In this document: positions 1-64,000 of the stretch, piece after piece
Position numbering within the stretch: position 1 is the first letter of the stretch
Layout: every line of letters starts with the position of its first letter
NCBI RefSeq assembly: GCF_006345805.1
Contig: NC_043011.1
Location: 41,676,464-41,740,463 of the forward strand
Reading direction: 5' to 3'
Origin: Octopus sinensis
Lineage: Eukaryota
DNA length: 64,000 nt
The notes under the pieces: model-generated
The model's database searches: none
The model's input: the letters and a program-made list of their open reading frames with translations, nothing else
Told to the model about the DNA's origin: nothing
Made by a program: the position numbers and the translations under genes

Positions 1-177
1 ATATGAGCTTCATTAAGTTTCCATCTACAAAATTTACTCAGGACTTTAGTCAGTCTATGACTGGGATTGAACCTGAAACCATGTGGTTGGGAAGCAAACT
101 TCTTAACCACACAGCCACACCTACACCTTTAATACATACAAATAACTCATTCTTTTGTAATATTATTTTCAATTTTA

Positions 178-330
178 GGGTGGCAAGCTGGCAGAAACAT
201 TAGCATGGCGGGCGTGCCTTTCATCTTTTGGGGTCGATAAATTAAGTACCAGTCAAGTACTGGTGTCGATCTAATCGACTGGCCCCTCCCCCAAAATTTC
301 ATGCCTTGTGCCTAGAGTAGAAAAAAATAT
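178..330 (+). mobile_element. SINE family B (ggcgagctggcagaatcgttagc... head), internally deleted copy
   Basis: Head tggcaagctggcagaaacattagc, body gcctttcatcttttggggtcgataaattaagtaccag and tail gccttgtgcctagagtagaaaa recur in more than 15 copies in the window. Confidence 0.8.
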
Positions 331-810
331 TATTTTTACCATTTTGGGTTTTGTTTTTCCTAAATCTTTATTTTTTCCATCACTCATCAGTCACTGTTCC
401 CCTCTGTTCCTTTTGTCTTCCATTCCAGTATATTTTCCCCAGGCACAGCAACCAAAACAGCACCAATGCAACAGTGTTGTACCTTAATAGTACTTTAGTA
501 TTTTCCTACCATTTGTTCGGTATTGAGTTGAACGATTCCTATCCAAACAGCCATCAGATAAACCCAAAGACAGTCTCAGACATAAATTTGTTTCCTTCTG
601 TGTAATATTTATGCTTGTGTTTATGATGATGATGATGATGATGTCTTTTATCTAAAATTGTTTTCTTTGTTTATATGTCTAACTTTGTTTTATTTGTAGC
701 TTTCTTTGATTTGTTTTGTTTTTTTGTTTTTGTATCTTTCCATTTGTTTACCATAACTTAATATGTATGCATGTAAAAATTTGTGTGTATATATAAACAT
801 ATATACCCAG

Positions 811-1226
811 ACAAGGAGTGGCTGTATGGTAAGTAGCTTGCTAACCAACCACATGGTTCTGGGTTCAGTCCCACTGCGTGGCATCTTGGGCAAGTGTCTT
901 CTGCTATAGCCCCGGGCCGACCAATGCCTTGTGAGTGGATTTGGTAGACGGAAACTGAAAGAAGCCTGTCGTATATATGTATATATATATATATATATAA
1001 GTGTGTGTGTATATGTTTGTGTGTCTGTGTTTGTCCCCCTAGCATTGCTTGACAACCGATGCTGGTGTGTTTACGTCCCTGTCACTTAGCGGTTCGGCAA
1101 AAGAGACCGATAGAATAAGTACTGGGCTTACAAAGAATAAGTCCCGGGGTCGATTTGCTCGACTAAAAGCGGTGCTCCAGCATGGCCGCAGTCAAATGAC
1201 TGAAACATGTAAAAGAGAAAAGAGAG
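811..1226 (+). mobile_element. SINE family A (tRNA head, internal TA/TG microsatellite, aaaagag tail), young copy
   Basis: A-box tggctgtatggtaag, B-box gggttcagtcc, internal (TA)n(TG)n, 3' cagcatggccgcagtcaaatgactgaaac; CpGs retained. Confidence 0.9.
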
Positions 1227-1780
1227 AATATATCTGTATATATGAATGTGTAAATATATGTATATGTTTGTGTTTTACAATGTATGTATGTGTGTGTGTG
1301 TATACAGTATATATGTGTATATGAGTATATGTGTATGTGTTTTCAACTATATATATGTATCCCTGCTCCTGCTTCTTAATACTATTGTCTGGGTACATTT
1401 TTTTCGAAAGGTTTCCTTAAAGTTGAATACCATTAACTGGCAACAGATGTCTGTCTTTCTTCTCGTCTGTCTGTTTGCCACTCTCTCTCTTTCTCTCCAT
1501 AATGATCCCTTCCTATTATGATGTGACTTGGTTCGTTATATATGGGAACACTCACTCACATGTAGACCTGGTTCTGTAGTAAAAAAATTTGTTTCCCAAA
1601 CCCATCATTTCAAGTTCAATCACACTAAACAATACCTGAAGAAAGTGTCTGCCCAGGGCTGAGACCAAAGACATATGAGTGAATTTGGTTGATGGAAACT
1701 GAAAGAGGCCCATTGTATGTATATATATGTGTGTGTATGTGTGTGTGTATATATGTCTGTGTATATCTCTCTTTACTCTT

Positions 1781-2172
1781 TTATTTGTTTCAGTCATTTG
1801 ACTGCGGCCATGCTGGAGCACCGCCTTTAGTCGAGCAAATCGACCCCAGGACTTATTCTTTGTAAGCCCAGTACTTATTCTATCGGTCTCTTTTTGCCGA
1901 ACCGCTAAGTGACGGGGACGTAAGCACACCAGCATCGGTTGTCAAGCAATGCTAGGGGTACAAACACAGACACACAAACACACACACATACATATATATA
2001 TATACATATATACGACAGGCTTCTTTCAGTTTCCATCTACCAAATCCACTCACAAGGCATTGGTCGGCCCGGGGCTATAGCAGAAGACACTTGCCCAAGA
2101 TGCCACGCAGTGGGACTGAACCCGGAACCATGTGGTTGGTTAGCAAGCTACTTACCACACAGCCACTCCTGC
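1781..2172 (-). mobile_element. SINE family A, young copy inverted relative to 811-1226
   Basis: Reverse complement of 811-1226, sharing the variants ccaatgcc and ccctagcattgc. Confidence 0.9.
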
Positions 2173-2243
2173 GCCATGTATTTGGTCTACTGTGTTTGTT
2201 TATAATCTCTGAAGGCCACTCACTGTTACGTATATAAATCTTC

Positions 2244-2634
2244 AGGTGTGGTTGTGTGGTGGGAAACTTGCTTCCCAATCACATGGTTCTGGGTTCAGTT
2301 CCACTGTGTGGCACCTTGGGCAAGTGTCTTCGACTATAGCCTCTGACCAACTAAAGCCTTGTTAGTGGATATGGTGGATGGAAACTGAAAGAAGCCCATC
2401 GTATGTATGCATATGCGTCGCTGTATCTGTGTTTGTCCTCCACCACTGCTTGACAATCAGTGTTTGTGTGTTTGTTTCTGTAATTTAGCAGTTAGGCAAA
2501 AAGAGACTGACAGAATAGGTACCAGGCTTAAAAACATAACTCCTGGGGTCAATTTATTTGACTGAAATCTCTTCAAGGCAGTGGTGCACCAGCATGGCCA
2601 CAGTCTAGTGACTGAAACAAGTAAAAAATAAAAG
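2244..2634 (+). mobile_element. SINE family A, older copy
   Basis: Same head, body and tail with more divergence. Confidence 0.85.
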
Positions 2635-2653
2635 ATGTGTGTGTGTGTATATG

Positions 2654-3054
2654 CACAGGAGTGGCTGTGTGGTAAGTAGCTTGTTTACCAACCACATGGT
2701 TCCAAGTTCAGTCCCACTACATGGCACCTTGGGCAAGTGCCCTCTACTATAGCCTCAGTCCAACCAAAGCCTTGTGAGTGGATTTGGTAGATGGAAACTG
2801 AAAGAAGCCTGTCGAATGTGTGTGTGTGTATATATATATATATATGTATATGTATGTTTGTGTGTTTGTCCCCACCAACATCGCCTGACAACCGATGCTG
2901 GTGTGTTTATATCCTCATAACTTAGCAGTTTGGCAAAAAGGGACTGATAAAGTAAGTACTAGGCTTACAAAGAATAAGTTCTAGGGTCAATTTGCTCGAC
3001 TAAAGGCTGTGCTCCAGCATGGCTGCAGTCAAATGACCGAAACAAATAAAAGAA
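2654..3054 (+). mobile_element. SINE family A
   Basis: Full-length copy directly behind the previous one. Confidence 0.88.
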
Positions 3055-3920
3055 TGTATACACGTGTGTCTTTAGGTTGATGGTACCGAAAAATTGGTGC
3101 TGTTGTTTATCTGCCATAACTTAGCAGTTCAACATAAAAATTGATAAAATAAGTACCACTATTGAAAATGGGGTGACAAACACACACACACACACATATT
3201 TATCTTCTCTACTGCAAGATGCTTCGTTGTCACATTCTATTCATATTCTAACCTTTCATTTTCCGGCACAAAGCCGCCTTCCATGATACTACTCAGACTT
3301 TCATTTGAGTTGGGGGGGGGCTTCTCTTACAAGTTATTTGGTGACCTCACTGCAGCAGGTGTCACATGAAAAGCACACAGTGCCACTCTGTAAAGTGATT
3401 GAGTGTTAGGAAAGGCACCAAACTGTAGAAACCATACCAAAGCAGACGGCAGGGCTTGGCGCAGTCTTCTGTCTTGTCAGTTCCTGGCAAACTGTCCAAC
3501 CCATGACAGCATGAAAAACGGATGTTAAACGATGATGATTTATGACATGCTTCCACACAGTTTCCAAATTCACTCACAACACACTGGTTAGCTCGGGGCT
3601 GTAGTAGAAGACACTTGCTCAGGGTACCACACAGTGGGACTGAACCTGGAATTATGTGGTTGTAACACAAGCTTTTTAATGACACAACAATGACACAACC
3701 ACACTTGTGCCTATATATGCTAATTTCTGATTTCTGTTTCTTCCCATACTGGCACCAGTTAAATTGTGTGTGTGTGTGGGGGGGTATGTTGTTTTGTTTT
3801 AAAGCATATCATCACTTGTCTTAATATTTTGTCATCTGTTTTACATCTTGTAACTGGATCTCATTTGAAATTCCATAACTTTCTGCAGATATCAGCTATA
3901 TATTACTTAAACAACTGCTA

Positions 3921-4011
3921 TTAATCGGAGCCTTGTTCTTCAGCTTCACATAATACATATTGACAAGCTGCGAAATCTAATACATGCAGCAATGGAGACA
4001 CAGTACGTAAC
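3921..4011 (-). other. Candidate terminal exon (LRTVSPLLHVLDFAACQYVLCEAEEQGSD*)
   Basis: Acceptor ctttttaag|G at 4012, 29 open codons then TAA, in non-repetitive DNA; no protein recognised. Confidence 0.25.
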
Positions 4012-4616
4012 CTTAAAAAGTGCATTGTTATCAACAAATACTTATTATTGAATGAATTCTAACATTTCCTGTAGAGGACAGACAACTGTTTTATTCAGAC
4101 ATTGATTAAAAGCAAAATAATCCTGCCGCATTTATTGTATATAATTATATATAATATTATGTATGTGTGTGAATAATATTAGATATGTCTTTATTTATGT
4201 ATCACCATAGCTTTGCTTTAACAATTGCTTTTCCTTGCTTGCTTAGGACAGATGGAAACTCAAGATGTATGTGTATATACATGTGTGTATGTAACTTTGA
4301 AAATAAGGAAGAATTTAGGAATATTATTTTGACATTATTAAGGGTGGTGTTTAGAACATAAATTAACATGAAATTTTGATGGGAGGTTTTCATTTTGATA
4401 ATTTTTAAACTGGGAATTTGTATCATAGAATCAGGAGTGGTCTCAGACAGGTTAGTATCAAAAGGGTTAATGCTTTTTCAGATAAGAATTGGCAAGAAAT
4501 GGTTTACATTCATTGTAACTTCAGTGCTACCATTATGTCATGTATGGATCAATTATCTTTGGTCATTTTGTCTGACATCTTAGCCAGCAAAGAGAGCTGT
4601 GTCTATACTCAGAGTT

Positions 4617-4822
4617 ATGTATCTTTTATTAGTTTCAGTCATTAGACTGTGGCCATGCTGGGGCACCATCTTGAAGAATTTTAGTCAAACGAATCAACCC
4701 TAACACTTTTTTTTTTAAAGCCTGGTATTTATTCCCTCTCTCTCTTTTGATTGAACTGCTAAGTTACAATGATGGAAACACACCAACACCAGTTGCCAAG
4801 TAGTGGTGGACAAACACAGACT

Positions 4823-4886
<64 letters not shown>

Positions 4887-5030
4887 TACATACACACATG
4901 ATGATGGGCCTTTCAGTTTTTGTCTACCAAATCCACTAACAAAATATTGGTCAGTTCAAAGCTATAGTAGAAGACACTTGCCCAAGGTGGGACTGAACTC
5001 AGAACCATGTGGTTGGGAATCAAGCCATAC
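4617..5030 (-). mobile_element. SINE family A
   Basis: Reverse complement of the family A pattern with internal (TA)n. Confidence 0.85.
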
Positions 5031-5419
5031 CTGTATGTGTATACTTAGTTATGTATGTGTATTTATGCTATTCTGTTGTATATGATATTTTCAGATACTC
5101 ACAACTGATGTTTCATTTTGTTGCCACTCTATAATACTATGGGTCAACCTTGCCTCACCACCCTGGGTCACATGTTTCTGCTTGAAAATTATGTTAAGGC
5201 AGTAACTTCGACCCTTTGTCACCATACAGTACACAGAGAGAATATTTTAAAATATTGCTGTACACCTTGCCCCCTGATAACTAACCCCCAAACATCCTAA
5301 GAAGTCATATAATAACACAGAAAAAATTATTAAATTATCTATCGCAAACTAGTAATACGTGTAAACAGCGAGGCATAATTAAATGTTTGTTACTAAATTA
5401 ATGAGACAGCTGACTTTGA

Positions 5420-5900
5420 TGTAATTAATAAATTTAATTTAGTCTTGGTGGAATATTTTGACAAAGTGTTGCATAGTTCAGCCTTCACTGATAATAGACA
5501 ATGTCATTTCTTCGTTTTGATGTTTGTTGATAATGAAAATGCCAACTTGCATAAATAAATAGGTGATAGAAAAGGGTAGGAATGCATTTAAAGACTCTTG
5601 TGTAATTTCTCCACATTCCTTTTATTTTGATATCCAAAAGGCGCCAATCAATAGTTCTACTAAAAATTTTGATTCCGATGAAATGTTGCAGGATGTGTCA
5701 GTCATTTGGTTTTGCTGTTCTGCAGCAGTGGGGTTAGTTCTTTGGTGCAGATCCACAAAGAACGGTGCACATATTCATTGAAGATTCATGGTGGGAAGAG
5801 AAAGAAAATAGCGAATTTCGGAACTGCATTTACAGATTCTCACATTGATGCCTGTAATACTTTGGTATGGTCAATAGCACCAGAATTGCTAAAACAGAAA
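5420..5900 (-). pseudogene. Decayed hAT (Buster/Charlie-type) transposase C-terminus
   Basis: Minus strand reads FWISK*KECGEITQESLNAFLPFSITYL, then after a frameshift YLCKLAFSLSTNIKTKK*HCLLSVKAEL. This matches the hAT dimerisation motif LLPFxTTYLCExxFSxLxxIKTKxRNRL. Confidence 0.8.
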
Positions 5901-7579
5901 CCTACCAAAATCTAACTTCTGAATGATTTTTTTTTTTTTTCTAAGACATCAAATTTCTGGAGTATATATTTGTCTTGCTTCTTGAAATAGATCTTCCTGT
6001 TTTCCCTGCATTGACCCATTAACCCTTTTGTTACCAAATTTCTGTTGAAATACACTGCCTTTATTTCAATTAATCCAAGAAATATTGAAGAATTTTGTAA
6101 ATTAACTACCCTTATTAAATTGATTCTTGGAACGTAACTTCAAACTTTGGTGGAAGGTTTCTGTTCAGATCAAATCGAAACAAGAAGTTTGTATTTGAAT
6201 AGAAATTTGGCAAAATGCTATCTTTCCACAACCATTTATATTCTCACCTCTATTGCAAAGAGCCTCTATTCTTGATGTTTTTTCGACCAACATGAAAGGT
6301 TTTATTGCATGATGCATTAAATACATTGATGTAATGTATTGTTCTACAGTGGAACCATCGTTGTCTCTTCTACCACTTCATGGTTTAGCATTGTTGATGC
6401 AGTTTATTTACAGGCTGCAAGAATTAATGTGTAACCAATAGCATGAGCCTTCATTGACATGGTAATTATCTGTTACACCTTGTGTGATATTGGGACAATC
6501 CCAATTGAAAACTATTGCTTAGTTAATCACTCTCTCACCTGTACATCTATTACTTTCTGTCAGTTGGTAGAAGTGTTCCATTTTCTTATTCTTCAAGTGG
6601 TTCTGGTACTTTTCAAAATATCTTAAATTTTCTTGGAGCCTTCACTTCATCAGTGAAAAACTGGTAACAAATGATGTATTTAGGAAGAAGTGAAGCCAGT
6701 TCAAAAGTAGGAGGGGTAATAATGATAGGTGCCAGCATGGGTATGTGGTTAAAATGTTTGCTTTCCAATTATGTGGTTTCAGGTTCAATCTCTCTGTGTA
6801 GCATTTTGGGCAAGTATCTTCATTTATAGCCCTAGGCTAACCAAAGAACCTATTGATTGATTTGGTAGACAGAAACTGAAAGAAAAAAAACTATCATATG
6901 CATATGTATACACACACACACAAATGGTTTGTGTCCCTACTCATTTTGACATAACAATACTGTAGTGGATGAGTGTCCTCCATAAAAACATGCCTGACCA
7001 TCGGGAAATATTATCCTGATTTGGGGAGGCTTGACAACAGGGAGGGCATAGAAAATCTACTTCAATGAATTCCATCTAACCCATACAAGCATGGAAAAGT
7101 GGATATTAAAACAATGATTGATGCTGTCATTATTATCTCAATGAGAGAGAGAATGTGTGAATGTATGTATAAATTTATGATTATTAATATTGAGTTCCCC
7201 AATTAACACAAGGCCTGCCTCAAGCCTGGAGGAAGGGAATAATCAATTACATCAGTATCAGTACGTGACTGGTACTTTTCTCTAACGACCTCACAGGGGT
7301 GAAAGGCAAAATTGGTTTCAGTGGGATTTGAACTCAGAACATAAAGAATCAATTCAACGACTGCAAAATATTTTGTTCACCATTTTAACAATTCTGACAA
7401 ACCAATGCCCTGCACTAGATTGCTACCATGTTTTATCAATCTCCACCCTGCCAAAAGCAAAGTTGGTCTCCATTTTGAAGATAGCAAAGGATTTAGTAAA
7501 ATAATTTTATCACTTTAACCTTTTTGTTACCATATTTCTGGTGAAATACATTGCTTTTGTTTGTAAAATAACTGTTATT

Positions 7580-8150
7580 ATTAAAAGCACCCCAGTGTTT
7601 ACTCAAATGGCACCCGTGCCGCTGGCACATAAAAGCATCCATTTCACTCTCAGAGTGGTTGACATTTTCTCTAGAAAAACGACGACGCTGTGGTGATCTC
7701 ATTTTTGCTCACAACATAAGTGGAAAGTGTAACCTCTCAAAAGAACTGTTCTTCACTCCTGCTCCAGAGCGTCGGCTGCAGGGTCACTCCGAAAAGCTCT
7801 ATCTGCAACGATTTCATCTCAATCCAAGGAGAGGGGCTTTCTCCGTCCTGGTTCCGGAACCGTGGAATAAGATGCCAATGACCGCTCGGTTCAAAGTCTC
7901 TCTTGACCAGAAATGGCCTGAACCCTTTGCATGAACATCCTCCCTGTACATAACTCCATGTCCCCCTACATGGCCTTGCTTTTTGCTTTTTGAACCAAAA
8001 AATTAACTTATTAGGAAGGCCATCCTGCTGTAGAAAACCATGCCAAATCACACTGGAGCCTGGTGCAACTGTCCAGCATGCCAGCCCGGTCAAACTGTCC
8101 AACCCATGCCAGCGTGGACAATGGATGTTAAATGATGATGATGATGATGA
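7580..8150 (+). mobile_element. RTE-type 3' end with (GAT)n tail, interrupted by a CR1 fragment
   Basis: gagtggttgac...[insert]...attaggaaggccatcc...ccaacccatgccagcgtggacaatggatgttaaatgatgatg. Confidence 0.75.
7659..8010 (+). mobile_element. CR1-clade LINE 3' fragment (ORF2 C-terminus and 3'UTR)
   Basis: FSLEKRRRCGDLI...LQGHSEKL...FSVLVPEPWNKMP...FKVSLDQKW matches the CR1 motif FSLEKRRLRGDLI..TRGH..KL..FFS.RVV..WN.LP..FK..LD. Confidence 0.88.
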
Positions 8151-9499
8151 TTATTAAGTTAATGTTTGGAACATAAATTAACATATTTAACATGAAATTC
8201 AGGCAAATAGCTTACGTGTATGCAAGCAATTGGTGATTTGGATAATGAAAGTAGGAAAATAGCCAATTTAGGTGAACAAATATGGTGGTTATCTGTTACA
8301 CCTTGTGTGATATTAGGAGAATCCCAATTAGAAGCAATTACTTAGAAAGGCCTATTATTATCATTATTCTCGTTCTCTTTTTTACTTCTTTTTTTTTTTT
8401 TATTAATCTGTGATTCTGTCCATTAGTTTGCCTGCAAGGAACAAATACAGTATTTGAAAGAAAGGTCTATTGGTATGCTCCTGAACTTTTTCTGGGGTGA
8501 CCCTGCCCATAACTTTGCCTGAAATTGTTATTCTTAAGCTGTATATGTCACTATTTTTTGCTCAGGGGCCCAGGTGGAGGATAAAGTTAAAGTCGGGCCC
8601 AGATCTGAGAGGGTTAATACACTCAAGGGAACTCTACTTGTTACAAGAATCTGCTGAGTTGACCTGAAATAGCCATTAGTGTTTTTTTTTAATGTCTGCC
8701 TTTCCATGTTTACATATGTTAGATGGGAGATTTTGAGGTAAGGGTTTATGTTTAATAGCCAGGTCCCCTTTCTGATTGCTAACCCTTTTTTGATAAGAGC
8801 ATTGGTACTGAAATGTAGGCCCTTGCATCACTGATTTCTCGGTTAACAAAAATTATATCATTATTTTATTGAGTTCTATTTCTCTCATTCATAAAACCAA
8901 AGTTATATAGACATACATACATGTGTGTGTATCAATGTCAGTAATCAGGAGTGAAATATAAATTCAATAACTCTTTAACCATTCTTCAGAACTACTTGCA
9001 AAATAATAATAATAATAATAATAATATTTATTTTCTCTTGTTTTTTTTGGCCCACATTACAGCTACCCCCCCTTCTCCAAACAACCACTGCTTAATAACA
9101 TAAATAACAAAAATAATGATGTATATAATGTGTTGTTTAATAAACAAAATGTATCCTTTGATCAGCAGTTCAATATTTTTGTGGATGTTAATGGAATATA
9201 GGGAGGTTGGCCATCAGAAAATTCTGCAGTGGCGATGGTGATGGCAGCAGTTATGATGATGATGATGATGATGTGAGTGATGGTGGTAGTAATGACAGTG
9301 GCAGTGATGGTAATGATATTGGTAGTTGCAGTGGTGTTGGTAGTAGTAGTAGTAGTAGTAATGATGGGGGTAGTAGTGGTGGCAGTGGTGAGGGTGGTAC
9401 CAATAGTAGTTGTTGTTGTTAGTGGAGGTCAGGTCACTTATGTCTGTATTAAGCCCAGGATGTGTCTCCACATCTGTAAGGTCTTAACTCTAAAACTCT

Positions 9500-10000
9500 C
9501 ATCTTTTGGTGAATGAAGATCATACGACCCCACTTAACTTATGTCCCAGATGGAGTCACAAAGGTGCTATTCTGACATATTGTACAACAACCTCCATCTG
9601 ATGTGGTTATGTACCAGAACCCAGATCTCTTCTAATGCCTTATCTGTGTCCATTCCTTGACTTTGTCCATCCATCCTTACCTCTGTCTACCTCTCTTTTC
9701 CCTTCCACAGTTCCTTAAAGAATGGTCTTTGCAAGGATCTAGTTACATGGCCATACCATCTCTACTTCCTTTTCTTTTTCATTGTGAGAAGACTTCCATA
9801 GAGGCCAAGGGTATGCTGGATGGTTTCACAAGCCCACTCATGATATGATCCAATGACAAGATGTCTAAAATGTTGTGATAGCTCTCCTATCCTCTGCCTC
9901 TATCTTTCTCTGTACCTCTGCAAGGCTACCAAAATATGGAGAGTGCCAGTCATATAGGAGTGTGATTTTCACCCCTATTGTCTGTGTGGCTCTTGCAGGG
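9500..10000 (-). mobile_element. Degenerate RTE-clade LINE 3' coding remnant
   Basis: Minus strand near 9660-9710 reads GKEKRGRQR*GWMDKVKEW, resembling the RTE motif G.R.RGRQR..W.D.IKEW; many stops. Confidence 0.55.
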
Positions 10001-10581
10001 ATTTCAGATTTTGATTGCTTATCATGAATAATTTCTCATGGGTCTTTGTCATGTTGGGCTTCCACCAGTCAAAGTTGACCATTCATCCACACACACACAG
10101 ACAGACATCCTGGACCACATCCAGAAAAGGGCCACTTGATTGATTGGTATTCCATCACTAACAGACATCGTCTGGTCCCTGGACCACAGACATACTGTAT
10201 CTCCTCTCTCTGCCTTCTCTACCACTACTATAATGACCTCTGCTCCTTGGAGCTAGCTGACTTCAACTCAACTTCATTCAGATATCTCCTATCCTACTTG
10301 TCTCTTCTCCTCCCCACCATCCTTGCTGTATCCATCAACCTCGAAAACCTGCCATAGTCCATACTGGCTTTCATCCTTTTGGAGACTCGCTACATTAAAG
10401 TACCAGTCATACATGTGGGTTCATAAAATCAACTACAGCCTCTCCTCCATACAATTGAGGTTTCTTACTCTTCTGTCATTCATAAGGTATTCTTCACTGT
10501 TTTAATATTCCAGCCAGACCCTTAGCCTGAATTTTCTTTTAGGGAACTGCACCAAAAAAAAAAAAAAGTAAAACAAGTTGT

Positions 10582-10754
10582 AGGCGTAGGAGTGACTGTG
10601 TGGTAAGTAGCTTGCTTATGAACCACATGGTTCCGGGTTCAGTCCCACTGCGTGGCATCTTGGGCTAGTGTCTTCTACTATAGCCTCGGGCCAACCAAAG
10701 CCTTGTGAGTGGATTTGGTAGACGGAAACTGAAAGAAGCCCGTCGTATATATAT

Positions 10755-10813
<59 letters not shown>

Positions 10814-11020
10814 TTGTGTGTTGTGTTTGTCGTCCCCCAAACATCGCTTGACAACCGATGCTGGTTTGTTTACGTCTCCGTAACTTAGCGGTTCGGCAAA
10901 AGAGACCGATAGAATAAGTACTAGGCTTACAAAGAATGAGTCCTGGGGTCGATTTCTTCGACTAAAGGCGGTGCTCCAGCATGGCCACAGTCAAATGACT
11001 GAAACAAGTAAAAGAGTATG
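10582..11020 (+). mobile_element. SINE family A, young copy
   Basis: Full head, internal TA array and tail; CpGs retained. Confidence 0.9.
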
Positions 11021-11339
11021 AGTAAGTAAACTCAAGCAAATTTATTATATTGATACAAGGAAAGCCAATGAGGGCTGCTGGAAGGTTGCCTGGGGGCCAC
11101 ATGCAGCCCTGAGAGCTGTGGTTGACAATAGCTGATCTATATGGACATTTGCAGGTTGTTGTTGCAAGGGTCAATGTTATTGCTGTGATTGTTGCTGTGG
11201 TGGTTATCACTTCTGTTGTTGTTGTTGTTACAGTTTTTCGAAAGTCGATATCGATGTTGTTGTTGTTGTTAGTGCAAGGGTCAATATTATTTTTGCGGTG
11301 GTGGTTGTTGTTGTTGCTGCTGTTGCAGTTGTGGCTGTT

Positions 11340-11439
11340 NNNNNNNNNNNNNNNNNNNNNNNNNNNNNNNNNNNNNNNNNNNNNNNNNNNNNNNNNNNNN
11401 NNNNNNNNNNNNNNNNNNNNNNNNNNNNNNNNNNNNNNN
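11340..11439. other. Assembly gap (100 N)
   Basis: Run of N bordered on the higher-coordinate side by unique DNA and on the lower side by a (GTT)n tract. Confidence 1.
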
Positions 11440-11726
11440 TACGCACACACATGTAATCATTTTTGTCTGTGAATAATCCAAAGAGATCATTGACATAGTC
11501 TTGCATAACCAATATTATCAGTCAAGTAATTTCATAATGTTCATTCATAATATATGTGTGTATGTATTATTATTGTTGTTGTTGTTGTGCACTTAAGTTA
11601 AAATAAATTTCTGAATGAATCGACTGTTAAATTTTTCTCCATAAGAATCTGATTTTAAAACCTCATTAAAATACAGGACACTGGATTAGAACCCTGCACC
11701 TGTTGCTTGACATCCTGTAACAATTT

Positions 11727-11802
11727 TTCTTTGTCTTCTTCTTCCTAGTGTTCTTCTTCTTCTGTGTCATCCTCTTCTTCTTCTTCTTCTTCCCCTTCTT
11801 CT

Positions 11803-11834
<32 letters not shown>

Positions 11835-12200
11835 TTCCCCTTCTTCTTCTTCTTCTTCTTCTTCTTCTTCCCCTTCTTCTTCTTCCCCTTCTTCTTCTTC
11901 TTCTTCTTCTTCTTCCCCTTCTTCTTCTTCTTCTTCTTCTTCGGCTTCTTCTTCTCCTTCCTGCTCTTCTTCTTCTTCTTCTTCCCCTTCTTCCTCCTCT
12001 TCTTCTTCCCCTTTTTCTTCCTGGCCTTCTTCTTTTTCTTCTTCCTGCCCTTCTTCTTCTTCTTCCTGCCCTTCTTCTTCTTCCTGCCCTTCTTCTTCTT
12101 CTTCTTCTTCTTCCCCTTCTTCTTCTTCCCCTTCTTCTTCTTCCTCCTCTTCTTCATCTTCCTTTTCTTCTTCTTCTTCTCCTCCTCCCCCCTCCTCCTC
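11727..12200. repeat. Long compound (CTT/GAA)n polypurine-polypyrimidine tract
   Basis: About 470 bp of CTT triplets punctuated by CCC, CTG and GGC. Confidence 0.95.
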
Positions 12201-12654
12201 ATTATTATTATACCATGTCTTCACTTTTTCAACTACTCTAGATTATATATATGTGTGTGTGTGTATGTCTATGTTTTTGCGTGTGTATTCATATATGTGT
12301 GTGTGTGTGTGTGTGTATGTATTATTATTTAGTATTGTTAATCAAATTATTGGAAAACGACAAAACATTTACTGATGGTGAGACTCCATATATTTGCTGT
12401 TAAACACAAAAAGCTTGAAATCCTGGTCGATCCACCACACACACACACACACTGATGTCAGGAAGGGCATCTTGCCATAAAAGCCTGCCTCTAAAATGTA
12501 ACCTGACCCAAAATGGAATGGTGAGTGTTGAAGCACAGTGATGGAATAAGAGAAAAATATCAGGGGGCATGCCCTGACGTTGGGTAAATCAGCCCTCTTA
12601 GCAAAGGGTTAATTTATCCCTGTGCCTCAAGGGTAAATCCAAGGGTACAACTGA

Positions 12655-12779
12655 CTAATAGGAGTAAGCTGGAGATAAAATGGAAGAAAGCAGTAAGGAA
12701 AACCATTTCTGTATGTCTTTCTCAGGAAAAATCATGGAATCTTCAGATTTTGGTACGGAGCTTCCTTGATCATTAACAC
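12655..12779 (-). other. Candidate exon with a strong acceptor
   Basis: atttctttctttcctcctatgctatacccacag|GTGTT at 12780; frames GVNDQGSSVPKSEDSMIFPEKDIQKW... or VLMIKEAPYQNLKIP*; only a weak donor (TG|gttttc, 12703). Confidence 0.35.
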
Positions 12780-12838
12780 CTGTGGGTATAGCATAGGAGG
12801 AAAGAAAGAAATGTGTGTACGTATACATATGTCTGTCC

Positions 12839-12884
<46 letters not shown>

Positions 12885-12894
12885 GTATATGTAT

Positions 12895-12953
<59 letters not shown>

Positions 12954-12966
12954 ATGTACTGATCTG

Positions 12967-13214
12967 TGATGGTAAGATCAACAAAAAAAAAGCACTCTAT
13001 TTGGTGAGAGATAAATATTTTTTAATAGACAGAAAACAGGATTTTACGTGCTACAAATAGTTTCATATGTTGAGAAATACCTCAAACATAATCATCAGGC
13101 ACAAACAACATATTAATGGACTAAAAATTTAATTTTTAGCTCATTATAATTATGTATTGTGTCTCTATTTATCTCTTACCAAATGGAATGCTTTTTTTGT
13201 TGATCTTACCATCA
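12967..13214. mobile_element. MITE with ~50-bp terminal inverted repeats
   Basis: tgatggtaagatcaacaaaaaaaaagcactctatttggtgagagataaata versus tatttatctcttaccaaatggaatgctttttttgttgatcttaccatca. Confidence 0.75.
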
Positions 13215-13224
13215 TGGAACTGTA

Positions 13225-13575
13225 CATTTTATATCGTCATCATCATCATTGTTTAATGTCTGTTTTCCATGCTAGCATGGGTTGGATGGTTCAACCGGGG
13301 TCTGGGAAGCCAGGAGGCTGCACCAGGCTCCAGTCTGATCTGGCAGTGTTTCTACAGCCGGATGCCCTTCCTAACGCCAACCACTCCGTGAGTGTAGTGG
13401 GTGCTTTTTACATGTCACCGGCATGGGCCAGAGGAGGCTGGCAACGGCCACAATCAGTCGGTGCTTTTTACGTGCCACCGGCATGGGTGCCAGTCAAGGT
13501 GGCACTGGCATCGGCCACGTTCAGATGCTATATATTTATACCAGCATGGAAGGTGGACATTAAACGATGATGATG
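13225..13575 (-). mobile_element. RTE-type 3' UTR copy, (CAT)n end
   Basis: catcatcattgtttaatgtctgttttccatgctagcatgggttgg...ggatgcccttcctaacgccaaccactcc. Confidence 0.85.
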
Positions 13576-14108
13576 CTTTATTGATTAGTTAATAGGATGC
13601 ATCAACATGTTGGATGCCAGAACTGGCTAGGTACCATAACATAGGGTTCACTGAGTTAAAAACATCTATGAGGTATTGTCTTGGTAGTATACTGAAGGTA
13701 TGTAAATATGTAAGTACCAAATCCAGTTTAAACTGCAGATCTGACTCGGGCTTGGATATATATATTATCCACTTCCAACTATAAATGTACAAGGCTCAGA
13801 TAATGGCTGGCCCTTAGACATGTCACATGACTCACCAGTGTGTGAACTTGCCTGATGTCACATCAAACAGTCCCCCATAGGCTTTGTTATCCCAAAGTAA
13901 GCTCAGAAGACAAAAGGAAACCACTTCTGCTTTTTTCTTTCTCTCCAGAGAAAGCATAAAATTTTCCAACATTCATCTGTCTCTAGATATGGTGCATAAA
14001 CTAGCCAATGTTGTTACTACATTAAGCTATTATTTATTCTATCTTGATCCAATTCCTTCATCTTCCATTCTTTAATCTCTCTAAATTGCTACATGTTATT
14101 TTTTTTAC

Positions 14109-14135
14109 CTTCATTCTCGAAAGATGTGCTCCTGC
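14109..14135 (-). other. Candidate 27-nt micro-exon
   Basis: ttcctaatatttcag|GCAGGAGCACATCTTTCGAGAATGAAG|gtaaaa; frame-preserving (AGAHLSRMK or GRSTSFENE). Confidence 0.35.
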
Positions 14136-14939
14136 CTGAAATATTAGGAATCACTTTGTGTCCACTATTAACTATATTCAAACTATATATTTAACAGGTT
14201 CTTATTGTATGTATCTATATGCATACACACATATACATGTGTGTGTATATATCTATATGTTTAGAGTGTACACAGACATTTTATGTTTTGCATAAAGCTT
14301 TCACTGCTCGGGATCCTCTTCATCAGCTGTCAACTGAAGATCACAATGGTTTTGGCACCTTCTGGCTATAGAGTCTTTCTCCAGAAGTGTTGAGCTGTAT
14401 TGATGGGAATTCTACAATATTTTGGTTCACATCCAAACAGGAAGTTGTCTTCCATTTTCCATGCAGTCACCACACAGGACAAAGTACAGCTGTAATCATC
14501 TGTGTGCACACATATGTAGTGTGTGTGTGTGTACATGTGTGTCAGAGTGTATGTAAATTTGTGTCTGCTTGTCTTGACGTCATGTGATGTAAAATGAATA
14601 TCATTCATTTCCAATATTCTGTGAAACCATGTCCGGTCATGGGGAAATATTATCTTGCTTGGAAATGAGTGTGGGTTGACAACATGAAGATTATCCGGAT
14701 AGAGAAAATCTGGCTCAATAAACTCTGTCCAACCCATGGAAGCACAGAAAAGTGGACATTAAAATGATGGTGATGACATATTCAATATGTATGCATGTGT
14801 GCGCTGGGTTTGCATGCATACATGTGAGCGTGTTTGGATACATATATGGAAGTGCATGTATGCCTGTGTGTATGTATATATATATAATATATATATGTAT
14901 ACACATACATCATGCTGGACTGCTGAACTCTACATCTTT

Positions 14940-15110
14940 TTCAATCTCTCTCTGTATATTTCCTCTTATTCCTTTCTGTTGAAGAGCTTAGACTCGAAAC
15001 ATAAAAGACTTTTCCATTTTTCCCTAGTGTCAAAGTAATACATTTTCTTATTATTCAAACACCCGTCTTCATCTTCCGTTTTTCTATAAATTTCAGCTAT
15101 ACATATATAT
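14940..15110 (+). mobile_element. Penelope-like relic with hammerhead-like motif
   Basis: cttt-CTGTTGA-a-gagc-ttag-actc-GAAAC-at-a-aaag at 14972-15007; flanked by TA-rich repeats; related to 16090-16290. Confidence 0.6.
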
Positions 15111-15123
15111 ATACATATACATA

Positions 15124-15335
15124 CAGGGTGCGGCAGAAATACCTCCCACATTTAAAAGTTTGACAAAAGGAAAAAGAAACAACATTTTATGAAAAATTAA
15201 TTTTACTGTTGTTTAAACAAAGGGTTAGAGTTTTTGTTCATTAGCTAAATGAAAGCATCATTGGCACTTGTATAAGTTCATTAGCAACACATAGGGGAAA
15301 GTTTAAAATGTGGGAGATATTTCTGCCACACCCTG
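15124..15335. mobile_element. Tc1/mariner-type MITE
   Basis: TA|CAGGGTGCGGCAGAAATACCTCCCACATTT ... AAAATGTGGGAGATATTTCTGCCACACCCTG. Confidence 0.85.
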
Positions 15336-15343
15336 TGTATGTA

Positions 15344-15374
<31 letters not shown>

Positions 15375-16089
15375 GCATGCAGCTGAAGCAGTTTTTGTCT
15401 TGAAACTTACTTGGTGATCCTGCTGGTACCACATGAAAAACACCTAGAACACTCTCTAAAGTGGTTGGCATATTAGGAAGGGAATCCAGCTGTAGAAATC
15501 ATTCCAAAACAGGCAATGGAACCTGGTGCTTCCCCCAGCCTTACCAGCTCCTGTCAAACCATCCAACATATGCCAGCATCTGACATCAAATGATGACGAT
15601 GATGATGTATGCATGGATAAATGTATATATATATGTGTGTGTGTATTTATACGTTACATGTATGTGATTCCATTTAATTGCATATTCTCATTGATCAGAA
15701 TTCCCATTTAATTAACCATAGCATTCATTTATCCGAATTAACACTGCGGATGATTAATTACAAGATTCCAATAACCCATCTCAATATTGTGCTGGTATTT
15801 ACATAAATGTATGGATTATAGAACCAACGACCAAGCATTTCTTTATTTACTCTGTGTTTGGTGTCTGTATACTTGACCCCAGGCCAAGCTGTCTTCTCCA
15901 TCAATATGTGTAGGCATGGCTGTGTGGTTAAGAAGCTTGCTTCCCAACCACATGGTTTCAGGTTCTGTCCCACTGCATGGTACTTCAGACAAGTTTCTTC
16001 TAGTATAGCCTCAGGCTGACTGAAGCCTTCTGAGTGAATCTGGTTGATGGAAACTGAAAGAAGCCCATCACACATACATATTTATATAT

Positions 16090-16290
16090 ATATATAAAGG
16101 GAAAATTTACGAAAATAAACAAAAGACGAAGGCAGGTGGTGTACAAACAAACAGATGTATTAGTATAGCGCTCAGGAATAGAAAAAGTCTTTTACGTTTC
16201 GAGCCTATTCTCTTCCATAGAAAGACACACAGAAAAAAACAAGGAGAGAAAAAAAATGTGTGTAGTAGCTAACGATCTATCATGGCGTAA
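16090..16290 (-). mobile_element. Penelope-like relic with hammerhead-like motif
   Basis: Minus strand cttt-CTATGGA-a-gagaataggctc-GAAAC-gt-a-aaag at 16187-16224; inserted next to (TA)n. Confidence 0.6.
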
Positions 16291-17254
16291 ATATATGTGT
16301 GTGTGTTTGTGTATGTATGCTTCCTTGCCCTACTTAGTTGTAAATGAGCATCAAATTGTGCATGCAGTGTCATTGTTTTTGCAATCTTCCATGAAAACAT
16401 GTCCGGCCATTTGGCTGCTCATGTTTGAAGGACTCGGAAAAATGTCTGGTCCTTCCACTTCTGTCTCAGTGGATTTTATGGACATTAAAATGATGATTTA
16501 CGTATTTTTTCTAAGGATTTTTAGTTCCTTCTGGTACTCTTTACACAAGCTTAGCCTGGGTCACATGCCCCAGTTAAGACTTAGATATTTCTAATCACTT
16601 AACGATAACAACGAGGCTCCTGTGTGTTAATGAAGTTGATTATTAATTAATAACAAAGACAATAAAATTTCATTTATCTTTTATTCAAATCTTTCTTTTT
16701 GTAAGTCTGTTTACATTTAGATATGTAGAAGGTTTGAGAAATATGGAAGAAGGATTGAAGGTTATCTAATTGTAAATGGTTAATGCATCTATCATGAGTA
16801 CAGGAGATGCAGAGTTCAAATTGCACAGGTAGCCTTTGGTTTCTTCTTTTTTTTTTTTGTAGCCATTGAGGTTTTACATAATGAGCTATTATTTTTAGCT
16901 GTATCTACTTTGAGATAAATCATTAAAATTTGTTTTGTAAATTCTAACCAACAATGGAAGGATATCCTTACACAATTAAAAATAAAATTAAAAAAAAAAC
17001 TAAAGAATCTTTCTGTATTTTTGAATTCATTGGAATGGTAAGGATAACTTGAATACATTTGACTCTTTTAGCATCGATTGTTTGTAAACACAAAGTTTTG
17101 TTGTCATTTTAACTAATCATGGAAACGGAAGCTTCCAGAATCACATTATTCACATCAAATCAAATAAATGTTTGATTTTTTTTACTTCATTTCACTGTTT
17201 TTTCTTTACTCAAAATTGGGAAAAAATATTGTGCAATTAACCACAATCGACTGT

Positions 17255-17292
17255 ATTTGCATATGCAATTAACTGTATTTGCATATGCAAAT
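17255..17292. promoter_or_regulatory. Duplicated back-to-back octamer (POU) palindromes
   Basis: ATTTGCATATGCAATT at 17255-17270 and a perfect ATTTGCATATGCAAAT at 17277-17292, from a 22-bp tandem duplication. Confidence 0.4.
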
Positions 17293-17457
17293 AACTGGTC
17301 AATTTTACAAATAATTGATGTTAAACAGTTTTGGAAGGTTAGGCTGTTAAATACTTCATGCAGTTATTCACCATACAATTAACCAGAATCAACCATCTAT
17401 ATTTAACTGTCTGTCTATCCATCTACCCTATAACACACACACATTATATATATATCA

Positions 17458-17950
17458 ATACAGTTCTATATTTAAGAGATGAGGAATTATGTACATTATT
17501 TACATTTGACGGATATTTGTCCTCATTTTGTTTGTTGTTAACACATCTTTCAGCTGATATACCCTCCAGCCTTCATCAGGTGTCTTGGAGAAATTTTCGA
17601 ACCTAGGTTCTCATTCCTAAGGTATTTTTCGATGATGACGACGACGACAACGTCGTTGTTGTTGTTGTTATTCAGGTCACTGTCTGGAATCAAACTCGGA
17701 ATCTTGAGGCATGTGGCATAGTGGTTAAGAGTGTGGGCTACTAACCTCAAGATTCCAAGTTCGATTCCAGGCAGCGACCTGAATAATAATAACAATAATA
17801 ATAATAACATTGAAAAATACCTTAGGAATGAGAACCCAGGTTCGAAATTTCCCCAAGACACCCAATGAAGGCTGGAGGGTATATCAGCCAAAAAGTTGTG
17901 TTAACAACAAACAAGATGAGAACAAATATCCGTCAAATGTAAATAATGTA
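17458..17950. mobile_element. Palindromic tRNA-headed element with decayed hammerhead ribozymes in both arms
   Basis: Arms 17492-17709 and 17745-17950 are inverted copies around a 35-nt loop. A-box tggcatagtgg and B-box gttcgattcc. Ribozyme core gacac-CTGATGA-a-ggctg-loop-cagcy-GAAA. Confidence 0.8.
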
Positions 17951-18354
17951 TATATATCAAGTTGACAGTCTCTCTACTCTAACTGCTGTATTGAGTTCTA
18001 TTTCAGATAATGTTTGCCCTGTGTAATGTTGAGTTCGTTCACATTTACCAGTATAGAAATGTCCCATTTTTTTCAGTGGGTGTGTGCCGATGGAATGGAA
18101 GATACCACTTGATAAACAAGTGTGTATGTTGGGGTGCAGGGTGGGTTGCATAAGAAAACTATGTGGATGAAGAAAATCTACCTTAGTAAACTTTTCTGTG
18201 ACCTATCTCTGCTTAGGGAAGATGGACGTAAGAACAATGATGAGGATGAAGTTTTACTCAAAGGAATTGTTGTTGTTGCTGCTCTTGATGAGAGAACTAC
18301 ACAACTGTGATGTAATTTCATGATGTGATTTGTAGTGTATCCTGACAATTTTAT

Positions 18355-18535
18355 TATAACATCTCTCTCTCTCTCTGTATCAATGTATCCCTCTCTCTCT
18401 CTGTATCTATGTGTCCCTCTCTCTCTGTTTATCTATCTCTCCATCTATTTATCTCCGTATTTATCTATCTGTGTGTGTGTGTGTCTCTCTCTATCTTTCT
18501 ATCTTGTTTTCTCTCTCTATCTGTGTGTGTGTGTG

Positions 18536-18574
<39 letters not shown>

Positions 18575-18645
18575 CTATCTGTGTGTGTGTGTGTCTCTCT
18601 CTCTCTCTCTCTCTCTCTAGCTCTCTCTCTCTTTCTGTGCTTCTC

Positions 18646-18716
<71 letters not shown>

Positions 18717-18745
18717 CTGTGCTTCTCTCTCTCTCTCTAGCTTTC
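18355..18745. repeat. Compound (CT)n/(TCTA)n/(TG)n microsatellite
   Basis: Direct reading. Confidence 0.95.
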
Positions 18746-19950
18746 CATCCATCCATCCATTCCTTTTTATCTCTCTTCATCATCAGCTTTTTATGCCTAT
18801 TTCCCATACTGGTAGGTGTTGGATGGTTTAAAAGAATCTGACAGGTCTGAAAACTGCATCATACTCCAATGTCTGCTTTGGCATGGTTTCTGTGGCCGGA
18901 TGCTCTTCCTAACACCAACCACACTGCAGTGTATACTGGGTGTTTCTTTTTTTTCTGTGGCACCAGCACTAGTGAGGTTGCCATGCAGCTTGCAAGACTA
19001 AGAACCTCTTTGGCTTCAGTAGAGCTACAGTATGGAATGAGGTGGCTTTATGCTAGGAGCTATATCTTGCTGTTTAGTGAAACACGGGGAAGGTATAGGG
19101 GGGAATGTACTTTAAGCTTTCTGGTGGTCTGTTCTCTTTTGATTAATCTAGGTTAAGCACTCTATTGTTTGCTTAAATAAACCCTAAATTTCAATAAGGT
19201 TTGGTACCTGCATTCCCTATACTTCCAAGGACTAAGGGTATGTATCCACTCACACACCCACCTGCTCCAGATTCCTTCTGCAACAAACCTATTTCATGTT
19301 TCAAACACACACACACCATCACATAAACATACATACATGCTACTATATACTAAACTTTTATTAAATTATATTGCTGAACAAGGCTGTATACTAATTCTAT
19401 TGTCCAACCAAATTCCATACCAATTCCATTGCTTCTTGTATCATGCACCAACCAGTGTCTTTCTTGTATCCACTTCCCCTTTCTTTTTCCCCTCTCTTTC
19501 TCTTTTTGCCTTTCTCTCTCTCTCTCTCTCTCTCTTATCCACTTTCTCTTTCTCCTCCCCTTCTCTCACTTTCTCATAATTATCGACTAATTGATTATGT
19601 GATTGATCCCATAATTCCTTGTGGTATCATTGGGATGCAGATTTTGGCATGTGTTGTTGGATATTATTATTATTATTGCTGTTGATATTTATGTTAGTGT
19701 TGTTGATAGTGTTATTGGTGCTGCTGGTATTGATGCTGGTGTTGTTGTTGTTGTCATTATTGGTGCTGTTGGTATTGGTACTTTTGGTGTTGTGCTGGTG
19801 CGTTGGTGCATTGATGCAGTTCTTGTTGTTGGCATTGGTACTGGGAAGGATGGAAGGATGGGGTGGGACCATTATGCTAACAAAACAAAAAAAAGTCAAT
19901 AATAATTATTACTAATTTAACACCACCACCACCAGGGTACCCAAGGGTAC

Positions 19951-20036
19951 CTTTAACAGAATCCACTCTACTGGAAACATTATTCTCCAGTCTGAGAATA
20001 AATTCTTCCTTTCTCCAACTGCCAGTCGCAAAGACC
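19951..20036 (-). other. Candidate 86-nt exon
   Basis: gtgaccctttacag|GGTC...GTTAAAG|gtaccc; two frames open (VFATGSWRKEEFILRLENNVSSRVDSVK and SLRLAVGERKNLFSDWRIMFPVEWILLK). Confidence 0.3.
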
Positions 20037-20311
20037 CTGTAAAGGGTCACAGACTGGACACCGCCCAGATTCCTCTCATTAAACCATTATTAACGAGGAA
20101 AAGTTTAAAATAAATAAAACAAAATATCAGGGAGTTTGTAAAAATTCTACAGTGCTGTCAAAATTGTTGTGGAATTCAGCTTAGTGGCTTTATGTTCTGA
20201 GTTCAAATCCTCCTACGATGGACTTTTTACTTTCTTCTGTTTGGTTCAAGTGGTGAGAACTAATAAGATATTTGAGGTGTCGGGAAGAGGAGTGAAGGGG
20301 GGGTCAAGTCA

Positions 20312-20540
20312 AATGAACCCTTTAGTGTTTAGATTAATCTATCAAATGTAATGCTTATTTTATTCACATTGTTTTGAATTAATCAAGGATTATCTCATAG
20401 CTTTGAAATCTCATGTGATTCTTCATTTTCAGAATGACATTGAAGGGTAGGTGCAACAGGCTGGATCTGGCTAGTTTGAATATAAAACAGATGTGATATT
20501 TGGGTCTGATAGTGTTGGTTTAAATGCTAAAGGGTTAATT
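20312..20540. mobile_element. TTAA-type (piggyBac-like) MITE
   Basis: Ends tgaaccctttagtgtttaga ... tttaaatgctaaagggttaa. Confidence 0.65.
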
Positions 20541-21199
20541 AAATATTTAAATGTCTGAGAGGAAATAGTGTCTAACCAAATTATGAATAGCACCTCTTTC
20601 AAGACACTCAAGAATTGGCATAGCTTTTTTTAAAGACCTAAATTATTTCATCATCATCATCATCTTCATTGTTTTTAATGTCTGTTTTTCCATGCATGCA
20701 TCCGACAGAATTCATTGATGTACAATTTTTATGACCAGGTGTCCTTCCTATTGCCAACCATTCACTTGTTTCCAAACAAGGTACCATTTCCTGTAACCAG
20801 GTATATTTTCCTTGGAAGATTGAATGATGATGAGGATGCTTGTTTACAACCATCACATGATGTCAAGACAAGGACACATATAAATACACACACAAGCACA
20901 CACACACAATAGCCTTCTTTCAGTTTCTATCTCCCAAATCCACTCACAAGGGTTTGATCAGCCCAGGGCTATAATAGAAACCAATCTGGTTTATATTTTA
21001 AGGTGCTGTACAGTGGTATTGAACTGAGACCCATAGGGTTGGGAATCATATTTCATAACTACTTAGCCAGCCTTGCACTTATATCAGTGACAGATTAGTA
21101 GAATTGCTTTAACAGGAGACAGACCACCTTGCCTTCTGAGTTCAAATCCCACCATGTCCTATTTGGGTTGTAGACTTAATTCATTGCTCTGTTTAATAC

Positions 21200-21445
21200 A
21201 GTGCTTCTCAGCTAGGGTCCACATGACCTTTGAGGGTCCATAAAATATTTTGTTGTTAAAATTTATGTACAATAAATTGGTTATGCTTCAACCATACACA
21301 AAATATTTCAACAATTTTTTTTTATACAGTTTCTAATAATATTTAATTAAGAAATATAATGGGGCTCTTTTAAACATTGAATGCCAATGGGGGTCCACCA
21401 GAGTAAAACAGGAATCAAAGATAAAGAATGGTCAAGAAGCACTAG
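21200..21445. mobile_element. hAT/Charlie-type MITE
   Basis: TIRs cagtgcttctcagc ... ggtcaagaagcacta. Confidence 0.65.
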
Positions 21446-21484
21446 ATTAACACCACAATCAGCACCACCAGGAACCTTGCTTAC

Positions 21485-21756
21485 CTTTAGCCTAGTTCGC
21501 TCTATTGCAAGCATTTGAGTCAGGTCTTTGGTTTGGTGAATCTTGCCTGCTCATACCAAAACTCTTGGAGTCTTTGTAAATGGTTATGAACATTGCCTTC
21601 TCTCCTGCCCAAAAAGATGGAAAGCAAATGGTCTTCTGAAAATCATGTCACATTTGGATATCTCTTGTAGATCGCTGTTTATGAACCATTGATGTCCATT
21701 AATCCTTTGGATACAAACTTGCTCCAAGATCGCTGCTGGTTCTATGATTCCAATTC
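21485..21756 (-). other. Candidate 272-nt non-coding exon with strong splice sites
   Basis: ttttttattttactcattttaaaacag|GAATT ... GGCTAAAG|gtaagc; all three frames contain stops. Confidence 0.45.
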
Positions 21757-21884
21757 CTGTTTTAAAATGAGTAAAATAAAAAAACCTTCCATAAAAATTT
21801 CATTTGAATTTATTTTAAACAAGAGAAATTTTTTTAAATTTATTTAAATTTCAGACCATTTTGTGACTTTTGGCTTACCCTATT

Positions 21885-22258
21885 GTGGAGGCACAATGAC
21901 GCTGTGGTTAGGGCAGTGGACTGGCAGTCATAGGATCATGGTTTCAATTCCCAGACCAGGAGTTGTGTTTATTGAGCGAAAACACTTAAAACTCCACGAG
22001 GCTCCGGCAGGGGGTGGTGGCAAACCCTGCTGTGCTCTTTCACCACAATTTTCTCTCGCTTTTTCTTGTTTCTGTTGTACCTGTATTTCAAAGGGGTCAG
22101 CCTTGTTACACTGTGTGTCACGCTGAATCACCCCGAGAACTACGTTAAGTGTACACGTGTCTGTGGAGTACTCAGCCACTTGCATGTTAATTTCACGAGC
22201 AGGCTGTTCTGTCGATCGGATCAACTGGAACCCTCGTCATCATAACTGGCGGAATGCT
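21885..22258 (+). mobile_element. SINE family D (gtggaggcgcaatgg head) with tail X
   Basis: tRNA-like head shared with 41259-41672; tail gtctgtggagtactcagccacttgc shared with 48830-48985. Confidence 0.85.
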
Positions 22259-22269
22259 ATGACCCTATA

Positions 22270-22659
22270 GCAGTGGTCCTCGACCCGTGTCCATGTGACC
22301 CCTAGAGATTCATATAAAATTTTGAGGAGTCCATGCAACCAAAATAATAAATTACGGATCTACAGTAGTATTTGAAGGGTCCGTGAAAAACATTTTGTCT
22401 TAAATGTATTTATTACCGGAAACGGGTTTCTTTCTCTAATGTTTTGTGTAGTCCAACATGTTTCCAGCCACAGAAGCATATTTTCTCAGAGAATGTTGTT
22501 GCAAACCTTACACAAGGGAATGAGTGGAAAACAAAATAAGAATTCTGAAAGAAGTTTGTATAAAACTAGTTTATAAACATTGAACAGCTATGAGGGTCCA
22601 GCAGAATAAAGCAGGAACCAAAGGGGTTGGCAAAGTAAGAAATGGTTTGAGAAACACTG
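22270..22659. mobile_element. hAT/Charlie-type MITE
   Basis: TIRs cagtggtcctcgacc ... ggtttgagaaacactg; flanks ccctatag / ttctataa resemble a decayed 8-bp TSD. Confidence 0.75.
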
Positions 22660-23504
22660 TTCTATAAGCAACCAAACCTGATTTAAATCACATCCAACCT
22701 GATTAAAAAAGGAAGGACACAGTGGGTAACAATGTTCTTTTAAGATATATATTATGTCTGGGAAGTAGATGGGATGGTCATGGCTGGAAACCTTTGATCC
22801 TAAGTTGGCTTAATTAAGGCCAGACTGGTATGAAACAACAACAGCAAAATTTGGATGTTGTTAATTAATTAAATATCATTTTGTTTTAATAAATGAATAA
22901 AATTTATGAAATTTTAATTTTTGTAAATATTAATGTAATTTTTGAATGTCCTTAATATAAATTCTTTCCAGAAGAGTTTTAATTGGGATTTAAATGAATT
23001 CTGTGCAAAATTCTTTCAGAAATAGTTACAACAGCAACAACAACAAAAAGAAAAACTAATTATAATTGTCACTAATTAAACTTCATATTAGGTTTCTAAA
23101 ATAATATTAACATGAAGAATTAGCCTGATAAATGTTAGTATTAGTCAGTATCTAGTAATTTTAGATGTTTTAATTAATGTTCGTTATGTTGTAAGTAGCG
23201 ATATATATAATTTAGTGTTAATTGAAGTAATTGATCTCCTGTAATGTAATATCACAAAAAACAGGATCGTCTATAGTTCAAGTCAACCGAATTTCACTTT
23301 GCAAGGATTCTGGGTGACCCAAGAGGTTGTAGTAGATATTTGTCCATGGGGCTGTGCAAGAGGATTGAACATACTACTGTATAGTAATGAATGGAACTTC
23401 TGACTCACACAGCTATGCCTGTACATACAACCCTATTTGTTCTGTCACCTGATAACATAATGTATAATCATTATATATTATCATATATAATGATATTTAT
23501 ATAT

Positions 23505-23865
23505 CATCGTCATCATCGTTTAGCGTCCGCTTTCCATGCTAGCATGGGTTGGACGGTTCAACTGGGGTCTGGGAAGCCAGAAGGCTGCTCCAGGCCCAAT
23601 CTGATCTGGCAGTGTTTCTACGGCTGGATGCCCTTCCTAATGCCAACCACTCCGTGAGTGTAGTGGGTGCTTTTTATGTGCCACTGGCACAGGTGCCAGG
23701 CGAGGCTGGCAACAGCCACGATCGGATGGTGCTTTTTATGTGCCACCACACGAGGCCAGTCAGGGCGGCGCTGGCAACAGCCACGTTCAGATGGTTCTCT
23801 TACGTACCACCGGCACTGGTATCACAGCTGCAATTTCCATTGATGTTGATCGATTTCGATTTATG
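23505..23865 (-). mobile_element. RTE-type 3' UTR copy
   Basis: catcatcgtttagcgtccgctttccatgctagcatgggttggacgg...; CpG-rich, young. Confidence 0.85.
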
Positions 23866-24664
23866 ATAATAATAATAATATGATGATGATGATGATTGTC
23901 TCTAATTTTCAATGCCAGCAGGTTTTGATGTGGGGTGGGGAGGGTTTAGACAATACCGTCAACCCCCCTACTATGTGACTGGTACTTTATTTAATTGACC
24001 AAGGAAGGTTGAAAAAGCACCCAGTACACTTTGTAAAGTGGTTGGCATTAGGAAGGGCATCCAGCTGTAGAAATCTTTCCAAAACAGACTATTGGAGTCT
24101 GGTACAGCTCTTGGGCTTGCTAGCTCCTCTCAAACTGTTCCAGCCATGCCAGCATGGAAAATAGATATCAAATGATGATGATGACGAAGATGGAAGGGTG
24201 GGAAAACCAAACTGACCCCAACTGAATTTGAATTCAGAATGTTAAGAGCCATAACCAAATGCTAACAGCATTTTTTTTTTCCTTCCATTCTACCAATTTC
24301 TCCATTAATATTTTCTCTGTGTATTTATTGACATTTATTTCTAAAACATTACAATAAATTTTCCCAGAACTCTGTAGAATGGTAGAATGGTTAGTTGGAA
24401 TATTCTCATTGATTATGGGCATTTTAGTAGAGAGAAGCGAGGTAATGGGGATCTTTCTTTTTATTTTGGTTTTATTTTTTCTTAAAAAAAAAAAAAATCA
24501 AACCGAATCACAAAATCTCATATATTATAAAAAAAAATTATAATAATTAATTACAAATATAAGCATTGTTTTTTGGAGGGGTGGGGGACATTCTATGCCA
24601 CTTACTTTCTCTCACTTCACTGCCTTTCTCCATATTCTATCTATCTATCATATATATCTATGAA

Positions 24665-24771
24665 TCTATCTGTGTATATATATATATATCTGTGTTATAT
24701 ATATATATATATATAATATATATATATATATGTGTGTATATATATATATATTTATATATATGTGTTATATA

Positions 24772-24804
<33 letters not shown>

Positions 24805-25130
24805 GTGTTATATATATGTGTGTGTGTATATATATATATATATATGTGTTATATATATGTGTGTGTATATATATATCTGTGTTATATATATATGTGTGTG
24901 TGTGTATATATATATATATTATATGTGTGTGTGTATATATATATGTGTGTGTGTGTATATATATATATCTGTGTTATATATATATGTGTGTTTGTATATA
25001 TATATATAATATATCTGTGTTATATATATATGTGTGTGTTTGTATATATATATATATGTGTTATATATAGATGTGTGTGTGTGTATATATATATCTGTGT
25101 TATATATATATATGTGTGTGTGTGTGTATA

Positions 25131-25163
<33 letters not shown>

Positions 25164-25185
25164 GAATATATATTTATATATGTTT
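24665..25185. repeat. Higher-order TA/TG compound microsatellite
   Basis: Recurring ~25-30-bp unit ctgtgttatatatatatgtgtgtgtgtatatatat. Confidence 0.95.
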
Positions 25186-25342
25186 GTATTAGAGATAGAT
25201 AATTGTGGTACATACACACACGATTATTTGTACGAACGTGTAAACATGTATGATGTGTGTGCACACATACAAATATAATTACACATACACACACACACAC
25301 ACTCATACAAGCAGTGGAAGGTTCAAATGCGACACCAGAAAC

Positions 25343-25500
25343 CTTTCTCTTGAATCAATAGAATAAGATCAATGTTCTTTGTGAATTCAGTTTCTGCAGT
25401 TTTTGGTATGGAATGCTGGTGATGCCAGACCAAAATCATAACATCAGTCAATACACTTGCAACAATGCCATTTGTATCGATAAATTCTCTGATAATTTCA
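25343..25500 (-). other. Candidate 158-nt exon, 52 open codons
   Basis: ttattatttag|T GAA ATT...GAG AAA G|gtttct; EIIREFIDTNGIVASVLTDVMILVWHHQHSIPKTAETEFTKNIDLILLIQEK; weak donor. Confidence 0.22.
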
Positions 25501-25579
25501 CTAAATAATAACAGCTACCAAAGATTTATTTCACACTTTTATCTCTCTTTCTTTCTCTCCTATTTTTCCCCTGTGAGGT

Positions 25580-25622
<43 letters not shown>

Positions 25623-25732
25623 TGGTGATTGAGAATTCCCTAAGCATTTAAATGACATAAAAATCATGGTATTTTATTTGTTACAATTTGGTTTTTGAAA
25701 CAAATTTTGCTATTTTGTTGTGAACATCTTTC

Positions 25733-25763
<31 letters not shown>

Positions 25764-25770
25764 GAGATAT

Positions 25771-25937
25771 AGGCGCAGGCATGGGTGTGTGGTAAGTAGC
25801 TTATTTACCGACCATAAGGTTCCAGGTTCAGTCCCACTGAGTGGCACCTTGGGCAAGTGTCTTCTACTATAGCCTCAGACTGACCAAAACCTGTGTGAGT
25901 GGATTTGGTTGATGGAAACTGAAAGAAGCCTGTTGTG

Positions 25938-25976
<39 letters not shown>

Positions 25977-26180
25977 ATGTCTGTGTTTGTCCCTTCAACA
26001 TCGCTTGACAACTGATGCTGGTGTATTTACATCCCCATAACTTACCGGTTCGGCAAAGAGACCGATACAATAAGTACTAGGCTTACAAAGAATAAGTTCT
26101 GGGTCAATTTGTTCGATTAAAGGCGGTGCTCCAGCATGCCACAGTCAACTGACTGAAACAAAAGCATATAAAAGAATAAA
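25771..26180 (+). mobile_element. SINE family A
   Basis: Full-length pattern. Confidence 0.88.
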
Positions 26181-26216
26181 AAGTGAAAATATAATATACT
26201 GGCATACACATACATA

Positions 26217-26422
26217 TGAGGGGCTGCTGCTGAGAAGTTCCTGGCTTTAAGGGTCTCCTGAAAGCCCAACCTTTCAAATTCTTTTACAAGGCTTAGAAAA
26301 ACTGAAGGACAGCTGCAATATATCAGTGAATCTGAAAGGGGAATATGTTTACTAAAATCATAATTGATTGATCCTCCTGTATTTTCTTTTACCAAAGCCA
26401 GGAACTTTTCAACACCCCTTTG
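26217..26422 (+). mobile_element. Internally deleted mariner element
   Basis: TA-flanked TIRs tgaggggctg...agaagttcctggcttt / aaagccaggaacttttcaacacccctttg; interior reads FLQGLEKLKDSCNISVNLKGEYVY*, like the mariner C-terminus (GI.KL..RW.KC....G.YV). Confidence 0.8.
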
Positions 26423-26617
26423 TATACATATATGTTGTTTTATATGTAAGTATATATATATATATATATATATCATCATCATCATCATCGTTTAACGTCC
26501 GTTCTCCATGCTAGCATGGGTTGGACGGTTCGACCGGGGATCTGGGAAGCCAGAAGGCTGCACCAGGCTCCGGTCTTATCTGGCAATGTTTCTACAGCTG
26601 GATGCCCTTCCTAACGC

Positions 26618-26690
<73 letters not shown>

Positions 26691-28944
26691 ATATATGTTT
26701 TATATATTTTAGAGAAATATCAGTTTTAAATTTTGGCACAAGGCCAGTAATTTTGGGGAGGGGTAAGTTGATGATATCAACCCCAGTGTTCAACTGGTAC
26801 TTATTTTATCGACTCCAAAAGGATGAAAGGCAAAGTTGTCCTTAATGGAATTTGAACTCAGAACGAAAAGATGGACAAAATACCCCTAGGCATTTAGCAT
26901 GCTGCTAAGCATTTTGCTAATGATTCTACTAGCTCATCACCTTTAAGAGAAATATCATTATCAAAAAATATGCCAGAATATCTCACTGTCCTAAAAATGG
27001 CTCAATATAATGACAACATTGTAACTAGTCCAGCTAGCTGCCTTGGGTGCTTTAGGCAGCTGGCAGTAGGAATGGCAAGACAGGAGATTAGTTCTCCTAG
27101 AAACACTGAGCCATAGTTATCAATTGAGGAAGTGGGGAGAGAGGTTAATGAATGTGGTGGGAAGATAGGCAGAGACTGTGGTGAGGAAGTGGGAAAGAAG
27201 TGGCGATGAGATGTATTTTCAGTTGCTCAACTAACCCCAATTGTTAGGCAGTTTACATTAACATTGAAGGGACCATTTATCTTTTGTTAACTCAATGAAC
27301 ATAGAACTATTGTAAAACATTTTGTTCACCATCCTTTATGTTCCATTGCATCTGTCATCCACTGTTCTACTAAACCAACATCTTGAATTGGAACTTGTGT
27401 GTTTTTTAATTTCTGGAAAGAAGAAAAGCAAAGTTGTCCTGAGTAGAATTTGAACTCAGATCACCAAGTGTCAGAACAACTAGTACAAGTCATTCTATCC
27501 AATACTCTAACAACTCTGCCAATTCACCCACCTTCAAGATGATCCAAGTATGCCCATCACATCTTATTTTCAAACAATGTTATCTACAACCACATAATCC
27601 ACTGTGGTGTTCTTTTTTAAGACAGTATGATGTGCTTTCGGGAGAATTTTAGTTTCTATTTCTAGCTGGCTGAGTGGCCACATAGAAGATCCTTCATTGA
27701 TGACTGTTGTTGTTGTTTAGCCCTAGATCAGCCCAGATGTACTAGACTTCTGATAAAAGACATTCCAGTTGTGACCATTCTCTCCTTTCTGTCACAGTAT
27801 ATCTAGGAATATATTAATATATCCTTAAATTTGTTTTGTTTTTTTTTCTTTGTTTTGAAGTGCAGTGCATGATTTGAAAGAAATTTGGTTTCTATTTCTA
27901 TCAGAGTGTGACCATGTACTGACAATCAAGTTGGAACATGCTTTTTCTCTCTTATTATTTAGTGGGGAGGTGGGGAGCAGGGGTCATATTGGTGGTGTTT
28001 GTATTGTTGTTGATTGGCCTCCAGGTCATCCTTGAATGTGAAGACCAATCACCTAAGGCATTCCAGCCATGGCCATCATTTCTTTTCCCTGTGTGCAGAG
28101 AACTCGGGACCATATTAATCATGACTTTCCATGCTTTAAAATGATAGGGTGTGATCAAGGGAAATTTGACTGTTATTTCTAGCAGATGGTACAACCAAAT
28201 AGAGGCTCCCACATTAGTTCATTGGTGGTGATATTTGTTGTTATTGTTGCTGCTGTTGTTGTTGTTGGTGGTGGTATTGCTGGTGGTGTAGAGTATAGAT
28301 TTGCCTCTTATAAATTCATTAATAATTCATTACACAATATATTTAGCTTGTTAGCATTAACAGATTGTGTGGCTGACTGGCTCCTTGGTCATCTGGCTGG
28401 CTGGCTTGTTAGCTGGTTGGTTGGTTGGTTGGTTGGTTGGTTGGTTGGCTGGTATGCAATTTCCATTGATGGTTTGGTGAAGAGAATTCCTGTAGACTTC
28501 TGCCAATAACAACAATGGATTCTGTCTTTGTAATATGGACATTTAACAGTTCCAATTAATCTTCGTGCTTGGATCTCTATGGTTTTTTTTTTTTTAATAT
28601 ATTTTCTATGTATTTTCTCTCCAAGAGTTATTTGTGTGAAAAATCACCTGCTCTTTGCTAACAGAAGCCATCATCCTATCATATGTATTATGATATCGTT
28701 ACAATGAACATGTTGAGCAAGTTTTTTAAATCATGAGGATTCCATTGAAAAATTCTCTGCTTAATATTTTTTTCATTTTTCATTCTTTTTTTCAAATAAC
28801 ACATTTTTTTTCTCTTTTTTCTTTATCCTTTTTTTGTTTGTTTGTCCAATTTTTTGCACCACCACCATTTTCTGGTTTGAAATGGAAGGGGAGAGAGAGA
28901 GAGAGAGAGATGCATGCACACATACTTCTAGTAATGATAGATAC

Positions 28945-29221
28945 AGCTCTATCATCATTATCATCACCATCACCACCATCATCATCATCATTATCATCAT
29001 CATTACCATCACCAACATTATAACCACTAACATCATCACCACCACCATCATCATCATTATTACCACCATCACTACCATCACCAACATAACCACTAACATC
29101 ATCACCACCACCATCATCATCATTATCACCACCATCACCACCATCATCATCATTATCATCATCATTACCATCACCAACATTATAACCACTAACATCATCA
29201 CCACCACCATCATCATCATGA
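28945..29221. repeat. (CAT/CAC)n tract with a higher-order repeat
   Basis: Block ...catcaccaacattataaccactaacatcatcaccaccaccatcatcatc occurs three times. Confidence 0.9.
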
Positions 29222-29245
29222 TGCAAGAAACACCATGATCCTTAC

Positions 29246-29273
29246 CTTACAACACTTACAAATCCATGTTTCC
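29246..29273 (-). other. Candidate micro-exon with two alternative donors
   Basis: ttctgctgtattctag|GGAAACATGGATTT|gtaagt (donor 29259) or ...TGTTGTAAG|gtaagg (donor 29245); contains AACATGG. Confidence 0.35.
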
Positions 29274-29671
29274 CTAGAATACAGCAGAACCATTTATTCT
29301 ACTGCTGCTGTTGTTGTTGTATAACCCCCACCTGACCCCCAGGAGTACAGATATGGCTGTGAAGTTAAGGAGTCCATTTAGTAATCACATGATTTATTTT
29401 TGGTTTGGTCTCACAGCACAGCAGTTACCTTGGGCAAGTTGCTTCTATCCTAGCCTTGCATTGGCCTAACCATTTGAGTAAAATGAAAACCAGTTCAACA
29501 GAAACTGTGGAAGGAAACCCTTCAGATTAACTCTACCTGACCATTCTGAATTTTCTCTTCTATTCCTGTTTATATATGTATCAAGCCTAGTTGTGTTTAT
29601 TTCAATCTCTATCTCCATATCAACTCACCTGGATTTCTCTTATAGCCCCTCTTTACCCCATGGACCTAGTA

Positions 29672-29915
29672 GTGGAGGTGCGTGGTTTAGTGGTTAGGGT
29701 GTTGGACTCAGGATCATAAGCTTGTAGTTTCAATTCCTGAGCCGGGCAGTGTGATGTGTTCTTGAGCAAAACACTTCGTTTCATGTTGCTCCAGTCCACT
29801 CAGCTGGCAAAAATGAGTGACCCCTGCAATGGACCGGCGTCCTGTCCAGGGTTGGAACTTATACTCCATGGAAACCAGGAATCCAGCCTTTATGAGTCAG
29901 CCGGACTCACAAAGG
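29672..29915 (+). mobile_element. SINE: D-like head + CORE-like domain + tail W
   Basis: gtggaggtgcgtggtttagtggttaggg head; gtgttcttgagcaaaacactt...ctcagctggcaaaaatgagt; tail ccctgcaatggaccggcgtcctgtccaggg. Confidence 0.75.
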
Positions 29916-30614
29916 TAACTTTACCTTTTTTTACCTTTGCATGGACCTAGTCCTCGATAAAGACTTCCAAGTTTATGATAAAATCATTTGAGCACTACTA
30001 CAGGTCTTCTATATTGAGCATCTCTGGATCTCACCTGTTGATTGTGTGTGTGCATACAGTTGTCTTGACATCATGTGATTGTTGTAAATGAGCATCAATG
30101 TCAAACAAATGATGTTGTTTTCAGGATTGTTTGTTGTTGTTGGGAAATATTACATTGCTTGGAAACAGGTGATGAGGGTTAGCAACAGGGAAGGCATCCA
30201 GCCATAGAAAATCTGCATTAATAAACTCCATCTTACCCATGCAAGCATGAAACAGTGGACCTTAAAATGACAATGCTGAGAATAAATATACGTGTATATC
30301 ATTCTTATATAAAAATGTTGTTGACAGTGACTTTGAAGTTTCGGCCAGCTAAGCCATTGTCAGACTGCAGAACTGGATGAACACATGGGTTGCAGGTGAC
30401 AGGATCTGTGACAAAAGATTTCAGACAAAGGATACTAAAATAATAATAATAATAATAATAAGATGGTGGTGGTGGTGGTGGTGTGTGTGGTTAACTGACA
30501 AAACAAATATGACCATCCCTGAATATAACAATAAGGTAAAATTGTTTTTATCATAATTGAACATAAAAACAGATAATATATATATATATACATATATATT
30601 ATGTATGTATGTGA

Positions 30615-30935
30615 AGATGCATGGCTCTGTGGTTAGAGTGTTGAGCTTATGATTGTGAGGTTGTGAGTGCAATTCCTGGACTGGGCTGTGTGTTGTGATC
30701 TTGAGCAAGACACTTTATTTCACATTGCTCCAGTTCACTCAGCTGTAGAAATGAGTTGCGATGTTACTGGTGCCAAGCTGTATTGGCCTTTGCCTTTTCC
30801 TTGGATAACACTGGTGGCATGGAGAGGGGAGACTTGAGTGCATGGGTGACTGTTGGACTTGCCCGGACTTGTGCCTTGGAAGGTAACTTTCTAGGTGCAA
30901 TCCCATGGCCATTCATGACCAAAGGGGGTCTCCTC
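30615..30935 (+). mobile_element. SINE family C (CORE-like)
   Basis: Same as 36866-37200. Confidence 0.85.
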
Positions 30936-30941
30936 CTCCTC

Positions 30942-30964
<23 letters not shown>

Positions 30965-30981
<17 letters not shown>

Positions 30982-32838
30982 CACATGCATATGTATATGT
31001 ATGTATGTATGTGAGTATGTATTTGTCAGTTGTTCATAAGTCTGAAAAAAAAAAAACCACTCAAAATCTTTTGAGAAATAATATTTAGTGTAGGTAAAAT
31101 GGTTGAGTTCCTTTTGAGTGTTGGGGCCTCATGGAGGAAATGATGAAGGCCTTTGGCATTATGTCATGCTTGAGAAGAAGACCCATCAAGCCGAGCAAAA
31201 TTACGGTTGTGGCAGATGCTGGTGTCAAATTGGCACCCATGCTGGTGGCACGTAAACGTACCCATAACACTCTTGGAGTGGTTGGCATCAGGAAGGGTGT
31301 CCAGCTGGTGAAAACTGTGCCAACTCAGACTGGAGCCTGATGCAGCCTCCCAGTATGCTAGCCCAGTCAAACCGTCTAACCCATGCCAGCTTGGACAACA
31401 AACACTAAATGATGATGATGTAGTTGCTGGTTATGTCTGATCAGGAAGTGACCGTTGGTTTCATGTCTATTACTTCTCTTAATGATATAGGCAAGTCATC
31501 AGATTTACTGACCAGAAGCACATAACCTCTTTGCTACTGGAGGTAGGAATAGTCTCGGTCTGTCAGGGTTGTGAGAACCAAGACTGTATTCATACCTCCA
31601 GTAGTAGAGAGGTCATGTACCTCTGGCCAGTAGGTCTGATGGGTCACCTATATTGCTAAGAGTATAATAGGTGCAGAACCAATGGTCACTCACTGACCAG
31701 CTGTAAACCAACTACTACATCACACACACACACACAAATGAGAGACTGATTTTAGATTGGTGGAATAATATGGATTGACTGGAATGGTATTTGCCTTGCT
31801 TCTTTCCATTTTGTGTGTGTTGTGAAAATGACGCATTCATAAAGAGATATGGATTGAGTGGGTGGCTAATGCATAAAAGTCTGTGTGTGTGTGTGTGGTG
31901 TGTGTGTGTGTATATATACACATGCATATGTATATGTATGTATGTATGTGAGTATGTATTTGTCAGTTGTTCATAAGTCTGAAAAAAAAAAACCACTCAA
32001 AATCTTTTGAGAAATAATATTTAGTGTAGGTAAAATGGTTGAGTTCCTTTTGAGTGTTGGGGCCTCATGGAGGAAATGATGAAGGCCTTTGGCATTATGT
32101 CATGCTTGAGAAGAAGACCCATCAAGCCGAGCAAAATTACGGTTGTGGCTGATGCTGGTGTCAAATTGGCACCCATGCTGGTGGCACGTAAACGTACCCA
32201 TAACACTCTTGGAGTGGTTGGCATTAGGAAGGGTGTCCAGCTGGTGAAAACTGTGCCAACTCAGACTGGAGCCTGATGCAGCCTCCCAGTATGCTAGCCC
32301 AGTCAAGCCGTCTAACCCATGCCAGCTTGGACAACAAACACTAAATGATGATGATGTAGTTGCTGGTTATGTCTGATCAGGAAGTGACCGTTGGTTTCAT
32401 GTCTATTACTTCTCTTAATGATATAGGCAAGTCATCAGATTTACTGACCAGAAGCACATAACCTCTTTGCTACTGGAGGTAGGAATAGTCTCGGTCTGTC
32501 AGGGTTGTGAGAACCAAGACTGTATTCATACCTCCAGTAGTAGAGAGGTCATGTACCTCTGGCCAGTAGGTCTGATGGGTCACCTATATTGCTAAGAGTA
32601 TAATAGGTGCAGAACCAATGGTCACTCACTGACCAGCTGTAAACCAACTACTACATCACACACACACACACACAAATGAGAGACTGATTTTAGATTGGTG
32701 GAATAATATGGATTGACTGGAATGGTATTTGCCTTGCTTCTTTCCATTTTGTGTGTGTTGTGAAAATGACGCATTCATAAAGAGATATGGATTGAGTGGG
32801 TGGCTAATGCATAAAAGTCTGTGTGTGTGTGTGTGTGT
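30965..32838 (+). repeat. 936-bp near-identical tandem duplication bounded by (TG)n
   Basis: ORFs at 31085/32021, 31131/32067 and 31164/32100 are each offset by 936 bp. Confidence 0.95.
31420..31714. mobile_element. Fold-back MITE with ~140-bp diverged arms (second copy 32356-32650)
   Basis: gtgaccgttggttt...tactggaggtaggaatagtctcggt versus accaagactgtattcatacctccagta...aaccaatggtcac. Confidence 0.75.
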
Positions 32839-33256
32839 GCCTGCGTACATATGTATGTGGAAGATACTGATGAGTTGTAAATATTGGATTCCTGGGCTTT
32901 CCGACTTTGTATCTTTCTTGTTGGAGTCGAAGGAGTGAGGGGTAGAGGAGAGAAAAAGAGAGAGAGAGGAGTTAGTGTGTATATTAGTAAGAGGAGGAGG
33001 AGGAGGAGGCAGTATTGATATTCAAGTTAACTCTACCTCTCTCCCTCTCATTTCACCTTTCTATACTCTTCTCTTCTCTCTCTCTCTCTCTCTCTCATAA
33101 CATTCATTTTCTTCCTTTTTCTCTGTCTTTACTTCTCGCTTCTCACTCAACACACACAAATATATATGCATGCATATATGTGAATGTGTGTGTGTGTATG
33201 TATATATATATATATATATATATATGCTTGTGAATGAGTGTGTGTATGTATGTATG

Positions 33257-33296
<40 letters not shown>

Positions 33297-34019
33297 AATA
33301 CACACACAGTGATCCAGGGATGTATATAGAAACCCTTCTCTTTCCCAGAAAACAGTAAAACAGTCACCATGACCTGTACATGTAGCACTTGCCTGTAACA
33401 CATACACCCAAACAGATACACCCATACACACACACACACACACACACGCACGTGCGCTCACACATATATCACTGCCAAATTGGTACTAACTTTCTACTAG
33501 TTCCCTGATTATCACGCAAACAAGTAACTGCATAACTTACGCAGCATACACATACACACACACACACAAACACACACATTGTATATTGGTCAGTGGTTGT
33601 GGTGGTTGGTTGGTTGGTTGGTGGCGATTACGATATGCAAAGTTATCTGCATAAATTGATTTTGATCCACCAATGTACATGTATGTATGTACGTATGTAT
33701 GTATGTATGTATATATATGTATATACAGTAATGGGCAAACCACAGCATTGTAGTTTTTGGAATAAAAAAAAAAATGATTAAGCTGAAAACATCTAAGACT
33801 ACAGACTGACAGGTTTCGTGGACTTTATTTCCTTGCCACCTACTGCAGGCCTTTCTTTGTTGTGCATTTGGGTTATATTCTTGACATTTTGCATCTCTCA
33901 ACCAAAATGCTATGCACCCCACCACAGAAGATCTATTTGATGGGCCTGCCTCTCTCCTTTTCTATCTTCCTCTTGTGTTTTGGTACTTTGAAGCCCTCAC
34001 ACGAAACTGACTTCTGGTA

Positions 34020-34300
34020 CTCATCATCATTATCATCATTATCGTTTAGCGTCCGCTTTCCATGCTGGCATGGGTTGGACGGTGCAACTGGGGTCTCGGA
34101 AGCCAGAAGGCTGCACCAGGCCCAGTCTGATCTGGCAATGTTTCTACGGCTGGATGCCCTTCCTAACGCCAACCACTCCATGAGTGTAGTGGGTGCTTTT
34201 TACATGCCACCGGCACAGGTACCAGACGAGGCTGGCAAACGGCCACGATCGAATGGTGCTTTTTATGTGCCACCAGCACGGAGGCCAGGCGAGGCTCTAG
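34020..34300 (-). mobile_element. RTE-type 3' UTR copy
   Basis: Same module as 23505-23865. Confidence 0.85.
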
Positions 34301-34974
34301 TGGTTATTTTGTCTGAAGGTACCATATACCCAAGTTTAGTATTAACATAACTGATCAACTGACCTGTGGTTCTCCAATGGTTGTTTTGTGTAAAGGTAAT
34401 GTGTATTTGAGCTTTGTTTAAACATCACTGATAAACTGATGTGAGGTAATTTGGTTATTTTGTTTGAAGGTACCCTGTACACCAAGTTTAACATAGGAAC
34501 ATCAAGTAAGCACACATAGTAATTTCGTTGCTTTGTCATAATGACCCTGGTACTTGAAGTTCAGTCCACCCAAAGCCACAAAAATCAATAAGGTTGGCCG
34601 TTATCTAAGCACTTATCTCTCAAAGAACCACATTAGACAATATGATTTTTAGTGCACTACGGACAGGGAGGTGTTGAGGTGCCTGGTTTAGGGGTTGAAG
34701 TATTAGACTCATGGTTGTAAGATTGTGGTTTCAGTACATTGTGTTCTTGAGCAAGACACTTCATTTTATGTTGCTCCAGTCTAAGAATGAGTAATCCTGC
34801 AAGAGGCCAGCATCCTGTCCAGGGAGGAATATAATAATAATGGCACAAGGCCCAGAATTTTTGGGGAGGGGCCCAGTCGGTTAGATCAATCCAGTACGCA
34901 ACTGGTACTTAATTTATCTACCCCAAGATGATGAAAGGCAAAATTTGAACTCAGAACATAAAGACAGAATAGTG

Positions 34975-35390
34975 AATAAAATTATTGTGTATAGTGCTCA
35001 GGTGCACTACAACTCATTAAAGGTGCATGTGCAGTACATAGAATTATGTACAAAAGTCAGAAAAGTGAACAGTGTAAGAGTCATGATATACATGTGTGCA
35101 TGCGTATGGGGGAGGGGGTGGAATATCACATGTAGTGTTGGTGAATTTCAGGAAGCATGGAGGTTTTAAAGGATGCAATGTCTCAGCAGCTAACAACTGA
35201 TGCAGGTAGTTTGTTCCATGCTTCAGCAACTCTGAGTGGGAAAAAATGTTTCTGAGAGTCCTTGGAGCTGTTCTGTTTTCTGACTTTGTAGGCATGCCCA
35301 CATGTGTTAGACACATGGAGCTCAAAAAGGTGCTCAAGATGGTTGTTGGCACGATGGTTAATAATTTTGTGGGTGTTTACCAAGTCAAAG
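34975..35390 (-). mobile_element. CR1-clade LINE 3' end
   Basis: DLVNTHKIINH...LFELHVSNTCGHAYKVRKQ...FFPLRVAEAWNKLPASVV; 3'UTR shared with 58880-59400. Confidence 0.88.
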
Positions 35391-35808
35391 GCTAGAGAAA
35401 CTGGAAAACCAGCCGTATGCGCCTTTCGGAGTAATGTGGACCCCAAAAGGACAAGGAAGCGATGTGATGGTCAACACTGGAGTGTCTTTGGTGACAGGCC
35501 TGTGTTAAGCTCTAGCATCATCAATGACAATGAATTGGCAGAGTTGTTAGTATTGGACAGAATTATCGCAGTATCAGTTGTGACTCTTTGTGTTTTGAGT
35601 TCAATTCCCACTGAGGTCGACTTCAATTTTCTTAATTTGGGGTTGATAAAAACAGCTACCAGTCGAAAGAGGTAGAGGAGTGGAACTATAAGAACTTTGG
35701 AACAGGTACCTTGTGGTATTTGTTCCAACTGTTGCTGCCCTATGGCTTTATTATAGGAATATTATAATTGATACAAAGGAAAAACATTTTAATTTAGTTT
35801 TTATGTAC

Positions 35809-35840
<32 letters not shown>

Positions 35841-36319
35841 CTATGTTTGTGTGTCTGTGTATGTTTGAGTGTATATACGTATGTTTGCATGTGTGTATAT
35901 ATATGTGTGTCTGTGTGTGTGTGCATGTATATATACACACACTCACACATATATTCACACATCTATACAAAAATAGATATGTGAATCATAATTTATTTTT
36001 GAATTAATAAAACAAAAAGAACCACAATTCCTATTCTCTATTTCTTTCTTTTTTTAATTTAACATTATAGTTTCATTTCATCAGATAGATACAAAGAGAT
36101 TGGCAGTGGGGAGAGCAGGGGGTGAAAGGAGTTTTATTAATTAAATTTAAAAGATTATAACAAATAATTGATTTTTAAAACAAAAATATAAATTGAATTT
36201 TCAGTACTTTTTTTTCTTTCTTTCTGTTTGTTGGAATTTCGAAACTAAATAAAACTTTTATATTTGAATGCCTTACCCACTCCTTAATCAAAATCACAAC
36301 TATTCCACCTTATCTTTTT

Positions 36320-36680
36320 CCTCTTTTTACCATGTAGCCATCTAAATATGCATGCTCCCTTCTCCCTGCCATGTAGCCAGTTCAGTTTGTACGTCCTCCT
36401 TCGCTCTTATATGGCCTTTTCTAAATGTATGTCTTATACCTTTACTTCCAACCATGTTGTCTTTTCCAAATGTTTCCCCTCTCTCTAGCCCTCTGTAGCC
36501 CTTTTAATATGTATTACCCCTCTTTACCATGTGGCCATTTCACCATGTATGTCCCCCCCTCTCCCTAACATACACCCAGTTCAATACGCGTGTCCCCACA
36601 ATGCAATCATTTTGTTATATTTGTCCCCTTTCTCTCTACCACGTAACCATTTCAATATGTATGCCCATCTTTCATGTGGT
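36320..36680. repeat. Degenerate ~35-bp pyrimidine-rich minisatellite
   Basis: Recurring tttaccatgtagccat(t)...aatatgtatgtcccc. Confidence 0.6.
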
Positions 36681-36865
36681 ATGTATAAGTTGATTGAAAT
36701 AAAATGTTCGACCGAAGAACATGGAGAAGGAAATAAGGTCAAGGGGATTGGTGTGGGTGTGTGTTTAGGGGACTACGGGATAAAGCAAAAAGGGAGAAGA
36801 CTGTCTTACTAACCCCTGCTTTAACAGAAAAAAAGTACCTACTGTGTGTTGTTACTGGTTCTACC

Positions 36866-37200
36866 TTCGTTGGCTCAGTGGTTAGAGCGTCGAGCTTACG
36901 ATCGTGAGGTTGTGAGCTCGAATCCCGGACCGGGCTGCGTGTTGTGTTCTTGAGCGAGACACTTTATTTCACATTGCTCCAGTTCACTCAGCTGTAGAAA
37001 TGAGTTGCGATGTCACGGGTGCCAAGCTGTATCAGCCCCTTTGCGCCTTTCCCTTGGACAACATCGGTGACGTGGAGAGGGGAGGCCGGTATGCATGGGC
37101 GACTGCTGGTCTTCCATAAAAACAACCTTGCCCAGACTTGTGCCTCAGAGGGTAACTCTCTAGGTGCAAACCCATGGTCAGTGTCTGACCGAAGGGGGTC
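36866..37200 (+). mobile_element. SINE family C (CORE-like), very young copy
   Basis: A-box TGGCTCAGTGG, B-box GCTCGAATCC, CORE-like gtgttcttgagcgagacacttt...ctcagctgtagaaatgag; CpGs intact. Confidence 0.9.
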
Positions 37201-37244
37201 ACCACCATACATTATTAATATTAGTGTTATCGGTAAGGTAATGA

Positions 37245-38245
37245 GCTGGTGGAATCATTACCATCCAGACAAAATGTTCACTGGTATCGCTTCCAGCTTT
37301 ATGTTCTGAATTCAAATTCTGCTGAGGTCCATTTTGGCCTTCATCCTTTCAGAGCCAATGAAATAAAGTACCAGTTTTACCCTGGTCTCAATGTAATCAA
37401 CTTGCTCCCCTCCCCCCAATATTTCAGGCCTTGTGCCTTTAGTAGAAAGAATTATTGTGAATGTGAATGTGAATGTTGTGGGTTTGACCCCATACTGACC
37501 ATGTAATCTAATCTAAGATGGGTAGCTAGCAGAATTGTCTGTAAAGACACACAAATTGCTTGGTGGCATTTTGTCTGTTTTTACATTCAAAAGTTCAAAT
37601 TCCACTGTGGTTGCTTTGACTCTCATCCTTGGGGGGGGGGGGTCAATGAAATAAATACCAGTTGAGCAAAAGGGTCAATGCAATTGAGTAGGATCCTCCC
37701 CCCAGTATTCCAGGCCTTGTGCCTACTGCAGAAAGAACTATTATTATTATTAGTATCATTATTATTATTATTATTAAAGGTGGTGAGCTGGCAGAAGCAT
37801 TAGCACGCTGGGCAAAATATTTAATGATATTTTGTCCATTGCTACATTGTGAGTTCAAATTTCACCAAGGTTGACTTTGCCTTTCAGTATCGATTAATTA
37901 AGTTCCAGTGAAGTACTGGGGTCAATGTAATCGACTTTCCCCCTCCCACCAAAATTTCAGACCTTGTGCCTATAGTAGAAAGGATGATGATGATCATTAT
38001 TATTATTATTATTATTATTATTGATGTGGCAAGCTGGCAGAATCATTAGCATGCTGGGCAAAATGCTTAGCGGCATTTCATCCATCCTTACATTCTGAGT
38101 TCAAATTCCGCCAAGGTCGACTTTGGCTTCCATCCTTTCGGGGTCAATGAATTAAGTACCAGTTAAATACTGGGGGGGGATCAGTGTGATATACTTACCC
38201 CCTCCCCACAAATTTCAGGCATTGTGCTTATAGCAGAAAGGATTA
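37245..38245 (+). mobile_element. Head-to-tail array of four family B SINEs
   Basis: Copies start near 37245, 37515, 37775 and 38024, separated by ATT-rich or short simple repeats. Confidence 0.85.
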
Positions 38246-38254
38246 CTCTCTCTT

Positions 38255-38652
38255 TACTCTTTTACTTGTTTCAGGCATTTAACTGTGGCCATGCTGGAGC
38301 ACCACTTTTAGTTGAGCAAATCAACTATTCTTATTCTTTGTAAGCCTAGTACTTATTCTATTGGTCACTTTTGCCAAACCACTAAGTTAAGGGGACGTAA
38401 ACACACCAGCATCAGTTGTCAAGCGATGTTGGGGGGACAAACAGACACACAAACGTATACACACACACATACATATATATATACATATATACGATGGGCT
38501 TCTTTCCATTTCCATCTACCAAATCCACTCACAAGGCTTTGGTCGGCCTGTAGCTACAGGAGAAGACACTTGCCCAAGGTGCCATGCAGTGGGACTGAAC
38601 CTGGAACCATGTGGTTTGTAAGCAAGCTACTTACCACACAACCACTCCTACA
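38255..38652 (-). mobile_element. SINE family A
   Basis: Full-length reverse copy. Confidence 0.88.
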
Positions 38653-39239
38653 CTGATTATTATTAATATTATTTTTTTTGTTTTGTAATCTCTTGAAACT
38701 ACCGGCCTTGTGCCAAATTTGGAAGCCGTTGCCATTGATATGGTGAGCTGGTAAAATCATAACTACACCTGGCAGCATTTCATCCATCTTTTAGGTTCTG
38801 AGTTCAAATTCCGCTGGGGTTGACTTTGCCTTTAATCCCTTCAGGGTCAATAAAATAAATACCAGTTATGCACTGGGGTCGATGTGATCAACTTACCCGC
38901 TCATCCGAAATTACTGGCCTTCTACCAAAATTTGAAACCATTATCATTTTAAATATTCATCTTTCTACGGCCTCAGTTTTTTTTTTTCCCCAACTATATT
39001 TTTAAAAATAATTATGTTGTCAGTTTGTTAAATAAAAGTAACTGTCTTTATTGTTTATATTTACATTTGAAATATAAATCAACATTTTGTTGTCCAAAAA
39101 ACTTGTAACCCCCTTCCCCCCAAAAAAAACACACACAATCAACACTATATCAAAATATGGCTCTCTTAATTTTCTCTTTCATTTTCATGATTAGAGACTT
39201 TTTTTATTATTTGTATGCTACATATATTAATATATTTAT

Positions 39240-39460
39240 TAATGTTTACTACTACTACTACAACTACTACTGCTAATAATAATAATAATAATAATAGTAA
39301 TACTAATAATGGCATCATCAACAACAATACCACTATTACTAGCACAACCACCACCACCATCACCAAACAGCACTGTCACCACCACCACAACTACTACAAC
39401 CATTACTACTACTACTACTACTACCATCACCAAACAGCACCGTAACCACCACCACCACCA
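39240..39460. repeat. Compound (ACT)/(AAT)/(CAC) microsatellite
   Basis: Direct reading. Confidence 0.9.
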
Positions 39461-40217
39461 ATCTTATTTTGGTAACAAAAAAATGGAATCAATAGTTTGG
39501 TTTCAATAAGTTTGCTATTGCCATATTTGTCATATAATTATTATTGTTGCTGTTGTTGTTGTTGTCTAATGGTGGTGGTGTTATGATTTTTCTGGTTGCT
39601 TTTATTATTATTATTATTGTTATTATTATTATTATTGCAGTGTCTCAAATCATTAGAATTTTCAGTTCCTTTTGTTAGGTTTCATTATTTTGAAGTTTCC
39701 TTTTTAAGGGTAGGTGGGTGGGGTGGGGGTGGAGTCGTTTTGTTTTTTTGGGGTTTTTGTTTTGCTTTCATCTTAGTCTCCTCCCTCCCCCACCTCATTG
39801 CCGCCACTTTCAATTTGTAGAATGTCTTTGATAGAATTATACATGTAAATATGATGAGCCCAAAAGATGTGCACGCACACACACACACACACACGCACAC
39901 ACATACACATGCACACACATCTTGTATGATGTCCTCCAGGTTTTCTCTTGCAGGAACCAGCTAACAAGATAGCTGTAACACATATTTTAACATTCTTAAA
40001 GCGTGAGGAGCGCCACTGCTTAAATCTAGTTTATTTATTGTGAAACAGATAGAAGAGTGAGAGAGAGAGAGAGAGAGGGGACCTGCCTGCAGGGAACAGT
40101 GGGAGGAGTAAAACCTGTAGGGAGAAGATAAAAATGAGAATGTTCCATAAGAGTGTGAAGGGAGATGTTTAGATGCAGCCGAGAAATGTTGAGAGGACAC
40201 AGAGGAGTTAAAGTGAA

Positions 40218-40470
40218 AGTATGTTAAAGTGATAGTATGTTATGATAGTTCCATGAAAGGGAAGAATGCTACTGTTATTTAGCCCTAGGAAACACCGTTT
40301 CCTTTTGGACTTGACACATTTCCCGTGTCCTTATGTTTTCAAAGTAGAGACAGGAAATGCGTCAAGCCCAACAGGAAATGGTGTTTCCTAGGGTTAAATA
40401 ACAGTAGCCTTCTTCCCTTTCGTGGAACTGTCACATTAAGTTGACAACATGCTATCACCTTATCATGCTG
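40218..40470. mobile_element. Fold-back MITE with an ~80-bp near-perfect core stem
   Basis: 40248-40329 is the inverted complement of 40349-40428. Confidence 0.85.
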
Positions 40471-40809
40471 CTACTGCATAAATCTCTCCAAGAGATTTAG
40501 AAATGTATTATTTCTACAGAGGAGTTAGCTGTGAGGGTGAATGCTGTCTACTCTGGATATAATCACATTCATGTATTTTTGCTCATGAAAAGTGTAGCAA
40601 TAATCGGAATTACTGCAGAACAGTGTAAAAATAGGGGAAAACAATTGCTAGGACATGAAAAGTTGTGATAGTCTTGTGTCTGTAAGTGCACAGTGTGATT
40701 GTGTTGTGTGTGTGTATTGTAACTGTGTTGTGACTGTGGGTAAGGTGTGATTGTGTTGTATCAAAGTGTAATATATGTATGATGTGTTTGTGTCTGTAAT
40801 TTTGATGTG

Positions 40810-41135
40810 GCGGTTAGAGCATCGGGTTCACAATCATGAGGTAGTGAGTTCAATTCCTGGACCTGGTTATATGTTGTGTTCTTGAGCAAGTCATTTTATT
40901 TCACATTGCTCCAGTTCACTCAGTTGTAGAAACGAGTTGCAACATCACTGGTGCCAAGCTGTATCAGCCTTTGCCTTTACCTTGGAGAACATCAGTGGCA
41001 TTGAGAGGGGACACTAGTATGCATGTGCGACTGCTGGTCCTCTATAGAAACAACCCTGCCCAGACTTGTGCTTCAGAGGGGGACTTTTTTTGGGCAATCT
41101 CATAATCATTCATGACTGAAGCGGGGTCTTTACCC
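40810..41135 (+). mobile_element. SINE family C
   Basis: Same as 36866-37200, older. Confidence 0.85.
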
Positions 41136-41258
41136 TGTGACTGTGTTGTGTGTTTTGTCACTGTTGTAGTGTATCATATTACTGACAGTCTTTGTAAGAG
41201 TTAGATGCAATTGTAAGTGCAAGAGTGACTGCTGTGTGTGTAAATGTATGCTGTGGCT

Positions 41259-41672
41259 GTTTGTTTGTTTTTGTTTGTTTGTTGAGCGAAGCGGTCTTCA
41301 TCCCAGAGCTCGCAAGATCACACCTCAGGATTTCTGTAGAAGTCCGAAACGTGGTCCTTTGCTATTCGTAAGACCCACAGAAGAGAAAGCAGGTCAACCC
41401 CCCGACACCGAGAGCATCGATGGATGGATGAATGCGCATCCAGGCTCAGCAGTTGCATAGGAAGTTGGGGACAAGAAACAGGAAGAAAGAGTGAGAGAAT
41501 GTTGGAGCGAAAGAGTACAACAGGGTTCACCACCACCACCCCCTGCCAGAGCCTCATGGAGCTTTAGGTGTTTTTGCTCAATAAACACACACAATGCCTG
41601 GTTTGGGAATTGAAACCGCAGTCCTCTGACTGCGAGTCCGCTGCCCTAACCACTGGGCCATTGCGCCTCCAC
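41259..41672 (-). mobile_element. SINE family D with tail Y and a (CAAA)n end
   Basis: Head shared with 21885 for ~190 nt, then an unrelated CpG-rich 3' half. Confidence 0.85.
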
Positions 41673-41988
41673 TTGCCGTGGCTGTGTGGTGCATGTGTGA
41701 TGTTGCTGTGATGTGTGTATGATGTGGCTGTGCTGTGACTGTGTGTGTTAGGTGGAATTCTGTTGTATATGGATAGTGTGACAGTGTTTGTAACTTTGAC
41801 GTAACTGTTGTGTCTGTAAGTGTCAGATATGGCTATGACTGTTGTGTCTGTGTTAGATGTCACTGTGTTGTGACATCTAAGTGTAACATACTCCTGATAG
41901 TGTTTGTAAGTGTTGGATGTGTAGTGTGATGGAGGAGGACAACAAGAAAAAGAAGCAAATGGGAGAAAGAAATACAAAAGAGCCTTAC

Positions 41989-42065
41989 CTGTTGACCTCG
42001 GCGAAATCAGCGGTCGCTCTCACGAATTCAACACGTCTTGTCTCTCCGCCGTCTTTGCTCGAACT
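41989..42065 (-). ncRNA. Candidate 77-nt non-coding first exon
   Basis: Starts at the Inr A (42065), contains no ATG, ends CAACAG|gtaagg, followed by a pyrimidine-rich intron; 11 CpG in 41991-42100. Confidence 0.6.
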
Positions 42066-42097
42066 GACCACACGTGCTTCCTGACCACACGTGCTTC
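42033..42097 (-). promoter_or_regulatory. Inr + DPE core promoter with two tandem CACGTG E-boxes
   Basis: TCAGTT (+1 = 42065), G at +24, AGACGT at +28..+33; 17-bp tandem unit GAAGCACGTGTGGTCAG at 42064-42097. Confidence 0.65.
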
Positions 42098-42445
42098 CTG
42101 CCCATGCATGCCCCTGTCCCTCTTCTGCTGGCCCCTGCAAGCCTTACTTCTGTCCACCTCATCTGCAATCCCCTCCACCAACACCACATAGCTCCTTCAC
42201 AGCCCATAACACTACTAACACTACAGGATGAAAATGTGTTGTCTACAAGTGTAACTCTAAGTGTATACTCTTTCTCCATTCAGCATTCATTTCTCCAATC
42301 TAGTATGGGTTAGACAGGGTGTTATCTAAGGCCTTGTTTTAAATCTGGATGCCCCTCCTTTCGCCAGCCCTTACCTGATTTCTCAAGTAAGGAATCCATA
42401 ATCTTCACCAGAAGTGTAGGTAACTCCTTTGTGGCCATAAACGTA

Positions 42446-42463
42446 GTCACATGATCACATGAC
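42446..42463. promoter_or_regulatory. Two abutting TCACATGA (M-box/CLEAR-like) motifs
   Basis: gTCACATGATCACATGAc, ~390 bp upstream of the candidate TSS. Confidence 0.35.
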
Positions 42464-43919
42464 TATGTACAGATTGATTCCGTTTGACCATTAACTTTTG
42501 TATGGAGATAATGGTAAAATGAAAGATCCAAGTTGAAAGTGACCTGTTAAACAACAAAGCTGATGGTTGGTGCCAATGAAAAATTTCTTGAAAACCTAAC
42601 CTTTTCACTTCAGTAGCTTTTCAACATAGAAAAAGATATTTTTGCCACACCATAACCTTTTAACAATTCTTTTTGATTTAATTTTCCTTTGAAATCTCAT
42701 TTTTATTTATTTATTTAGTTTCATTTTTTGTGGGTTTTTTTATGGTTTTAGTATTTTGACATTGGAAAAAATTTTTTCCATTTAAAAATACTTTGTTTTT
42801 TCCAAAATAATATTTAAATTGATGACATCATTGTTTAATTTTGTCAAATATTATGTTAAAGAGGTAATGTTATTACTGTGTTGCGTTGTGATACTGGTGT
42901 GTGTGTTGTTAGTGTGGAGCGTTGTTGTTGGTTGCCATGGTGTTACTGTTGGTTGGTTGTGTTGTTGGTCTGACTGTTGTATCATCAGTGTGCTGTTTTG
43001 TTGGTGTGGTGCATTTTTACTGCTATGAGTTGTTAGTATTCTACATGGTTGGTGTGATAGTGATATGTTGATAGTGTGCTATGCTGTTTGTGCCATGTGT
43101 TGAACTGTTGTACAAATGTTGTGTGGTGGTGATTGTTAGTGAGATGAATCATTGTTAATTTACTGTGTTGTTAGTCAGTTGTGATGCTGGTGTGCTGTGT
43201 TGTTATTGTGATGCATTGTTTCCCAGATTTGTTGTTAGTGTGGTGTGGTGTTAGTGCTGTTGTTAGCCAGCTGCATTGTCAGTGTGCTCTGTTGTTAACC
43301 AGCCGTGTTGTTAGTGTGATGTGATGTTATTTTTGTTGTTAGGCATCTCTTTTGTTAACCACCTGTGTTGTTAAGTATCTCAGATCTTTTCTATTGCTGT
43401 CACAGTTTTTGAAATTTTAAAATCCAGTGAAAATTTTCAAATTTGGTATATTGGTGTCATTTTTCATGCTGAATCTGATTTTGTTATTCACCTGTTCCCA
43501 AAAAATTTTAGAAGAATGTTGCAGGGCTCTATTATTAAGCACCGCAGTCATTAGTCTGCAGTTTTGTGTGATGTCTTGTGTTGTTTGTGTGCTTGGTTGT
43601 TAGGCAGCTGTGTTATTATATTGTACAAATGATGTGTGTTATCGGTGCACAAGAACTTAGTGTTGTTTCCTAAATCTCTGTCAGTTCATTGGTTGAAATA
43701 TTCCACCTGCTGATATTGATTCCATCATATTGTTTGATCAGCCTTCTACCTGTCGATAGATCTCCAATTGTTATTGATGAAGTATATGCTTATCTTCATT
43801 GCATGTGTCGTGTGTTTTAAAGATGAGAAAGAATTGAAGCAAGATTCGGCACATCATGTAACAGGATTGGAAATTTTTTTTTTTTATCGGTTCTGAAATT
43901 GGGTGTTTCTTTTATCTTT

Positions 43920-44282
43920 CTTTTACTTGTTTCAGTCATTAGACTGCTGCCATGCTGGAGCACCACCTTGAAGAATTTTAGTTGAACAAATGCACACCAG
44001 TACTTATTTTCTTCTTTTTTTTTTTTTAGCCTGGTTCTTATTATATCAGTCTCTTTTGCTGAACTGCTAAGTTACAGCAATGTAAACACACCAACACTAA
44101 CTGTCAAGTAGTGGGAGTGGGGGGGGAGACACACACACACATACACACAATGGGCTTCTTTCAGTTTCCATCTGCCAAATCCACTCACAAGATTTTGGTT
44201 GGCCCAAAGCACCACACAGTGGGACTGAATCCGGAACCATGTAGTTGGGGAGCAAGGTTCTTACTACATAGCCACACATGCA
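43920..44282 (-). mobile_element. SINE family A
   Basis: Reverse copy with a small internal deletion. Confidence 0.85.
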
Positions 44283-44414
44283 CCTGTTTGGTAAATTCCA
44301 ATTTCTGACAAAATGAATGAAGATTGTAAACACACCGAAATGTAAAATGTCTACTTTCAAGATTGACTCTGTCTTTTGCTACCATATTTCTAATGAGCAC
44401 TAGGGTTAAAGGGT

Positions 44415-44742
44415 AAAAACCCCTTTGCTCATGAATGACTATGGGATTGCACCTGGAAGGCTTCCCTCTAAGGCACAAGTTCAGACAAGGTTGTTTATGG
44501 AAGACCAGCAGTCACCCATGCATCCCAGGCTCCCCTCTCTATGCCACTGATATTATCCAAGGGAAAGGCAAAGACCGATACAGCTTGGCACCTGTGACCT
44601 TGCAACTCATTTCTACAGCTGAATGAACTGGAGTAACGTGAAATAAAGTGTCTTGCTCAAGAACACAACACATATCCCGGTCCGAGAATCAAACTCACTA
44701 CCTCATGATTGTGAGTCCGATGCTCTAACCACTGAGCCATGC
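44415..44742 (-). mobile_element. SINE family C
   Basis: Reverse complement of the 36866 pattern. Confidence 0.85.
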
Positions 44743-44892
44743 TAAGTGTATATGTAAAAAGGCAATAAGTGTAGATGTAAAAAGGCAATAAGTGTAGATG
44801 CAAACAGGCAATAAGTGTATGTGCAAATAGGCAATTGTGTATGTGCAAATAGACAATAAGTGTAGATGCAAATAGGCAATAAGTGTAGATGT
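44743..44892. repeat. 23-bp minisatellite, about six copies
   Basis: aaa(t/c/a)aggcaataagtgtagatgc units. Confidence 0.9.
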
Positions 44893-45281
44893 TAGTAAAC
44901 AAGAAGTGTGGAGAAATGGTCAGTGAGTGTACATGTGAATAGTGAGAACAGTTGCAACTCTAAATGTGACACTAATTATAATCTTGCTCTATTATTTAGG
45001 TTCCAGAACAAAATTTGGTCTGTCATTATGTTTACTTTATGGTCAGTGCTAACTGCAATTTCCTGGCAATCATTGTCTTCGTACAATGTACTGTCAAAAT
45101 ATAGTTGAGCCGGCTATTGAGGCAAACTGAGTTTGAAAACAGTGTGGCCACTGTTTCTCTTTCTCCTCATACGAATCTTCTTCTCTCTTCATGTGTCACT
45201 TACTGACTCTCTCTCTCTCTCTCTTTACTTCTTCTCTCCCTCTCCTCACCTCTCTCTCTCTTATTTTTCCTGCATATGTTC

Positions 45282-45650
45282 ATTCACTTGTTTCAATCAG
45301 ACTGCGACCATGCTGGGGCACAGCCTTGAAAACTTTCACTTGGTTGAATCAACCCCAGTATTTATTTGTTAAGCCTGGTACTTATTCTATCCATCATTTT
45401 TGCCAAACTGCTAAGTTACAGAGACCTACACACACCAACACTGGTTGTCAAGTGGTGGTGGGTGACACACACACACATACACAAACAGCAGGTTTCTTTC
45501 AGTTTCCGTCTACCAAATCCAATCACAAAACTCTGGTTGGCTCGAGGTTATAGAATAGAACACTTCTCTAAGATGCCATACAGTGGGACTGAACTTGGAA
45601 CCATGTGGTTGAGAAAAAAAATTTCTTACCACATAGCCACACCTGTGCCT
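45282..45650 (-). mobile_element. SINE family A
   Basis: Reverse copy. Confidence 0.85.
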
Positions 45651-45955
45651 GTATATACCTATATATGGAAATTATATAGAGTAAGAAAGATTATTTAAGA
45701 GCCTCACACCAATACCAGTGGTTTCATATTGTCTCTTTGTTTGCCACTCGTTATTCACACAGAGAACATGACTGACATCCTTCTACTCAGCTAAAGGTAT
45801 GACAGTGGGAGTAGGAGATGACTGTCCAAGCACCTTGCAGGTGCTCATTGCACCTGCGTAGACTGAAGTAATGTGAAATGTGGTGTTTTTCTCAAGTATT
45901 CGATCATGAGTTAAATACCCTAACCACCAAGACGTACTTTACATATATATATATA

Positions 45956-46116
45956 GGTGCAGGAGTGGTTGTGTGGTAAGAAGCTTGCTTACCAACCACA
46001 TGGTTCCAGGTTCAGTCCTACTGCGTGGCACCTTGGGCAAGTGTCTTCTACTGTGGCCTCGGGCCGACCAAAGCCTTGTGAGTGGATTTGGTAGACGGAA
46101 ACTGAAGAAGTCAGTC

Positions 46117-46162
<46 letters not shown>

Positions 46163-46350
46163 TATACATACATATACACACACACGTGTGTGTGTGTGTA
46201 TTTATGTGTTGGTGTGTTTACATCCCTGTAACTTAGCAGTTTGGCCAAAGAGACTGATAGAATAAGTCCTGGGGTCGATTTTTTTCAACTAAAGGCAATG
46301 CTCCTGCATAGGTGCATTCGAATGACCGAAACAAGTAAAAGAATAAAAGA
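45956..46350 (+). mobile_element. SINE family A, inverted to 45282-45650
   Basis: Forward copy ~300 bp away. Confidence 0.85.
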
Positions 46351-46669
46351 ATATATATAATACATGTGTATCAGTACTGTCCAACCCATGCCAGCATGGA
46401 AAATGGACGTTAAACAACGATGATGATGATGATGTGTGTTACCGTCTCCTTGCCTTGACATCATGTGACAGTTGTAAACAAGAGTCACCACCATGCAAAC
46501 AGTGACCTTTGTTTCCAATCTTCGTTGTAAACATGTCTGGTCATGGAGAAATATTACCTTACTTGGAAACAGGAGAGGTTTGGTGACAGGAAGAGCATCC
46601 ACACATAGAAAATCCACATAAGCAATTCTGTCAAACCGTTGCAGGCATGAAAAAGAGTAGTTAGAATAA

Positions 46670-46706
<37 letters not shown>

Positions 46707-46972
46707 AAACATAAATACATATATGTATGTATGTATGTGTGTGTATATATGCATGTATGTGTGCGTGTATATGTATGTGTGCGTGTATATGTATGTGTGT
46801 GTGTGTATATATATATGTATGTGTGTGTGCATGTATATATATATATATATGTATGTGTGTGTGCATGTATATATATATATGTATGTGTGTGTGCATGTAT
46901 ATATGTATGTGTGTGCATGTATATATGTATGTGTGTGTGCATGTATATATATATGTGTGTGTGCATGTATAT

Positions 46973-47006
<34 letters not shown>

Positions 47007-47245
47007 CATGTATATATATATATGTATGTATGTATGTGTGTGTGCATGTATATATATATGTATGTATGTATGTGTGTGTGCATGTATATATATATATGTA
47101 TGTATGTGTGTGTGTGTGCATGTATATATATATATGTATGTATGTGTGTGTGTGTGCATGTATATATATATGTATGTATGTGTGTGTGCATGTATATATA
47201 TATGTGTGTATGTGTGTGCATGTGTATATGTATGTATGTGTATAA
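46670..47245. repeat. Higher-order alternating purine-pyrimidine minisatellite
   Basis: Recurring gcatgtatatatatatgtatgtgtgtgt unit. Confidence 0.95.
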
Positions 47246-47316
47246 ATGTTTGTGTTTACACAGAATGCATATGTATGATAGTAATAATTTTTACATACGC
47301 GCATGCCTATATAAAC

Positions 47317-47755
47317 CTACATTTCCATCATTCTCTTCCCCATTGTGGAAGGCTGGAATCAATATTTCCCATTGAGCTCTTCCAAATCGGATCAAACTCC
47401 ACTGATTGACTTTTAAATATAAAATACTCTTTGCCAAAGAACAAGGTGACAGCACAGACTCGGTTTTCAGATAATTGTCTTTGACAGACCAAATAATTTC
47501 CTTTGTCACTTCCATCGCTAACAGAAATATACACAACAAGAAAACAACGAAATAAATTTAAATAGAAAGAACAAAAACAAAGCTAATAGATGGCAAGAGG
47601 AGGAGGAGGAGGAGAAAGAGAATAGAAGAATTTAGCTTCCAATTCTCTAATATTTACCATTTTCTCCAAGACATTCTGCAGTCTTCTTCCATCTGCTGCA
47701 TTGCCTGTTGTTCTTGCTTTGAATGAATGTTGTTTTATTGATTCATTTTGTAGTC
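47317..47755 (-). CDS. Candidate two-exon segment (47755-47658, 47517-47317), product unknown
   Basis: gttgtag|ACTAC..AAATG|gtaaat, 140-nt T-rich intron, tttctgttag|CGATG; a spliced frame is open throughout (LQNESIKTT...MEVTKEIIW...ENDGNV) and a second frame is also open across exon 2. Confidence 0.3.
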
Positions 47756-48180
47756 TACAACAGCAAATGTGTGGGATGTAGTGCAGTGGTGGTGTGTAGC
47801 CATATGCAGGAGGTAGCGTGTTGCTGTATTAGTAAGTTTTAGTGTGTAAGCATTGTAGTGGTGTGTAGTATGTGGCTGTTAAGTGTAGTGTATAGGGTGT
47901 AGCATGTAGCTGTGTAAAGGATGTAGTGGATAATGTATAGGCTGTGGTGTGCAATGTGTGGCATGTAAACTATAATGTGTAGCCGTGTGAAGGATGTAGT
48001 GTATAACTGAGTAAGCTGTGTAGTTGTGGTGTGTGGGGTGGAGCTGAGTGTAGGATATAGTGTATAGCTGTGGTAGTGTGCTTGTTTTTGTGTTTAGTAT
48101 TGTAGTGGTGTGTTATGTGTAGTGCGTAGATTGTAGCATGTAATGTGTAGGATGTGGGGTGTCATATATGGGGTGTAGAC

Positions 48181-48409
48181 CAGTGATTCTGAACTGTGGA
48201 TCCCCAGGTCACATGTGGCTCCCAGGGCCACATGTGACCCTCAAGCATCCTTCCAATGGCTCCTGACAGTCTCCCCTCTTTAAATATAATAAATGTTTCT
48301 TTAATTGACTTGTGTTTCACTTTTTTCATTTTTTATGGTGTGGCCCCTTAAAAAAAAATCCAGGTTTTGGATCTGGCCCCAAATATTAATAAGGTTGAGG
48401 ACCAATGGA
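48181..48409. mobile_element. hAT/Charlie-type MITE
   Basis: TIRs cagtgattctgaac ... gttgaggaccaatg. Confidence 0.7.
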
Positions 48410-48504
48410 TGCAGACTGTAGCCATATGAAGGATGTAGGCCATAATGTGTAGGGGCTGTTGTGTGGGGGGTTCAAATGGTGTATAATGTGAATGTGTAAG
48501 GTTA

Positions 48505-48985
48505 AGGTGCATGGTTCAATGGTTGGAGTATCAGGCTCAGTCATGAGATAATGAGTTCAATTCCCAGACAGGGCTGTATGTTGTGTTCTTGAGCAAGACA
48601 TTTTATTTCACGTTGCTCCAGTTAACTCGGCTGTAGAAGTGAGTTGCGATGTCACTGGTGCCAAGCTGTATCAGCCTTTGCCTTTCCCTTGGATAACATC
48701 AGTGACATGGAGAGGGAAGGCTGGTATGCATGGGCGACTGCTGGTCTTCCACAAACAACCTTGCCCAAACTTGTGCCTTGGAGGGTAACTTTCTAGGTGC
48801 AATGAGTTGTACATGTAAATCAAAAGGTTGGCCTTGTCAAATTCTGCGTCGCACTGAACCTCCTTGAGAGCCACGTAAAGTGTTACGTGTGTCTGTGGAG
48901 TGCTCAGCCACTTGCTCATTAATTTCCCAAGCAGGCTGTTTCATTGACCAGATCAAATGGAACTCTCTTTGTCTGACAGAGTGCT
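48505..48985 (+). mobile_element. Chimeric SINE: family C body + tail X
   Basis: Follows family C to ctaggtgcaat, then switches to the tail of the 21885 copy. Confidence 0.75.
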
Positions 48986-49448
48986 AGGCCAGGCCAGGAG
49001 TGTCACTAGCATGGCTACTTTATCTTATTCTGAGGTTTTCAATCTTACGTACTTGTTCAATTTTTCTTTATCACATGTATTGATCCAGCTGTTACTGTCT
49101 TCTTGTTGTTTAATTCTGAGCTCAAGTACTACGAAGGCCAACCTTGCCTTTCATCCTTTCGAAGTTCAGTAAAAATCAAGCAGCACTTAAATACTGAGAT
49201 CAATGTAAACCACTTCCCCTCAGAACTGTTGGTCTTCTACAAAAATCAGAATCAGTCAGCATCATCATCATCAGTATTATTTTTATTATTATTATTATAG
49301 ATGTCATACAGTATGCAATATCGTGAGGTTGTTGATTGAAGATGTTGTGTCTACCAGGGGTTTGTACTGTTTGTCAAGTCACAACAATCCTTATATAAGA
49401 TACCAATGCTGTTTGAGGAAGAATTATTATTATTATTATTATTATTTT

Positions 49449-50704
49449 TAAGGTGGTGAGCTAGCAGAATTGTTAGCATGCTGGACGAAATACTTAACAG
49501 TATGTCTGTCTTTTGGTTCTGAGTTCAAATTCTGCCAAGGTCAACTTTACCTTTCATCTTTACGGGGTCAATAAAATAAATGCCGGTTAAGTGCTGGGAT
49601 CATTGTAATCTCCCCTCCCCTAAAAAGTTTCAGGCAAGCTGGAAAGTAGCGAGCTGGCAGAATTGTTAGCATGCTGGATGAAATGCTTAGCAGTAGTTCA
49701 CCTGTCACTACGTCCTGAGTTCAAATTTTGCCATGGTCAACTTTACCTTTCATCCTTTTAGGGTCTATAAATTAAGTACCAGTTGAACACTGAGGTTGAT
49801 GTAATCAACTATCCCCCTCCCCCAAATTTCAGGCCTTGTGCCTATAATAGAAAGGATCATTGGCAAGCTAGTAGAATCTTTAACACATCAGATAAATTGC
49901 TTAGCAACTTACCTTTCAGTTCTGAGTTCAAATTGCTACCAAAGTTGACTTTGTCTTTCATCATTCTGGGGTCAATAAAACAAGTCCCAGTCGAATACTG
50001 GGGTCTATATAACTGACTATCCCTTCTCCCCTTAAATTTATTGACCTTGTTCCAAAATATTAAACCATTATTATTAAGATGGTGAGCTGGCAGAATCGTT
50101 AGCTAGCACACTACACTAAATGCTTCGCGGCATTTCATCTGTCTTTACGTTTGAGTTGAAATTTGGCAGAGGTCAACTTTGCCTTTCATTCTTTTGGGGT
50201 CAATAAAATAAATACCAGTTAAACACTGGTGGCCGATGTAATCGACTTGTTCCCTCCCCTCAAATTTCAGGCCTTGTGCCTATAGTAGAAATAATTATTA
50301 TTATTATTAATGTGGGCAGCATTTCATCCGTTTTTGTATTCTGAGTTCAAATTCTGCTGAGATCGCCCTTTGCCTTTCATCCATTCGTGGTCGATAAAAT
50401 AAGTACCGGTTACGCACTGGGGTCGATGTAATCGACTTAATCCCTTCCCCCAAATTTGATGCTTTGTGCTTCCAGTAGAAAGATTAATTATTAAGGCGGC
50501 GAGTTGGCAGAATCGTTAGCACGCTGAACGAAATGCTTAGCAGTATTTTGCCTGTTGGTATGTTCTGAGTTCAAATTTCACCGAGATCAACTTTATTTTT
50601 CATCCTTTCGTGGTCGATAAAATAAGTACCAGTTAAACACTGAGGTCGATGTGATCATCTCATTCCCTCCCCCAGAATAGCTGCCCTTGTGGCAAAATTT
50701 AAAA
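49449..50704 (+). mobile_element. Head-to-tail array of six family B SINEs
   Basis: Starts near 49449, 49641, 49860, 50077, 50310 (5'-truncated) and 50493; most junctions are (ATT)n. Confidence 0.88.
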
Positions 50705-50708
50705 CCAT

Positions 50709-50901
50709 TCCTCTCTTTTACTTGTTTCAGTCATTTGACTGCGGCCATGCTGGAGCACTGCCTTCAGTCGAGCAAATCGACCCCGGAACCCACTCCTTGT
50801 AAGCCCAGTACTTATTCTATCGGTCTCTTTTGCCGAACCGCTAAGTGACGGGGACGTAAACACACCAGCATCGGTTGTCAAGCAATGCTAGGGAGACAAA
50901 C

Positions 50902-50948
<47 letters not shown>

Positions 50949-51105
50949 TACGACAGGCTTCTTTCAGTTTCCGTCTACCAAATCCACTCACAAGGCATTG
51001 GTTGGCCCGGAGCTATAGCAGAAGACACTTGCCCAAGATGCCACGCAGTGGGACTGAACCCGGAACCATGTGGTTGGTTAGCAAGCTACTTACCACACAG
51101 CCACG
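50709..51105 (-). mobile_element. SINE family A, young subfamily as at 811 and 1781
   Basis: Shares the ggcattgg and gcaatgctaggg variants. Confidence 0.9.
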
Positions 51106-51111
51106 CCATTA

Positions 51112-51145
<34 letters not shown>

Positions 51146-51801
51146 GACAAAGCACTTTGCAGTACTTGGTAACATCATTTGATGTTCTGAGTTCAGTTTT
51201 CACTGAAGTCAGCTTTTATTCTTCCAGGGTCAATAAAATAAAGTACCAGTTACATACTGGGATCTACATTATCAACAACTGTCTCCTTCCCACCCACTCT
51301 CTCTTGCCAAAAAAAAAATGTTACTTTGTTTCCAAGGTAGAAATCAGCTGTAGCAGTAGCAGTAGCAGCAGCAGCAGCAGCAGCAGCAAAATCATTATTC
51401 ATATGGTAGTTTTTTTTTCTTCTCTTTTTCTCCTCCTTTTACATAATCTTCCTTTTCCTACTGTCTCTCTCTTTTTCTCTGTCTGTCTGTCTCTCCCCTC
51501 TCTCTCTCTCTTTCACTCAAGCGCAAGCAGTTAGTTGCTATAGTAATAATATCTGACTAGATACAGCTACCATCATCATCATCGTCGTCAGTAATTTAGA
51601 AAACTAAAACAACTTGCTTTGTTGTCATCAACACTATTATCATTTACATCATCATCGTCATCATCATCATTGCCGTTATTACCATTGGATCATCGTTGTC
51701 ATCATCATCATCATCATCATTGCATCGTGGTACACATTGTCATCACCATCATCAACATTGTCATTATTATATTCACCATCATGTTTCTCTTTCTTTTCCT
51801 T

Positions 51802-51847
<46 letters not shown>

Positions 51848-52679
51848 CCTGCTCCTCTTCCTCACCATCACCACCATCATCATCATCGTTGTCAAGGCCT
51901 GTTATATTGATTGACAGAAGAATTTTAAGTTTGTTTGTTTGACCATTACATCATTAACAACAGCCACAATACCACCGCCACCGCTACCACCACCGCCACC
52001 ACCACCACCACCACCGTCACTGCCACCTCCATCACTGCTTCCACCACCACCACCACCACCACCACCACCATCACCATCATCATCATGTACGGCAGTGTAT
52101 ACAACTGTGTTCTTTGGGATGAATCATCCAGCAGCGATATATAAAACTGTGGATAAATTAATCTCCATGTAAAAATATTGACCAAACTAAATGACTTAAG
52201 AGTCCAACATTTTTTATATGCATTGCCAACTTTACAGCTTGTGTGCGCATACACATGCATTTATATACATACACACACACACACACACACATACGTATAT
52301 GTAAATGTGTGTATATATGTGTGTGTGTGGATGGATGCATTCAAGACATAAAGTTGGCAATAGATATTGTTTAATATTATTTTATATATATGTGTGTGTA
52401 TTACATGCAAATAAATGCATGTTCACTACTTTTTGTTTATCCAGATTGATAGATAGATATAGACACATACATAAAAACAAATGCCTGTGTTATGCACACA
52501 TGCACACACACACGTTTGTACTTATATCTATTTGGCCAAGAAGGTCAACTTTCAGTGCAGAAGAGGCACTGGGTCAATCAGTGATCAGTAAAAGTACATG
52601 TAATATAGGATCCTTCAAAATGTTCCCTACGATTAGCTTATAGGCTTTGTTACCATGGTAACCTAATTAGCAATAGAGA

Positions 52680-52880
52680 TGGATGTTCAGAAAAGTTAGC
52701 AGCCTAAGGAAGAACAAAGTGGGAGAAGTTTAGGGCAGTATTCCTTTTGCTGGACACCGAAGGGTTTCTCTCTCCAAGTAAAAGGCAGATTGTTTGATGC
52801 TTGTGTACAAAGTGTAATGCTGCATGGTAATGAGATGTGGCTCTTTATTTTAGAAGATTTGCAATGGCCGGAAAGAAACC
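52680..52880 (+). mobile_element. RTE-clade LINE internal fragment
   Basis: FSLQVKGRLFDACVQSVMLHGNEMW...EDLQWPERN resembles the RTE motif VKGRLY.ACVR..MLHGSETW....D..RLERN. Confidence 0.82.
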
Positions 52881-53394
52881 GTGGGAGCTTGATCGTTGTC
52901 ATCATCTTCATTATTATTGCTTAATGTCTGGCTTCCATGCTGACATGGGTTGGTCAGTTTGACAGGCTCTCACAAGCTGAAGGACTGTATCATGCTTCAA
53001 GGTCTATTTTGGTATGGTTTCCATGGCAAGATTTTCTTCGCAGTGCCAACCAATTTACAGAGTATACTGGGTGCTTTTAAAGACACGTACAACAATTTAT
53101 AGAAAAAAAAGAAAAAAAACCTGAATAAAATCATTTCATCAGTCAACTTAATATCCAGAGTCATTATGATTTCAGCACTGGAAAAGATGCTATCACTCAT
53201 CTGGAAAACATCAGGGCAAGAGTCACCATCCTCATCATCTTTACCATCATCATTATCATCATCATCCTTTTAATGTCCATTTCCCCATGTTTGCATCAAC
53301 CAATTCTGACCAATCCTTGCAAGCATGGAAAAGTGGGCTTTAAACTGAAGACAATGACACATACCTGTATACATAAATAAATATATACATATAC

Positions 53395-53434
<40 letters not shown>

Positions 53435-53500
53435 TTGGTGTTAGTAGGAGTATCCAGCCACAGAAACCATGCTGAATGAGCGGAGTGCAGTCCTTCAGCC

Positions 53501-54113
53501 CAGTGCTTCTCAAACTATCTGAAGTGATGTACCAGCAGTTTTTTTTTTTCCCCAATGTGCCAGGGACCTGTAATGTTTTTTAGTAATATCAACTTATACC
53601 AGAAACAACATACATCATCATCATCGTTTAACGTCCGTTTTCCACGCTAGCATGGGTTGGACGGTTCGACCGGGGTCTGGGAAGCCAGGGGCTGCTCCAG
53701 GCTCCAGTCTGATCTGGCAGAGTTTCTACGGCTGGATGCCCTTCCTAACGCCAACCACTCCGCGAGTGTAGTGGGTGCTTTTTACATGCCACCTGCACAG
53801 GTGCCAAGGGTGGGGTCCGGTATCAGTCACGATCGGTTGGAGCTTTTAACGTGCCAGCGGCACGGAAGCCAGCCAAGGCGGCGCTGGCAACATTCGGATG
53901 GTCTTTTTATGTGCCACCGGCACAGGAGCCAGTCGGGGCGGTGGAAACTCTTTGTATCTTGTATTTATTTTATAAACAAATAATACAATATCACACAAGC
54001 ATTTTATAAGCATTTTATAATGCTTCTTTCTTTTCCGGAAACTTGCCGTGTACTGGCAACTGATGGCTTGCAGACCGGCACTAGTCTGTGGATGACCACT
54101 TTGAGTAGCACTG
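53501..54113. mobile_element. hAT/Charlie MITE with perfect 8-bp TSD, carrying a nested RTE-tail insertion
   Basis: CTTCAGCC|CAGTGCTTCTCAAA ... TTTGAGTAGCACTG|CTTCAGCC. Confidence 0.9.
53612..53945 (-). mobile_element. Young RTE-type 3' UTR copy inside the hAT MITE
   Basis: catcatcatcgtttaacgtccgttttccacgctagcatggg...; CpG-rich. Confidence 0.88.
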
Positions 54114-54244
54114 CTTCAGCCCATCAAATCTTGTCAAGCCATCCAACCAATGCCAGAATGGAACAAGGATATTAAATGATAATTGTGATGTGATATGTAT
54201 TCATACATTCATACATACACACACATATACATTGTATGTGTATG

Positions 54245-54291
<47 letters not shown>

Positions 54292-54342
54292 TATGTGTGT
54301 GTGTAGGTTTCATGATGCAATCAGGGAAACAGAACTGAAAAC

Positions 54343-54393
<51 letters not shown>

Positions 54394-54407
54394 TATATAA
54401 TGTTCCT

Positions 54408-54609
54408 TTATTCTTTTACTTGTTTCAGTCATTTCACTGTGGCCATGCTGGAGCGCCACCTTTATTGGAACAAACTGATCCCAGGACTTATTCTTTGTAA
54501 GCCTAGTACTTATTCTATCAGTCTCTTTTGCCAAACTGCTCAGTTACAGGGACGTAAACACACCACTGTCAAGCGATGGTGGGGGACAAACACAGACACA
54601 CAAATACAT

Positions 54610-54644
<35 letters not shown>

Positions 54645-54820
54645 TACTCATATATATACATACACACTCACACTCAGTTTCCATCTGCCAAATTCACTCA
54701 CGAAGCTTTGGTCGGTCCGAGGCTATAGCAGAAGACACTTGCTCAAGGTGCCATGCAGTGGACCAAACCCGGAACCATGTGGTTGGTTAGCAAGCTACTT
54801 ACCACAAGCCACTCCTACAC
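54408..54820 (-). mobile_element. SINE family A
   Basis: Reverse copy. Confidence 0.85.
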
Positions 54821-54876
54821 TGATTATTATTAATATTTTTTTTTCTTTTGTAATCTCTTGAAATATATATACATTT

Positions 54877-54963
54877 TATTAATAACTGGCAGAAGTTATA
54901 AAGTGACTAAAGAGTTTGCCAAAGCTCTTAGTCCTTGAGTCACTCTGTAACTTCTGCTGATTA

Positions 54964-54969
<6 letters not shown>
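54877..54969. repeat. Palindrome, 32-bp arms (27/32 matching)
   Basis: tattaataactggcagaagttataaagtgact / agtcactctgtaacttctgctgattattaata; abuts (TA)n. Confidence 0.85.
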
Positions 54970-55003
<34 letters not shown>

Positions 55004-55765
55004 ATAAACAATCTCTCAGTCTCCTGTTTTGTTTTGTTCACTACTTTACCAATCTGGATTCCATTACAAAAGATATAATTACAATACAGGAACGGAAATA
55101 CATATGGAGTTCTTAATAGTGGTTATTTGTCACGCAATTTAAGGTTTAAATTGTACAGTACATACACATACACACACACACGCACTGTATTATTTGTCTG
55201 TAGATTGGTAGTAGCAGTAGTGTCAGGGTGCTGGTCACCACAGTAGCAGCTGCAGAAGCAACTGAAATCCCACGCAAAAAACCAAAACAAAACAAGAAAC
55301 AAAGCCTGCTGTCACAAACTGGCCACAATATTGACCAATGAGAATCGAGGCTGGAAAGCATGTCTACAGCAGAGATTCATCACAGTTTGAATTTCCTATC
55401 AGTCAGCTAGAACAATAACAAATGCAGAAACTCGGAGGAGTGGAGGACCTAGGAGATGAGTAGATACTCAGAGTGGAGCTTCTACTTCTAGTAGTTGTCT
55501 GTATGTGTGCTTGTGTGTGTGTATACATACATATCTATGTGTGTATATGTATGTAGGTGGAGGCATGGCTGAACGCTTAAGTAGCTCACATTGGAGCCTT
55601 GTGGTCTTAGGTTCAGTCCTACTTCAAGGCACCTTGAGTAAGTGTCTTCTACTATGGCCCTGGGCCAGCCTATGCCTTGTGAGTGAATATGACTGCTGGA
55701 AACTGTGTTGAAACACATCACACACACACTTCTGTATCTATCTATATTTATTTATTTATAATCTG

Positions 55766-55846
55766 AATTTTATAGTATTAAATATCCATCACGGCTGATG
55801 TGATTTGGTAAGATCAGCCGTGATTGATATTTAATACTATAAAATT
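55766..55846. repeat. Palindrome, 34-bp arms (33/34 matching), 13-nt loop
   Basis: aattttatagtattaaatatccatcacggctgat / atcagccgtgattgatatttaatactataaaatt. Confidence 0.92.
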
Positions 55847-55927
55847 TTGATAATCCACCCACTCTACTGACAGATATATGAGTGCATCTTTCTCTGACTC
55901 ATGCATATATATATATATATATATATA

Positions 55928-56130
55928 GTCAATCCAAACAAGAACAAGCAAGAAAAAACAACAATGCGAGGACGTGGTACAAGTACTGTGTTATTGGACG
56001 CTCAGGAAAGGAAAGGAAAGAAAGAGGATTTCACGTTTTGAGCGGTGCTCTTCATCAGGAATATAGAAAAAGTCCAAAGAGTGGAAAACAGAGAAAGAAA
56101 ATCACCAACGATACACACGCAGTCACATAT
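55928..56130 (-). mobile_element. Penelope-like relic with hammerhead core
   Basis: Minus strand ttc-CTGATGA-a-gagc-acc-gctc-AAAAC-gtgaa at 56026-56062; begins at (TA)n. Confidence 0.65.
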
Positions 56131-56665
56131 TGAAATACATGTGTGTTTGTGACCCATCAATATTTGGCAGTTGGTGTTGGTTTGTTTATGTCCCTATAAC
56201 TTAGCAGTTCAGCAAAAGAGTTTAATTGAATTAGTACTGGGATCAATTTGTTTGTCTAAATCCTTCAGAAAGATGCCCCAGCATGGCCGCAGTCCAATGA
56301 TTGCAATGAGTGAAAGGTAAAAAAGATAGATGTAGATACATATGGATGCATGACTTTGTGTTTAAGAAGTTTCCTGTGTAATCACCAGGTTCCTACTTCA
56401 TATAGGTGTGAGTGTGTGTATGCATGTACATCATTATATATGTATATATCTAAGTTTGTATACACATAGGATATGGTTGTGTGTGTGTATATATATATAT
56501 ATATATACATATATAAATATAGGGATGGTATTATTAAAATACCATCACAAGTGGTAAGCAAATTATCAGCCGTACAGGCAAATTAATAAAATATATACAT
56601 ACAATATTAGATATGTACATATATACACAAGGGTACTACATGAGTACCTATATCGCTAATGATAG

Positions 56666-56827
56666 AAGTCAAAAATACTTCTGTACCACCGAATAGTCAC
56701 AAATCTATTACAGACAAGATAGGAAAAAATATCAGTGAACAATAATAATGTCTTACCTCAAATGGGTCAGAACAAGTAAATGTAATAGATTTGTGACTAT
56801 TCGGTGGTACAGAAGTATTTTTTACTT
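56666..56827. repeat. 47-bp inverted repeat (46/47) with a 68-nt spacer, between TA microsatellites
   Basis: aagtcaaaaatacttctgtaccaccgaatagtcacaaatctattaca versus its complement at 56781-56827. Confidence 0.9.
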
Positions 56828-56833
56828 ATATAT

Positions 56834-56864
<31 letters not shown>

Positions 56865-56999
56865 TCAAGGTTAAACATGTGTCTCTATAATCCTTAGATT
56901 ATAAACATCCATATACACATGATTATATATAGCTATACACGCAGCCATGCATGAACACACACTTGTATATCAAACAACCAGAATTTTCCAAATTATGTA

Positions 57000-57400
57000 T
57001 GCACTGCTTTATTTCAAATGTGAGCAGTTTCAATCTTGAAGGGGTCCATTTCTCTCCAGACACTTGAAATTCCTTTATGCAACAATACCCAATCACCAAA
57101 CAACAGTCACAGCATCAGTGCTGTACCACTTCCCTGGACCATTTCAAAGTATAAAAACATATCATCACCAAATTGTTCAACTGTGAAGTTGCCGATCTCT
57201 CCAGCCTATTAAACACAACTTTAACTTTGAGTTTTAGTGTCACACATGGCCATGTTCTTGGAAATCTAATTTGGCCAGTGATTCTCTAAGAATTTACCAT
57301 TTTGGCAATAACAGACAAAGAATGTTAAACCATATTTCATTTTTCGATCTGCTGCTGCTGTTAGGGATATCTTTAGTCCAGTTACAAAATAACCATTATT
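57000..57400 (-). pseudogene. Highly decayed Tc1/mariner-superfamily transposase remnant
   Basis: Fragments LENHWPN.ISKNM and GISSVWREMDP resemble the regions flanking the WPPxSPDLNP motif. Confidence 0.4.
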
Positions 57401-57905
57401 TTTGTATTAGGTCTCCAATGTTTTGATTGCTTTTGGCCAATAAAACCAATGGTAGAGTCGTTAGAATGTGAAGACAGATGAAATGCTGTCAAGCATTTTG
57501 TCTGGCGTGCTAAGTTCAAATTCTTCCGAGATCAACTTTGCCTCTTGTCCTTATGGGGTTGACAACTAAGTATCACTTGAATACTGTGGTTGATATATAT
57601 TTCTTTACTACCCACAAGGGGCTAAACATAGAGGGGACAAACAAGGACAGACAAAGGGATTAAGTCGATTACATCGACCCCAGTACGCAACTGGTACTTA
57701 ATTTATCGACCTCGAAAGGATGAAAGGCAAAGTCGACCTCGGCGTAATTTGAACTCAGAACGTAACGACAGACGAAATACCGCTAAGTGTTTTGCCCGGC
57801 GCGTTAACGTTTCTGCAGTTGATATAGTTGACTGTCCCCCTCCCTTCAAAACTTCAGGTTTTGTACCTACAGTAGAAAGGATTCTACTGTATAATGTGTG
57901 TGTGT

Positions 57906-57948
<43 letters not shown>

Positions 57949-58716
57949 AATACACGCTCACCAGCATTTTTCTATTTCCTCCCCTTATACTCCACCTATA
58001 TTCAGTTCCATAAACTGTTCCAAAGACGACATAAAAATACCTCAAGCTGTTACCGATGATGATGATGATGATAATTATCCAGCTTTGCCAATCAAATGTC
58101 TTGCTTTGATGTTTATTTTTATAATTCATGATTTATTTATTTTATACGTTGGTAGTTTTTCGCAATATTTTTTTCTCCTTTTCTCTCTCTTTTTCTCCCC
58201 CTCTACATTTCTCTACCCCTCTCTTCTTGTCCCTATTTCTTTCCTTGTCTTTCTCTTTCTCTCTCTCTCTCTCTCCCCTTTCATATCTCTTTCTCCCCAC
58301 CACCCCACCTAATATTTAACTTAACTCATCAGTAGACAGTGAAGTGCCACTGCTATAAAGTGGCATACATGCAACAGACATAGCAAGCAATCACCCTCAC
58401 TTTCTGCCTGTGTGTGTGTGTGTGTGTGTGTGTGTCTGTATGTCTAGCCTGCAATGGAGCCAATCCGTGGCCCTGGCAAGTCACAATGCGGATATTTAGA
58501 CCTCTTATAGGGATATTTTTTTTTAATCCAAGATACACTGGTTTAATATATTGTATTTGGAAAAGATATTTCTTCAATGAATGTATTATATAAAATATCG
58601 TAAAATTTCAAATATTATTAAGTTTGAAAATGTAGCGATCTAATGGATACAAATGAATTTATTCATCCATTACATCTTTCCGTTTTCAAAATTAATAATA
58701 TTTAATACATATCATC

Positions 58717-58776
<60 letters not shown>

Positions 58777-58879
58777 ATGATGATATATACTTAAAATAAT
58801 ATAGGGTAGCAAAATTTTAGAAATTTTTCTACCAGTGGGCTAGCATGTATAAAGAGTCAATAGACAACATATTTTCCAT

Positions 58880-59400
58880 ATAAATAATAATAATAATAAT
58901 AAAATTATTGTATACAGTGCTCAGGTGCGCCACAACTTGTCAAAAGTGCATATAAAGAATATGCAGTAATGTACAAATGTCTGGAAAGTGAACAGTGTAT
59001 GAGTCAGATACATGCTTGCGTGTGTATGTAGGGGAGAAATTCAGGTGTAGTGTTGGCGAATCTCGGGAAGCATGGAAGTTTTGAAGGATGCAGTGCTCCA
59101 ACGACTAACAACTGATGCTGGCAGTTTGTTCCATGCTTCAGCAACTCTTAGCGTGAAAAAATGTTTCCAAAAGTCATGGGAGCTGTGCTGTTTTCTGACT
59201 TTGTAAACATGTCCACGGGTGTTAGACCGATGGAGTTTAAAAAGGTGCTCAGAGTTATTGTTTGTAAGATGGTTAATAATTTTATGTGTGTCTACCAAGT
59301 CAGCTGCCAGACGTCGGAGTTTCAATGTATCCATGCCCAGAGAAGTAAGGTGTTCAGAATATGGCAAATGCCTGATGGAGGGTATTCTCTTGGTTGCACG
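58880..59400 (-). mobile_element. CR1-clade LINE 3' end, near-intact frame
   Basis: PYSEHLTSLGMDTLKLRRLAADL...NTRGHVYKV...FFTLRVAEAWNKLP...FK; (ATT)n tail. Confidence 0.92.
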
Positions 59401-59442
59401 TCACTGAACGGTTTCCAGATGATTAATATCCTGGGCAAGATA

Positions 59443-59729
59443 GTGTACATTTAAACACAAAAAGAGGTGACCCTTAACAGGCCGCCTTACATGATAGAAG
59501 GAGCAGTCAAAACGTCCAAAACCACATTTAAGAGCAATTTCGAAGGGAATGAAAAATAAAAACTTTAACCATGTTTTTTACAGCCAGAACTAGGTTTCAA
59601 ACTTTAATTAGCAAATAAAATAATTTGCTAGGCAAAGTTCTCATCAGTGGTTTTGGACGTTTTGACTGCTCCTTCTATCATGCAAGGCAGCCTGTTAAGG
59701 GTCACCTCATTTTGTGTTTAAATGTACAC
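59443..59729. mobile_element. TA-flanked MITE with ~84-bp TIRs
   Basis: TA|GTGTACATTTAAACACAAAAAGAGGTGACCC ... GGGTCACCTCATTTTGTGTTTAAATGTACAC|TA. Confidence 0.9.
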
Positions 59730-60539
59730 TAATTATACACACACACACACACATATATATATATACACACACATATACACAACAGACCTCTTTCAGTTGC
59801 AGTTTACCCAATCCACTCACAAGCCTTTGGTCAGCCCTAGACTATAGCAGAAGACACTTGACCATATATATTAAATGCACACACCTATATACACACTGTC
59901 TCATGAGCATGCATTATTACCATTTGTACTATAGTAAGACAGACAGACAGACAGATAGTTTTGTTAGTATTAACATATTTAATGGAGGAAGCATTAAAAA
60001 GTTAACTAGAAATAAATTCAGCTTGGAAAATGGATTTAAAATGGTAAAAAGACAACAGCAAAAAAAAAAAAAAAGATCAAAAATAGGAGAGGAAAAGAAC
60101 TGTTGTGATGTATATATGCAGAAGATCTGTTGTACTTTCTTGTAGTGTTGTGGGAAAGGTTATCTTACGAAATGGTTGTACAATAGAATTAAGGGGAAGC
60201 CCAAGAAGTTTGTTTACAGAATTGGAGCAGACAATCTGTGTGTGTGTGTATGTGTTGTGTGTGTTGTGTGTGTGTGGTGTGTGTGTATTGCAGAAAAGCA
60301 CCAATAACTGTATCAATATATCATACACACAGCAATTAAAAGGACAGACTTTATAACTGAGTATGTATGACATCTCTCACACACACATAAACACGCATAT
60401 ATAGAATAAAGTGTATATATGTATATGTATGTGTGTGCATGCATATATACACACACATGCATGTGTGTGTGTGTGTGTGTGTTATATATATATATATACA
60501 CATACATACATATACAAAAGAAATGGTCAACATAAGAAT

Positions 60540-61160
60540 CATCAAATGTGGTGTGCAAGAGACGACTGTGCTGGTATGGTTATGTACTGCGTATGGATGA
60601 GGAGAGTTGTGTGAAGTGTCACTCCCTAACAGTGGAAGGAACCCATGGAAGAGAGAGACCCAGGAAGACATGGAAGGAGGTGGTGAAGCATGACCTTCGA
60701 AAGTTAGGCCTCACAGAGGCAATGACAAGATACCAAGACCTCTGGAGATATGCTGTGATTGAGAAGACCTGGCAAGTAAAGTGAGATCCCAGCCATAGCC
60801 TATACCAGTGTTGCATAACCATCCCATTTAAAAAGTACCTTTGAATCTTAGGGTGACATGCCATGCTTGAGGAGATCTATTGAGTCAAGGAAATCAAAAT
60901 CAGATCAAATCACAATCAAATGGAAATTGTAGTTGTGGCTGATGCCAGTGCCCCTGCCCCGACTAGCTCTCATGCCAGTGGCATGTAAAAAGCACCCACT
61001 ACACTATCAGAGTGGTTGGTGTTAGAAAGGGCATCTCACTGTAGAAACAGTGCCAGATCAGATTGGAGCCTGGTGTGGCCTCCTGGCTTGCCAGTCCCAT
61101 GTCAAACTGTCCAACCCATGCCAGCATGGAAAGCAGACGTTAAATGATGATGATGATGAG
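60540..61160 (+). mobile_element. RTE-clade LINE 3' end: ORF C-terminus + 3'UTR + (GAT)n
   Basis: RRLCWYGYVLRMDEES...VEGTHGRERPRKTWKEVVKHDL is the RTE RRLRW.GHV.R...GRPRKTW motif; the UTR contains the abundant dispersed module. Confidence 0.92.
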
Positions 61161-61169
61161 ATATGTGTA

Positions 61170-61208
<39 letters not shown>

Positions 61209-61704
61209 CATCATCATCATTTAACGTCCGCTTTCCATGCTAGCATGGGTTGGACGATTTGACTGAGGTCTGGCGAACTAGACTCCAATATGATCTGGCA
61301 GAGTTTCTACAGCTGGTTGCCCTTCCAAATGCCTAATGATGATGATGATGATGATAGATATATATATATATCAACATCAAAATATAAATCAAATGGCAAT
61401 TGTAGTTGTGATACCTGTGCCAGTGGCATGTAAAAAGCACCCACTACACTCACGGAGTGGTTGGCGTTAGGAAAGGCATCCAGCTGTAGAAACACTGCCA
61501 GGTCAGACTGGAGCCTGGTGCAGCCTCCTGGCTTTCCAGAGCCAAGTCAAACCGTCCAACCCATGCCAGCATGGAAAATGGACGTTAAACAGTGATGATG
61601 ATGTATGCATGTGTGTGTGTATGTGTATATATATACATATATATGTATGTATGTATGCATGCATGTGTGTGTATGTATATGTATGCATGTGTGTGTGTAT
61701 TATG

Positions 61705-61735
<31 letters not shown>

Positions 61736-63127
61736 GCATGTGTATATATATACGTACATACATGCATGTATTATATACACACTAATACACTGCTTTTTGT
61801 TCCCTCACCTGTCTGTCTCATGTTCTTTGCAGAATTTTGAACTTTACACACACACACACACGCACACACACACACACACACACACATTTACATTCATGTG
61901 TGTGTGTGTATTAATTAATCAGCTGAAGTTAGATGTACTCATGTTTGAGTTTTAGTTTCCTGTTTGTAATACCAAACCAATATATATTCTATATTTATAT
62001 TTCATATGTATGTTCGTGCGCACACACACACACACCACACACACACACACACACACACGCACACACACACTGTAAGGTTTGTGTTGAAGCTGTGCAGCAG
62101 AAGATAAGAAATGTTGTTATAGCAATGTGCCATACAAATGCAGCGATTACTTATTCTTTGTTTTGTTGTTGTTGTTGTTTGTGTCAAGAAGAATTTCAAG
62201 TCACCATTTTGTTTTTTGTTTTTTTTTGTTTTTACTGTCTGTTCAAAATTCAGAAAGGTTTTTGTTTTTCTCGATGGTGATAATGGTGATGACGATAATG
62301 GTAACGATGGTGATAATGATAATGACAGGAGTGGAATGATGGTGGTGGTGGTGGTGGTGGTGGTGACAAAGGTGATGAAAGTGATAATTATAATGATGGG
62401 GATGATTGTGGCTAAGATGATGATGATGATGATGATGATGAATTGATTGCTTCCAAAATGAATTTCTTAACCATACCCCTTTCCCACCCCCAGCAATGAC
62501 TGCATTTATAAAATAAACCAGGCCCTCACGCAGGACTTGAACCAAGGACCTGTTGCACTCTGGGAGACTGCTATTAAACACAACAGAGATTGTAACACAC
62601 ACTCACATAATACATACACATACATAAAACCACACCCACACAGTCTCACATAATGCATGTATACACACACACACACACACACACAATTTCTCATTTATGA
62701 TTTAATTCTTCTTTCTATCTTTTTCTCTTTCTTTCTGTCATTCTTCCTTTGCTCCATCTTTCTGTCTTTTTCCCTTTCATTCTTTCCATCTTGTCTTATT
62801 TCTCCAAGAAATACATTTGACAGTTCCACAAGTTGGAACTGGGAGGGGGGCGGGGGGGGGGCAATGTCTTTAGAAATAGACACCAGATTCTTTTAGTAAA
62901 TTTATTTTGTAAAATTACTAATTCCAGATTGCTTGAAAAATACTACTTTCTGTAAATTCTTGCAAAAATCAATGTCATAATGTCAACCCTTCTCCTCCGA
63001 TTCCGTCTCTAATAACTTTCCTTTTACATTAATTCCATCTTTCATAACAACACACATTTACCATTTACCACTTCTTGTTGTATTTCATTTTCCAACCTCA
63101 TCCTTGTCAAAAGTCTTCCACACATCT

Positions 63128-63342
63128 TTTATCTTTTACTTGTTTCAGTAATTAGGTTGTGGCCATGCTGGAGCACTATCTTGAGGAACTTTCTTTAGTC
63201 AAATGAATCGACTCCAGTACTTTTTTTTCTTTAAGCCTGGTACTTATTTTATTGGTCCCTTTTGCTAAACTGCTAAGTTACAGGGATGTAAACACACCAA
63301 CACTGGTTTCTATGCAGTGGTGAGCAACAAAGACACACACAC

Positions 63343-63388
<46 letters not shown>

Positions 63389-63530
63389 TACAAATATACA
63401 TATTCTGTCTACCAAATCCACTCACAAGGCTTTAATTGGCCCAAGGCTATAGTAGAAGACACTTGTGCAAAGTGCCATGCAGTGGGACTGAACCAAGAAC
63501 CATCTGGTTGGGAGACCAACTTCTTACTAC
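63128..63530 (-). mobile_element. SINE family A
   Basis: Reverse copy. Confidence 0.82.
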
Positions 63531-63739
63531 ATGATTTCATCATCATCATCATTTACTGTCCATTTTCAATGCTGGCCTGGGTTGGACAGTTTGACAGAGG
63601 TTGGTGAGCCAGAAGACTGCACCAAATGCCAGTCTCTGCTTTGGTATGGTTCCTACAGCTGGATGCACTTCCTAATGCCAACCGTTTTAAGGAGTGTTCT
63701 GTGGATCTGGCACAGTAGTACATTTCTGTTGCATTTATG

Positions 63740-64000
63740 ATGGACTGTGACTTTGGTATATTAAATGTGACATGAATATTTGGAATCTGGCACCGGACTG
63801 TGACATCACTATCTGGATTGTAATAAGAGTGTTTGAACCATGACACCAGTTCTTGAATGTCGTATATTTAGACTGTAGCACTAGTATCAAGATTGTGACA
63901 TGAATACTTAGGCTGTGACACCATTTCTGGATTGTGACATGAATATTTAAGCTGTGTCACTAGTATATCTTGCTCATGACACAGTTACAGACTGTGACTC
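63740..64000. repeat. Degenerate ~20-bp TGTGAC-anchored minisatellite with a ~39-bp dimer period
   Basis: attgtgacatgaatacttag-gctgtgacaccatttctgg-attgtgacatgaatatttaa-gctgtgtcactag; runs off the window end. Confidence 0.7.

What the first reader, a model, noticed from the sequence alone, without database searches (positions are those of the whole stretch)
41989..42097. Textbook Inr+DPE core promoter with a spliced non-coding first exon
Seen (minus strand): TCAGTT with A at 42065, G at +24 and AGACGT exactly at +28..+33, then CAG|gtaagg at +77 and a pyrimidine-rich intron. 11 CpGs in 110 bp stand out in CpG-poor unique DNA. Established: TCAKTY plus RGWYV at +28..+32 with strict spacing defines Drosophila DPE promoters, typical of developmental regulators and also of some LINE 5' ends. 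Inference: a real TSS using DPE logic in a mollusc, where I know of little functional DPE evidence. The downstream gene is not identifiable here.
Basis: partly seen in the sequence, partly recalled or inferred. Interest (0 to 1): 0.72.

Follow-up and report, generated by a model that had tools for sequence, protein, structure and literature searches.

The report
Candidate gene start site in octopus
A short, single-copy, CpG-rich stretch of octopus DNA carries a letter-perfect fly-style transcription start signal followed by a strong splice site, so it is probably a real but ordinary promoter, though neither its transcript nor its gene could be shown with the data available.

Summary

The loose Inr+DPE pattern is not significant on its own (6 in the window, 4.4 expected). 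The strict combination is rare: about 0.0008 expected per window, and 0.0055-0.076% of shuffles of the CpG cluster itself.

The cluster is the only one of five CpG clusters that is not a SINE copy. It has no second copy in 113 kb of Octopus DNA examined. It sits in uniformly CpG-depleted DNA (o/e about 0.2 on both sides).

New finding: a perfect 17-bp tandem duplication places two E-box plus ETS-like modules at -6..-35, and the Inr uses the end of the proximal copy.

The taxon is Octopus, confirmed through a LINE fragment.

No downstream coding exon, protein homologue, RNA family or transcript evidence could be obtained. The best reading is a real TATA-less Inr+DPE promoter of an unidentified, possibly non-coding or intragenic, transcript (about 0.5). 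Rivals are a low-copy TE or young insert, chance, and an internal exon. Interest is low to moderate.

The parts
42062..42067 (-). Initiator TCAGTT (Drosophila Inr TCAKTY, -2..+4); proposed +1 is the A at 42065
   Evidence: Read directly. The consensus is from PMC4581360, Table 1. TCAKTY alone occurs 258 times in the window.
42042..42042 (-). G at +24
   Evidence: None of the five other loose Inr+DPE matches in the window has G here.
42032..42038 (-). DPE AGACGTG at +28..+34. It matches RGWYV(T), DSWYVY and the original RGWCGTG. Positions +30..+33 (ACGT) also fit Bridge part II (WYGT).
   Evidence: RGWCGTG occurs only twice in the window on both strands.
41989..42065 (-). Proposed first exon: 77 nt, no ATG, 9 CpGs, purine-rich (A22 G26 C16 T13). 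One frame is open and the other two contain stops.
   Evidence: The RNA fold is unremarkable (z = -0.38). There is no Rfam match.
41983..41991 (-). 5' splice site CAG|GTAAGG (8 of 9 positions match MAG|GTRAGT)
   Evidence: It is one of only two CAGGTAAG sites in the window.
41929..41982 (-). Pyrimidine-rich start of the proposed intron (80% C/T over the first 60 nt), running into a CA-rich degenerate minisatellite (41700-41930)
42064..42097 (-). Perfect 17-bp tandem duplication (minus strand GAAGCACGTGTGGTCAG x2). Each unit carries an E-box CACGTG (42071-42076, 42088-42093) and, across the unit junctions, an ETS-like CAGGAAGC (42076-42083, 42093-42100). The last four bases of the proximal unit are the TCAG of the Inr.
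   Evidence: GGAAGCACGTG occurs nowhere else in the window. Assigning these motifs to transcription-factor classes rests on my own knowledge.
41989..42097 (.). CpG islet: 11 CpGs in 109 bp (o/e 1.4), confined to the exon plus the two E-boxes, inside unique DNA with o/e 0.21-0.26
42100..42270 (-). Single-copy, G-rich, CpG-free upstream region (-35..-205). It includes the palindromic GGGCATGCATGGGC (42100-42113) and two possible acceptors (AG at 42135-42136 and 42221-42222) that would make the exon internal.
41474..41672 (-). tRNA-like SINE copy inside the proposed intron; it bounds the unique segment on the downstream side
   Evidence: 80% identical to 21885-22073 and to other in-window copies.
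42270..42392 (-). Old, diverged SINE fragment bounding the unique segment on the upstream side; it contains the window's only other CAGGTAAGG (42369-42377)
   Evidence: Many weak matches of 25-50 bp at 78-84% identity to in-window SINE copies. The extent was judged by eye.

Best explanation
The site is a genuine TATA-less, focused RNA polymerase II core promoter of the Inr+DPE type in an Octopus genome.

Proposed mechanism:
1. TFIID contacts the Inr (TCAGTT, A+1 = 42065) and, at fixed spacing, the DPE (AGACGTG, +28..+34, helped by G+24).
2. Two duplicated proximal modules at -6..-35, each an E-box CACGTG plus an ETS-like GGAA site, recruit bHLH(-ZIP) and ETS-class activators.
3. Transcription starts at or next to 42065 on the minus strand.
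4. The 77-nt AUG-free leader is spliced from CAG|GTAAGG (41989) to an exon that is not recognisable in, or lies beyond, the 42 kb of downstream sequence.
5. The 11 retained CpGs mark a small patch protected from germline methylation inside a strongly CpG-depleted, probably gene-body-methylated, domain. The promoter would therefore most likely be an intragenic alternative or antisense promoter, possibly for a non-coding RNA.

Shown: the motifs, their spacing, their statistical rarity, single-copy status in the DNA examined, the CpG contrast and the taxon.

Inferred: TFIID and activator binding, the start site, splicing, the methylation state and the nature of the transcript.
For: - Exact Inr, G+24 and DPE at canonical spacing, with no TATA at -31..-24 (definitions in PMC4581360).
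- The strict combination is expected about 0.0008 times per window and appears in 0.0055-0.076% of shuffles of the CpG cluster itself.
- A near-consensus donor lies 77 nt downstream (P 0.4-2.9%), followed by an 80% pyrimidine tract. The exon has no AUG.
- Eleven CpGs are present where 1.8 are expected from the local background (P about 3e-6).
- This is the only one of five CpG clusters that is not a SINE copy.
- No second copy exists in the window or in L001-L003.
- No protein, Pfam or Rfam identity would give the segment another role.
- The perfect 17-bp duplication shifts the reading frame, so the region upstream of +2 is not coding.
- In octopus, one large class of genes with methylated bodies (pattern MP2) lacks methylation at the TSS and promoter (PMC9476566).
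- DPE-type promoters are reported by CAGE in another spiralian (PMC7854359).
Against: - There is no transcript, cap, chromatin or conservation evidence of any kind.
- No downstream exon was found. None of 718 ORFs of 40 aa or more on either strand has a credible Pfam hit, and two homology searches were empty.
- CpG depletion is the same on both sides of the site (0.21 versus 0.26).
- The + strand T>A skew does not switch at 42 kb. Neither result shows the signature expected of a long, germline-expressed minus-strand unit starting here. The rule linking skew to transcription is established in mammals, not in cephalopods.
- The CpG-rich patch is only about 110-170 bp and stops exactly at the exon borders, which also fits a young inserted fragment.
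- Four of the five CpG clusters in the window are transposon copies.
- The motif was picked post hoc by a reader scanning for many kinds of signal.
Confidence: 0.5

Rival explanations
1. The CpG-rich block is a young or low-copy mobile-element fragment that carries its own internal Inr+DPE promoter, for example the 5' end of a jockey-type LINE or a solo LTR. The CpGs survive because the insert is recent, not because the site is an active host promoter.
For: - All four other CpG clusters in the window are transposon (SINE) copies.
- Jockey-like LINEs exist in Octopus and a fragment lies in this window.
- From my own knowledge, Drosophila jockey-type LINEs use internal Inr+DPE promoters.
- CpG enrichment stops sharply at both ends of the 110-bp block.
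- The block is embedded between CA-rich minisatellite stretches on both sides, as an insertion would be.
Against: - No second copy in the 64-kb window or in 49 kb of other Octopus DNA, whereas the SINE families give 7-183 in-window hits.
- No ORF1, RT or any Pfam domain follows the site. The sequence runs instead into a splice donor, a pyrimidine tract and a minisatellite.
- No matching LTR partner or terminal repeat was seen within the window (one search covers 41000-43000; one search compared 41300-42800 with the whole window).
- LINE copies are usually 5'-truncated, so isolated 5' ends are rare (own knowledge).
- No ORF-level relatives in a collection that does contain Octopus TE-derived ORFs.
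Confidence: 0.2
2. The Inr, DPE and donor are a chance juxtaposition. The CpG-rich, E-box-bearing patch may be some other unmethylated regulatory element, or nothing, and no transcript starts at 42065.
For: - The loose Inr+DPE pattern is at chance frequency in the window (6 versus 4.4).
- The finding was selected after reading 64 kb for many kinds of signal.
- An Octopus genome (gigabase scale, own knowledge) would hold many chance matches of even the strict motif. Scaling the 0.0008-per-64-kb expectation gives tens genome-wide.
- No downstream gene was found.
- No compositional change occurs at the site.
Against: - The strict motif appears in only 0.0055-0.076% of shuffles even when the CpG-rich composition is granted.
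- The independent coincidence of a near-perfect donor at +77 has P 0.4-2.9%.
- The site also lacks a TATA box and any AUG, and E-box/ETS modules abut the Inr.
- The five other loose matches show none of these features.
Confidence: 0.2
3. The 77 nt are the 3' part of an internal exon, untranslated or coding, of a longer minus-strand transcript that starts further upstream. The exon would enter through an acceptor at 42135/42136 (exon 42134-41989) or 42221/42222 (exon 42220-41989).
For: - AG dinucleotides with some upstream pyrimidines exist at both places.
- One reading frame is open from 42143 to the donor and has the most protein-like amino-acid composition of all unique ORFs in the window.
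- A second CAGGTAAGG donor lies 386 bp upstream on the same strand, after an ATG-led 21-codon ORF.
Against: - The open frame has no homologue in an exhaustive search of 1.84 billion representatives. The single hit, P0013, is a tandem-repeat artefact. Pfam found nothing either.
- Its protein-like composition is what GC-rich DNA gives on translation.
- The perfect 17-bp duplication inside it shifts the frame.
- The 42135 acceptor has a purine-rich, poor tract.
- The upstream donor sits in an old SINE fragment.
- No frame is open across 42220-41989.
Confidence: 0.1

Closest known systems
Drosophila-type TATA-less Inr+DPE focused core promoters (TFIID-dependent; elements as tabulated in ElemeNT, PMC4581360)
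   Same: - Inr TCAKTY at -2..+4.
- DPE within DSWYVY/RGWYV(T)/RGWCGTG at exactly +28..+33(34).
- G at +24.
- No TATA box.
- A single Inr match in the region, suggesting focused initiation.
   Different: - The organism is a cephalopod, where no TSS maps were found in the searched literature.
- No MTE (6 of 12 positions) and no Bridge part I (read against PMC4581360).
- Function is untested.
- The element sits in a small CpG islet inside CpG-depleted DNA. That context does not exist in the unmethylated fly genome (own knowledge).
Internal promoters at the 5' ends of jockey-clade LINEs (Inr+DPE downstream of the start site)
   Same: The core-promoter grammar is the same. Jockey-like LINEs are present in Octopus and in this window.
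   Different: - No LINE body (ORF1, RT) follows.
- Single copy in 113 kb of Octopus DNA.
- A splice donor follows instead of a 5'UTR and ORF.
Unmethylated CpG-island-like promoters of genes with methylated bodies (octopus methylation pattern 'MP2', PMC9476566)
   Same: A local CpG-rich patch (o/e 1.4) sits at the putative TSS within DNA bearing the deamination signature (CpG o/e 0.2-0.3, TpG/CpA about 1.4).
   Different: - The patch is only about 110-170 bp. Over 301 bp the o/e is 0.57 and GC is 52%.
- Depletion is equal upstream and downstream, so the site is not at a gene-body boundary.
- Methylation itself was not measured.

Membership tests
Inr+DPE (Drosophila-type) Pol II core promoter | Initiator matching TCAKTY with A at +1 | tested here: met
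   TCAGTT at 42067-42062. The consensus is from PMC4581360, Table 1.
Inr+DPE (Drosophila-type) Pol II core promoter | DPE (DSWYVY / RGWYV) at exactly +28..+33 relative to the Inr A | tested here: met
   AGACGT at +28..+33, with G at +34 and G at +24. The strict combination is expected about 0.0008 times per window.
Inr+DPE (Drosophila-type) Pol II core promoter | Typically TATA-less | tested here: met
   Positions -31..-24 read AAGCACGT. There is no TATAWAAR (sequence).
Inr+DPE (Drosophila-type) Pol II core promoter | Capped transcripts actually initiate at the Inr A | not testable with these tools
   No transcript, CAGE or read data were reachable. Protein-collection and metagenome look-ups were empty.
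Inr+DPE (Drosophila-type) Pol II core promoter | Activity depends on the DPE and on the Inr-DPE spacing (TFIID binding) | not testable with these tools
   This needs in vitro transcription or reporter assays.
Spliced non-coding first exon | Consensus 5' splice site at the exon end and no start codon in the exon | tested here: met
   CAG|GTAAGG at 41991-41983; no ATG in 42065-41989.
Spliced non-coding first exon | Junction to a downstream exon observed; no acceptor used upstream | not testable with these tools
   No RNA data were available. Candidate upstream acceptors exist at 42135/6 and 42221/2. No downstream exon is recognisable.
CpG island (Gardiner-Garden and Frommer criteria, own knowledge: at least 200 bp, GC at least 50%, o/e at least 0.6) | Length of at least 200 bp at o/e of at least 0.6 | tested here: not met
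   109 bp at o/e 1.4. Over 301 bp (41900-42200) the o/e is 0.57 and GC is 51.8%. 'CpG islet' is the more accurate term.
Transposable-element terminus (LINE 5' end / LTR) | Multiple copies in the genome | tested here: inconclusive
   Single copy in the 64-kb window and absent from 49 kb of other Octopus DNA. A genome-wide count was not possible.
Transposable-element terminus (LINE 5' end / LTR) | Element body (ORF1/RT or internal region with a second LTR) adjacent | tested here: not met
   No Pfam domain in any minus-strand ORF downstream. No repeated partner was found in the window.
Known structured RNA gene (Rfam) or tRNA-derived element | Covariance-model or tRNA match | tested here: not met
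   No Rfam hit at gathering thresholds. In E-value mode only hits with E of 0.5 or more, none over the exon. ARAGORN found 0 genes.

The most novel reading that the evidence does not exclude
Cephalopods use the fly-type Inr/G+24/DPE grammar with strict spacing. Here it drives an unannotated spliced, probably non-coding, RNA from a tiny unmethylated CpG islet embedded in a germline-methylated gene body. That would make it an intragenic alternative or antisense promoter, activated through a recently duplicated E-box/ETS module that itself supplies the initiator.
Probability: 0.35. Interest if true: 0.4.

Novelty: new member of a known kind. Interest (0 to 1): 0.27.

Why it matters
If capped, spliced transcripts do start here, this would be a clean single-locus test case for two questions. 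The first is whether TFIID-DPE recognition with strict spacing, defined in Drosophila and seen statistically in an annelid (PMC7854359), operates in molluscs. The second is how small unmethylated promoters sit inside methylated octopus gene bodies.

On its own it is one more predicted promoter of a well-known type, with no identified gene, so its value is mainly for annotation. The duplicated E-box/ETS module that ends in the initiator is a neat small example of how a slippage duplication can build promoter-proximal architecture.

Tried and rejected
1. Gene hunt. I took all 718 stop-to-stop ORFs of 40 aa or more (entropy-filtered) on both strands, in six batches, against Pfam. Only chance-level hits appeared (best E 0.0011 among 115 queries).

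2. Exact look-up of six ORFs over the site in the 15-billion-protein collection: none present.

3. Word-indexed homology searches with chimeric queries. One used the seven ORFs over the site. The other used the 29 most protein-like unique ORFs plus the site ORFs. These negatives are therefore weak.

4. Exhaustive phmmer of the 52-aa frame that is open across the exon. The one hit, P0013, is an 11-fold tandem-repeat ORF, which I rejected as an artefact.

5. Exact-pattern scan of JGI metagenome contigs for E-box+Inr+G24+DPE: 0 matches, and uninformative.

6. Rfam (gathering and E-value modes), tRNA scan and RNA folding of the exon: nothing.

7. An attempt to reach the orthologous locus through the LINE fragment's best hit. 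L001 (O. vulgaris OX597841.1) turned out to be a paralogous TE copy, not the orthologue. L002 and L003 likewise served only as controls for composition and copy number.

8. SL-RNA gene, snRNA-type gene and tRNA-derived SINE head were considered and dropped. The site is single copy, there is no convincing Sm site or A/B boxes, and there is no Rfam or ARAGORN hit.

9. MTE and Bridge part I were checked by eye against PMC4581360 and do not match.

10. The apparent 15-of-19 similarity of the exon 3' end to a SINE at 57.7 kb is below BLAST noise.

Full report
**Observation**

On the minus strand the sequence reads ...caggaagcacgtgtggtcaggaagcacgtgtggTCAGTTcgagcaaagacggcggagaGacaAGACGTGttgaattcgtgagagcgaccgctgatttcgccgaggtcaaCAG|GTAAGGctcttttgtatttctttctccc.... 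Indexing by script gives:

| Feature | Position |
|---|---|
| Inr TCAGTT | 42067-42062, A(+1) = 42065 |
| G at +24 | 42042 |
| AGACGT at +28..+33 | 42038-42033, with G at +34 |
| Donor CAG\|GTAAGG | 41991-41983 |
| Exon | 77 nt, ending at 41989 |

The exon has no ATG. The first 60 intron bases are 80% pyrimidine. 41989-42097 holds 11 CpGs (o/e 1.4) against 0.31 for the window. The DPE also fits the ElemeNT functional set DSWYVY and the original RGWCGTG. The -31..-24 region has no TATA box. MTE and Bridge part I are not matched (definitions from PMC4581360).

**Is it more than chance?**

- The loose pattern TCAKTY-N23-RGWYV is not. It occurs 6 times in the window against 4.4 +/- 2.1 in Markov simulations. 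The five other matches have 0-1 CpG, no G+24 and no nearby donor.
- The strict pattern is. RGWCGTG occurs only twice in 128 kb of both strands, and about 0.0008 Inr+G24+RGWCGTG combinations are expected per window.
- Granting the local CpG-rich composition, only 0.076% (RGWYVT+G24) or 0.0055% (RGWCGTG+G24) of 200,000 dinucleotide shuffles of the 170-bp cluster carry the motif on either strand.
- Independently, CAGGTAAG occurs twice in the window. The chance of one within 270 nt downstream of a given point is 0.4%, or 2.9% for AGGTRAG.
- Eleven CpGs in 109 bp has P of about 3e-6 at the local unique-DNA o/e of 0.23.

A perfect 17-bp tandem duplication lies at 42064-42097 (minus strand GAAGCACGTGTGGTCAG x2). 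It puts two CACGTG E-boxes (42071-42076, 42088-42093) and two ETS-like CAGGAAGC sites (42076-42083, 42093-42100) at -6..-35. The TCAG of the Inr is the last four bases of the proximal unit. The distal unit's TCAG is followed by GA and has no DPE at +28. GGAAGCACGTG occurs nowhere else in the window. Because 17 is not a multiple of 3, the duplication also argues that the DNA upstream of +2 is not coding. All 11 CpGs lie in the exon (9) or the two E-boxes (2). There are none for about 300 bp on either side.

**Surroundings**

- The window is 38% GC, and about 52% of it matches other parts of the window or of other Octopus loci.
- The four other CpG clusters (36.8, 50.8, 53.8 and 57.7 kb) are all SINE copies with 7-183 in-window matches. 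The 41951-42120 cluster matches only itself.
- The unique segment (about 41930-42270) is bounded downstream by a CA-rich minisatellite and a tRNA-like SINE (41474-41672). Upstream it is bounded by an old SINE fragment (about 42270-42392).
- No tRNA or Rfam family is present in the window. A permissive Rfam scan of 41700-42400 gives only noise. The exon does not fold unusually (z = -0.38).

**Taxon**

A LINE fragment at 59044-59400(-) is 93% identical to an Octopus vulgaris 'hypothetical predicted protein'. It also hits a jockey-like reverse transcriptase of O. vulgaris. The window is therefore from Octopus (vulgaris or a close relative), confirming 'mollusc'. The best hit's locus (L001) shares only transposon pieces with the window, so it is not the orthologue.

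**Downstream gene**

None of 718 ORFs of 40 aa or more on either strand has a credible Pfam match. One used the ORFs over the site, and the other used the most protein-like unique ORFs of the window.

The one frame open across the exon (42143-41988) has the most protein-like composition in the window, which is what GC-rich DNA gives on translation. An exhaustive phmmer search returned only P0013, an 11-fold tandem-repeat artefact. The target exon and the nature of the transcript remain unknown. It may be non-coding, or its next exon may lie beyond the window.

**Copy number**

There is no second copy in the window or in 49 kb of other Octopus DNA (L001-L003). No LINE body or LTR partner is adjacent. 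This excludes a high-copy repeat but not a low-copy family. A genome-wide BLAST could not be run here.

**Context that tempers the promoter reading**

- Unique DNA is equally CpG-depleted downstream (o/e 0.21) and upstream (0.26) of the site, with TpG/CpA at about 1.3-1.4. Three other Octopus loci have o/e 0.51-0.86.
- In octopus, 5mC is reported to be confined largely to gene bodies and absent from most intergenic DNA and transposons, and one large class of body-methylated genes lacks methylation at the TSS and promoter (PMC9476566). By inference, the whole window probably lies inside a germline-methylated gene body.
- The site would then be an unmethylated islet within that body, that is, an alternative or antisense intragenic promoter, not a gene-body boundary.
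- The + strand T>A skew of unique DNA (-0.07 and -0.04) does not switch at the site. AGGTRAG is 13:1 in favour of the minus strand. Both could reflect + strand host transcription. These rules are not established for cephalopods, and I treat them as hints only.

**Mechanism and weights**

| Explanation | Weight |
|---|---|
| TATA-less Inr+DPE promoter recognised by TFIID, activated through the duplicated E-box/ETS modules, starting at about 42065 and splicing the 77-nt leader at 41989 | about 0.5 |
| Young or low-copy TE fragment with an internal promoter | about 0.2 |
| Chance motif in a CpG-rich patch of other or no function | about 0.2 |
| Internal exon entered at 42134 or 42220 | about 0.1 |

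**Novelty**

- From my own knowledge, DPE promoters are known from flies to humans.
- CAGE in the annelid Dimorphilus reports DPE and TATA promoters in Spiralia (PMC7854359).
- Individual mollusc promoter papers mention the DPE, but I did not read them.
- No cephalopod TSS or core-promoter study surfaced in the library.

This is therefore at most a new, unverified member of a known kind. It is useful for annotation and as a tidy test case, but not surprising.

Noticed in passing
window 1-64000 (compared with L001, L002, L003): The whole window is unusually CpG-depleted, with TpG/CpA excess of about 1.4. Overall o/e is 0.31, and unique DNA is 0.21-0.26 on both sides of the site. Three other Octopus loci have 0.51-0.86. 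Given published octopus methylomes (5mC confined to gene bodies), the window may lie inside a germline-methylated gene body.
   Followed up: partly
window, both strands: Two strand asymmetries. The donor-like heptamer AGGTRAG occurs 13 times on the minus strand and once on the plus strand. Unique DNA has T>A on the plus strand throughout (AT skew -0.04 to -0.07). Both may be a footprint of plus-strand host-gene transcription. The shorter sub-motifs GTAAG and GTGAG are symmetric.
   Followed up: partly
window 42369-42438 (-): The window's only other CAGGTAAGG (42377-42369) lies 386 bp upstream on the same strand. It is preceded by an ATG-led 21-codon ORF (MATKELPTLLVKIMDSLLEKS, ATG at 42438). 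It sits partly in an old SINE fragment and has no homologue.
   Followed up: partly
window 42447-42462 (-): A tandem TCATGTGA-TCATGTGA (two M-box-like E-boxes) lies about 385-400 bp upstream of the candidate start. With the two CACGTG boxes at the start, that makes four bHLH-ZIP-type sites in 400 bp.
   Followed up: no
window 42100-42113 (-): The palindromic GGGCATGCATGGGC lies immediately upstream of the duplicated 17-bp modules.
   Followed up: no
window 40680-40800, 41130-41270, 41700-41930, 42870-43650 (-): Degenerate CA-rich minisatellite-like blocks (units such as ACAGACACAACAGT and TTACAAACACTGTCA) flank the candidate promoter on both sides and are interrupted by SINE insertions. The roughly 950-bp segment between them could itself be an old insertion into the array.
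   Followed up: no
window 36829-36997, 50763-50878, 53786-53959, 57652-57852: All four other CpG-rich clusters are copies of SINE families (7, 183, 20 and 25 in-window BLAST hits). This agrees with reports that octopus transposons are CpG-dense and unmethylated.
   Followed up: yes
window 59044-59400 (-) and 7572-7931 (+): These are LINE C-terminal fragments. The first is 93% identical to an annotated Octopus vulgaris 'hypothetical predicted protein' and related to a jockey-like reverse transcriptase. It fixes the taxon as Octopus.
   Followed up: yes
window 11340-12370, 24560-25280, 46650-47400: A 100-N assembly gap (11340-11439) abuts about 900 bp of polypurine/polypyrimidine low-complexity sequence. 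Two 700-bp compound TG/TA microsatellites produce the longest (spurious) ORFs in the window.
   Followed up: no
L001 3804-4583, 8322-9182, 13694-14557: The unrelated O. vulgaris locus fetched as a control carries a cluster of single-exon C2H2 zinc-finger genes interspersed with the same SINE and LINE families.
   Followed up: no
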